Shown: positions 1 to 64,000 of the stretch, in pieces
How the letters are laid out: the number at the start of each line of letters is the position of its first letter
How positions within the stretch are numbered: position 1 is the first letter of the stretch
DNA from: Macrostomum lignano
Taxonomy: Eukaryota
Assembly: GCA_002269645.1 (NCBI GenBank)
Contig: NIVC01000516.1
Span: 454,892 to 518,891 of the forward strand
Direction: 5' to 3'
Length of the DNA stretch: 64,000 nt
Translations under genes and position numbers: made by a program
Notes under the pieces: generated by a model
What the model was told of the DNA's origin: nothing
Seen by the model: the letters and a program-made list of their open reading frames with translations, nothing else
Databases searched by the model: none

Positions 1-1182
1 ATTTTGAGCAGGTCGAGGCTCTTCCAGCCTGTGTATCGATCTCAGTAAACGGAGTTGTTGCCCTGAAGCCGCAAGAGAGGGAGGGCCCTTGGCAACAAGA
101 GAACGGGGGTGTCGAGATCTAGAATAGAGAGCGGTTTGAAGAGAATGGATTACGGACAATTCCTCCCAACTTCAATTGTGCTTCGCAACTCGAGTGCCGA
201 GATTAGCTGCTGTACTATTAAAATTGTCTTTTAAAATTTCTTCTTTTTCTCTTTTGCAATCTACGACTGTAGCTATTCAAAGCCTCAGCCGAACATCAGT
301 GCAAACTCAAGCGGAAAATTTCCCGACTGGCAGTTTTCCCGGCTTAGGGAATTTCCCACACCCGAAGCTGCAGTGGTCCTCGTGCAATGCCTGCCCGTCC
401 GCTAGCGGGTCCCTCCAAGTTAATTGGCATGCGAATTTCAACCGATGGAGCGAGAGAGTCTTCGAATAGATGACAATGCAGCAGCTCACTTATTATCGAT
501 AGATGGATCTCTATGTTGCCAAGGAGGGATTGGAGAAAGAGCGAGTCTGTATATCTGGACTCGAGGAAGATTGGCTTGGCGGCTCCAAGTGCCTGCTTCA
601 ATTGCTCAAGAACAAATTAGAAGGGCGGTCCAGATCCCACCGACCGATAGGCAAAGAAAACGGTAATTCGCCGGTGTTCAAGCAGGACTCATTTAAACAA
701 ATGCTAATGCAAGCAAAACGATTTGCATTTAAACTAGGACTCAGCTTCAAGAGAATCGTTTTGTGCTGACTTTGCTTAAACATCCTTTCATGTTGTCACA
801 GACTACGGAAGCAATATTTGAAAAAGTTTTTTTTAATGATATGATGTTGAGAATTTAAAATTTTTATCTAAATATATCATCCATAATGCACTTATCATAA
901 TTTACGTAATTTACGTTCAGTAAAAATTATTTTTATCGTTTCTATCTTAATAAGATAACTAAAAATAATAAAATAGTCTTAACGATGTTTCATTTAATCA
1001 AAACTTGCACATAGCTGGTTGTATTTTTATACTAGGACCCATTATTGCCACATTTCACTATATGCATTTACTTTGAACTATTTTGGGAAATCTATTTTTT
1101 TATTGAAATGCTTAAACAAAAAGTGCTTCGAAACGTAACTTTAAAAGACAGAAGACAGAGTAGCCAGTTGTACTTGTCTCAC

Positions 1183-1933
1183 CTGACACCGCGGCGATGG
1201 ACCCGACAATGAACCCCGGCCCGCTCTTCGGTACGATGTCGCCATACCCGACCGTGGTCAGCGTGACGATGCTCCACCAGAAGGCGTGCGGAATGTCGCT
1301 GAATGTCTCCGTCTGCTTGTACTCGGCCATGTACACCATGGAGCTGAACAGGAACATGCCGTTCATCAGCAGGAAGCCCAGCAGAACCAGCTCCGGGATG
1401 GACTTCTTCACCGTCAGCATCAGCACCCGGAGGCCTCGGCTGATCTTGCTGATCTTGAACACCCGCAGGATGCGCAGCGCCTGTGACATTGACAGAACGT
1501 TGAGCCACCAGAGACTCACCTGGGTCGCTCCATCATCCGTCCGCTGCTGCAACACGGTGGTGTCCGGCTGGTAATAGTAAAAAAAGAACAGTGACACGTA
1601 GATCCAGTAGGAGCCCAGGATGATGATGTCCATGATGGAGATCGGGGATCGGAGGAACTTCTTCTTGTCTGGGGCGACAACCAGCTTGGTGAAGAACTCA
1701 AAGGTGAACACGGCGTTCAGGGTGATGTCGACAATCACCAGGCCTTGCAGCGGCTCGGTCTCGCAGTCCTTGCGTACTTTTGGATTCGAGGAACGCAGCT
1801 CGTCGCTGCAGACACCTGTCGTGGTGTTGCTCCAGAACACTTTGAAGCTGGGAGCACGGAAGGCCAGGTGTGTCTGCAGGCAGTAGCACATCACGCTGCA
1901 GATCATCAGCAGTAGCAGCAGCATCGCCCACAG
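1183..1933 (-). CDS. Shaw: Shaw/Kv3-type voltage-gated K+ channel, exon encoding S1-S5 and pore
   Basis: Acceptor ttccag|CTG at 1933 and donor G|gtgag at 1183. Translation has S4 (LRILRVFKISK), S5 and pore FWWSIVTLTTVGYGDIVP. Phase 0 joins the T1 exon. The S6 exon is not in the window. Confidence 0.93.
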
Positions 1934-1985
1934 CTGGAAGTGCGGAGTTTTGTTGCAGCTTTCAGATTCTGCTACTTTGATGGCC

Positions 1986-3545
1986 CCTCTGCCCCTTCAG
2001 TCCTTGAGAATCTGCCTCTCTGCCCCTTCAGTCCTTGAGAATCTGCCTCTCTGCCCCTTCAGTCCTTGAGAATCTGCCTCTCTGCCCCTTCAGTCCTTGA
2101 GAATCTGCCTCTCTGCCCCTTTAGTCCTTGAGAATCTGCCTCTCTGCCCCTTCAGTCCTTGAGAATCTGCCTCTCTGCCCCTTCAGTCCTTGAGAATCTG
2201 CCTCTCTGCCCCTTTAGTCCTTGAGAATCTGCCTCCTGCCCCTTCAGTCCTTGAGAATCTGCCTCCTGCCCCTTCAGTCCTTGAGAATCTGCCTCTCTGC
2301 CCCTTTAGTCCTTGAGAATCTGCCTCTCTGCCCCTTCAGTCCTTGAGAATCTGCCTCTCTGCCCCTTCAGTCCTTGAGAATCTGCCTCTCTGCCCCTTTA
2401 GTCCTTGAGAATCTGCCTCCTGCCCCTTCAGTCCTTGAGAATCTGCCTCTCTGCCCCTTCAGTCCTTGAGAATCTGCCTCTCTGCCCCTTCAGTCCAGAG
2501 GGGGTTGCAGCCTAGTGGTCAGAGCGTCGGACTCACGACTTGAAGGTCGGGGGTTCGATTCTTGACTCACTCGGAAAAATTTGTGTCCTTGAGCAAGACA
2601 CTTAACTCTGCATTGCTTCAGTTAACCCAGCTGTAAAATGGGTGCCAGCATTAGCTGAGGGGTAATTGAGGGTGTGTGTGGCGACCCCCCCCCCCAGTCC
2701 TTTGACTGAACAGCCGTACGCAACCTTCAGATGCGCCGCGCAATAGCTGCGGCTGAGCTGTCGGTTGCACATTTGCCCATTGGGGCAGGTGTAATAAATT
2801 ATTAATATCATTAGTCCTTGAAAATCTGTCTTGTCACTCCCTCAGTCTTTGAGAATCTGCCTCTCTGTCCCCTCAGTCCTTGAGAATCTGCCTCTCTGTC
2901 CCCTCAGTCCTTGAGAATCTGCCTCTCTGTCCCCTCAGTCCTTGAGAATCTGCCTCTCTGTCCCCTCAGTCTTTGAGAATCTGCCTCTCTGTCCCCTCAG
3001 TCCTTGAGAATCTGCCTCTCTGTCCCCTCAGTCCTTGAGAATCTGCCTCTCTGTCCCCTCAGTCTTTGAGAATCTGCCTCTCTGTCCCCTCAGTCCTTGA
3101 GAATCTGCCTCTCTGTCCCCTCAGTCTTTGAGAATCTGCCTCTCTGTCCCCTCAGTCCTTGAGAATCTGCCTCTCTGTCCCCTCAGTCCTTGAGAATCTG
3201 CCTCTCTGCCCCCTCAGTCCTTAAGAATCTGCCTCTCTGCCCCCTCAGTCCTTAAGAATCTGCCTCTCTGCCCCCTCAGTCCTTAAGAATCTGCCTCTCT
3301 GCCCCCTCAGTCCTTAAGAATCTGCCTCTCTGCCCCCTCAGTCCTTAAGAATCTGCCTCTCTGCCCCCTCAGTCCTTAAGAATCTGCCTCTCTGCCCCCT
3401 CAGTCCTTAAGAATCTGCCTCTCTGCCCCCTCAGTCCTTAAGAATCTGCCTCTCTGCCCCCTCAGTCCTTAAGAATCTGCCTCTCTGCCCCCTCAGTCCT
3501 TAAGAATCTGCCTCTCTGCCCCCTCAGTCCTTAAGAATCTGTCTC
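1986..3545. repeat. 31-bp minisatellite split by the SINE
   Basis: Unit ctctgccccttcagtccttgagaatctgcct. Confidence 0.95.
2497..2812 (+). mobile_element. tRNA-derived SINE, full length, inserted in a minisatellite
   Basis: A box (gcctagtgg) and B box (ggttcgattc), central gtgtccttgagcaagacacttaac...cccagctgtaaaatgggt domain, AT-rich tail, agtcc duplicated on both sides. Two further copies in the window. Confidence 0.85.
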
Positions 3546-5464
3546 TGCGTTCTCTCCACGCATGAATGCCCCCAATTTATCAAACTCGCCAGGACAATTG
3601 AATACAATATTTGCATAATTCGAACCCAAAACCATATATTTTTGGACCGGTTTCCTCGCGGAAAATGCACGATTTTGAGAATTCAAACGACACAGATTGG
3701 CAATGAAAGGATCTCAACATCGCCGAGTGTCTGAGAGCCAATCAGGCCGAATCGGATTTTGGTCGTGTGAGCCCAGCTTCTTAGATGCAAACATTTGCGC
3801 CCGGCTTGGGAAGCCTTGGGGAATCAGACCCGACAAGGGTAACAGGGGGCTTTCTCCCGTCTCCCCTCTCCCTCTCCCCGAGGTTGTGTTCTCTTTCAGC
3901 AGATTTCAAGCCGACCAGGGCAAGCGTGCTAAGAATTATGACAGAAACTGAGGACGAGCTGCTTGAGCACCCGGAGGCCGCGGGGCTGAGAGGCTTCAAG
4001 CAGACATGCGGCTTTGCCCTCCCAGCCGTCAGCTGAGCACACCCCACACTCTAGCCAGGAGGGCCGAGTGCAGAGCAGATAGTAGGAGTATGAGACTTTT
4101 TGTCTAGAAGATACAAGAAAAACGGAATGAGCTCTCCGGAATTGAGGGGTGAACTAGGCTATAATACGAGCTAATACTGCCCGCCCGCCTTCCTGGTCTC
4201 TCCCAGAGAGTTGACAGCCTCTTCACTCGCCTACTTATCTCGTCATTTTTTTCAAATTTTTAAGCACTTAACTCATAGGGTGTGAAATATTGCAGTGTGT
4301 TAAAATAAAATATTGACAGATATTATGCAGCGTCATATTTTAATCATTAAAATGGAGCAGGGTCACGCATGCAGGTACTATAATTGGAAGGATGAGTCTG
4401 GCAGTGAGAGACAGGTGCGATGAACAAGCCTCCCCCATGCAATGTCACTTTTACTTAGCTCAGCTATTCCCATTCTGACAAATAAATGAGGAAGCCTCTG
4501 TTTTTAGCTGACGTGAGCAGGCAGACAGGCGCTTACTAGCTGGTTGTAAGAATAGAAAATCCACCAGCCATTGAATGAGCGAGAGAGAGAGAGAGAGGGG
4601 GGAGCAAGAGGGCTCTTGCCAATCTCTCTTTTTTGGGAAAGACGCCAAAGCCGATTGATGCATCTGGCAGTAGATCGGGGGGGGGGAATGGAGGCAGCGG
4701 ACAGGCAGGCAGAGATAGGGAGAGTCGAGAGCGCCCTTGGGGACCAAAAGACAAGGACGGGCAGCCCGCAGCCGTAGGCGAGACTCCGTCCCATCCTCAT
4801 TAGCTTATTGGGGTGCCTGAGCTGGGAGAATTTGCATAATTTCGCCAATGATTCGCTCGCCCCCCCCCCCCTAACTCTAAAGCCAGAAACCACTTGACCA
4901 GTGAGGACCTACCAACTGGTCCCGGCCTTTTCTTGCTAACTTTCTCTCCTTTGTTTGAAGGACATCTACCGAGCTGTCCTCCTCTCCCCCGATTCTGCCA
5001 ATGAAAGAGAAGAAAAGGACTCGGCAGCTCAATCGCTTGGATGACCGGCCAGTGATTGATTGCCACCGTCTGTCCTTAGCCGCCGCACTTGCCCCCAGCT
5101 TCCATTCGCTTTAAAGTGACCGCATCCTCTGCATGGGGGGGAGGGCACAGGATTGAGGCTTCACTGAGTCCGTCTTGGCCGGACTCTCCCCTCCGTTCAA
5201 CTTGAGATCAGACAAGAAGCAGAGACAAGAAATATAGAAGTTGGAGCAAAAGCCTCTGAGCGAATCCGGCTTTTCTGACCTCATTAGCCAATTTCACTTG
5301 CCACTGGGACACACTTGATGCTGGGGTCTCTTCATCAACTCTGCCCTTCAACTGCTGTGGGTGGGCCTTATTGATTCAGCCTTCCCTTAAGGCATTTTAT
5401 TTCTATTCTGACTTGACTTATCTACGCTCGTATCTTTGTCTCGAATCTTTTTCTTGCATGTTAT

Positions 5465-5900
5465 TAAGTCTCAGTCTCTTCATATCAGATCTCAGTCTCT
5501 TCATATCAGATCTCAGTCTCCTCATATCAGATCTCAGTCTCTTCATATCAGATCTCAGTCTCTTCATATCAGATCTCAGTCTCTTCATATCAAATCTCAG
5601 TCTCTTCATATAAGATCTCAGTCTCTTCATATCAGATCTCAGTCTCTTCATATCAGATCTCAGTCTCCTCATATCAGATCTCAGTCTCTTCATATCAGAT
5701 CTCAGTCTCTTCATATCAGATCTCAGTCTCTTCATATCAAATCTCAGTCTCTTCATATCAAATCTCAGTCTCTTCATATCAGATCTCAGTCTCTTCATAT
5801 CAGATCTCAGTCTCTTCATATCAAAACTCAGTCTGTTCATATCAAATCTGTTTCTTCATATCAAATCTCAGTTTCTTCATATCAAATCTCAGTCCCTTCA
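5465..5900. repeat. 21-bp minisatellite
   Basis: Unit tctcagtctcttcatatcaga. Confidence 0.95.
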
Positions 5901-6679
5901 TCTCTGCACTGCATAGGTTTATTTCAATTTTTCTAATCTCACATTCGTTAATCTCTGATCCCCTGTCCATCAGTCCAAAATAAAGTGGAGCGAATCCCCA
6001 GACGGGTGACAATTAGCATAACTAACAAGGATGTGCGCCGACCATTGAACTAGAAAAGTCATTTCAGATTGGAGTTGCAGCAGACACCAGCGGCCAACCA
6101 CTTTGTAGGCCTTCCTTTCTCCCTGTTGCAAAACTCCCCAACTTGCTCAACGCATCAGCAACGACTGCCCCAAGTCTCCATACGTATATATATATACATA
6201 AACATATACATTAGGTGCAGAGTCAGAAAAGGAAGCTCAATTGTGAGGCTGGAGAGAGCCAGAAGCATAATCGGCAAAGAATGGGTGCCCAAGTGGGGTT
6301 ATTTTTTACTACGGTAAGGCGCTGCAGCGCTCTCAGTGTGTTGGGAACTTAAGAAAGGATGAAGGATTAGTGGCAGAGAGACGGGAGGCTGGGCATGCAA
6401 GCAAATAACACTGCGCCCCCTGTGCATAGCAGAGTTCTGTTGCACACGCAGCAGATGTGCTTCAGCACGCAAACACGGATTGGAGAATGGAAAAAGAAGA
6501 AAAATAAAAATGGTTGGGTGAAGCCGCGATTCTGCGTGCGAGAGCACGCACTGGAGGAGCACAAAAGCCGGGGCAGGACTGAAGGATGCTGGGGCGCACG
6601 GAGAGAGAAGTGCTGGGGGGATGCTCCATCCATCACCAACAGGGGCGCCACAGCCTTGGCCCGCTGTGTGCGCATGGCT

Positions 6680-7430
6680 CCTGTGCTTTCTGCCCTGCTT
6701 TCCGTGTGTCTGCCCTGCTTTCCGTGTGTATGCCCTGCTTTCCGTGTGTCTGCCTTGCTTTCCGTGTGTCTGCCCTGCTTTCCGTGTGTCTGCCCTGCTT
6801 TCCGTGTGTCTGCCTTGCTTTCTGTGCATCTGCCTTGCTTTCTGTGTGTCTGTCTAGCCTTCGTGTGTCTGCCTTGCTTTCCGTGTGTCTGCCTTGCTTT
6901 CCGTGTGTCTGCCTTGCTTTCCGTGTGTCTGCCTTGCTTTCTGTATCTGTCTAGCCTTCGTGTGTCTGCCTTGCTTTCCGTGTGTCTGTCTAGCCTTCAT
7001 GTGCCTGCCTTGATTTCTGTGTGTCTGCCTTGATTTCCGTGTGTCTGCCTTGCTTTCCGTGTGTCTGCCTTGCTTTCTGTGTGTCTGCCTTGCTTTCTGT
7101 GTGTCTGCCTTGCTTTCTGTGTGTCTGCCCTGCTTTCCGTGTGTCTGCCTTGCTTTCTGTGTCTGTCTAGCTTTCATGTGCCTGCCTTGATTTCTGTGTG
7201 TCTGTCTTGATTTCCGTGTGTCTGCCTTGCTTTCCGTGTGTCTGCCTTGCTTTCTGTGTCTGTCTAGCCTTCATGTGCCTGCCTTGATTTCTGTGTGTCT
7301 GCCTTGATTTCCGTGTGTCTGCCTTGCTTTCCGTGTGTCTGCCTTGCTTTCTGTGTCTGTCTAGCCTTCATGTGCCTGCCTTGATTTCTGTGTGTCTGCC
7401 CTGCTTTCTGTGTGTCTGCCTTGCTGTCTG
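6680..7430. repeat. 20-bp minisatellite
   Basis: Unit tgtgtctgccttgctttccg and variants. Confidence 0.95.
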
Positions 7431-8433
7431 ACTGTCTTAGTGTCTTAGCATCTTGTCTTCTCAGTGGGAGTGCCTTGGCGTTTAAGTGTCTTAGGGTGGT
7501 ATTTTCTTGGTTATTATGTACGAGCGCGCATTTGTCTTCCTGCCTGCTGTCTGCCGCGCCTTTGATCAATCAAAGTGCATCCAATCAAGCGGCGGGCGAA
7601 ACAGAACTACTGGGGAAAAATCGCCGCTCTTTGATTCGGATTTCTCCCAATCGGTGACGGGCGATGAAGCTTCAACCGTCGGCCGGTTATTTCCAGGCTC
7701 CGCTTCTCCGCTCCTTACAGGAACTGACAGATTCAAGAGCTCGCTGACCCAACTCTCAGGTCTGTTTCTGTTGCTACCAGAAGGAGGTTGCACTAAAGGA
7801 GAAGAGAGAGGGTAGCCAGGGGAGGGGGTTGAGCAGGGAAAATTGAACGAGCGCCGACTACAAAGGAAAGTGTGTCTTCTCAAAGCTGCCCAACTATAAA
7901 CTAATCAAATCACAGTTGGCCAAGAAAGATTTTGGCAGCTTTTGGAACCGGACCCTGAGAGGAGGCGGTGCAGTTTAATCAATGGAAACTTCTGGAGCTG
8001 CTGGAGAGTGGGGGGGGGGGCAACAGTCAGTTAAAAGTGCGCTGAAATCTCTGGATAACTGGTTTATATGAGCGTACATGTTTTCGATTATATTTTCTAC
8101 AATATGATGAGGCACTCGTAAGCAGCTTAAAAATTGTATTCGATTTGATGTAGTCAGGAAAGCTGACTGCACGCCACCCCATCCTCCATCCTAAAAATAT
8201 GGCTCGCATGTCTCGAAAACTCGCGCAGCTTGTAGCAGTTCTGATGAACCAAGCAATGGGGTTGCGTTTTGTTGATTTGGTACAGCTGGGACAGCTCGGC
8301 TATACAGTGTACCTATTGTGCTCGAATGCTGTCTACATTCTATCTAGCACCGCTGCATCTTCGTTCGAGCAGCATCTGCTCAGATTTGTCTCAATGAGTT
8401 AATGAGTTCGTACTCTGTGTCGGGATATCCTTG

Positions 8434-8644
<211 letters not shown>

Positions 8645-11143
8645 TCAGCCCTGTGTCAATTCCTAATAAGACTCCAACGTTGCCAACTGACACAATCATC
8701 TGTCTATTTAGCTGGTGTGCTTGCCCAGGTAAAATGTGAGATCAGGTGAATTTATAAGAAACTTTGATGGATTCGCGATCAGTCAGTCTGGTTGGTGCTT
8801 ACATCTATATGGGATCTAAAATATTTTGCTGTTCTTTTAAACTAAACCACCTCACCAATCAGTCTAATGGTCCTGAGTGTCAATATTTGGACTTGGCTCA
8901 CAGCCTACTCCCCGGCTTGCTCTCCCTCCTCTCTCTGAGCATTCCTGCACTGTTCCAAGACACGTTTGGTTTATTATTGCAATAATCTGCAGTCCATATA
9001 GAAGTGATTTTGCGAGCGTTCATTCAGTACTGGCAGTAGCCGCTTTACTGATGCTAGCATTCCATGCTAGCGGACCAAACTACCCGACCGCATGCAGGCC
9101 TTAAGACCATAATTCTCGTACCCAACCGGGAATGAGCAGCGAAATCCAGGTGATCTGGGGCCAAGCGCCGAAATCTCTGCGATAAAGTAGAGCACGGGGT
9201 TGACAAACTTTAAACCTGCTTTTAGAAGCAGCAGCAGGCAGCCAGAAATTGATCCTTCTCTTCCGCTCCCGGAGAGGCGCGGGGGTGATTTGGAGGGATG
9301 TGGGTGGGGGAGCTGGTAGAGGCTCAAATGGTTGAGCAAACTATACATGGCAGAGGTTTTTAACGATTTTTTTCAGCTGGTGTGCACTAAAACTCTGAGC
9401 TCCCATTGTTGGGCTATTTGCAGGTCAAATAATTGAAGGTAGAAAGAGAAGGGGCATTGTGTGCCAATGCCTGCCACTGTGCCGTGTGTGCCAGCTATGG
9501 GTTTGTACTGTGGGGCGTCGATCGCTTTACGAAATTGAAGGTATAAAATCCAATTATTGAAAACGGTGGATCCCACAATCCTTCACCATTGGTTTGGTCA
9601 CACGCTCGGGGCAACAGCAGAAAGCACCGAAGGCGTAGTCAAATGCTGATTGGACGACAATAGTCACGTGACTGTGGGGGAAGGAATTCTTTTAGAGAGC
9701 AAAACACTCGGACGGTTGCACGCGGCCGCATGTCACGTGACGTTAAATTGGCAGCATAATCACGAGAATAGGAGCTAGTAATGGACCAAAGTCCAAGTCA
9801 TACGACAGCATCCGATCTAAGTCATTCGTTCTTCCCAGAGAAAATCAGTCTTACAATGGTTGCTTGTGAGTCAGTTACATAATGAGTCCGGATATACTAT
9901 GCATCTGTCGCAGGCTGCTATAAATCCTACAAAAAGCCTTATGGCTCATAGCGGTACGGCAGTCCGCTTGACCTGTAATGTCGGTGGCCGTTGATCCGGC
10001 TTTCCGTTCGCGTGCTGAGTTCAAAGCATGGGAAATGGTCGCTACAAACCTAATGCTGAGGAGCAAGCAAGACGTCTTCAAATTATAAAGCCACTAGCTA
10101 TAGGAAAACTGCTGGGGTTTGAGCAGAGATTTATTTGACCAACTGACCAACAAAATAATACTGGACCAGGCTTTCTTGTTCGCTCGCTTCAACCCTGCAG
10201 CTCCTCTCTTTTCTCACCAAACCATAGCATAACTGCCTGGGCCGGAAGCGCAAGTGAAAGAGACGGGGAGTGAGCTGCGCCTACTACCGCCGCCCAGCCC
10301 GACCCAACGCTCTCTCGTGAGGCAAAATCTTCAGTAACGTTCACCCTTCCCTTGCTCTCTGAGCTCCTTCTGCGGCTCTTGGGCCACTTGCTCGCATTCT
10401 TCAGCTCTACGTGACGAGGAAAAGCAAAGAGGAGTGACTGGGCCAGTAGAAGAGGGTGAAAGTGAGAGACCTTCCAGCCCTCAACTCATTATTGGGCACT
10501 ATTCTCAATTTCCCGATATGTAGGGTTGGCAATTAAGGACGCGATTACAATGGAGAATTTAGACCACACATTCATTATTGGTCTGACCTCACTGCGGCTC
10601 CAGTGACAATAGTTGAAATTTTTTAAAAGTACTTCTGAACTGATCAGCTAACTAAACACGGCTTTTACTTTTTTGTGAAAGAAAAAATCTTTTGTTTAAT
10701 TTTCCCAGTTCCTCACTGTTCCCACTGGCTCCGCCCAATGCAATGGGATCAGGGACCGCCGCACTGCCATGAAACTCGGGATTATTGAAGTAGTAAATGT
10801 TCTTTCCGCTACTAAAAACTTGCAACCAGCCTGATTTTGAAACTTTCCGACTTCCTTCTCGTCATGAGTCTCCTCTCAACCTAAAGTGCAATCTTCTATT
10901 AGACCCCTTTACCTGTCACTCCGTCACCTCGAGACCACTGTCAGCTGTCTGTCAGCCTCTGTCAGCACTCAGCACTCTCAGATCCCACCGTAATTCTGCT
11001 AACTACCTGTATGTTTCGAATCTGCAACTTTCTGCAAGCTTAGCTCAATCAGCCTTTCTAAACTTTTTTCTCCAAGGAAATCCAAGAGGCTCTACCGATA
11101 TTTTGTGAAATCGACGCACAAAAACCTTGAGGTTTCTGCTCAC

Positions 11144-11611
11144 CTTGGCCGGCAGGGAGGAAGTAGGATAATCCAGAAACAGCCACATCCGGTAGCGAAG
11201 TCGGCGAAATCCCCTACTGCAGCGCACCAGCGACTGCATCGGCTCGATGTCCTCGAAGCAGTCCTTGAACAGAGTGTTCTTCGTCCGCTTCTCCTCGTCG
11301 AATCGCATGTAGTGCGGCAGGCAGCAGGGCCCGATGCTGGCCTCGTGGATGCCCCAGAAGATGAGCTCCTTGCGCACGAACGGGCCGCAGATATTGGTGG
11401 GCAGATGCAGTTCGCCAGTGCGGTAAAAGTCCAAGATGAAACGAAACACTTCCGGATCTCTGTCGAAATAGTAGGCATCTTTCTGCAGCTCGTCTGCCGC
11501 AATCTGATTGTACAGCCTGGTGTTGGGGAATCTGTACAGGGTGGCCCGACGGGTCACGAAGTTGCAACCGCCAACAGTGATTGTCACGGTGTCAGCTGGG
11601 TTAACCGCCAT
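11144..11611 (-). CDS. Shaw: Shaw/Kv3 channel T1 (BTB) tetramerisation-domain exon
   Basis: YFDRDPEVFRFILDFYRTGELH and the Shaw Zn motif HLPTNICGP...GPCC. Donor AAG|gtgag at 11144. An in-frame acceptor at 11671 may extend the exon upstream of this ATG. Confidence 0.92.
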
Positions 11612-12319
11612 TGAGTGTCTGCGTGTCAATCTGCCGTTGTTTGACTCGGGAGTCACAGTGGCGTCAGGCAGCTTTTAGCAAGTAGTTGACAGACCGCAGC
11701 GAAGACTGGCATTTGGCTTTTTTCTTGTTTCTCGTCAGCTCAGACTCGAACTTGGCTGGCCCTGGTGTTGAAATGAACTGGCGCCAGGCGGGGGGACGAA
11801 AAAGAGGGAAGTTTTTCCCCTTGTTCGAACAGTTTTGGGCGCCGCGGGGAGAAGCGCTGTCGGGAAAAGTGGATTGCCAGGAGGGAGCGGCCGGCAGCAA
11901 GTGGCCAAAAGTGCGCTCCAGTCGGCGATGACTGGCAAACTGATTTCTTTTCGGCTCTTCCAATTTTTCAGGTTGTCGTCTTCGTTTTTGTGCGCTCTTC
12001 ACTTCGCGATTGCTGGACTAGGGGGGGGGGGGGGTTCTCGGTGCTTCTCCGCTCTCTCCCCCTCTATCTGCAAAATCCCAACCCGCCAATCCCTTCTGCT
12101 CCGCACACTTCAGGCCCGTCTCACTTTTCCAGTCGCAGTTGCCCTTCCTGCCCCTGTGTTGAGCAGCCCCAAAGCCGCAGAACGGCGGTTTCTGAGTCTC
12201 AGTGGTTGGTTGGCCTGCACTTGTAGATGTCCTCGTGCTCGTTCTAAACCGGGGCCTTTTGTATACGATTTTAAATCGACGAAAAATCGACGCAATGTGT
12301 GTGCATCTTTGAAGAGTTC

Positions 12320-13410
12320 TCTAATCTCTAATCACAGTTCTCTAATCTCTAATAACAAATTTCTAATCACAGATCTCTAATCACAGATCTCTAATTTCTT
12401 ATCACAGATCTCTAATCACAGATCTCTAATCACAGATCTCTAATTTCTTATCACAGATCTCTAATCACAGATCTCTAATCACAGATCTCTAATTTCTTAT
12501 CACAGATCTCTAATCACATATCTCTAATCACAGATCTCTAATCACAGATCTCTAATCACAGATCTCTAATCACAGATCTCTAATTTCTTATCACAGATCT
12601 CTAATCACAGATCTCTAATCACAGATCTCTAATTTCTTATCACAGATCTCTAATCACATATCTCTAATCACAGATCTCTAATCACAGATCTCTAATCACA
12701 GATCTCTAATCACAGATCTCTAATCACAGATCTCTAATCACAGATCTCTAATCACAGATCTCTAATCACAGATCTCCAATCACAGATCTCTAATCTCTAA
12801 TCACAGATCTCTAATCACAGATCTCTAATCACAGATCTCTAATCACAGATCTCCAATCACAGATCTCTAATCTCTAATCACAGATCTCTAATCACATATC
12901 TCTAATTTCTTATCACAGATCTCTAATCACATATCTCTAATTTCTAATCACAGATCTCTAATCACAGATCTCTAATTTCTTATCACAGATCTCTAATCAC
13001 ATATCTCTAATCTCTAATCACAGATCTCTAATCTCTAATCACAAATTTCTAATCACAAATCTCTAATTTCTAATCACAGATCTCTAATCACATATCTCTA
13101 ATCTCTAATCACAGATCTCTAATCACAGATCTCTAATCACAGATCTCTAATCACAGATCTTTAAACAGATCTCTAATCACAGATCTCTAATCACAGATCT
13201 TTAAACAGATCTCTAATCACAGATCTCTAATCACAGATCTTTAAACAGATCTCTAATCACAGATCTCTAATCACAGATCTTTAAACAGATCTCTAATCAC
13301 AAATCTCTAATCTTTAATCACAGATCTCTAATCACAGATCTCTAATTTCTAATCACAGATCTCTAATCTCTAATCACAGATCTCTAATCTCTAAGCAAAG
13401 ATCTCTAATA
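12320..13410. repeat. 14-bp minisatellite with 7-bp subunits
   Basis: Unit tctctaatcacaga. Confidence 0.95.
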
Positions 13411-13415
13411 TCTAA

Positions 13416-13543
13416 CGGGCAGATGTGCAACCGACAGCTCAGCTTGCTCAATGACATTAACTGTTCCGAGTGGATCGGGAATCGAACCCCCGACCTTTCA
13501 GTCATGAGTCCGACGCTCTCACCACTAGGCTACAACCCCTCTG
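13416..13543 (-). mobile_element. Same SINE, internally deleted copy
   Basis: tRNA head plus ttgagcaag joined directly to the 3' segment ctgagctgtcggttgcacat. Confidence 0.8.
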
Positions 13544-14160
13544 AGAAAGTCAGGGCCTTTGTACACCCTACGGGAGCGTTGTGCCTGGAAGCGTATCTTT
13601 GAGCGTGACGGCTTGCCTCCTCACTGCCCAAGGCCTGATGTGTAATTCAACAAAAAGCATTCGTATCATGTTCTTTATGCTATCACTTTTTTATTCCTTC
13701 CTTTGTTCGGTGTCGTGCCACGGCAAGATAGAGTTACTCCATTCCTTTGCTCGGCGGGCTAACTTTTTTTGGGATTTGACTACCTTGAGCATTAGTACTA
13801 TCATGCTGTAGTAATTAGCAATAAAAAGCTGTTTTGCTTGATGGACTGCAACTTTGTTTCACTAAATGGTGCACATGCCGATCTCCCTCCAGCCTCCGAG
13901 GCAGGTGACTCCCTGTAGTGATCGATTTTTGCTTGGCTCATCAGGAAAAGTGCGGCAGCTTCCCATATTGTTACAGTGCCCCAGCCGTAGGGAGAAACCC
14001 TTAAGCCTCTTCACCTTACTTTGCTTGCGTGGGCAAACAGTAAAATAATTGCTCAGGTGCGACCGTTTACCACATCGTGACAAAGTCAAAACTCTGTGGA
14101 AAGCTGGTCTGCTTGGTTTTATATGCAAATCCGTAGGCAACTGAAGCATCTGTTGAGACC

Positions 14161-15660
14161 TAATGAACAGGCTAGCACAGTCTAATGAACAGGCTAGCAC
14201 AGTCTAATGAACAGGCTAGCACAGTCTAATGAACAGGCTAGCACAGTCTAATGAACAGGCTAGCACAGTCTAATGAACAGGCTAGCACAGTCTAATGAAC
14301 AGGCTAGAACAGTCTAATGAACAGGCTCGCACAGTCTAATGAAAAGGCTAGCACAGTCTAATGAACAGGCTAGCACAGTCTAATGAACTGGCTAGCACAG
14401 TCTAATGAACTGGTTAGCACAGTCTAATGAACAGGCTAGCACACTCTAATGAACAGGCTAGCACAGTCTAATGAACAGGCTAGCACATTCTAACGAACAG
14501 GCTAGCACAGTCTAATGAACAGGCTAGCACAGTCTAATGAACTGGCTAGCACAGTCTAATGAACAGGCTAGCACAGTCTACTTGTAATGAACTGGTTAGC
14601 ACAGTCTAATGAACAGGCTAGCACAGTCAAATGAACAGGCTAGCACAGTCTAATGAACAGGTTAGCACAGTCTAATGAACAGGCTAGAACAGTCTAATGA
14701 ACAGGCTAGAACAGTCTAATGAACAGGCTAGCACAGTCTAATGAACAGGCTAGCACAGTCTAATGAACAGGCTAGCACAGTCTAATGAACAGGCTAGAAC
14801 AGTCTAATGAACAGGCTCGCACAGTCTAATGAAAAGGCTAGCACAGTCTAATGAACAGGCTAGCACAGTCTAATGAACAGGCTAGCACAGTCTAATGAAC
14901 AGGCTCGCACAGTCTAATGAAAAGGCTAGCACAGTCTAATGAACAGGCTAGCACAGTCTAATGAACAGGCTAGCACAGTCTAATGAACAGGCTCGCACAG
15001 TCTAATGAAAAGGCTAGCACAGTCTAATGAACAGGCTAGCACAGTCTAATGAACAGGCTAGCACAGTCTAATGAACAGGCTAGCACAGTCTAATGAACAG
15101 GCTAGCACAGTCTAATGAACAGGCTAGCACAGTCTAATGAACAGGCTAGCACAGTCTAATGAACAGGCTAGAACAGTCTAATGAACAGGCTCGCACAGTC
15201 TAATGAAAAGGCTAGCACAGTCTAATGAACAGGCTAGCACAGTCTAATGAACTGGCTAGCACAGTCTAATGAAAAGGCTAGCACAGTCTAATGAACAGGC
15301 TAGCACACTCTAATGAACAGGCTAGCACAGTCTAATGAACAGGCTAGCACATTCTAACGAACAGGCTAGCACAGTCTAATGAACAGGCTAGCACAGTCTA
15401 ATGAACAGGCTAGCACAGTCTAATGAACAGGCTAGCACAGTCTACTTGTAATGAACTGGTTAGCACAGTCTAATGAACAGGCTAGCACAGTCAAATGAAC
15501 AGGCTAGCACAGTCTAATGAACAGGCTAGCACAGTCTAATGAACAGGTTAGCACAGTCTAATGAACAGGCTAGAACAGTCTAATGAACAGGCTAGCACAG
15601 TCTAATGAACAGGCTAGCACAGATAAATGAACAGGCTAGCACAGTCTAATGAACAGGCCA
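14161..15660. repeat. 22-bp minisatellite
   Basis: Unit taatgaacaggctagcacagtc. Confidence 0.97.
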
Positions 15661-16189
15661 GTCCGGCACACAATGGCCTTGCACTTTCACTAGACTCGTA
15701 AACAGGCAAACTGTAATTCAGATGACGGAAATTAGCAATGGGCAGTGCGAAACGGATACGTAATTCGCTGGTTTCCAAGGGACGAGAGCTGGATTCGAGA
15801 GACGTATGGAGCGAAGGAAATTGGACCATCTCCCGCGGGAACTCGTGCCCCAGCTAGATGAGTTACACCAACGGAAGTCCTGTGAGCACTTGTAAAATAA
15901 ATGCAATTGCAAGCGGCTTCTTGTGCTCAAAATAGAATAAATTAACTGGTGCACAGCTGCCAGACATCTCTTCTCGCCTTGATTTCTGTTAAATAAAAAA
16001 TGCGTATTAGACTACTGTTTTTCTAAAGCGTTTGAGTAGAGTCTTCAAAAAATAATTTCAGCATTAATACAATTTAATCAACGTACGTCGTTTACAGACG
16101 GGCAAAGTCCGGTACGTGTGAGAGAAACGACTTTAGAGGATAGTTAAATTTCTACCGTGGTAGAAGCAGATTGTATTTAAAATTAATGC

Positions 16190-16720
16190 AAAGTTGTGAG
16201 AGGGATGTGAGAAACAGTCTTGAGGAAGGAGGGGGAGAGAGGAAGGGAGAGAGGGATAGAGGAGAGAGGGGAGAGGAAGAGAGGGGAGAGGCAGAGATGG
16301 GAGAGGGAAAGAGGGAGAGGGAGAGAGAGAAGAGGGAGAGAAGAGAGACGGAGAGAGGGGAGAGAGGGCAGGAGGGCTATAGAGGTTGATAGGAAGGAGA
16401 GACAGGGAGAGTGAGAGAGGTAGAGAGGGCAGGGGGGCTATAGAGGTTGATAGGAAGGAGAGACAGGGAGAGTGAGAGAGGGGAGAGAGGGCAGGGGGGC
16501 TATAGAGGTTGATAGGAAGGAGAGACAGGGAGAGTGAGAGAGGGAGAGAGAGGGCAGGAGGGCTATAGAGGTTGATAGGAAGGAGAGACAGGGAGAGTGA
16601 GAGAGGGAGAGAGAGGGCAGGAGGGCTATAGAGGTTGATAGGAGAGGAGAGACAGGGAGAGTGAGAGAGGGCAGGAGTGCTATAGAGGTTGATAGGAGAG
16701 GAGAGACAGGGAGAGAAGTG
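16190..16720. repeat. GA-rich low complexity with a repeated unit of about 55-60 bp
   Basis: gggctatagaggttgataggaaggagagacagggagagtgagaga recurs several times. Confidence 0.85.
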
Positions 16721-17564
16721 AGAAGGAATATATTACAGTGGGCGAGAGCGGGCAGGCGGTGAAACAGAGAAAGAGAGACAAAGCCAGGCGGAGCGGAATC
16801 CCGGAGCGGGCGGGCAGCAAAGGTAAACAAAAGGAGCGCTGGACATGAGAATAGTTTCTATTATGATCTTTAAAAAATGCCTTAGCACGAGGCTAAGGGG
16901 CTCAGGAGCTGTATTCGGAGGAGAATAGATGGACAAAGAGATGAATGAGGGTGCTGAGCCGGCCAAATAGAGCCGCAGGCGAGCCAAGTCCTCAGTGCAT
17001 GGCCAAGCTGCTGGTGGGCAGAGAGCAGGCGGTGTCTCCATGAAGGCATGAGACGCGGGCACACAAGGGGGAGTCGCTTTGATGTAATTTTCCTTTGTGC
17101 CACCCCCCCCCCCCAGGCCTGAGGGGCGCGCGTATCAGTGCATCTATATCAGACTGAACCTGACCTCCTCTGCTTCTCCTCTCCTCGACTGTTCGACCGC
17201 GTGAGAGGCGATATCACGGACTTGGGGACCCCACCCGGCCAGCCTCGCCTCCGCCCGCCCACTGATTCCCAACGGGCATCTTTCGCCAATTCGTACAGTT
17301 CCTTGTTTATAATGAAGTCAATTACTTGACCGGATATTTTAAGACTTTGTCTTTCACTTCTCCCCAGCGACGGCATTGCATTTTATTACTGAAATATTTT
17401 AGTAGACTTTTAGAGAGTATTAAATGCTATTTTCTTGAAGGTTGTACTAGTGTATGCATGTGGGGAGTTACAGGGAAGTTCACTGGGAGTTACTAAAAGA
17501 CCAAAAATTGAAAAAAGTAGTTAGGAGTATGTCAGATTTATTTGGTGTAGATTGGAGTAGTTTA

Positions 17565-18290
17565 GGGTAGTTTTGAGTAGTTTAGAGTAGTTTAGAGTAG
17601 GTTAAAGCAGGGTTGAGTAGCTAAGAGTAGGTTAAAGCTAAATTTGAGTAGTTTAGAGTAGTTTAGAGTAGTTTAGAGTAGTTTAGAGTAGTTTAGAGTA
17701 GTTTAGAGTAGTTTAGAGTAGTTTAGAGTAGTTTAGAGTAGTTTAGAGTAGTTTAGAGTAGTTTAGAGTAGTTTAGAGTAGTTTAGAGTAGTTTAGAGTA
17801 GTTTAGAGTAGTTTAGAGTAGGTTAAAGCAGGGTTGAGTAGCTAAGAGTATGTTAAAGTAAATTTGAGAAGTTTAGAGTAGGTTTGAATAGTTTTGAGTT
17901 CGGCTAAAGTAGTCTAGAGTAAGTATGAGTAGTTTAAAGTAGTTTGGGGTTGTTTAGAGTATATTGGAGTGGTTTAAAGTTATTAGAGTAGGTTGGAGTA
18001 ACGTTGGAGTAGGTTGGAGTAGGTTGGAGTAGGTTGGAGTAACGTTGGAGTAGGTTGGAGTAGGTTGGAGTAAGGTTGGAGTAGGTTGGAGTAGGTTGGA
18101 GTAGGTTGGAGTAGGTTGGAGTAGGTTGGAGTAGGTTGGAGTAGGTTGGAGTAGGTTGGAGTAGGTTGGAGTAGGTTGGAGTAGGTTGGAGTAGGTTGGA
18201 GTAGGTTGGAGTAGGTTGGAGTAGGTTGGAGTAGGTTGGAGTAGGTTGGAGTAGGTTGGAGTAGGTTAGAGTAGATTGGAGTAGATTTAG
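17565..18290. repeat. Two adjacent decamer arrays
   Basis: (gagtagttta)n followed by (gagtaggttg)n. Confidence 0.95.
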
Positions 18291-18679
18291 ATTAGATCGC
18301 CTAGAAATTCCTTGTGGTTGAGGAAAAGTGGAAATGGAATGCTTTTAATACATGCGTACCGTCCCATAGGATCAAAAGATTTTTTTCCATTTTTTATCAA
18401 AATCCGTGCGGATTAAGAGTTCCTACAAAGAAGACAGCGGTCGGCAGCAGCTAGTAGCGTGATTATTGATGAGGCTTGCCAGCCTCTCTGCTTCCGCTGC
18501 TCGCAGATTGCACTCCGCCACCCGGAAAACGCGGATGTTCGAAAAAGTTGAGCTCAAAAACTGTCTTCACTAATCACTGCCGGATTGAGATGATTTAGGC
18601 ATCACGTGACCAACCAGCAGGCAGGCAGACTGGGGACATTTGATGGGCTGCGGAGTCCGGCTGGCAGTTTGTTGACTAG

Positions 18680-19110
18680 GGTGGCAGTTTGGTGAATAGG
18701 GTGGCAGTTTGGTGAATAGGGTGGCAGTTTAGTGAATAGGGTGGAAGTTTAGTGAATAGGGTGGCAGTTTAGTGAATAGGGTGGCAGTTTGGTGAATAGG
18801 GTGAAGTTTAATCAATAAGGCGGCAGTTTAGTGAATAGGGTGGCAGTTTGGTGAATAGGGTGGCAGTTTGGTGAATAGGGTGGCAGTTTGGTGAATAGGG
18901 TGGCAGTTTGGTTAATAGGGTAGCAGTTTGGTGAATAGGGTGGCAGTTTGGTGAATAGGGTGGCAGTTTGGTGAATAGGGTGGCAGTTTGGTTAATAGGG
19001 TGGCGGTTCGGTGAATAGGGTGACAGTTTGGTGACTAGGGTAGCAGTTTTGTGAATAGGGTGGCAGTTTGGTGAATAGGGTGGCAGTTTGGTGAATAAGC
19101 TGATAGTTTG
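18680..19110. repeat. 20-bp minisatellite
   Basis: Unit gtggcagtttggtgaatagg. Confidence 0.95.
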
Positions 19111-19679
19111 GTGAACATGACTACAGTGTGGGTGAAAGAGTGGGCGGTTTGGCGAATCAATTTTGATAATATGCTGATATTTTGGTGAATAGTGTGATAC
19201 AAGGAGCTGTGAACTTGCTGGTCAAGCAGCCGATACAAAGCTGCTGGCAACCCTACTCAGCTTCCTTCATACAGGTAAGTCAACTCAGTAGTCAGAGGAC
19301 GAGCAAAGAGATTCACCAGCATATTGGTAATCAATTGAGCCCTGCAGTGCCCGGCTAATAGAGGTATGCTAAAAATAACAACTGCATTCTAAGGTGCCGC
19401 TTAGCCTTTATAAATGGGGTTGACGGCAGGTGCGGCAGCTTACTTAATTGCCTGCTTTGGCTTTGGCCCTTTCTCTTCATCCTTAGAGTACTTTTATTGA
19501 TCGTAGCAGGTACTACTGGCTGAGCTGGCGTCCCTAAGAAAAAACAAATTGATAACGAGACGGATACTGTCTCAGGGCGTCAGACTCTTGCTAACTAGCT
19601 TACTAAAAGTAACTACTCTTATGAGTTTGGCCAGGGTCAAGAGTTCATCCTTGAGTGCAGAAAGGAGGGAAGGGAGATA

Positions 19680-20525
19680 GGTGAGAGGGGAGAGGGAGAG
19701 AGGCAGAATGAGAGAGAGGGAGAGTGAGAGAGAGGGAGAGTAGGAAGGCGGAGAAACGGGAGATAGAGAGAGGGGAGAGGGGAGAGGGAGAGTGAGAGAG
19801 AGGGGAGAGTGAGAGAGAGGGGAGAGGGAGAGGGAGAGTGAGAGAGAGGGGAGACTGAGAGACAGGGGAGAGTGAGAGAGGGGAGAGAGAGAGAGGGAGA
19901 GGGAGAGGGAGGGGAGAGTGAGAGAGAGGGGAGAGGGAGAGGGAGAGTCAGAGAGAGGGGAGAGTGAGAGAGAGGGGAGAGAGAGAGGGAGAGGGAGAGA
20001 GAGGGGAGAGTGAGAGAGAGGGGAGAGGGAGAGGGAGAGTGAGAGAGAGGGGAGAGTGAGAGAGAGGGGAGAGGGAGAGGGAGAGTGAGAGAGAGGGGAG
20101 AGTGAGAGACAGGGGAGAGTGAGAGAGGGGAGAGAGAGAGAGGGAGAGGGAGAGGGAGGGGAGAGTGAGAGAGAGGGGAGAGGGAGAGGGAGAGTGAGAG
20201 AGAGGGGAGAGTGAGAGAGAGGGGAGAGAGAGAGGGAGAGGGAGAGAGAGGGGAGAGTGAGAGAGAGGGAGAGGGAGGGGAGAGTGAGAGAGAGGGGGGA
20301 GGGAGAGGGAGAGTGAGAGAGAGGGGAGAGAGAGAGAGGAAGAGGGAGAGAGAGGGGAGAGTGAGAGAGAGGGGAGAGTGAGAGACAGGGGAGAGTGAGA
20401 GAGAGGGGAGAATGAGAGAGAGGGGAGAGTGAGAGTGAGAGTGAGAGAGAGGGAAGAGGGAAGGCGGAGAAAAGGAGAGGGAGAGAGGGGGAGTGGGAAG
20501 GTGATGAAAGGGGAGAGGGAGAGAG
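19680..20525. repeat. GA-rich low complexity
   Basis: Polypurine tract. Confidence 0.95.
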
Positions 20526-21368
20526 GCGGATAGATGCTGAAAGGAGAATGGCAGTGGTGCAAAAGTGCCCCATCAGCAGTAGGATAATAAACGCGGGAGC
20601 AAATTCACTCGCAATCGAGGCAGAGGGTCAACAGCGGTCAGACAGTTGTGTAAAAACATTGATGGGAATATTTTAGCGGAAAATCCCTGCTCACAGGCTC
20701 GCCAGCTTGTCGTTGCCGCGGCGAAAACAGACAACAAGGGGAATATTTTCCAAAAGAAAATCTTCTCCCTCTTTATCCCTTACTCTGTTTTGCAGACTCG
20801 TGCAGCAGGCGGCCGCTCCTGTTGCACCTATCTCAGCTGCTCCACCCCGCCCCCCTTTAAATCAGCCGTAAGCTTTGCGAGTTGCTGAGACTCACACACA
20901 GCATTGAGCTCGATTTCAACTCGAGAGAGACAGACAGACAGACGGGAGGTTTCGGGGATTAGCGGATTGCGTGTGCAATGCCCAGGCGACTCTCTGCTGC
21001 GCTCGACTCGACCCTCCCGTCCTGCTGCTGCCGCCTCTGCCTTGCTGTCCCGTCGCCTCCGCCGCCCCATCCACCCTTTTACTATCTCAGAGAGCCCGTG
21101 CAGCATCCTCGGTGCAGCTTAAGCTATTTACAAAGCTTCCTCCCCGCCCAATAGGTGAGCTCCTCGGGCTGCTCCCCGCCCGCTCAGTAAGGATGAAAAC
21201 GGCGAGACGGGATGGAGGAGCTGAGAAATCTTCTTGGGAGTTTTCCTACTTCACTACAGAGAGACAGAATAGCCCGCCAAGTCGTTGTCTCAACCTGAAT
21301 GGACTCGGTTCGGTTGCTAATCGGTTGAGGAGAGGCTGCTCGAGTCGCTTGATCTTTTTCATAATCAA

Positions 21369-21629
21369 ATGTCGGCAAATTCCACTGCTGACGGCGGAGG
21401 CTCCGGAAGCGATGGTGGCGGCGGCGGCGGCGGCCCCAAAGCGGCCTGGGCGCCGTTGCGCAAGCGGCTGGCGGTGATTCGAACTGTCAGAATTTTCTCC
21501 AAGGACTCCGCCAAGGATGCCGCGGCCCTGACGGCGGCGTCAACAGCCGCCAAACCGGACGATGGCGGCGTCTATTGCGGCGACGAGGCCGGCGGCTGCA
21601 GCGACGCGGAGTTTGACGAAGCCGCAAAG
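21369..21629 (+). CDS. Candidate distal first coding exon of the RGS gene
   Basis: ATG 21369, GC-rich coding-like frame, strong donor AAG|gtaagg in phase 0, compatible with the RGS exon at 28651. Assignment to RGS is inference. Confidence 0.55.
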
Positions 21630-21699
21630 GTAAGGCAAATCCTCCAATCTCCCTCTGCATTTTCACCGGCTCTGTCCATCCCCTCTCCATTTCTTTTTT

Positions 21700-22085
21700 A
21701 CACACCTCTCTGCCGTCCTCTCTATCCCTCGCTACACACCTCTCTGCTGTCCTCTCTATCCTTCGCTACACCCCTCTCCGCCGTCCTCTCTATCCCTCGC
21801 TACACCCCTCTCCGCCGTCCTCTCTATCCCTCGCTACATCCCTCTCCGCCGTCCTCTCTATCCCTCGCTACACCCCTCTCCGCCGTCCTCTCTATCCCTC
21901 GCTACACCCCTCTCCGCTGTCCTCTCTATCCCTCGCTACATCCCTCTCCGCCGTCCTCTCTATCCCTCGCTACACCCCTCTCCGCTGTCCTCTCTATCCC
22001 TCGCTACATCCCTCTCCGCCGTCCTCTCTATCCCTCGCTACACCCCTCTCCGCCGTCCTCTCTATCCCTCGCTACACCCCTCGCC
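21700..22085. repeat. 34-bp minisatellite
   Basis: Unit ccctctccgccgtcctctctatccctcgctacac. Confidence 0.95.
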
Positions 22086-22794
22086 ACTGTGCGCTGTCCT
22101 TTGTATCCCACGCCACCTTCATATCTTCACATCCATCCCAGATTTGTAGCAATTTTTTTCCTATAACGTTTAGCTAATCCTGGCTAATCTTGAATTTCGC
22201 CACTCAGCCAGATGTCACTTGCCTTTCCCACCCTGTATTTCTTTCTTGGCAGCCTGTTTGAGTGGTGCAATTTCTGGGGCTGATGTACAGCAGGCCTATC
22301 TACCCCCCCCCCCCCCAGATAAGTTGCAGCTATAATGCTCTATCCTAAAGCCCTGTTCCTCAAGATTTTTTTAACATCAATAAATTATTTATGCTTGGGT
22401 TAATTTCACCGAGAGAGAGAGAGACTAGAGGAGGATTAGCGATCTGATTCCTTATCTTGTCTTCTTGACTGCCTGCTAGATAATAAAGTCGGTCGAGACG
22501 AGACTCCGACAAAGTTTTATGACAGAACTTTTGTTTAAATGGACCTATTTGCCAACTTATGGTATTTTATCAAGACGTTGTCCACGACCGTGCATTAGTA
22601 GAACTGCTAAAGCATTTTTTGTTCAAATTTCAGATGTTTTTTTACACTACATATCGTTCGATATTTGTTCAACTCATAACGGGACAGATTTGACTCCACA
22701 GATTGAGAGTCTGCATGATTTCTGTCTGTTGTTGAATTGCACACTTTTTGCTGGTAAATGTTGCTTCTGCCAGAGAGGCTTGACATCTTAGTGG

Positions 22795-23105
22795 CTCCTC
22801 TCTCCACTCTCTCCCCCTCCCTCCCCTCTCCCTCCCCTCTCTTCCCCTCTCTTCCTCTCTCTGCCTTCTCTCCCCCACCTCTCTCTCTCTCCTCTCTCCG
22901 CTCTCTTTCCCCTCTGCATTTTCTCCCCTCTCTCTCCTTCTTTCTGCCCTCTCTCAACTCTCTTCCCTCCCTCCCCTCTGTCCCCTCTCTGCCTTCTTTC
23001 CCTTACTTCTCACTCCCTCTCTCTCTCCTCTCCCCTCTCTCTCCCCCTCTTTCTGCTCTCTCTCAACTCTCCCCTTTCTCTCCTCTCCCTTCTCTTCTCT
23101 CCCTC
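22795..23105. repeat. CT-rich low complexity
   Basis: Polypyrimidine tract. Confidence 0.9.
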
Positions 23106-23964
23106 CTCAGCAAGTCGCCGGGTTTAGCAGTCTCGTCAAATGCAGCTCCCAGCTTCCATTTAGCACCAGCCCCTGTCACTTGAAGTTCGTCACTTGATGT
23201 CACGGCTTTTCCTCACTGGTCAACACTTGGAAACTTTTAACCTTCTTTTCTCGAGTGAGGGGGTGGCTGAATTGAATAGGTCTCTGCACAGCTTCATCAT
23301 TACCTGGGGTACTTTTTTTTATAAAGAGATCCATGTATATCAACTTGCCCGCTAAGCTGACAGTTTTGTCGGCTCGACCGCGAAAATCCGGATCGTGCTC
23401 GAGCAGAAGGGGGCACAAAGAATAAATCGGGAATCGGGGTTGCGGGGGTAGCCGGAGCAGAGAGAGAGAGAGGGGGGGGGGAGAGATGTGATCCTCTTAC
23501 ACTCTCCGCTTTTGCAGTTAATTACAGGCGATAATTCCGGTACTCAAAGCACCTGGGCGAACGGGGCGGAGGGGCGGAAAAAAGGCGGTGACGCCGACGA
23601 GCTTGAGAGGCTGCTCAGAGAGGCGGGGGGGGCCACAGTTATAATGAGACTGGCTGCATCCTCAGCCTCAGAGATAAGACGGCCGGCAATCGATGGCCGG
23701 CATGCCGGGAGAGAGTCCAGCACGGGCGATCAATCAGCTGAAGCAGAGCGGCAATATGGCGGAAGCAAATTAATAAGCTGGAGGTGCGGCTTCGAAATAG
23801 CTTGTGGAAGTGCTTGGGCCAACTTGTATGAGCTTTCGTACATGCGAATATATGCACGCATGTCTCATATGATAAAGTCCAAATCCGCATAACTGAGAAG
23901 GTCAACTGACTGACCGCTTCCAATTCCACAGAATTGGAATAGATGGGCATCTGTTATTAGATTA

Positions 23965-24540
23965 CAAGATCATTAGACTACAGGACCATCATATTACAGA
24001 GTCACTAGATTACAGGATCACTAGATTACAGGATCACTAGATTACAGGATCACTAGATTACAGGATCACTAGATTAAAGGATCATTAAATTACCGGATCA
24101 CTAGATTACAGGACCATCATATTACAGAGTCACTAGATTACAGGATCACTAGATTACAGGATCACTAGATTACAGGATCACTAGATTAAAGGATCATTAA
24201 ATTACCGGATCACTAGATTACAGGACCATCATATTACAGAGTCACTAGATTACAGGATCACTAGATTACAGGATCACTAGATTACAGGATCACTAGATTA
24301 CAGGATCACTAGATTACAGGATCACTAGATTACAGGATCACTAGATTACAGGATCACTAGATTACAGGATCACTAGATTACAGGATCACTAGATTACAGG
24401 ATCACTAGATTACAGGATCACTAGATTACAGGATCACTAGATTACAGGATCACTAGATTACAGGATCACTAGATTACAGGATCACTAGATTGATGGTTCA
24501 ATAGATTACAGAATCATTAGACTACAAGATCATTAGATTA
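23965..24540. repeat. 16-bp minisatellite
   Basis: Unit attacaggatcactag. Confidence 0.95.
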
Positions 24541-25415
24541 CATATTAATAAATCTTTCAACTACAAAATGGATTACACTTATAAAAGTACAACCTAGAAA
24601 ATATACATTTGATTACAGAAGACCAAACGGTCAAAGCCATTTTTAATCCATTGCTCAAGCATCCAAGATCCCGCAGCCTCAATAGCGTGACCAAACCATT
24701 GAAATGCAGATAGAAATGTCTGCCAAGGCATGGGGAACTGAGAACAGAATTTGAATAAAAGCGCTGAGTGCACGCAACCCAGATCCACTGAGGCTAAAAG
24801 TTGAAAAAACACTTCTTAAGCATTGAAAAGCAGGAAGTGGAACGAACAGAAATCGCTTTTTAGAAGGGCCTATTTCCTCGTTAGGGATTTTCAGAGCAGA
24901 AATGTCCTCTTTGAAATCAAGGCTGTTGAAGTTGAAGCATCGGACTTACTTAAACACGACAGGTAATGCAAAATTTTGTTAAAATTGACAGACTTGCCAA
25001 TGATTGCTCATTGCAATTTTTACACTCCGGGCTCAGATTTCCGAATGCTTCTACTCAGAGTAGAGTAGGTGGTACTCAGAGTAGAAAGTACTCCTTCTCC
25101 CGTCGATGACTCAGAGAAAGCGAGATGCGAGTCCCCTGTGGCAATGTCCCCCTGATTAAATAAACATTTGAATTGGGAGTTCCACCCAGAAGGCCTGAAC
25201 CGAGTAACTCGAACAATGGGATGTCTGATCACCCAGCCGCTAGATCCCATGGGATTTATTCTAAATATATATATTGGGAAAGATAGAAAATGTTCTTTGA
25301 AGACCGTCTGCTGCAGCAATGATAGTAGGAAGAGACCAAACCTAATAATTTAAACCTTAAAATTGAATCAAACAATTGCATGATTGAAGGAAATCTCCTG
25401 AAACCTAACAGAACT

Positions 25416-25921
25416 TCACCCGAATGAGGACAACCTCACCCGAATGAGGAAACTCTCACCCGAATGAGGACAACATCACCCGAATGAGGACAACCTCACC
25501 CGAATGAGGAAACTCTCACCCGAATGAGGACAACATCACCCGAATGAAGACAACCTCACCCGAATGAGGACAACCTCACCCGAATGAGGACAACCTCACC
25601 CGAATGAGGACAACCTCACCCGAATGAGGAAACTCTCACCCGAATGAGGACAACATCACCCGAATGAGGACAACCTCACCCAAATGAGGAAAATCTCACC
25701 CGAATGAGGACAACCTCACCCAAATGAGGAAAATCTCACCCGAATGAGAACAACCTCACCCGAATGAGGAAAACCTCACCCGAATGAGGACAACCTCACC
25801 CGAATGAGGACAACCTCACTCGAATGAGGACAACCTCACCCGAATGAGGACAACATCACCCGAATGAGAACAACCTCACCCGAATGAGAACAACCTCACT
25901 CGAATGAGGACAACCTCACCT
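25416..25921. repeat. 20-bp minisatellite
   Basis: Unit cacccgaatgaggacaacct. Confidence 0.95.
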
Positions 25922-26329
25922 ATTGATTAGCAATTAAGTTCCCCACCTGAATGGAAAAAACACTTTATATAAATAATCAGAACTATCACGCTGACAATGT
26001 TACCATATGGACAACAAACTCGAATCATTAGAAGCAAGCGAAAGAACACAAGATTCTAAATTGACTCTGGTTCAATATTTGCAAGAAGACAGCAGTTCTC
26101 GCTGGTCTCGGCTCCCTTCTTGAATCGGATTTCACGCCCGACTGGCCCGGAAACCTCATCCAGAAATCCTGGGCCGGACTCAACAGACCAACCGCTGATT
26201 GAGAAGCCACCAAGCGTGCTCATTGCCTGATGGAGCCCGCAGGGGGACTGGGGTGCGTCTCAGAAGCAACTTCTCTGCGGTTTTGCCTAAAGGAACAAAA
26301 TACAAAACTTCCATCCCAACAATTGTGTT

Positions 26330-27712
26330 CCCAATACCCTGGGTGGGAAAGCGGTCCTGTTCCCCGATTCCCTGGGTGGGGGAAGCGGCCCTGTTCCCCG
26401 ATTCCTTGGGTGGAGGAAGCGGCCCTGTTCCTCGATTCCTTGGGTGAAGGAAGCGGCCCTGTTCCCCGATTCCCTGGGTGGAGGAAGCGGCCCTGTTCCC
26501 CGATTCCCTGGGTGGGGAAAGCGGCCCTGTTCCCCGATTGCCTGGGCGGGTGGTGGGGGTAAGCAACCCTGTTCCCCCTGTTCCCCGATTCCCTGGGTGG
26601 AGGAAGCGGCCCTGTTCCCCGATTCCCTGGGCTGGTGGTGGGGGGGAAGTGGCCCTGTTCCCCCTGTTCCCCGTTTCCCTGGGTGGAGGAAGCGGCCCTG
26701 TTCCCCGATTCCCTGGGTGGGGAAGCGGCCCTGTTCCCCGATTCTCTGGGCTGGTGGTGGGGGGAAGTGGCCCTGTTCCCCCTGTTCTCCGATTCCCTGG
26801 GTGGGGGAAGCGGCCCTGTTCCCCGATTCCCTGGGTGGGGAAGCGGCCCTGTTCCCCGATTCCCTGGGTGGGGGAAGCGGCCCTGTTCCCCGATTCCCCG
26901 GGTGGGGGAAGCGGCCCTGTTCCCCGATTCCCTGGGCTGGTGGTGGGGGGAAGTGGCCCTGTTCCCCCTGTTCCCCGATTCCCTGGGTGGAGGAAGCGGC
27001 CCTGTTACCCGATTCCCTGGGTCGGGGAAGCGGCCCTGTTTCCCGATTCTCTGGGTGGGGGAAGCGGCCCTGTTCCCCGATTCCCTGGGTGGGGGAAGCG
27101 GCCCTGTTCCCCGATTCCCCGGGTGGGGGAAGCGGCCCTGTTCCCCGATTCCCTGGGCTGGTGGTGGGGGGAAGTGGCCCTGTTCCCCCTGTTCCCCGAT
27201 TCCCTGGGTGGGGGAAGCGGCCCTGTTTCCCGATTCTCTGGGTGGGGGAAGCGGCCCTGTTCCCCGATTCCCCGGGTGGGGGAAGCGGCCCTGTTCCCCG
27301 ATTCCCTGGGTGGAGGAAGCGGCCCTGTTCCCCGATTCCCTGGGTGGGGAAGCGGCCCTGTTCCCCGATTCCCTGGGTGGGGGAAGCGGCCCTGTTTCCC
27401 GATTCCCTGGGTGGGGGAAGCGGCCCTGTTTCCCGATTCCCTGGGTGGGGGAAGCGGCCCTGTTCCCCGATTCCCTGGGTGGAGGAAGCGGCCCTGTTCC
27501 CCGATTCCCTGGGTGGGGAAGCGGCCCTGTTCCCCGATTCCCCGGGTGGGGGAAGCGGCCCTGTTCCCCGATTCCCTGGGTGGGGGAAGCGGCCCTGTTC
27601 CCCGATTCCCTGGGTGGGGGAAGCGGCCCGGTTCCCCGATTCCCTGGGTGGGGGAAGCGGCCCTGTTCCCCGATTCCCTGGGTGGAGGAAGCGGCCCTGT
27701 TCCCCGATTCCT
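26330..27712. repeat. 34-bp GC-rich minisatellite
   Basis: Unit gaagcggccctgttccccgattccctgggtgggg. Confidence 0.96.
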
Positions 27713-28161
27713 AGTTTTCTAAACAAAGCTCTACAAATATCACTAGAGCTATAAGAAAGGCACAACATATCAAACGGTGAACATTGTGTCTGCCTCCTAT
27801 CAAAAGCAAGAACATTTTTTGTGCTGTAAAAATGAAGCCCTCCAATCTCCATGATGTATTTTTTTCGATAAATTTTTTCCCAAGAAACCCAGTTTCCTGA
27901 CCTACTTGAGTTGTCCTTGTGTAGCATCAAACGATTTTTGCTAATATATTTTTGAAGTATGTAAATTGTCTTGTTTTAATGCATTCGTTCGGAAGAGAAG
28001 TCGAATTATCAGATACATTTTCTCTGAAAGACTGGGGCCTGTCCTTAGAGTATAAGAAGAACTTGACAGAGCTCTAGCCAATAAGCTCCCGAAGGCCTGT
28101 CGGGGATAAATTGATAGGGGGGCTGTGGGGGAGCAGTTAGGCAGAGAAGCTCAGCGCAGTC

Positions 28162-28464
28162 ATGAACAGCAGAGCGGGCAACTGGTTCCGGCACCGCAAA
28201 GTGTCAGCTCCAGCGCCGACCCCCTCCTCTCACTCCGCCTCTCCGCGCCGCCGACTTCCGCAGGCGTCCCCGGTGCTCGGTTCGTCTACGGCCGCTTCTG
28301 CCGCCGCCGCAGCTTCAGCCGCCTGCGACGATGACGCTGAGAACGAAGAGGAACCGACTGCGGCGGCTGAAGACGTCAAAAGCGTCAAGGCCAACGCCGC
28401 CGCCTCCACCTCCGCCGCCTCGGTGGCTCCGCCGGCGCACGCACTGTTTCTGCGACATCGCGGG
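28162..28464 (+). CDS. RGS gene, proximal first coding exon (Ala-rich)
   Basis: ATG 28162, donor GGG|gtgaga in phase 0, 186-nt intron to the acceptor at 28651. Confidence 0.65.
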
Positions 28465-28650
28465 GTGAGATTCTCGCTGCCTCTCTCGTCAGGAGAGGCC
28501 CGCTGTACACCCGAATGTCCTCATTACAGATTAAGCTACTCTAAGCAACTTCTGCCATAGACAATTGGGGAGATTCTGCATTGTTTCAGTGTGATATTAA
28601 AATGTGTACTTTATAAATTACATCAAGTACTTCATGTGCCTTTGCCGTAG

Positions 28651-28820
28651 TCGCGAGCTCCAGAATGGTCGGCCGCAGCCTACGAGGGCCGGGGCAGCCT
28701 CGGCAGCGGGGACTTCGCGAATGAGGTTCGCCGACTATCGTCCTGCTCGCAGTTCGAGGAGTCGCGTCGGGGTTCCAGCGATCTGCAGCAGAAGGCGGCA
28801 AAGGCTAAGAAGAAGAGCAT
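28651..28820 (+). CDS. RGS gene, internal exon
   Basis: Acceptor ccgtag|TCG, donor AT|gtgag. Open frame SRAPEW...KAKKKS in phase with the next exon. Confidence 0.75.
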
Positions 28821-28869
28821 GTGAGCTGATTCTGGATGATGATGCTGGATAATGAAATATAGTGCGTCT

Positions 28870-29158
28870 AGCAAGGATAGATCTAGTGCATTTTGCTGTA
28901 GGATAGATGTAGTGCATATGACAAGGATAGATGTAGTGCATTTTGCAAGGATAGATTTAGTGCATTTTGCAAGAATAGATCTAGTGCAAATAGCAAGGAT
29001 AGATCTAGTGCAAATAACAAGGATAGATCTAGGGAAAATAGCAAGGATAGATCTAGTGCAAATAACAAGGATAGATCTAGTGCAAATAACAAGGATAGAT
29101 CTAGTGCAAATAACAAGGATAGATCTAGTGCAAATAACAAGGATAGATCTAGTGCATC
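28870..29158. repeat. 24-bp minisatellite
   Basis: Unit aaggatagatctagtgcaaataac. Confidence 0.93.
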
Positions 29159-29626
29159 CGGTAAGAGCCCTTAATCATGGTTTTCTGTGTTGTTCTGTGA
29201 AACAACTAGTTGAAACAATTTCGGCTACTTTTGCAATTTTTATATCAAAATTTTGACTGCCGTTGCAGACTGCCAACTCAAACTGTCCTCAATTTCAGCT
29301 CCAAAAGCAGGGCAGCACCCAGACCCTTGGCTTGACTTAGAATAGCAGCTACCAACTCATTTCCTTTGAGACCATGGACAGAAGAATCCGCATCAGTTGG
29401 CGGGATTAAAGTGGGCCAGAGGAAAGACAGGTTGACACTTCTGAATTCGGGAATTCCCAGACTGCAGCAGAGGGATCCCTCCCTGCCCTGTCCATGGACT
29501 CCCCCTCAGTCCCAGTGGTCCCTGAATAATTCAGTAGCTAGTGGATTGCAAGCCGCAAAAATGCTAGATGGTTTCTGTTTCATTAGCCGAGCGCGTCTCA
29601 CGGGATTTCCGCGGATTTACTTGCAG

Positions 29627-29775
29627 AGGCGAAAAGTTCGGCTTCTTGTCGAGAAGGTCGACGGATACGACGGCTGCGTTGGAGAAGTCGTCCAGCCTGC
29701 GGCCGAATTTCAAGCCCTCGTCGGATCAGGTGCAACGTTGGGGAGCCTCCTTTGACTGCCTGCTGAATGACAAGT
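29627..29775 (+). CDS. RGS gene, exon at the start of the RGS box
   Basis: Acceptor ttgcag|A, donor T|gtaag. Encodes GEKFGFL...KPSSDQVQRWGASFDCLLNDK, like R4-type RGS proteins. Confidence 0.88.
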
Positions 29776-30113
29776 GTAAGGGCCAGTTCTATGCATTGAT
29801 GCTATTGTAGCTATGCCTGACAATTTACTGCAAACAGCAAGTAAAGACGATTTTGCTGTACTGATGGACCGTCACTTTTATACCAGCAGTAGTCATTCTC
29901 AATGGCTTATCTGATATTTCATTGGGGGTTCATGAATATCGAGTTGTATATCGAATCGAGTGAGCTGATGACTGATCTTTTGGCTCTGTACAAAAAGCCT
30001 CAGACGGTATAGCGTTCACTGTCGGGAATTCTGTTATGAATCATATAGTTTCAGGTCAATAAGTTGCATTTTTATGTAACAGATTCAGCTCTCAAAAATT
30101 GATTCGATTACAG

Positions 30114-30280
30114 ACGGCCTCGCCCTATTCAGGGCCTTCCTCAAGACCGAGTACTCGGACGAAAACATCGAATTCTGGATCGCTTGTGAAGAATATCGCG
30201 GCCTAATTGGATTAAAGAAGCAGACGTTGAAGGCGCAGAAGATTTACACGGAATTTGTGGCCTTCCAGGCGCCAAGAGAG
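30114..30280 (+). CDS. RGS domain core exon
   Basis: YGLALFRAFLKTEYSDENIEFWIACEEY hallmark. Acceptor tacag|AC, donor GAG|gtaac. Not in the supplied ORF track because it lacks a start codon. Confidence 0.95.
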
Positions 30281-30964
30281 GTAACTGTTTCGAGATAAGC
30301 ATAGCTTTTGTCTTTGGTGATAGGATGACTTGACCATAGACTATAGAATTGACAAGGAAACGGAGAGGGGACGTTTGACGGGACATTTTAACGCCTGTTT
30401 AAACTAGTGAATGAAGACGCTGTCGTCTTCAAAGGTGGGACGATGTGTTATTTGCTCTTATTCTTTTATGGCCCGATATAAAAACTAACTAAGAAGCTTA
30501 GGCTATATTTGGTTTAGTTGTTGGGTGGAGATGTCAAAGGGGTTGTTGTTGTTGTTAGGTAGGGGTTGCCAAATGTGGGGGGCTCGCCGCCCCCTCACCC
30601 TGGCTTCCGTAAGGCTAGTGGGGGGCTCGCCGCCCCCCACACCCCTGGCCTGGCCAACGCCACACCGACTGTGCTTTATTCTGCTTTGGACGAGGAGCAT
30701 ATGGAGTATGGAGAAGCATACGACTATGAAGCATAGTTAAATGTTTCAAGACAATGTCCTAGCTTCAGCCCAGAGCCACATGTCAGTCATTTCGGCCAAC
30801 GGGGTAACGAATTACAAGAATGTTACTAAAAATTTACTAAAATTATGATTTTTGGCTATATCTTACTCAAACCAAATAAATTGACTCTATTTGCTTTCAA
30901 CCTCCTGTCGGAGCATCAAGCTGCCCGCCATTCCCTCAAGCCGCTGCCAACATCGCAACTGCAG

Positions 30965-31198
30965 GTGAACCTGGACAGCACCACCCGTCTAGCAACCATC
31001 AATGCGATGGGCAGCCCGGACAGTCATTTATTTGAGCAGGCGCAGAAACGAATCCAAGCTCTGATGGAGAAGGACTCTTACCAGCGTTTCCTTCGATCTG
31101 AAGTCTACCAGGCACTGGTGAAGGACGCTCCAACCTCTGCGGCATCGACAGACGAGAACGCTGGCGGCGCCACTGCCGCTCAATCTTCGACCGTTTGA
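30965..31198 (+). CDS. RGS domain terminal exon
   Basis: Acceptor ctgcag|GTG. VNLDSTTR...FEQAQKRIQALMEKDSYQRFLRSEVY, then stop. Confidence 0.95.
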   Translation: MNLDSTTRLATINAMGSPDSHLFEQAQKRIQALMEKDSYQRFLRSEVYQALVKDAPTSAASTDENAGGATAAQSSTV

Positions 31199-32504
31199 AA
31201 CGATTGCAGACTGGCAATTCAAAGGATGAAAACATGGACAACTAAAAGTAGCTGAAGGCCGCGGGCGCTAGATTCGAAAATCATGCACATTTTCCTTGCA
31301 ACTGAGTGTCTTTTGCTTGAGGTTGATCCAACCATTTTTTTCAGAAACGCTATACCTGCAGAGCAAAGCAATCGTACTAAACAAAGTAACTGGAATTTTT
31401 TAAATTCTGACTGGCAACTGACCCTAAACCTAACCTAAATCCTAATTAGCGGGCAGAGCAGCTCATCAGCAAACGCATCTGACTCTCGCGCTGCAACCCC
31501 TTGGTATGATTCCGTGAGCGGCGATTCACAACTCAAGGTCCAACCCCCCAGGCGCAGACAATCAATTAATCATCAATTCACGTTAGGACAAATCGACAAG
31601 AATATGATTCCAGATATATTAGGGTTTTTTGTAATTCAGAAACAAATAAAAAACTATTTTTACACACAAAAATTCGAAAAGCAAATATTTTGTATGCCAC
31701 ATGTACCGTTTGAAGCTTTGTAGCTAGCTACTCAACTAATACATTCTAAAAGTACAATTAATTATGAATGCTGTTCATGAACGTTAAAATTTTAACATTC
31801 TCTTGTTCTGACTTACTGCTAAACGTACTGTTGATTTGAACCTTGGAAAACAGATTCCCAATAGGCGTTATCTCTAATAATAGAATTGCTTTCCTTCATG
31901 GCATGAAACTATGAATTAAATGTTCATTTTGTAATTTCATTTATTTCCATGAATTGCATCAAAAGCTAAAGCTGTTGTAGTTTAAATAGCTTAATTTAAA
32001 AAATGAAAATATTTTTTGAAAGGATGGAATTGACAATTGCTCTTATATACTCGTATATGCTTGTTCAATTTTTAATTATTCACTTACACATGACTTCTAG
32101 TTTGCAGGAACGAAAAAGGCACGCGTTTCCCGTGTTCCCTTAATTAATTTTAACAAACTGATTGACCTTTATTTTATCGGATATATCCTTAAATAATCTC
32201 AAATACCTTTCTACACACCGTTTTTTGGGCGAAATTTAGTTTTTTTTGCTTCTGTTTTATACTGTTTAGTTTTAAATATTGTTTGCTTCAGAGTATAGGT
32301 TAAATTTTACTTCAATAAATCTGGTGTAGCTATGTATAACAAATAGAGGTTAATTCGCAACGACGCAAGATTTAGTTATAATTTGCGATAATTGTTTGAT
32401 ACACTGGATCACGTTGCGATTTAAGCATTTGATTTTTGAAACCAATAAGTATTTAACTGTTGGCCATAGTTGCATTAATCAATCCAACAGTAAGCTTCAT
32501 CTGT

Positions 32505-32884
<380 letters not shown>

Positions 32885-32912
32885 GCTCAGTGCAGTTTGT
32901 ATTCTAGCCAGT

Positions 32913-33353
32913 CTAGTCAGCACTCCAGCCAGTCGGCAGCTTCACACTGCGAAAGGTCAAGTTGCTGGCTGGGCCCGATGTCTGCGGACGCTGAACGAGG
33001 CGCTGACGACAGCCTTCAGCCTCCCTTTCTGGGACAGATTGGTCTACCAGCGCTGTCCTGGAGCCGCCCGCAGTTACTGCCAGCATAGACAGCGACCTGC
33101 TGGCGTAGTAGTCTGTCGCAGGCGAGACTGACGACTGGTCTGTTAAGCTACTGGCAGCGGCGGGCAGTCGCAGTCGAGCCAGACTGTCGCAGAACTCGCG
33201 GACCCGATCGGCGTGTCGAAGTTCGGCCTGGCGGCGCCTGTCCAGCTCCAGCAGCTGCTGGTTGCCAGGCGACCGGTCGGAGGACTCGGCAACTCGGCGT
33301 TCCACAGCTGCCAGCAGCTGGCTGGTGAGCTGCGGACTGCCGCTGCGCCTGCC
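32913..33353 (-). CDS. Unassigned helical protein, exon 2 (253 aa in total)
   Basis: Acceptor cttcag|GGC in phase 0, open to the stop at 32913. The intron is filled by a 17-bp minisatellite and a MITE. Confidence 0.65.
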   Translation of the reverse strand, partial: GRRSGSPQLTSQLLAAVERRVAESSDRSPGNQQLLELDRRRQAELRHADRVREFCDSLARLRLPAAASSLTDQSSVSPATDYYASRSLSMLAVTAGGSRTALVDQSVPEREAEGCRQRLVQRPQTSGPASNLTFRSVKLPTGWSAD

Positions 33354-33517
33354 CTGAAGGTTATTCAAGGACGAGGCCGTTTCATAAGCTCGAAATTTTA
33401 CAACACGATGTCTTCAAAACCCACAACTTAAACGATTGCGATAACACTTATAAAGTTTAAGGCCTGGGATTTTTTCTGTCTCAGACCGGAGAAAATGGAA
33501 TATGAGGAACAGGAAGA

Positions 33518-34783
33518 TAGGGCACAGAGGAGGATGGGGCACAGGATGATGGGGCACAGGGGATGATGGGGCACAGGGGGAGGATGGGGCACAGGGGAGG
33601 ATGAGGCACAGGGGAGGATGGGGCACAGGGGAGGATTGGGCACAGGGGAGGATGGGGCACAGGGGAGGATTGGGCACAGGGGAGGATGGGGCACAGGGGA
33701 GGATGGGGCACAGGGGAGGATGGAGCACAGGGGAGGATGGGGCACAGGGGAGGATGGGGCACAGGGGAGGATGGGGCACAGGGGAGGATGGGGCACAGGG
33801 GAGGATGGGGCACAGGGGAGGATTGGGCACAGGGGAGGATGGGGCACAGGGGAGGATGGGGCAAAGGGGGGATGGAGCCCAGGGGAGGATGGGGCACAGG
33901 GGAGGATGGGGCACAGGGGAGCATGGGGCACAGGGGAGGATGGGGCACAGGGGGAGGATGGGGCACAGGGGGAGGATGGGGCACAGGGGAGGATGGGGCA
34001 CAGGGGAGGATGGGGCACAGGGAAGGATGGGGCACAGGGGAGGATGGGGCACAGGGGAGGATGGGGCACAGGGAAGGATGGGGCACAGGGGAGGATGGGG
34101 CACAGGGGAGGATGGGGCACAGGGGAGGATGGGGCACAGGGAGGATTGGGCACAGGGGAGGATGGGGCACAGGGGAGGATGGGGCACAGGGGAGGATGGG
34201 GCACAGGGGAGGATGGAGCACAGGGGAGGATGGGGCACAGGGGAGGATGGGGCACAGGGGAGGATGGGGCACAGGGGAGGATTGGGCACAGGGGAGGATG
34301 GGGCACAGGGGAGGATGGGGCACAGGGGAGGATGGGGCACAGGGAGGATGGGGCACAGGGGAGGATTGGGCACAGGGAGGATGGGGCACAGGGGAGGATG
34401 GGGCAAAGGGGGGATGGAGCCCAGGGGAGGATGGGGCACAGGGGAGGATGGGGCACAGGGGAGGATGGGGCACAGGGAAGGATGGGGCACAGGGAGGATG
34501 GGGCACAGGGGAGGATGGGGCAAAGGGGGGATGGAGCCCAGGGGAGGATGGGGCACAGGGGAGGATGGGGCACAGGGGAGGATGGGGCACAGGGAAGGAT
34601 GGGGCACAGGGGAGGATGGGGCACAGGGGAGGATGGGGCACAGGGGAGGATGGGGCACAGGGGAGGATGGGGCAAAGGGGGGATGGAGCCCAGGGGAGGA
34701 TGGGGCACAGGGGAGGATGGGGCACAGGGGAGGATGGGGCACAGGGGAGGATGGGGCACAGGGGAGGATGGGGCACAGGGGAG
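33518..34783. repeat. 17-bp G-rich minisatellite
   Basis: Unit ggggcacaggggaggat. Confidence 0.96.
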
Positions 34784-35078
34784 CTGTGGTGAAAAGTGAA
34801 AAGATCAAGCCCATGTCGGTAGGGCTTTTCCCGAGAAACCAGTCTCGAGGTATTTTCTAAAGAAAGAAAGTTTCCCGTCCTTTGTAAACATCCTTTTTCT
34901 CTGAGTACTCGTATCAGTACATGTAATTGATACTGCTGGTGTAGTTATATTAATAGAATTAAAATTCTATGGAGGAATAAAATGTATTATAAAACATATA
35001 AACTCCCAATACCGACAATACCTTTTGCTGTGAAACCGTAGTGTCCTAATCTAGTTGTCCATGGCCTATAGGCAAACA

Positions 35079-35390
35079 CAGGGGCGTCGCCATGCATTTT
35101 ATGGGGGCAGGACAAAGCCAAGAATTCAACGTGTACATGATTACATTCCTACATGTCCATTATTTTGAGAATCGGTGTTGTCAGCGGTCATTTTAGCGCC
35201 GCAGCCACTCTTTTGGCGCCGCAGGCACTCATTTTAGCGCCGAAGGCAATCATTTTAGCGCCGCAGGCACTCATTTTGGTGCCCTTAAGAAAATTTATTG
35301 ATTTCCCTAACGGGTTACTAGGTAGGGAGGAGGGGGACAATGCATTGGCATGTCCCCCATAGCTTTTACTGGGGGGGAGGGGGGAAGCCG
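35079..35390. mobile_element. Same MITE, one end truncated
   Basis: Starts caggggcgtcgccatg. Reverse-complement similarity to 42440-42832. Confidence 0.8.
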
Positions 35391-35416
35391 TAGGTCTTGT
35401 GAAAAAAATGAGTCAC

Positions 35417-35737
35417 CTGCCCCCGCTGCTGGAGCACCATCTGCAGGTCTCGCCGCTCCAGCTCCCGCTCAGCAGGCGTCGCCGAGGCTGCCTGCAGGCG
35501 AAGTCGCCAACGCCTGGCGGTTTCCCGATCGCCGCTTCGTTTCGCCAGCGCCGCTCGCGTGGCCGCCAGGCGCCGATTGTAGCGCCGAAATAGCGCCGCC
35601 TGCTCGGAAGCCACGGCTGCGCTGACAATGGCGCCGGCCCGGGTCAGCTCCGCTAGCCGGTGACGGAGCGCCACATCCTCCTTGAAGTTGGCCAGAGTCG
35701 CCGACTGCTGCTGCTGCCGCTGACGAGTGCCGTCCAT
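35417..35737 (-). CDS. Unassigned helical Arg/Ala-rich protein, exon 1
   Basis: ATG 35737, GC-rich island among repeats, donor CAG|gtgact in phase 0. Confidence 0.65.
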
Positions 35738-36098
35738 ACGGAGAGCTTGTGACTGCCAACTATGGTCCAGCTAGCAAGCGCCGATCTTATAGCTTGGTTG
35801 CGGCATTTTAACCCGGGGTACGAGCGTACATGCATACACTGCTTTCCGAACCTTCTCTCTCCGGACCAAAGCATATACGCTCGTGATGATGTTTGAACAG
35901 CCGAATACCAAAATTATAGCATATCTCAGTCACACTGTTGAAAGCAAAACAAATAAAAGGGAAGCGATGTCAAATAAGGTGCGTCATCAGTGCACAAAAG
36001 CCTAAATTGAAATGAAGACTGGAATAATTAAGCGATAACGAACAACTAGTAGGGATGCGCGAGCTTCATGCATGAAAGACTTTTGAGAAACCCGTGTC

Positions 36099-36372
36099 CC
36101 AGGGGCGTCACAATAGTACGCCCTAGGGACATGCCAATGCTTTGCCCCCCCCCCCACTCCACCTTGTGACCCGTTGTGGCAATCCATAAGTTTTCTCCAG
36201 GGCGCCAAAATATAGCGCCTTTGGCGCCAAAATGTGTCTGCGGCGCCAAAAGGAATGCCTGGGTCGCCAAAATGACTGTCTGCGGCGCCAAAATGACTGT
36301 CTGCGGCGTCAAAATAAGCGCTGACAACACGATTCTCAAAATAATGGAAATGTAGGAATTTAGTCATGTACT
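36099..36372. mobile_element. Same MITE, truncated and diverged
   Basis: caggggcgtc start. gcgccaaaat repeats and the gcgctgacaacac...ctcaaaataatgga segment are shared with 42440-42832. Confidence 0.75.
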
Positions 36373-36376
36373 ACGC

Positions 36377-37530
36377 AGGTCGGATTTTTCCCATAAGCGC
36401 CAGTGTATTCAGTACACCCCTGTGTGCCAATCAGCACTGTGCCTCAGTGCAGCCTTGCCAAGTCTCCAAATTTCATCAGAACGTCGATCACATGTGTCTG
36501 CATCAGCTGTAACTTCGTTGGTCACTAACCTTCACTCGGCGGAGCTTCTGGACCTTTAACAGGTCACACCATGCAGATGACTATTGACATGCGAATTTCT
36601 CTAGTTTCACCGATCAAGCCTCGACAGTGGGCAAGCCTCAACTGCTGGACATCCTCAGCTAGTCTCTCGAGCATTCCGTCATCACCCCGACGCCGTTGGC
36701 TTCTTCAACAGTTGACACCAGGTGACTATGGACACGCTGTTGCGAATTTCTTTGATGTCGCTGACCAGCATCAATATTGGGCAAACTTTAACTTCTGGTC
36801 GTTCTCAGCTTATAGACTATCAAACAGTCTATCATCACCGGACATTATTACGTAAACGTGATGACATAATTTGTTAATTAAACTGTTAATTCAACAGAAT
36901 CTTCGCGAAGAAAAAAATTACAAGAAATTATCCAATTTTCTGTGTGAAATGAAGATCAATTTATAATATACTAAATCCTAATCTTGTCTTAAAAAGTTGC
37001 TAGGATTGTTAAGAAATTAAAAAAATCATCTCTTTTGGGTGTCTTTAGTCGGTTTCGTCTCCTTGAAGGTGCCGACGTCGGCTGAATGACAACCGGATGC
37101 TTGAAAAACTAGTTGAGGATGACCAGCAGTTGAGGTTTGCCCATTATTGAAGCTTGATAAGAAAAATCTGACATATTTGCAACCAGATGTCCACATAATC
37201 GCCTGGTGTAATCTGCTGAAGGTGCCGACGGCGTCGGGGTGATGACGGAATGCTCGAGAGACTAGCTGAGGATATCCAGCAGTTGAGGCTTGATCGGCGA
37301 AACTATAGTGAAATTCGCATCAGGGTGTCCATAGTCACCTGCATGGTGTCACCTGTTGAAGGTCTAGAAGCTCCGCCTGTGTGAAATTTAGGCCACAACT
37401 GATGAAGACACATGTGGTAGACATACTGATGAAATTTGAAGACTTGGCAAGGCTGCACTGAGGCCCAGTGCTGATTGGCGCACAGGGGTGTACTGAATAC
37501 ACTAGCGCTTATGGGAAAAAAATCCGACCT
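36377..37530. mobile_element. Foldback-type element with long inverted arms
   Basis: aggtcggattttt-cccataagcgc at the left and its reverse complement at the right. Arms align for several hundred bp and contain internal subrepeats around an AT-rich spacer. Confidence 0.75.
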
Positions 37531-38153
37531 TCTGGCAGAATCGTCGAATATCTCGACGGTCTGGAGGGCTGGCGACTTGATTCTTGTTTGAGAAGGTGCG
37601 AAACAAAAAATTGGCACGTATTCTTGAATTTCGTGTGCCTGCGTTGCTCCGTTCCGGCGCAGCAAAAAAAATTGTCAGTCCCCCCCTCTTGGTAGTTCTA
37701 CTGTTAATTCGAAAGAACACACAAACTCTAGTAGCTACTTACACTCAGTAAGTAGTCTGCAATAGAAAATTTCATATTTAAAATATTCGAGGATAGAAAA
37801 GTTTCTTGCTTCCCTAGCAAATAAGTCAATCCCAATCCCGAAGTCGCGTGGCGGTTTAGTAGAAAGCAAGCTAATAAAACGGAACAAAAAATCTAAATAT
37901 AGCAGGCCATGGCTAATATCAGCTATTGCGCTGATCAGATGCAACTAACAGCGATATCAAAGCCCAACCCAATCAAAAGGAAGTTCCGTCTTATAGTGAC
38001 ACAGCTTGAGTATATAAATAGGTCTTCTTACTTACTATGCAGTATATATATGAAGTCTAGATTCAACATTGAAAAGTTTCGCTTAAGAACTCATTATCAG
38101 TCAGGAATTTTGCTCGTTTTGTTGTTGCAAACTATTGCTCTACAAAGTCAAGA

Positions 38154-39729
38154 ATGTCATATCACTGCGCGTAAGTAAAAGTAAAAATCTTTGCTGCTTT
38201 TCTCCCAAATATTTGCATTACAATGGTATCATTTTGCTACAGCAGCAAGCTGAGCTTCAGCGAGCAGGACTGTCGCCTTGCACTGCGGAGCTATCTGCGA
38301 CACCGTAAAAAGCTATCTAGCTGCCTAGCTGGGCTGTTGCGCGGCTGCATTCCCGACGGCGAGGTCACAATCTACGGCGTAGAGAATCATCTGGCTTACA
38401 AGGTTAGACAAATTGTATTGTAATTAAGACGATATAAAGAGTAGCACATAAACCTTAGTACATGATAGTTTATTATCGATAGAATTCACTCCTAGTTTGC
38501 GCCCCAACACTTGCATGTACTCAACTAAACACGCATAATTTCCATTATGAAAGTTTTCACAATGAAGTACTGTTATGTGTGAAAATTACAATAATTCCTG
38601 CAGACAACCAATCTATCGCTATTGATACCATGCATGCAGGTTACACTAGAATCCGTTATTGAGCGGCGCAGAAACTATGGCTACTCCATATTCAGTCTAG
38701 CCGAGGCCGATTCAGCCAAACAAGAGCCAAGCGGCCCGGAGACAGGCCGAGAGTTTGATAGCTGCGAAAGAATCGTGAACTGTTTTAGCAAAGCCCAACG
38801 CGAGGCATGCAACCAGTGCAACGGCAGCGGCCTGACAGACTGCAAAGTCTGCAACGCCAGGGGCCACATTGACTGCGACTGCTTGGAGGAATCGTACCTG
38901 CCAGAGCTGCCTTCCGAATCTATCTACGGCCAAGCGCCTTGCGAACTGTGCGACGGATGCACCCACTGCTACGTCTGTTCTCACTGCGATGGCCGACTGC
39001 TGAATAAGTGTAAAGCTTGCGATGGAAAAGGAGACACTATAAATGTGCCTCAAGTCTGGATTACACGGTAACCCATATTAGATTTTAAGTTGCTATAAAG
39101 TTCCCCATTATTCTTGATAATCTTATATTCAACATCAACAAAATCCCCGAAAATCGTTTGAGATTCAATTTAGACTACTAAAAAAGTAGACAAATACAGA
39201 TTTAAATTGTAAAGTCTCTCCCATAACCTGAATGAAAATGTTGCCATAAAAAGAGAGCAACTAAAAAATGTTGGTGCACACCTAGTGTTGGGAGAAGATG
39301 GCCTATGGCTATGTCTGACTAATAAAGGCAAACAAGACAGAAACCTATCTTGGTTTGCCACAAAACATTTTCTGATCAATAGCATTTCACTCTAACTACA
39401 TTTGTAGCACTGTCCAGCATAATTACCATGTGCTGGATCTACCAGACGAATTGGACAAGTCACTAGTGGCACAGGCTGAAGGCTTGCTTCTACAAGATGG
39501 TGGAACAGCAATGAAAGCAATGGAAGCTGAGCTACAAAGAATGCACTCCAAGATGCAATTAATGGCCAATGAAAATATAACACACCAGCGCATAACAAAG
39601 CATTGCATACCTATTGCCAAAGTGCTATATAAATATAGCAAAGGCAAGAAAGGCAAATTCTGGGTGCTGGGCATCTCTGGTGACTTTTGCTATTGTCCTA
39701 ACATTCCTTCAGATTTGTATTTCAGTTAA
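38154..39729 (+). CDS. SSUH2: SSUH2-like CxxCxGxG zinc-finger protein (exons 38154-38170, 38243-38402, 38640-39067, 39408-39729; 308 aa)
   Basis: All introns GT-AG and phase-consistent (927 nt total). Repeated CNQCNGSG / CKVCNARG / CKACDGKG motifs. C-terminal QRIT..CIPI..V.Y.Y..G..WVLG resembles SSUH2. The first micro-exon is inferred. Confidence 0.75.
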
Positions 39730-39982
39730 AATGAACACTGATCAAACATTGAAATATCAGTCAAATGATTCAAACATTTTATAAAGATTTATTAATTATA
39801 ACTTGCCTTTTATATTTGATTTTTTAATTTAATAGTTTCAAAATTGCAACTCATAATTATATATTATATTACATCCTTTTAATCACACAAATACACTTCA
39901 AGACATTGAAAAATGTCTACCTTGATCTAATGAGCCATTTTTCTCTAATTGCAATTGCAATTTACATTAATTGGCTCTACCA

Positions 39983-40240
39983 GGGACTATTTTGGTATTA
40001 TGATAATAAAAGATAAATTTGACTTATACATGCATAATACCCTTGAATTATACTGGCCATGCAACTTGGGACAAGGGACTATTTTGGTATTATGATAATA
40101 AAAGATAAATTTGACTTATACATGCATAATACCCTTGAATTATACTGGCCATGCAACTTGGGACAAGGGACTATTTTGGTATTATGATAATAAAAGATAA
40201 ATTTGACTTATACATGCATAATACCCTTGAATTATACTGG
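39983..40240. repeat. 92-bp tandem repeat, about 2.8 copies
   Basis: gggactattttgg starts at 39983, 40075 and 40167. Confidence 0.93.
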
Positions 40241-41504
40241 CCATGCAACTTACTTTTTGGCCAAAAATGCAAATTTGTGAAAACTTGTGAAAAAACATAA
40301 AGAAAAATTAATGCAATTTTTGGTAAATAGCAAAAGTAACTATGACTGTCTTGATAAGGCAAAATGCTTCATTATCTATTTAGTACTATGTCTATTCTTT
40401 GGGAAAGGCATTTTTGTGACTTACCCCTAGTGTACCACAATTTACAGTGGTTGGATTGGCCAGGTTAGCCAGTAGTTGTATATGTATATTATGACTTATT
40501 AGTTCTTAAAGTATGTAATCAAATAATATCATTATATAATTTATACTTGCAATTAAGGAAATGGCTCACTAGACAAAGGTAGATACTCTTCAATATCTGT
40601 TAGTAAATATAATATTTTAGCCTTTTCCTTGATTTCATATTTTTTTATATTTAATATTCAATATGAATATTTAGTATTCAGATTAAATGTGTAAATGATT
40701 TGTTTAATTATATATTTTATACAAAATACAAATAAAATACTTATAATTAAAATATGTTGCAATTATAACTATAGGTATCAATAAAAAAGCTTGTTTACTC
40801 AATATTTCATATTTGTTTTTTTTAGAAAATCTTGTATTTTATAAATTTTTATTAATAACTTTATTAATTTTATCAATTTTTTTAAACTTGAAATAAAAAA
40901 AACACAGTCAAATTTAATTAACTCATTTATAATTAAACGAGTAGCTTATGGATACTACTTGAGAAATTTCCATAAGGTCTTTTTGATGATAGTCTAAAAT
41001 TAATATTTATTTATTGCTTAAGTTAAATACTTTAATTTGCATCAATTAACTGTTTAAATGGTATTATTACAAGTACAGAGAAGGGATTAACAATGTTACT
41101 TAAAATTGTTTTGAAGTGAAGTTGTGCAAACTCTAATCAGTATTTAGTTTATTCTGAATATAAGGTACAATAAATTTATTAATTTTTATTTATTATAGGA
41201 TCAATGTAGGCCTCAACTCTAAATTATTAAGAGTGGGACATTTAAAAAAATGAAGTGTGTGAAGCTACATTTAGCTACTTTTATTAAGTTTTAAAAGTAA
41301 TTATTGGCTGGGGGCTATGAACTAATAGCCGTAATAGGCCTAGGCCTATAAATCTAAAGACTAAATTTATAGTAGCTTACTATAAGGCCTAGGTCTGATA
41401 AAATTTTCCTTTAAACCAACAGTGAACAGGACAGATACTTTTTAAAAAATGGTCACTCATATTCCTTAATTCAGTAACTGTGTCACATTTCTGTATTAAA
41501 TATT

Positions 41505-41813
41505 CTACTTGCTAATAGCCCGGAGTTCTTTCATGGTGCTCTTCACTTCAGGTGGAGTGTTGTCGTGTGGCTCCAACACCCAGAAAACATGATTTCCGTT
41601 AATCGGCAGAGGCTTATCGATGCCATCGACTCGATTTCCACTGGTGCGCAGAACTTTGAAGTCAGGCCGGACAGCAAACTGGTAGGTTATGTATCCAGAA
41701 CAGATAATAGCTGCGGTGGTCAGTGCTCCAACAAGCGGAATACTGTCCACAGAAGACGTAAGTCGACGAAGAAGTTGAGAAAATGTTTTAACTTCGGTTG
41801 CATGTGACTTCAT
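41505..41813 (-). CDS. NDUFA4/B12D-like small mitochondrial membrane protein (102 aa, single exon)
   Basis: SIPLVGALTTAAIICSGYITYQFAVRPDFKV: one TM helix plus P-D motif, typical of the NDUFA4/B12D family. Acceptor ttttcag at 41905, upstream of the ATG. Confidence 0.6.
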   Translation of the reverse strand: MKSHATEVKTFSQLLRRLTSSVDSIPLVGALTTAAIICSGYITYQFAVRPDFKVLRTSGNRVDGIDKPLPINGNHVFWVLEPHDNTPPEVKSTMKELRAISK

Positions 41814-42439
41814 ATTGTCGGAACGGCTTGGGTATTGTAATTTCAAACGATATGAACAATACGGATCACACTTAGATTCACTTAAATGTTGCCAAGTTGT
41901 AAATCTGAAAATTAGAGGCAACAAAAACGTTTTTAAATTTAACCTGTTATTAGATTTTTAACAAAATTTACCTAGACACTAACAGGCATTTAGGAGCATT
42001 TCTATTTAAAAATGCTATCTAGGATTTCTATCTAGAAGCAAGTATTTATACCTTATACTACTGAACAACTCTTAAAAACAGTTAAGAAATCCTTTTTCTG
42101 TGATGAACCTGACAACCTGACAACTGACCTAATGTATACCGTATATTGAAACTAAAGGCATGATTTTAGGAATTCGTATCAAGTAGCAATGTTTTTTTAA
42201 CAAAGTAACCTTAATTTTCAGAAATTCACTGAAATTTCCCGGTAGCTATGTACAACTTTTACTGGGCCAACTTACATGTAAAAGATTCGAGCAAAAGACA
42301 ATGACCATTTAATTTACATTACCAAAAATATATTGACAAAATTATGTACACGTACTAGCTGTAACTTATCACAAAGGGCTATATAGGGTGCTGCAGCAAT
42401 ATGTAAAAGACAGATACACGCGGCATGGAAGTCTTATGG

Positions 42440-42832
42440 CAGGCGCGTCGCATGCACCAGCAGAGGGGAGACAGGGGGGCCGGGACGACATGTCCCCCCC
42501 CCCCCCAGTAAAAGCTATGGGAATGCTTTGTCCCCCCACCCCACCTGTGACCCGTTGTAGTATAATCAGCAATTTCTCTTCAGGGTGCAAAATATAGCGC
42601 CTGCGGCGCTAAAATACAGCGCTAAAATATGCGCCGCTAAAATCATGCAGTGCCTGCGGCGCCAAAATGAGTGCCGCAGGCGCCAAAATGGCGCCAAAAT
42701 GAGCGCTGACAACACCGTGGTTCTCAAAATAATGGACACACAGGTAGGAATTTATTAGTCATATACATGTGTACATGTTGAATTATTGGCTTGTCCCCCA
42801 CCATACAGTAAAATCCATGGCGACGCCCCCTG
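42440..42832. mobile_element. hAT-type MITE, complete (393 bp)
   Basis: TIRs caggcgcgtcgc / gcgacgccccctg, perfect 8-bp TSD TCTTATGG (42432-42439 and 42833-42840), internal gcgcc-aaaat subrepeats. Confidence 0.9.
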
Positions 42833-43106
42833 TCTTATGGTGTTTCTAGTCGACTGGTCTGAGAAAGTTATCATCGATTGCAGTAAAAAATCGGTTTGTT
42901 ATAAATTAACATGTCGCTTTTTATAATATTGATACATGTACTTTTGGAACCTGGAACATCTCCAGAATTTCCTTTCGTACATGTATGCATTTACAGTGCG
43001 TACTGCGGAAGCACTGAAGCGGCTTAAAATGTTTTCAGAATTTTAGGAGCCACTATATAGAAAGCCGGCCCCTGCATATAGTACAGTAAACTGCACGACT
43101 GCAAGG

Positions 43107-43358
43107 GCAGCTCACGACTTGAAGGTCGAGGGTTCGATTCCCGATCCCACTGGAACAATTTTGTGTCCTTGAGCAGGGGACTTAACATTGCTTCAGTTCA
43201 CCCAGCTGTAAAATGGGTGCCAGCATTAGCTGGGGTAATTGAGGGTGTGTGTGGCGACCCCCCCAGCCCTTACGCAGCCTTCAGATGCTCCGCGCAATAG
43301 CTGCGGCTGAGCTGTCGGTTGCACATCTGCCGATCAGAGCAGGTGTGATTAATTATAT
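43107..43358 (+). mobile_element. Same SINE, 5'-truncated copy
   Basis: Colinear with 2497-2812 from ctcacgacttgaaggtc to the AT-rich tail. Confidence 0.85.
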
Positions 43359-43559
43359 TGGCGCCGTAAGCACATTATACATGTATTTTAGCGCCGCAGG
43401 CGCTATATTTTGCGCCCTGAAGAAAATGATCGACTGATTACTTCAACGAGTCAGAGGCTGTGGGGTGGGGGGACAAAGCATCGACATGTCCTATAGCTCC
43501 CAAAACTTTACTGGGGGGGGGACATGTCACCCTGTCCCCCCTGGGTGGCGACGCGCCTG
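43359..43559. mobile_element. Same MITE, half copy in opposite orientation
   Basis: Ends in the TIR tggcgacgcgcctg and abuts the SINE tail. Confidence 0.8.
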
Positions 43560-44086
43560 CTTGTCATATCTTAACTTGACATCCTGTTAAGGTTAAATTC
43601 AACCCTAAACTGTTAAGGTTAGGTGCTTAGCTTTGCATGCTCGCACTATAGTATAGTTATGTGTACATGTATGCAATGTCAAATATTGAATCTAACTAAT
43701 ATTGTATTCACCTTGCCTTCGTAATATGAATACAATACATGTACAGAACGACAAACTTTGCACAGCACCCTGCATACATCTGTAAATGATCGCTCAAAAG
43801 TATAATTGTATGACGCATTTACATGTATATAAATATGCGTGTATTTTAAGTTACTTAAACGAAGTTGAATATAGCAGCAGGTAAACTATTTTATATAACC
43901 AATACCGAATACTGTACCTAAGCTATAAAGTTTAAAATATGAGACGCGTACAATTATAAAGCCATAAGCATGTACAGTAATTGGTACACACCTATAGTAC
44001 TATTTACATACGCGAGATACCTGCGACAAAATGTCAAAAGGCACAGTCACACCCAATTAAAGATTATGTACTGTATGCCGCATGGT

Positions 44087-44569
<483 letters not shown>

Positions 44570-44593
44570 TTAGCTTTGCAGTTCTGTATGCCA

Positions 44594-44599
44594 TTTATA
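44594..44599 (-). promoter_or_regulatory. Candidate TATA box of the UBE2D gene
   Basis: TATAAA on the minus strand about 60 nt upstream of the ATG. Position is plausible but untested. Confidence 0.4.
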
Positions 44600-45299
44600 T
44601 GTTCAGCAGACTAAAGCGAGACTGTGTACATATTCGCCCCGGCCGCGCGTACAGTCACTCCTCTCTGTACGCACGCGCGCACTCATGGCGCACACGTCAT
44701 GAAGTTCTTTTTCTAATGCAGTTTATGCCTGGCCTTATCCACGAAGCTAATAAAATCTAGAATTTTCTATCCTTGCAATTGTAGGTCATAGATCTAAAAA
44801 TAGCATCAAGCAGAGTGAGTCACAAACGCACGACAGCAGTTGCCTTACTTTAAGCGGGAAAGAAGAGAGCGAGCAGAACTAGGTACTAAAACTATTTTGC
44901 TGCTTTTTAAGACGACAGATTTCCTGTATATAGTTCTGCAACGTGCAAAGCTAAATGTGCAATGAAAGTTCCGTATTTTAATGCCTTCGCTAAATAGACA
45001 AAAATATTTCGTAAGACCGTTCTCGTTAATTAGGAACCATGCGGCCGGTTGACTGGCAGCATTATATTTATTATCGATCTGTTTGAAAATATTGCAAGCA
45101 AATGTCAGCTTGTGCGCCTTTTGAGACCGAAGAAATAAAAAATTAAGAGAGAAAATTGTCAAAAAAGAGTTCATATTTAGATTTTGCGCTTTTCACGACT
45201 TGCATAGTGACATCATTGACTTTAGTTTTATCACTAGTGCAGTAAGCCTGCATGTACACCTTTGCTTGATTGATTGTCTAAAATAAGTCTGTATGGACT

Positions 45300-45592
45300 G
45301 ACTGTCCCCTCAGTAAAGCAGTCTTGTACACTGGTAGACTGGATCTGACCCCTCAGTAAAGCAGTCTTGTACACTGGTAGACTGACTGACCCCTCACTAA
45401 AGCAGTCTTGTATACTGACCCCTCAGTAAAGCAGTCTTGTATACTGACCCCTCAGTAAAGCAGTCTTGTAGTAAAGTAGACTGACTGACCCCTCAGTAAA
45501 GCAGTCTTGTACACTGGTAGACTGACTGACCCCTCAGTAAAGCAGTCTTGTACACTGGTAGACCAACTAACCCCTCAGTAGTCTTGTACACT
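45300..45592. repeat. Tandem repeat of about 41 bp with shorter variants
   Basis: Unit ctgacccctcagtaaagcagtcttgtacactggtagactga. Confidence 0.9.
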
Positions 45593-46059
45593 GAGAGGTA
45601 ACATCATGATAAACGCTTAAATAAGTTCGTAGTTGTCCCAGTCATCTGAAATTTAGGTAGCAGATAATTTTTACAATAATTTGTAAATAAGAGACGCTTG
45701 AAGCTCGATATGTTTTCAATCTTTAATTAGACTTAGACTACAACATGCAATGGTTAATTCGCATATTTATAACAACGGTTGCATAAGTTTATTATGGTCA
45801 AAGTACAGCTGTGTACTTTGCTCAAACAGCAGCTTAAACAGAACTGCGCACAGAACACAGTTTTAACCAAAATCTGTTAATAACAGTAGTTAACGAAAGT
45901 TTGACACTACATTTATGTTGTTACTTACAGTATAGTGAAATGCGAGTTTGTCAGTCAGAATAATTGACCACTAATTAACAGCATTGGATAATTAAAATAA
46001 TGCATTAATTTGCTAAAAGATTGACTTCATTAGTTAAAAATATATTAACACATAATTCA

Positions 46060-46320
46060 AACTGAGGATCCGGAAACCCACCTTAGGATTCGGCAACCCA
46101 ACCCGAGGATCCGGAAACCCAAACTGAGGGTCTGGAAACCCAACCTAAGGATCCCGAAACCCACCTAAGGATTCGGAAACCCAACCTAAGGATCCGGAAA
46201 ACTGAGGATCCGGAAACCCAAACTGAAGATCCGGAAACCCAACCTGAGGATCCGGAAACCCAACCTGAGGATCTGGAACGCCTAGTGGAAACCCAATCTT
46301 AAGATCCAGAAATCCAATAC
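46060..46320. repeat. 21-bp minisatellite
   Basis: Unit gatccggaaacccaacctgag. Confidence 0.88.
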
Positions 46321-46400
46321 GAGTAGCCAGAAACCCGAAAGTTAATTCAACTTCAAAGCGCCCAATCCACGGTAATTCCGCGGATTTTCCACGACACGCC

Positions 46401-46811
46401 TTAGGTAAACTGAGCAAATCTCTCGCTGCACAAGGCGGCCCCGTGATCCCGATAGTCCTTCCGCGACACCGCATAGCATTCCAAAGCTCCGTCGGGCGAC
46501 AGGGCCAAGTCGCGACCGCCTAGCCAGGCTTGAGCGGCCGGGTCGCCATGGCAACGGACGCCTAGCGGAAAATCGTCCGGCAGAGAGGCTCGCAATTCCG
46601 TTTCTAACCGGTTTGCAAATCCGGCGAAACGGCAGCTGCCGCCGGCGAGAACTACGGCGTCGGTGTACAGCGGCTGCTCGTGAGGCGGCAGGCCGGACAG
46701 GGTGTCGCACAGGGCTTCGGCCACGCCCATCTCCGGTATGCCCGCGTCCGATGGCCGGAACAGCAGCTCTGGGGTGGCCACGCGCTCAATGCCCAGACGG
46801 AGGGTCTGCTC
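46401..46811 (-). CDS. ACTR6: Actin-related protein 6, exon 4 (414 aa in total)
   Basis: EQTLRLGIERVATPELLFRPSDAGI...AWLGG...YRDHG, then stop. Acceptor ctgcag|GAG. Confidence 0.93.
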   Translation of the reverse strand, partial: EQTLRLGIERVATPELLFRPSDAGIPEMGVAEALCDTLSGLPPHEQPLYTDAVVLAGGSCRFAGFANRLETELRASLPDDFPLGVRCHGDPAAQAWLGGRDLALSPDGALECYAVSRKDYRDHGAALCSERFAQFT

Positions 46812-46859
46812 CTGCAGCGGATGTGATAAAAAAAGTTCACACGCTAGCCATGTCAGATC

Positions 46860-47803
46860 GCAGTTGGTGAACCGCGACAATCTGCCATATAAACTTGTGA
46901 ACCATGAAAATCTGCCATCTGAACTTGTGAACCGTGACAATCTGCCATATAAACTTGTGAACCGTGACAATCTGCCATCTAAAGTTGGTGAACCTTAACC
47001 ATCCATCGCGTTAGTTGGTGAACCATAAAAATCGATCACATAAGTTGGTGAACCATAACAATCTGTCACATAAGTTGGTGAACCGTAACAATCTACCATC
47101 TAAAGTTGAACCATAACCATCTAACAAATAAGTTGATAAACCATAACAATCTCCCATCTAAAGTTGGTGAACCATAGCCATCTATCTCATAAGTTGGTGA
47201 ACCATAACCATCTATCACATAAGTTGGTGAACCCTAACAATCTCTCATCTAAAGTTGGTGAACCATAGCCATCTATTTCATAAATTGGTGAACCTTAACA
47301 GTCTACCATTTAAAGTTGGTGAACCATAACTCTATCATATAAGTTGGTGAACCATAGCCATCTATCTCATAAGTTGGTGAACCTTAACAATCTACCATTT
47401 AAAGTTGGTGAACCATAACTCTATCATATAATTTGGTGAACCATAGCCATCTATCTCATAAGTTGGTGAACCATAACCATCTATCATATAAGTTGGTGAA
47501 CCCTAACAATCTCTCATCTAAAGTTGGTGAACCATAGCCATCTATCTCATAAGTTAGTGAACCTTAACAGTCTACCATTTAAAGTTGGTGAACCATAACT
47601 CTATCATATAAGTTGGTGAACCATAGCCATCTATCTCATAAGTTGGTGAACCTTAACAATCTCTCATCTAAAGTTGGTGAACCATAACCATCTATCATAT
47701 AAGTTGGTGAACCATAACAATCTTTCATCTAAAGTTGATGAACCATAACTCTATCATATAAGTTGGTGAACCATAACCATCTATCACATAAGTTGGTGAA
47801 CCT
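46860..47803. repeat. 30/31-bp minisatellite filling ARP6 intron 3
   Basis: Unit aagttggtgaaccataaccatctatcacat. Confidence 0.93.
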
Positions 47804-47874
47804 CAAAATAACTTGGTGAATCGGTGACCCCGCTCCCAGACGAATAAGAAGCTACTCAAGCAACAAGCAACCAC

Positions 47875-48153
47875 CTGCTGCTGCTGCTTCTGCGAGCCCA
47901 ACTGGCGCACAAAGCCTCTCCGATGCTGAGCATAGTCAGGCAGCACGTACTCGCAGCAGAGCTTTTGGCACCTCTCCTGCGCCTCAGAATCCAACGGCGA
48001 ACGCTGCGCTGCACGCGACATGGCAGCTAAATCTGCGTCGAAATTTTCCGACACAAAGCAGGCGTCCTCTTTGCACTGATTCATCACGTGAGTCTCGTCC
48101 ATCACCATCAGCTGCCGGTAGGAGATGGCCTCTTTCAGATAGTTGGTTAGCAC
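47875..48153 (-). CDS. ACTR6: Actin-related protein 6, exon 3
   Basis: VLTNYLKEAISYRQLMVMDETHVMNQCKEDACFVS...YVLPDY, an ARP6-specific signature. Confidence 0.95.
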
Positions 48154-48289
48154 CTGCAATGCACAATTATGTTATAATTGCATATATGGTACTGCGGGTA
48201 GACGGCGGGGTTGCTAGGTTGTTATTTTCATAGTAGTTCCAAATATATAGCAGGCATAGTAGACGGAATGGGGTAAATCTTTTCCTTCC

Positions 48290-49390
48290 TTCGTTCATTT
48301 CCTCCCTTCCTTCTCCCTCTTCTTCCTTCCCTCTCTCCCTTCTTCCTTCCCTCCCTCCCTTCTTCCTTCCCTCCCTCCCTTCTTCCTTCCTTCCCTCCCT
48401 TCTTCCTTCCTTCCCTCCCTTCTTCCTTCCTTCCCTCCCTTCTTCCTTCCCTCTCTCCCTTCTTCCTTCCTTCCCTTCTTCCTTCCCTCCCTCACTTCTT
48501 CCTTCCCTCTCTCCCTTCTTCCTTCCTTCCCTCCCTTCTTCCTTCCTTCCCTCCCTTCTTCCTTCCTTCCCTCCCTTCTTCCTTCCCTCTCTCCCTTCTT
48601 CCTTCCTTCCCTTCTTCCTTCCCTCCCTCACTTCTTCCTTCCCTCTCTCCCTTCTTCCTTCCCTCCCTTCTTCCTTCCCTCCCTCCCTTCTTCCTTCCTT
48701 CCCTTCTTCCTTCCCTCCCTCCTTTCCTCCCTTCTTCCTTCCCTCTCTCCCTTCTTCCTTCCCTCCCTCCCTTCTTCCTTCCTTCTCTCCCTTCTTCCTT
48801 CCCTCCCTCCCTTCTTCCTTCCCTCTCTCCCTTCTTCCTTCCTTCCCTTCTTCCTTCCCTCCCTCACTTCTTCCTTCCCTCTCTCCCTTCTTCCTTCCCT
48901 CCCTTCTTCCTTCCCTCCCTCCCTTCTTCCTTCCTTCCCTTCTTCCTTCCCTCCCTCCTTTCTTCCTTCCCTCTCTCCCTTCTTCCTTCCCTCCCTCCCT
49001 TCTTCCTTCCCTCTCTCCCTTCTTCCTTCCCTCCCTTCTTCCTTCCCTCCCTCCCTTCTTCCTTCCCTCTCTCACTTCTTCCTTCCCTCCCTTCTTCCTT
49101 CCCTCCCTCCCTTCTTCCTTCCCTCCCTCCCTTCTTCCTTCCCTCTCTCCTTTCTTCCTTCCCTCTCTCCCTTCTTCCTTCCCTCCCTCCCTTCTTCCTT
49201 CCCTCCCTCCCTTCTTCCTTCCCTCTCTCCCTTCTTCCTTCCCTCCCTCCCTTCTTCCTTCCCTCTCTCCCTTCTTCCTTCCCTCTCTCCCTTCTTCCTT
49301 CCCTCCCTTCTTCCTTCCCTCCCTTCTTCCTTCCCTCCCTCCCTTCTTCCTTCCCTCCCTTCTTCCTTCCTTCCTTCCTTCCTTCCCTTC
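48290..49390. repeat. CT-rich low complexity in ARP6 intron 2
   Basis: (cttcttccttccctcc)-type units. Confidence 0.95.
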
Positions 49391-49685
49391 ACTCCCTTCG
49401 ATATATCCCTCCAGTCGATATATACTCCCTTCTTCCTTACTCTCAAGTCTGATATTCTATCTAGAATCAATTAAAAAATCACTCCAGAATCAAATTAACC
49501 CGGATAATACCAATGCTAAATGTGCGATGGCTGCCTAATAGTGTGCAGCACACGATCCCCCCGAAAGGGGAGCCGATAGGCTAGTCCAATATACTAAATT
49601 TTGGATCGACCAAGGATACTGAAACGAGACCCAATATTCTCAAGGGAATATCAGTTGAATCTCTTGTTGATAAAACACTACGAAC

Positions 49686-49952
49686 CTTGCCACCAACGTT
49701 GACCCGCCGGACGCTGCCGGGCACGAGGCGGCCTCGCCTGTAAGCGGCAGCGTGGCTGAACGAATAGCCGCAGTCGAGCACCAGACAGGCGTGATCGGCT
49801 GGCAACACGCCGCGCTGCCTTTGATCTCGTTGAGCGGCCAGGAACGCGGCTGGCAGCCGGGCGACAGCCTTGAATCCGTACTCTTCGAATAGCACCTCGT
49901 CGAGGGCTTCGGCCACAGGCGAAAAATTAATACACGGCTCGGTGACTATCAC
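49686..49952 (-). CDS. ACTR6: Actin-related protein 6, exon 2
   Basis: VIVTEP...DEVLFEEYGF...VLDCGYSFSH...VNVGGK. Phase 0 on both sides. Confidence 0.93.
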
Positions 49953-50253
49953 CTAGCGTTGTTGAAAAGCATTTTTTCGGAAATTTGGGCAGACAACTGG
50001 AGCAACTTTGACTAGCCTATCCCGATGAAACCGGTACCCAAGCCAAGAAGCGTTCCAGAGTCACTTGAGATTGAGTTAGTAGAAACCATATAATTAAGCG
50101 CTAACACTAATGACTCTCTAGCGATTCTTGTAACGGTAACTATTTTGCCCTCATTTGATAGATGTTTAGTTGGGTTGTTTCAAAAAAAGTACTAACTAGA
50201 TGACAAGGCTCCTGCGACACAGAACGCTCGCCTAGTTTTAACACGGCACTCAC

Positions 50254-50541
50254 CTGCCACTCTGACAACGGCCGTTTATCGGCGTAAGGCTTTAAGCAGT
50301 GGTCCAATACCTGCTTCTGCAGCTCCCAATTGAGCAGATAGCCCTTCTGAAAAGGCAGCTGATAGTACAGACCGGACAAGTCCTTGCACTCGTCGAGTTC
50401 ATTGCCAACAAATACTCGAGTTTTCACGTGCTTAGCCTTTGTTACAGAGTTGATTACCTGGCGAGGCTCTGACTCGCTGGCTGAGCCAATCTTTACATAG
50501 CCAGCGCCCAGATCAACTATAAGCGTGTCTTTGCCCGACAT
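50254..50541 (-). CDS. ACTR6: Actin-related protein 6, exon 1
   Basis: TLIVDLGAGYVKIG...LPFQKGYLLNW. Donor CAG|gtgag. Confidence 0.92.
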
Positions 50542-50635
50542 GGAGCTGAAATAAACGATTTTTATTATTAGTGTTATTTGAGCTGCACTAATGGGGGTTC
50601 GGGTTGTAGCCTGAACTTTGCAGCCTGTAGGTTTG

Positions 50636-51760
50636 CAATGATCCCAGTCAGGTTCGCAATGATTCCCCGACCCCAGTCAGGTTTGCAATGATCTCCCAAT
50701 CAGGTTTGCAATGATCCCAGTCAGGCTTGCAATGATCTCCCAATCAGGTTTGCAATGATCTCCCAATCAGGTTTGCAATGATCCCAGTCAGGTTCGCAAT
50801 GATTCCCCAGTCAGGTTTGCAATGATTCCCCAGTCAGGTTTGCAATGATCTCCCAGTCAGGTTTGCAATTATCCCAGTCAGGCTTGCAATGATCCCAGTC
50901 AGTTTTCAATGATCTCAGATTCTCAGTCAGGTTTGCAATGCTCCTAGTCAGGTTTGCAATCATCCCCATTCAGGCTTGCAATGATCCCAGTCAGGTTTGC
51001 AATGACCCCCATTCAGGCTTGCAATGATCCCAGTCAGGTTTGCAATCATCCCCATTCAGGCTTGCAATGATCCAAGTCAGGTTTGCAATGACCCCCATTC
51101 AGGCTTGCAATGATCCCAGTCAGGTTTGCAATGACCCCCATTCAGGCTTGCAATGATCCCAGACAGGTTTGCAATCATCCCCATTCAGGCTTGCAATGAT
51201 CCCAGTCAGGTTTGCAATGACCCCCATTCAGGCTTGCAATGATCCCAGTCAGGTTTGCAATCATCCCCATTCAGGCTTGCAATGATCCCAGTCAGGTTTG
51301 CAATGACCCCCATTCAGGCTTGCAATGATCCCAGTCAGGTTTGCAATGACCCCAGTCAGGTTTGCAATGATCCCCAGCAGTCAGGTTTGCAATGATCCCC
51401 TAGAGTCAGGTTTGCAATGATCCCCTAGAGTCAGGTTTGCAATGATCCCAGTCAGGTTTGCAATTATCGTCCAATCAGGTTTGAAATGATCCATTAGGTT
51501 TACAATGATCCCAGTCAGGTTTGCAATGACCCCGGTCAGGTTTGCAATGACCCCAGTCAGGTTTAAAATGATCCCAGTCAGGTTTGCAATGACCCCGGTC
51601 AGGTTTGCAATGACCCCAGTCAGGTTTAAAATGATCCCAGTCAGGTTTGCAATGATCCCCTAGCCAGGCTTGCAATGATCTAGGCCTACCTGTCAGGTGT
51701 GCGAAGATCCTAGTCAGGTTTGAAATGATCCCCCAGTCAGGTTTACAATGATCCCCCTAG
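50636..51760. repeat. Minisatellite of about 22 bp
   Basis: Unit cagtcaggtttgcaatgatccc and variants. Confidence 0.93.
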
Positions 51761-52646
51761 TTCAATAGTGGTTTTCTCATCTCGTGCAATATTAGCAATA
51801 ATAGCCTTCTCATCCTATGCAATAACAGTTTTCTCATCTTGTACAATAATAGTTTTCATATCTAGTGCATTAATCATTTTGTTATCGAGTGCAATATTTG
51901 TTTTAAATCATATGATTCAAACCCTGGCAACTGCATTAGCACTCCAATCTGTTCCCATCTAGGCTAGCTATCTTTGAATTTATTTATGAATTTATAGTAC
52001 TTATAATTCAACACTCGCACCAAGTCAGTTATGACATAATAAATTTCTTAGGCAAGTCAGTATCAGTCTTAATTGTAGTTAGCAATATGGTTATACAATC
52101 TAAATAAAGTATTTTGCTATGCTTCCACACTGTGTTTTCAATACTATGATCCAATTCAATTCAGTTATTCAGTGTCAAAATTTAGCTAGTACACAGATTG
52201 AATAAATAAAAAGCCTGTTGTAATACAATCTACTTTAGAATCAGAATTCAACTAGTCAGTTTTTTCTCTAGAATTTTTACAATGCATTTCAAGTTGAAAG
52301 AGCTGTTTGACCTTTCCAAAAAGGCAGTGCTTATCCCTACGGTATCCCTACCGTAGAAAAAATTTCTGTCTTATTCCAATGGTACCATGGGAAAAATTTT
52401 TTGCTTATCCACATGGCACACTGACGAGATAGCTGCCCTATATTCTATATATGCCATGGGAATAATTTTCTGCTTATCTGCATGGCACACTGACAAGATA
52501 GGGCGAATTGTTGAAGCAATGCAATAATCTATACAAACAAATTGCGAATTTACATGTCTAGTAAAAGTCTACAAAAGTGGCAATGGACTTTTTGGGGATC
52601 TCAGGATTAGACTAGTTGCTAAAAATTCAAATTATAAACAATTACT

Positions 52647-52923
52647 AGAGAGTAGTATAGAAAAAGACGCTTCTAGACCCAGAGCACTTTTTTAATGACC
52701 GTTTTAAGGGTCTAGAGGGGGGACACGGGGGGTAAATAAAAAAACACATCTAAACACCCTTAACACATCTAATCACCCATAATCACCCCTGACAATAAAA
52801 ATCACTTCCCAACACTTCCAAACACTCCCCAACACTCCCCTCGCGTCCCCCCTCTTAAGACCATAAAAACGGTCATTAAAATAAGGTCTGATCTAGAAGC
52901 GTCTTTTTCTATACTACTACTCT
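52647..52923. repeat. Inverted repeat with Polinton-like termini (arms of about 85-90 bp)
   Basis: agagagtagtatagaaaaagacgcttctaga... versus ...tctagaagcgtctttttctatactactactct. Confidence 0.9.
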
Positions 52924-53098
52924 ATAACCCCTTGCCCGCGCCGCAGGCGCGAAGGGTAGGAAAGAATAGAAGCTATTTATAGTCAGCTCACCTACCCACC
53001 CAACATTCCATTTAGACCAGATTTTAGACCAAACAAAACTAGACTATCGTTTTGGTTTTCGTTTTCAAAAATTTGGTCTAAAATCTGGTCCAAATGGA

Positions 53099-53539
53099 AT
53101 GCAGACAATCTTTTTTCTGTTACTAAAAATAGAACAAAAAATGACACACGTTACACATATGCAAAATCTGAATGAATTGCAGGTAGGAGACCCAGTTGAA
53201 TACCGAGGTGAGGGGCTTTTTGATGTGGTTGGAACAGCAGCAAATTTTGTTAAAGACAATATGGGGCTTATAGGGCAAGCTGGCTCCGCAGCAGGTTCTA
53301 TAACAAATGCTGTAAAAGGAGGAATTGAAGCAGCTAGAGCGGCAGAAGAACTAAAGAAATTGAGAGATTTTAACGACACCCTCTCACAAATAAATGCAAT
53401 AAAAGATTTAAAGCTGGCACAAGCCGCACAACCAACAGAAACCCCCACGAAAAGCGCACCAATAAGTAATAAAGATATTCAGGATTTTAATAAAATGTTA
53501 AATACTATTAAAGGTGGAAAAGGATTAAAGAAATTTTAA
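53099..53539 (+). CDS. Putative virion core / protease-processed protein
   Basis: YRGEGLFDVV and IKGGKG resemble adenain-type Gly cleavage sites followed by an amphipathic helix. The true start may be ATG 53141. Confidence 0.6.
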   Translation: MQTIFFLLLKIEQKMTHVTHMQNLNELQVGDPVEYRGEGLFDVVGTAANFVKDNMGLIGQAGSAAGSITNAVKGGIEAARAAEELKKLRDFNDTLSQINAIKDLKLAQAAQPTETPTKSAPISNKDIQDFNKMLNTIKGGKGLKKF

Positions 53540-53549
53540 CAATATAAAA

Positions 53550-54535
53550 ATGGACACAGATAACGACCGCTTATATTTTATAGGAGAAATTGTAGATACT
53601 TTAGATCTAGATGATAATAAACATAGCCACACAATGTTAAAAAGATTGGATCGATTAGGTAAAAAGTTTGACTACGACATCGATACATTTAAACTCGCAG
53701 CAAAATATGCACAAGAAGGAAGGCCAATATCCTTTAAGAATCGCGGCAGAAATTATAGGTTAACAGACTCCGATGTGAAATTTTTAATGGAGACTCACAC
53801 TAAAAAGGACGGCGGATTACTACCCATTCTACCGCTTCTTTTAGGACTTGGCGCAGCTGGAGCAGTCGGTTTAGCCGGAAAAAGAATTCATGATAATGTA
53901 AAACAGCTAGGAGAGTTAAGAGCGAAACAGGGGGAATCTTGCCCCTTGCAGCTTTGCTCCCAATAATTTTTGCAGGAATTGGAGCAGCTGGAGGAGTTGC
54001 TGGCGGAGCAGCTGGAATTGCAAAAGCAGTAAATGACAAAAAAGCTGCGGACGAAAAAGCTAAAAGAGAGGCCGAATTTCAAAGACAGCAAATAACGCAG
54101 GACGCACAATTTAAACAGAAACTTATTGATACCATTAATAGTAGTTCAGCAACAGCAGAGCAAAAAAGAAATGCAGAAGCTAGGTTAGCAGCCGGAAAAG
54201 GTTTACTCTTGCAAGGAACAAATCACGGGAATGGTTTGGTACTAAAAGGAACAACCCAAGGAAGTGGAGTTGTCGCAGATAAACTACATGAATTTGGCCA
54301 AACTTTAGAAAAAACGGGTGAGAAAGCTAAAGGATTTTTTGACAATATTGGATCCAATTTTAGACCAGCTGTTCAGAAAATTTTTAATAAATTAGGAAAA
54401 GATTTTAACATCATTGAAAAACACGACGGAAGCGGATTATATCTCGAAATGAGACCAAAAGCAGGTTCAGGAATTTTCTTAAATTCAAATGTTATGGGAA
54501 ATGGATTGCTATTACCAAAAGCAGATCTCGAATAG
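53550..54535 (+). CDS. Glycine-rich membrane-active virion protein of Polintons (single gene split by a 1-bp loss at 53930-53934)
   Basis: Adding one G gives KQGGILPLAALLPIIFAGIGAAGGVAGGAAGIAKAVND, the motif seen in Polinton core proteins. 986+1 nt = 329 codons. Confidence 0.75.
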
Positions 54536-54619
54536 GCTCCTGGGGGGAGGGTCTGGACACCAAAAACACAAAATTAAAAAATCAATAATTCAAACATTAT
54601 ATAAATTTTATTCTATAAA

Positions 54620-57600
54620 ATGGAAGCAATTTTAGCTCAAATCGACAACCCTGAACTTAGAGCGCAATTAATAGCTCAAATCGATGCACAACGAATTGCC
54701 GATAGGGCTGAAATAGAAGCAAGAATTAGGGCAGAAAATGAGATACGTTTAGAAAGACAATTAAATGATATTAATAACCCCCAACCACAAGGACAAAATG
54801 GAGCTGAAGTAATATATATAGATATAGATATAAATACAAATTATAAAGAATATTTTAAACAAATGAAAGATAAATTAAAGACTATATTAAACAATTATAC
54901 TATAAGGCCAAATAACAAACGACAGCCAATTAAGTATAAAATAGAAGTTGAAACAGAATTTAAAAAACCAAATATTCTTAATGCAAATTCAGAAATTGAA
55001 GTAATAAATAACTTTTCACAAGAATCATATAAAACATTATTATCAATGGGAAATTACAACAATCAATTCGATCAAATAGAAGCTGAGTTTGATGAATGGA
55101 TAGATAAGATGACAGAAAACGGATCTGGGTTTATATTTGTATCCTGTAATTCAGCAATAGTAAAGATTGCACCTATAGAAATTCTTAAAGGACGATCACA
55201 TATGAAGCTCAAATTTAAATCACCTATGATTATAAATCCAGACAATAAAGATAATAAATGTTTATTATGGTGTTTATTAATTCATAAATATCACAATCAA
55301 GTAGAATCACACATTAATAAAATATATAATTATAGACAATATGAGGATGAAATAATAATGAAAAACATATCATACCCAGTAGCAATAGATGATATATATA
55401 AGATTGAAAAAATGAATGGTTTAAATATTAATGTTTTTACAATTGAAGAACCAAAAGATCTAGAAGAAATTCAGCAGGTCGATCCAGAATGGTATAAGAA
55501 AAACTGTTATCTTGTTAAGCCAGCAACGGATATAACAGCACCAGATCAAATCGATCTTTTGTACATGCAGCGCGAAAATGAAACACATTATATATACATA
55601 AAAGATATTAGTTCTTTTTTAAGAGAAAATAGAAATAGATATCCACTATGTAGAAATTGTTTTACATTTAAAAAGGATGAAACAGCTCTTAAAAACCACC
55701 AACGATTTTGTTTAGATCACAAATTTACTAATGCTATAATGCCAGCATCTGAAGATGCAACCCTAATGTTCCAACAACATTATATGGCAGTTAAAAAACC
55801 AATAGTAATATATGCTGATTTTGAAGCAACAAATGTTCCCTTAAAAGAATCACAGACGGTATCTGATGACGGTGAATGCACAAAAAAATTGGCACAACAG
55901 TTTCCGAATAGTTATTGTATATATGTACACTCTGTAGCTGATCATATATTTAAATCAAGGATGATTACTTACCACGGTAACGATGCAGCTAAGCACATGG
56001 CAGAATCATTAGTAAATGTATTTGAATATATTCAAAATCAATATGATAAATTATCAAAAAATATTAATATGACAAATAAGGATAGAGACAATTATAAAAA
56101 TGCAACAAATTGTTTTATGTGCAAAAGATATTTAAGTAAGAAAAATAAGATACGAGAACATTGTCATCTAACAGGAAATTATCGAGGGGCAGCATGTAGA
56201 TCATGTAATGCAAAAGAAGGAAAAGGATGTAAGGAAATACCAGTATTTTTTCATAATGGTCCGGATATGATTTTCATTTCTTAGTTCGAGAATTGCTTCA
56301 TTTAGGAAAGGATGAATATGAAATAAATATATTACCTAAAACATCAGAAAATTACATATCAATAACATATGGTAAGAAATACTCCCATCTAGTTTTTCTA
56401 GATTCCTTGAGATTCTTATCAACATCTTTAGCAAATGTTGTTTCATCATTAGTTCCAAAACCATGGGATTTAGAAATAGTAAAGAAAAACTTTCCAATAC
56501 TATTGAATCGTTTCAAAAAAGAAAAACTATCCGAGGAAGAACTAATGCTATTAACTCGTAAGGGCATCTATCCATATGAATATGTAACATCTGAAGACGT
56601 ATTTTTTCATACCGAATTACCACCCATAGAAAAGTTTTATTCAACATTATCACAAACAAATATAAGTGAATCGGATTATGAACACGCTCAAAAAGTATGG
56701 AAATACTTTAATTGTAAAACATTTAAAGATTATCATAATCTATATCTTAAAGCAGATGTTCTCCTATTAGCTGATGCATTTGAAAACTTTAGGAATCATA
56801 CATATGAGAATTTTAAAATTGATCCCGCATATTGTTTCAGTGCACCGGGATTAACATGGGCTTGTGGTTTGAAATACACAGATGTTAAGATTGATTTACT
56901 AACTGATCATGATATGTTGTTAATGATTGAGAGAGGAATTCGCGGCGGATTCTCGGTGTACTAGGAGATAGATATACTAAAGTAAATAATAAGTATCTTC
57001 CAAATTATAATAAAAAAGAAAAATCATCATATGTATTATATCTAGATGCAAACAATTTATACGGTGGTTGTATGAAACAAAAATTACCAATAGCTGATTT
57101 CCAATGGGAAGATGACCCCGATTATTACAAAAATATTCCCGAAGGAAGGGGCTGTATCGTAGAAGTGGATTTGCAATATACTCGGGAAGCAAAAGCAAAA
57201 ACATATAAATATCCTTTAGCTCCAGAGCATTGTTCAGTTAATGAAGATGATTTATCACAAACACAAAAAGATTATCTTAAAGTAGATAATGCAAAACATC
57301 TAGCAACAAAAAAATTAATATTAAATTTACATGATAAGAAAAACTATGTAGTGCATTATAAGCTTCTACAATTTTATGAAAAGCAGGGATTAAAAGTGTC
57401 TAAAGTACATCGAACAATATCGTTTATTGAGGAAGATTGGTTAGCTAAATATATTGACTTTAATTCAAATCAGAGACAGATGTCAAAAACAAATTTTGAG
57501 AAAGATTATTGGAAATTAATGAATAATGCTTTTTATGGAAAAACGGTTGAAAATATTAGAGATAGAACCCAATTCCATTTAGAAAAGGATATTGATAAAG

Positions 57601-58571
57601 CAAAGAAATATTTCTCAAAACCTAACTTTAAAGACTTTATAAAATTTGATGATAACTTTATGGGTATTCATATGAGAAATAAAACAACAAAATTTCTTAA
57701 ACCAATATTTATTGGAATGGTTGTTTTAGATTATGCAAAGCTGGTAATGTATGAATACTATTATGATGTTATAAATAAAACATGGCCAGATAACTATCCA
57801 ATATATGCAGACACCGACAGTTTGGTATTTAAGGTTGAAACAGATGATCGGGCAAAGCCCGAACCAAAGGTTCGATGTCTATAAAGATATGGAAAAAATT
57901 AAGGATACATGGATACCTCCGACTATCCGGATAACCATCCTTTAAAATCAGATCAAAATAAAAAAGTTGTACTTAAAATGAAAGATGAATTAAATAGCAA
58001 AATCATAACCGAGTTTATAGCAATAAGATCAAAATGCTATGCATTTAAGGTTTTAGGACAGGAGGGAGAGGTAAAAAAAATAAAAGGGGTATCAAGAGCA
58101 GCAGTAAAAAAGATAACATTTGATGATTATAAAAACGTACTTTTAGATTACCTTAATACAATTGAAAATTATCATGCTCCACAATATCGATTAAATTCAG
58201 ATAAGCATCAGATGTTTGTCATCGAGACAGATAAAAAAACATTAAGTCCATTTGATGATAAAAGGTATTTAGATGATAAAATTAAAACATATCCATATGG
58301 TTTAAAAGAAGAGATAAAAAATATGATAAAAGATAAAAAACAAAAAGAAGATATAATAAGTAAATATAATGAATACAAAGCGGCAATAAATAATTATTAT
58401 TACGATTGTGATTGTGAATCCGAATGTGATTGTGAATATAATACATTTCTAGAATATGAAAAAGATATAGATAATTATTATTCAACATTTCCAAAAGAAC
58501 TTAAAAAATTAAATAAGGAAAAAGTCTTGAATAACTGGAAGAGATTAACAGAAAAATTACTTATCGGATAA
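54620..58571 (+). CDS. polB: Protein-primed family B DNA polymerase with endonuclease VII domain (frameshifted as assembled)
   Basis: Exo I YADFEA, Exo II FHNG(S)GYDFHF, Exo III YLKADV, motif A DANNLYG, motif B KLMNNAFYGK, motif C YADTDS. Four ORFs are joined by lesions near 56260, 56955, 57849-57876 and 57906. Confidence 0.95.
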
Positions 58572-58936
58572 AATCCGCGACCCTTCGGGGCGGAAAAAAA
58601 CTAAAGCATGTAATTGTTTAAGCATAATATCCATTTCGATTTCATATAATATTGAAGGCCAATTTTCCTCGCAGTCGTCAGGGTAACTTAAACAATCCTT
58701 TATTTTTTTCCTAAGTTTTTTTATTTTTCTAACCAATCTATCTATTTCAATTTCAATTACTGTTTCAGCATAAGCAATTGCAGATTTAATAAAACGTTTT
58801 CTTTTATCCATTCATATCGGATGGGAAACATATCGTCCCCATACTCATGATATTTCTGAGATATAATTATATTTATTTTTTTATTAATATCATTAAGTTC
58901 ACGCTCTTTAGTGATAAGGATTTTTATCGTATCCAT
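58557..58936 (-). CDS. Small viral protein with a two-fold internal repeat (probably one gene with a 1-bp loss near 58811)
   Basis: A 59-aa ORF 58757-58936 overlaps ORF 58557-58811. Both halves share E.....K.I.......Y.DD...P.I.YE. Confidence 0.45.
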
Positions 58937-58951
58937 TTTCTTATAAAAAAT

Positions 58952-59283
58952 TTAGTCTTCGTCGTCATCCTCCCAAACAGCCGCCAATTTTACAGTCCTA
59001 TCACTCTTTTTATTATTTGTTTGTTTTAGTTTAAATTGCAATCCACCCTCGTTGCAGTATTTCATAACAAACGCTTTAGGTTTATTAATAACTAAAACAG
59101 GAAAATTTTTAACATCATCTCCGCTTAGACATAAAATTTTTTGCCCATCTAATTGTAAAAATATTGATTGAAGCCCAATAAATTTAACCTGTCTCAAACA
59201 TATAATATTATATTCTTTATTCTCCAACATATTGGGTGTGAGATAATTAATCACATTAGAATCGGTTTTGAACCAGCTTCCAT
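58952..59283 (-). CDS. Viral hypothetical protein
   Basis: 100-aa ORF extended to taaaaATG at 59283 by one restored base near 59275. Confidence 0.55.
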
Positions 59284-59309
59284 TTTTAATCTAAAAAAAT
59301 AACAAAAAA

Positions 59310-59822
59310 ATGAAAGACATTTATGTTTGTAATAAATGTAATGTGACTATGCACAGAGGGCAAACAGCAAACGGAGATATATATCATATGTGTTATTCAT
59401 GTTCTAAAATATATCAATTTGAAAAAACAAAAAAGATTGAAAACTCATATTACTATTTTAAAAACACAATTTTAAGAAATCTTACAAGAGACATTTCTGA
59501 TCCAATTTTAATTCCCGGAAATAATGTTTATTTATATAATAACTTTTTCCATTTAAATAAAGGAAAGGGATTAAGTTCGAAAGACTCCGAAAGGATTTTA
59601 ATTTTAGTTGGATATTATTTCAATTTTCTTATTCGAGAGAATACAAAGTTTATAAGGATAGGTAACATACCTAACGAAATGTTATTGAAAAAGTCATTGG
59701 AATTTTTATGTATTGATAAAAAATTTAAACCTAGGATCAGAAGAGAGTTACCACTTTGGGAAGAATATATAACATATGCATTAAATAAATTAAACAACAT
59801 TAAGTTCTACAGTACTTCCTGA
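59310..59822 (+). CDS. Viral protein with N-terminal zinc ribbon
   Basis: CNKC...CYSC, intact 170-aa ORF with an A-rich start context. Confidence 0.7.
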   Translation: MKDIYVCNKCNVTMHRGQTANGDIYHMCYSCSKIYQFEKTKKIENSYYYFKNTILRNLTRDISDPILIPGNNVYLYNNFFHLNKGKGLSSKDSERILILVGYYFNFLIRENTKFIRIGNIPNEMLLKKSLEFLCIDKKFKPRIRRELPLWEEYITYALNKLNNIKFYSTS

Positions 59823-60422
59823 CCGCGGGCTTTGTGCCCCAGTAGCAATAGTTTCAGGTTCGTAAATACCTAATGTTTCTATCGGTGGAGCTTTGGGTTT
59901 GTCCAAACGTAATTCTTTTAATTCCATATCGGTAAAAGTTTCAACATCTAAAATTCTATTTCTATCTTTTAAATATTTTTCATATAATTCAACCGCGGTT
60001 GATAATTCATGAATCGTTATCTCTCCGTCATCCAATATTTTTTGCACATATAAATATAACTGATTTTTATATTGCTTGGCAACATCTCTTAATGATTTAT
60101 ATTTTTCCTTTCTTTTTTTAAGATATAATTTAATTGCTAAAAGTATTGATAAGTTCCTGATCAATTCAAAACCTGATATTGAGCCAATTGAAATACCTAA
60201 AAATAATTGAGATAAATTAAGAGTTGGAATAGATTGTAAAATACCTAAAACGATTACACATAACATTGATAAGCTTCCAAATCCAATATTGAAAAAGTCC
60301 ATATTTCTTATATGGTTTGAAACTCTTCTTACTTTTTTAGCATATAAATCATAATCATAGTTAATACGATCAACATTACTTAACATCTGACCTTTACGTT
60401 GGTTGAACCGGTCGCGTTCCAT
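59790..60422 (-). CDS. Viral two-transmembrane protein
   Basis: Two hydrophobic helices followed by KKRKEKY...A..YKN...LDDGEIT..E, a pattern I recall from invertebrate Polintons. Confidence 0.7.
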   Translation of the reverse strand: MERDRFNQRKGQMLSNVDRINYDYDLYAKKVRRVSNHIRNMDFFNIGFGSLSMLCVIVLGILQSIPTLNLSQLFLGISIGSISGFELIRNLSILLAIKLYLKKRKEKYKSLRDVAKQYKNQLYLYVQKILDDGEITIHELSTAVELYEKYLKDRNRILDVETFTDMELKELRLDKPKAPPIETLGIYEPETIATGAQSPRSGSTVELNVV

Positions 60423-60760
60423 TTATCTGCTTCAGATACCGACATTCTCGTCTATTTTTAATAGCACCAAAATGAATTCCCCGCGCTCTTTGGGGATTTG
60501 TCCCGAGCTCAATAGGTATTGTATTGGAGTTATTCTTTCTTTTTTTCTCCCATTTAAATCCAATTTTCCAAAACTCTTGAAGTATAATATGATTTTTTAA
60601 TAACTTAATTAATTCTTGAAGCTTCTTATTATCCTGAACATTTACAGTACTAAATAAAAATTTGGTATGAGATTTGAATGTTTTTATATTTGATTCTTGT
60701 TTAGGAATAGGAATAATAACATTATTTTGCCGCATCGATGGAGTTCTACTAAAAGCCATT
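60394..60760 (-). CDS. Viral hypothetical protein (MAFSRTP...)
   Basis: Start context tatataaaATGG near 60758 within ORF 60394..60903. The C-terminal frame is uncertain. Confidence 0.45.
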
Positions 60761-60775
60761 TTATATATAAATATT

Positions 60776-62815
60776 TTATATTTGAGTAGGAGGTTTTTCC
60801 AAATAAGCAGTAGAGGGAAAAACATAACCAAAAGACGTACTACCACATACAACCGCACCACGAATAAAATGTGCAGCATCCGCTCCACCAGTTCGAGCAC
60901 CAAAACCCATAAGGGTTCCAGATTTATCTAAAGTTCCCCAAGTTCCACTATCATATGTGAAAACGTTCTGTCCAATGAGGGTAAAAGAATCACCAGCAAC
61001 ATTGTATGACTGTAATCGGTACCAAACCCTTTGATTTAAAATATTAATTTCAAATAAATGCCAATCGCCGTTATCAATATTAGCATAGGCTACAGTTTGA
61101 TCTGCGTCAGTATTAACATCCGCGCGGCTTGATCCGCCTGATTTTTTATTACTCCAAACAACTCCAAACCTATCATGCCACTCACTTGCAAAAACTATCA
61201 ATCCGGCGTCGGTTGATAATCCAGTTCCAAATTCCGATGTTGGACGTTGGTGACAGTATGCATAAAACCAAACCGCATCTGCACCATTTCCTGTAGCATT
61301 AGCAACTCGGAAAAAGAAAGACGCAGATATATTTTGAAAATGTGTGAAATTAAATTGTAAAGCCCCACTTACACCTGCGGTTTCACGAGTAATTCTAGCT
61401 CCATTTTGATAATCGATATAAGAAGCGTCACCAATTAAAGAACCAACTGGATATATATCTCCAGCGGTTGTTGGATTTTGATATCCAGTCCAATTACAAA
61501 TTACTGGCTCGAACAAGGCCGCATCAATAGCAGGTATTCCATCCAATTTATTTTTATCGCTTCCAGACATTCTACCATTTGATGTTGGAGTAGCTAGCTG
61601 ATCTACGTACGCTCGCGGAACTGCAGAAAGTATTTGAGTTGGCCAATTAAGATCTTGAATTTCAACACGGTGTTCAAATAATTGTATTTGACGAACCTCG
61701 ATAGGTTGTGTACCGGTACCACCAGTTGGGAAGAATACGCTATAATATTTCCAAAAATTAGTCGTTAAATTAGATAGAGCAAATGATGTTGCTTGAACTG
61801 GTGATCCCGACGTAGTTAATGTCGTCCATGAATCGGTAGCAACATTTTTTGCGCGAACGACCACCCCGAGGGTATCTCAATTGTTTCACTGCCTGTAATT
61901 CTTAATTCAAATATTCTTCTATTATAACCTAAAAATTCAAATTGAATTTCCATATTGGTTGTGGTTCCGGTATTTGGTGACCATTGTGTCGCAAGGCTTC
62001 CATCTCCAACTCGAAAAGCTGTGTTGCCATTTTCAGATGCTGTAAGAACAACATCAGGATTTGAAGTATTTGATGTAAGCGGCGTGGTAAAAATATCGGC
62101 GTCGGTTGCATTAGCTCGCTCGTTTACTTGGCCTAGAGTTATCGAGTCTGCGTTCTCTGTTCCAAATAATAAATTTGTTAATTTAAAATTATTCATATTA
62201 ATATTACCACTACGAGTGGCAACTTGATTATCGACATAGTTCTTATCAACCACTGAATCACTAGTTGTAATTGAAACATTTATAATTCGGTTGTTGCTCA
62301 TATCTAGGTTTCCGGTTGCGGTGGTTTGAACATAACGTGAATCAGAATCAGTTCGAGAATAAGAATCAGTTACATCTCTTTTTAAATTTAATCCATTATC
62401 AACTTCGGTTTTGGTATAAGAATCGGCTACGTTCCGTTTCAAATTTAATGAATTATCAACTTCGTTTTGGTATAAGAATCGGCTATTTCGTTTTAAATTT
62501 AATGAATTATCAACTTCGGTTTTGGTATAAGAATCGGCTGTATTGCGTTTTAAATTTAATGAATTATCAACTTCGGTTTTGGTATAGGAATCGGCTACGT
62601 TCCGTTTCAGATTTAGTGAATCATCTATTTGAGTTTTGGTATAGGAATCTGCAACATTTCTTTTTAAATTTAATTTATTATCAATTCAGTTTTTTTATAA
62701 CCTTCATCTCATTAATATATCGATTATCTCCAAATGTAACACTTATTCCACCAGATGTGCCACCACCACCACTACTTGTTGTTCCGTTCCATGAGGGTGT
62801 TCCAGAAAATAACAT
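60776..62815 (-). CDS. Fibre / receptor-binding protein: 19-aa repeats, shaft motifs, discoidin-like and L-type lectin-like domains (frameshifted as assembled)
   Basis: YTKTEVDNSLNLKRNVADS repeats, LDMSNNRIINV..KNYVD, AF..DG...TQWS...WKYY...EVRQIQLF, GRMSGSDKNKLDGI, NGADAVWF...GFGARTGG...H. Five small losses (6 nt total) restore about 681 aa. Confidence 0.75.
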
Positions 62816-62825
62816 TTTTTACTGT

Positions 62826-63254
62826 CTATTTTATAGAGTCTAAAATAGTCTTAAATACTTCGGGGTTTCCGAGTTATTAATCGATATAAAAAATACAACG
62901 CCGCTTGCCCGCAATAACTTTTATCAAAGTTTGAAATTGTTCGTGATGATCTCCACATAAACGATTTTTAGTATGATTAAATTTCTTTTATTTCCTGTAA
63001 CGGAGGAAGCGCGTATGAATCAAAAAAATAAACAAGTTTTGGTTTGAATAAACTGCTGACCAATGAACACCATTTTCTTTTGTTGTTTCAATATTAACAA
63101 TGAAAGATCCATATTGTGGTAAGTCTTTGATCTCATCTCGCATAACACATCTGAATGGTTTTATTTTTAACTGCCTCGCCCAATTTGTTAATTCGATATT
63201 GCTTGTTGTGTCCGTTCCATATCTTTGTTTAAAATCATCCCACGTCATGGTCAT
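62826..63254 (-). CDS. Adenain-like cysteine maturation protease (frameshifted as assembled)
   Basis: GVHW (His), YFFDSYALPP (Asp) and Q.QTFDKSYCGQ (Cys) recovered across short indels. Confidence 0.85.
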
Positions 63255-63255
63255 T

Positions 63256-63464
63256 TTATGTTCCTGAAAAACTCTTGGTTTTAGTTAGTTTCGTAGGTGT
63301 GGGTTTTAACAATTCCTTTCTTATTTTATCAGCTTGTAACTGCCTTAATTTTGCTAGTTCTAGTTCGTAATTATCTTCAGCTTTTTTAACTTTTTCTGAT
63401 TGTTTTTTTATTAAATATTATTATTATCGTGCTTTGCACGCGAACATGTTGTTCGATTACCCAT
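63256..63464 (-). CDS. Small basic coiled-coil viral protein, possibly myristoylated
   Basis: MGNRTT start. 209 nt + 1 = 70 codons. ELELAKLRQLQADKIRKEL helix. Confidence 0.4.
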
Positions 63465-64000
63465 TTTTACTATAGAAAACCTGTTTTATACGTAAAATTA
63501 TTGTTATTGACTGCCCACCAAAACTTATTAATCTATCGCTTTCATCTACAATCCTAATATAAATTGATTGAACATTATATTGATTTAATGGGTAATATAT
63601 TGGGGTTTGAGGTGATACAATCATTTTCTCTCCAATTGGAACAGCAAGAAATGGGATTGAATAAATAATTCCACGTTGAAACCAAAACTCCGTTATTCTG
63701 TTATATAACCACCGTTTGAAATGTCGGTTGTTATATTAATTGTATTTACTCCACCCTCTATATTTCCAACTGTATCACCGGTGCTTGATGTAGTAACTAT
63801 TCAGGAATTAAATCCAAGTATGGTTCTGAGTGAATTTGCAATTGTGAAATCAACCTGATATCCGGATCCTAGTGATAGTGTGAATCTGCCAGACGGTAAA
63901 TCAACACCTATAACAATTGCTCCTGCTACCCAATCACCATTAGTTGTTAATTCTCCTTCTATATAAGCATTCAAATCAGTATAGCTATACGCTCCTGGGT
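63457..64000 (-). CDS. Minor capsid protein (penton), 3' part
   Basis: PGAYSYTDLNAYI...VDF....SLRTILGF...NTINITTDI...PIYYPL....IYIRIVDESDRLISFGGQSITIILRIK. In-frame TGA at 63801-63803 and a 1-bp loss near 63698. Confidence 0.8.

Follow-up and report, generated by a model that had tools for sequence, protein, structure and literature searches.

A fold-back end, probably built in, of a Polinton-type element and its recurrence in three polymerase clades

Results

Overall architecture of the locus

We analyzed a 64-kb stretch of Macrostomum lignano DNA (64,000 nucleotides, hereafter called the window), in which a Polinton-type element begins with a 277-bp fold-back unit and continues past position 64000. 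The first two ORFs of the element (53099-53966, + strand) have no Pfam match. They are followed by the gene for a protein-primed DNA polymerase (pPolB), which is spread over four ORFs (54620-58571, + strand) and was assigned by Pfam and by homologues. The DNA_pol_B_2 match (E 4.6e-5) lies under the gathering score, and 55 homologues were found (best E 2e-92; E 1e-145 along an intact relative). The window gene is broken into pieces by frame changes, which may be sequencing errors. These polymerases also carry an Endonuclease VII-like domain. A terminator-like GC hairpin (58575-58594) lies directly 3′ of the polymerase stop codon, where the + and − strand genes converge.

Three regions on the − strand complete the visible part of the element. 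ORFs at 60776-62700 contain a 57-bp tandem repeat (62359-62700) and resemble a fibre-type gene in several frames, with no Pfam match. An adenain-like maturation protease is encoded in two frames at 62863-63254 and resembles ORFs of three related loci described below (L004, L019, and L034), among which the L019 ORF weakly matches Peptidase_C5 (E 0.006). Finally, a probable minor capsid (penton) gene at 63481-64000 runs off the window. This candidate matches, at E 1e-10, the L019/L034 ORF that sits between the ATPase and major capsid genes, and has an Atlas lead to Sputnik V18/19 (0.89). The protease and penton ORFs of the window lack a direct Pfam match, and were identified through the complete modules of L019 and L034. 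In a comparison with 349 proteins of the related loci, no rve integrase or A32-like ATPase was matched within the window; the major capsid gene and the far end lie beyond its edge at 64000. Judged by its sequence, the element has the polymerase, the protease and probable capsid gene, and the terminal motif of a Polinton/Maverick (adintovirus).

The GC content falls to about 30% to the right of the fold-back unit. The sequence to its left includes AT-rich DNA (about 900 bp), a minisatellite, and a host gene for an actin-related protein (50140-50541, − strand), which is interrupted by minisatellites and is ARP6-like to judge from a motif. A 48-bp direct repeat at 69-bp spacing, accompanied by small palindromes, occupies 52332-52510, 150-300 bp upstream of the terminus. 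Farther away, the host DNA contains a Shaker-type potassium channel gene (1112-1924, − strand), which is indicative of an animal, and three MITE-like fold-back elements with imperfect arms (35133-36371, 36385-37520, and about 42440-43540). Two of these three hold GC-rich palindrome arrays with GCA or GAA loops, and share a 13-bp core with the sequence at 52938.

Structure of the fold-back unit

The outer arm (52647-52732, + strand, 86 bp) is the left terminus of the element. It begins with AGAGAGTAGT, has the Polinton end motif at its start, and contains a 9-bp dyad. After an unstranded loop of 104 nt (52733-52836), the terminus is repeated in inverted orientation as the inner arm (52837-52923, − strand, 87 bp), with the same motif at its end, and the pairing stops at this motif. 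Aligned over 90 columns, the two arms are 85.6% identical and are separated by 11 difference events, none of which falls in a block of 27 nt just inside the end. The local alignment score of the arms is 112, whereas 1000 dinucleotide shuffles did not exceed 25, and the inverted arms of 85-90 bp reported in an earlier note on this DNA are therefore real. The predicted fold has an energy of −67.6 kcal/mol (z = −15), equalled by none of 200 shuffles.

Since the arms differ by both substitutions and indels, the unit cannot be explained by a read that doubled back on itself. An assembly or read artefact could draw on the frame changes in the window polymerase, which are perhaps sequencing errors, but it has to face the 11 difference events between the arms and the recurrence of the layout, with unrelated sequences, in five further contigs that belong to four further assemblies. 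We consider such an artefact extremely improbable.

The loop is predicted to be unpaired, and its + strand has a single G in 104 nt. It contains nine A[AT]CAC cores with a period of 10 bp (shuffle mean 1.6; at least nine in 0 of 5000 shuffles), grouped in two blocks that are each headed by an AATAAA-like run. Thus, the earlier description of an almost G-free spacer with a 10-bp period stands, while the length of about 110 bp and the count of about ten cores were slightly too high. G-poor windows are not rare in the host DNA (223 of 6390), although the element body has none (0 of 1079), and no G-quadruplex pattern is present in the G-rich strand of the loop. The hairpins of the relatives L013, L024, and L041 lack the 10-bp repeat loop, so the term “iteron-like” once given to the spacer finds no support. 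The repeats are best read as an expansion specific to the loop of the window's family, with a composition that would keep the loop unpaired.

No further copy of the arms or the loop exists elsewhere within the 64-kb window, and an exact search of prokaryotic genome contigs with the shared arm block returned 0 matches, a result that says little about dispersed solo copies. BLAST of 52600-53140 against phages and plasmids found no match, and all 14 Rfam matches fell below threshold; none of them placed the 277-bp unit in a family.

Host junction and terminal base

A Polinton terminal motif of the (AGT)2/(AG)3/(AC)3A type is present at the host junction of the window. The listed end motifs of Mavericks include (AGT)2, (AG)3, and (AC)3A (PMC8097293, in the part consulted). 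The outer edge reads (AG)3 if the element starts at 52647, and (AGT)2 if it starts at 52651. As both starts give a listed motif, the terminal base may be either of the two. Upstream of 52647, element and host were indistinguishable to a k-mer classifier, and the boundary therefore rests on the end motif and the relatives. We also considered the end-to-end junction of a circular or concatemeric genome, and rejected it because the motifs would then sit in the center rather than at the outer edges.

Around the 277-bp unit, no exact target-site duplication of 5-6 bp exists at any register that keeps both arms whole, in agreement with the earlier note, which had seen no 6-bp duplication. Exact flank matches of 3-5 bp appear only at registers that cut into the repeat of the inner arm itself, apart from one 3-bp match outside the arms. 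The best match at the ends of the unit is four of six bases, which leaves a decayed duplication neither proven nor ruled out. Duplications typical of other transposon classes (TA, TTAA, or 3-4 bp) were also sought, and only an uninformative TA dinucleotide flanks one register.

Relatives with two arms and with one

In order to define a set of relatives, we searched with an alignment of the window polymerase and 16 of its 55 homologues. This yielded 46 loci (L001-L046), 33-50% identical, in a genome contig collection of prokaryotic assemblies. They look like Polinton-like eukaryotic virus contigs lying in bacterial and archaeal genome bins; from their gene content, they are apparently eukaryotic viral DNA that contaminates these assemblies. 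Most of the 46 loci lack a recognisable element end, and only the loci named here were classified, partly by eye.

The 46 loci and the window contain 85 local inverted repeats in 468 kb. Only four of these have Polinton motifs on both outer edges, and each of the four is located on the upstream side of the polymerase, where the element appears to end: the window unit, L013:3554-3712, L024:5613-5743, and L041:2544-2647. L013, L024, and L041 share the layout of the window, consisting of host DNA, motif and arm, loop, inverted arm and motif, and element body. The L013 and L041 fold-backs (159 and 104 bp) have (AC)3A edges, and the L024 fold-back (131 bp) has GAGTAGT edges. In L031 and L032, the contig starts inside the outer arm and the inner arm is visible. 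The relatives thus include three complete and two partial double arms. No far end was seen in any of these loci or in the window, and the double arm is known from the polymerase-side end. The DNA outside the outer arm looks host-like in L013, L024, and L041, and in L013 it contains a reverse transcriptase fragment and a microsatellite. L013 also encodes an rve integrase and an A32 ATPase, and the polymerase is uninterrupted in L024 (1248 aa) and L031 (1240 aa).

On a FastTree phylogeny of 60 sequences, from which L045 was dropped as too short, the fold-back elements form three polymerase clades that are 1.8-2.4 substitutions per site apart. Only one arm is present in L006, L015 (which has a 100-N gap), and L020, where the best inverted matches are 10-13 of 20 bases, as compared to 17-20 of 20 in the fold-backs. 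L006 is the sister of L013/L041 on the polymerase tree. The fold-back is therefore not required. Apparent inner arms in L035 and L036 lie inside the polymerase gene and were discarded.

Several other structures were observed in these loci. In L020:4522-4552, a GNA-type hairpin that extends to the end of the contig comes after a right-end motif, an arrangement similar to the sequence past the inner arm of the window. Two short hairpins, without a canonical end motif, lie near the polymerase-side boundary of a complete-looking Polinton in L019:11316-11450 and L034:11582-11720. Three contigs each contain two polymerase-integrase regions (L021/L043, L027/L040, and L014/L030), which converge in inverted orientation and share about 5-6 kb of middle sequence; these are possibly very long inverted repeats that include genes. 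In L013:5865-15369, a 4.75-kb tandem duplication (99.6% identical) covers the C-terminal part of the polymerase and the integrase. The dinucleotide AG precedes the (AGT) motif in all four inner arms of this type (L024, L031, L032, and the window) and not in the outer arm of L024; the outer arm of the window and the (AC)3A family do not display this pattern. The extra AG could reflect 2-nt end processing by the integrase.

Relationship between the unit and the element body

Is the 277-bp unit a part of the element or a separate insertion? A small GC hairpin with a GCA triloop (52929-52956, + strand) adjoins the inner arm on its inside, and its 13-bp core recurs in host fold-back repeats at 42597 and 43391. 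A second hairpin with arms of about 30 bp (53004-53101, unstranded) follows, for which Rfam gave only sub-threshold matches to miRNA-type hairpins. The second hairpin and the arms of the unit share the motif GACC/TAGACC, with ten GACC in the 455 bp from the arms to this hairpin, as compared to 1.5-3.5 per kb elsewhere. This shared motif ties the 277-bp unit to the element body.

The alternative raised in the earlier note is a non-autonomous mini-Polinton (TIR-spacer-TIR) that was inserted at or in the end of the virus. Non-autonomous Polintons are listed in Repbase, and Tlr1 is the only one that we found so described in the literature. The unit does have the anatomy of a mini-element, a near-duplication of four of six bases flanks it in both the window and L024, and the host has other fold-back elements, while a 278-bp fold-back insertion (L005:4984-5261) interrupts the polymerase gene of L005 and is absent from L007, L008, and L010. 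Against this, an exact duplication is absent in all four complete fold-back cases (4/6, 2/6, 4/6, and 0/6 bases matching), the position is the same in three clades, neither side has a separate element terminus, and the window holds no second copy of the arms or loop, in addition to the motif shared with the next hairpin. Solo copies of the 277-bp unit, which could arise from it as a by-product, were found neither in the 64-kb window nor in the 46 loci. We regard a parked mini-element as very unlikely.

The motif-edged units at the element end, the same layout in distant clades, and the paired changes described below make a built-in terminus the most likely explanation, rather than an artefact or a parked mini-element. 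From the anatomy and the relatives, we conclude with high confidence that the unit is an integral left terminus, complementary to itself, of an integrated Polinton/adintovirus, and the earlier proposal of a local fold-back belonging to the end of the element is thereby strongly supported.

Conservation of pairing during sequence change

In the comparison of L024 with L031/L032, 8 of 19 comparable pairs have changed on both sides, and 90.8% of the cells remain paired, as compared to 34-45% in slid controls, a level reached by 1 of 500 shuffles. Three sequences, of which two are near-identical, enter this comparison, and the structure was itself taken from them. The loop regions of L024 and L031/L032 are homologous and have the same orientation. 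The hairpin orientation is identical in all three copies of the L024 family, a small sample for which L013 versus L041 is uninformative. The region of the promoter and start codon, downstream of the hairpin, is common to L013 and L041, whereas their hairpins differ in both length and sequence.

The pairing reaches the terminal base in all four complete cases, and is best there. When the fold-backs are pooled, only 3 of 34 arm differences fall in the outer third (binomial p 0.001; 1 of 11 for the window alone), a test biased by the choice of hits by their edge motifs and by hand-set inner arm limits that include four loop-edge mismatches.

Discussion

Proposed role of the fold-back terminus

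To our knowledge, Polinton replication and excision have never been shown. In the standard Polinton model, the two far ends must pair. How might a self-complementary end serve such an element? We tentatively propose, at somewhat less than even confidence, that the unit is a local duplex origin for protein priming and an end-repair template on displaced single strands. Strand-displacement synthesis or excision would free the bottom strand, and its 3′ end would fold flush onto the inner arm. This fold would restore a duplex origin on the spot, and the far end, at a distance of about 15-20 kb, would not be needed as a pairing partner. The polymerase and the terminal protein could then start at the slide-back motif and regenerate the free end exactly at the outer edge, which would be the end that the integrase joins to host DNA. 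A 3′ end that had been nibbled could be re-extended on the inner arm, and the terminus would thus be repaired. Through such repair, the two arms would stay nearly identical over their outermost 13-27 bp, and their deeper parts would be free to drift. We favor the local origin with end repair because L024 and L031 retain the slide-back motif and whole polymerases, because the element meets host DNA at the outer motif, and because neither flip-flop (three copies) nor a nicking gene (ORFs scanned) was seen.

A flush 3′ end on a continuing template also invites extension into the body, and self-priming fits this geometry equally well. In a parvovirus/AAV-style scheme, the folded 3′-OH would be extended into the body to yield a hairpin-closed duplex or an inverted dimer, which a nick, or protein priming at an internal site, would later open at the motif. 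The pairing up to the terminal base in the four complete cases is in its favor, the Endonuclease VII-like domain of the polymerase might be a resolvase, and a preprint proposes the same model to explain the palindromes at the termini of virophages and PLVs from protists (bioRxiv 10.64898/2026.07.28.741278, in the part consulted). However, those palindromes are preferentially found in non-pPolB elements, and our relatives keep the slide-back motif and whole polymerases. The scheme also needs a resolution step, and no Rep/HUH or NS1 nicking gene is present among the ORFs scanned (in the window, 15 ORFs of an element that continues past 64000). The absence of flip-flop in the three copies is weak evidence in the same direction. 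Overall, we judge self-priming rather unlikely.

A broader reading, which seems doubtful to a similar extent, is that hairpin-ended pPolB Polintons form a widespread and overlooked AAV-like class with a mixed replication cycle. Hairpin self-priming would produce the closed duplex or inverted dimer, and the end would be reopened by protein priming at the slide-back motif or by the Endonuclease VII-like domain of the polymerase.

The fold-back could instead be a recurrent by-product with no role, in which copy-back template switching near the terminus, or the repair of a single-strand break, duplicates the end, and the duplicate is tolerated and homogenised. Accidental annealing is the alternative that the authors of the preprint themselves offer (bioRxiv 10.64898/2026.07.28.741278), and the patchy distribution of the double arm on the tree, the range of unit lengths (104-277 bp) with widely different loops, and the nearly perfect arms of L013, as expected of a young event, all point this way. 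Nevertheless, the homologous hairpins of L024 and L031/L032 survived a wholesale change of their arms with the pairing kept, the pairing stops at the end motif each time, and a simple copy-back would probably remain joined to the body only after two template switches. We consider a by-product rather unlikely, and retain the local origin with end repair as our preferred, provisional model.

Comparison with known systems

The terminal palindrome of parvoviruses and AAV is flush with the 3′ end (A/A′ arms), and its hairpins are resolved by Rep/NS1 nicking, with flip-flop. The units described here are likewise flush with the 3′ end, whereas neither a Rep/NS1 gene (among the ORFs scanned) nor flip-flop (in three copies) was seen. 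Streptomyces telomeres are a precedent for the combination of fold-back, protein priming, and end repair: the ends are protein-primed, the 3′ single strand folds back locally into GNA-loop hairpins, and an end that has been truncated is restored when it is extended along the fold-back (PMC5449611, in the part consulted). They differ in that bacterial Tap/Tpg patches the ends after internal initiation, with 13-nt palindromes, and homology is neither shown nor implied. Casposons are also self-synthesizing elements, and some of their TIRs contain internal palindromes, with a far-end panhandle as the proposed origin; in contrast to the present elements, they are prokaryotic and use a Cas1 integrase (PMC4046053, in the part consulted).

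The closest known structures, reported in a July 2026 preprint, are palindromes inside the TIRs, beside the target-site duplications, of Halocafeteria seosinensis virophage subtypes 1, 2, 5, and 6 and PLV subtype 4, for which the authors propose hairpin priming or accident (bioRxiv 10.64898/2026.07.28.741278). As in our case, each palindrome is contained in the terminus and adjoins the host junction, and the elements encode an integrase and belong to the Polinton-like supergroup. In contrast, they are short (52 nt in subtype 5; the screen allowed a gap of at most 10 nt), and occur in mostly non-pPolB elements of a protist. The fold-backs analyzed here are 104-277 bp long, imperfect, with loops of up to 104 nt and canonical Polinton motifs at their edges, in pPolB elements, and the host DNA of the window is of animal type. 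The earlier statement that such an arrangement had not been described was thus partly wrong, in view of these terminal palindromes and the hairpin-priming model.

The window element resembles canonical Polintons/Mavericks in its end motifs, pPolB, protease, and capsid genes, and departs from them in that the partner of the TIR is not the far genome end but lies 277 bp inside the same end (PMC8097293, PMC10748475). The consulted parts of these two papers contain no mention of a palindrome or hairpin at canonical TIRs. More widely, we found no description of a motif-edged double arm in animal pPolB Polintons in the parts consulted of PMC8097293, PMC8502044, PMC10748475, PMC11296320, PMC11131425, PMC5499653, PMC6431247, PMC12747079, and 10.64898/2026.10.13.758929, a scope to which the founding papers of 2006-2007 and Repbase do not belong.

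Implications

Taken together, these results establish that the feature is real. Its most likely identity is that of a terminus, integral to a Polinton-type element, that folds back on itself; such termini recur in three polymerase clades, and their function is putative. As far as the sources consulted extend, it belongs to the recently noticed class of terminal palindromes, as a fresh variant, and widens that observation from protist elements mostly without pPolB to three pPolB clades. In corals, 22.8% of the elements were assigned TIRs by a screen for distant partners (PMC11131425, in the part consulted). As such screens seek partners many kb apart, local fold-backs may explain some of the elements scored as lacking TIRs.

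If the mixed cycle is true, it would bring together, within a single element, the end replication of the adenovirus type and that of the parvovirus type, and if hairpin ends form a class, each end would be a ready-made mini-Polinton of 100-280 bp. A conserved local fold-back in pPolB elements would offer a route other than far-end pairing, and provides a small, concrete substrate on which protein priming and self-priming can be set against each other.
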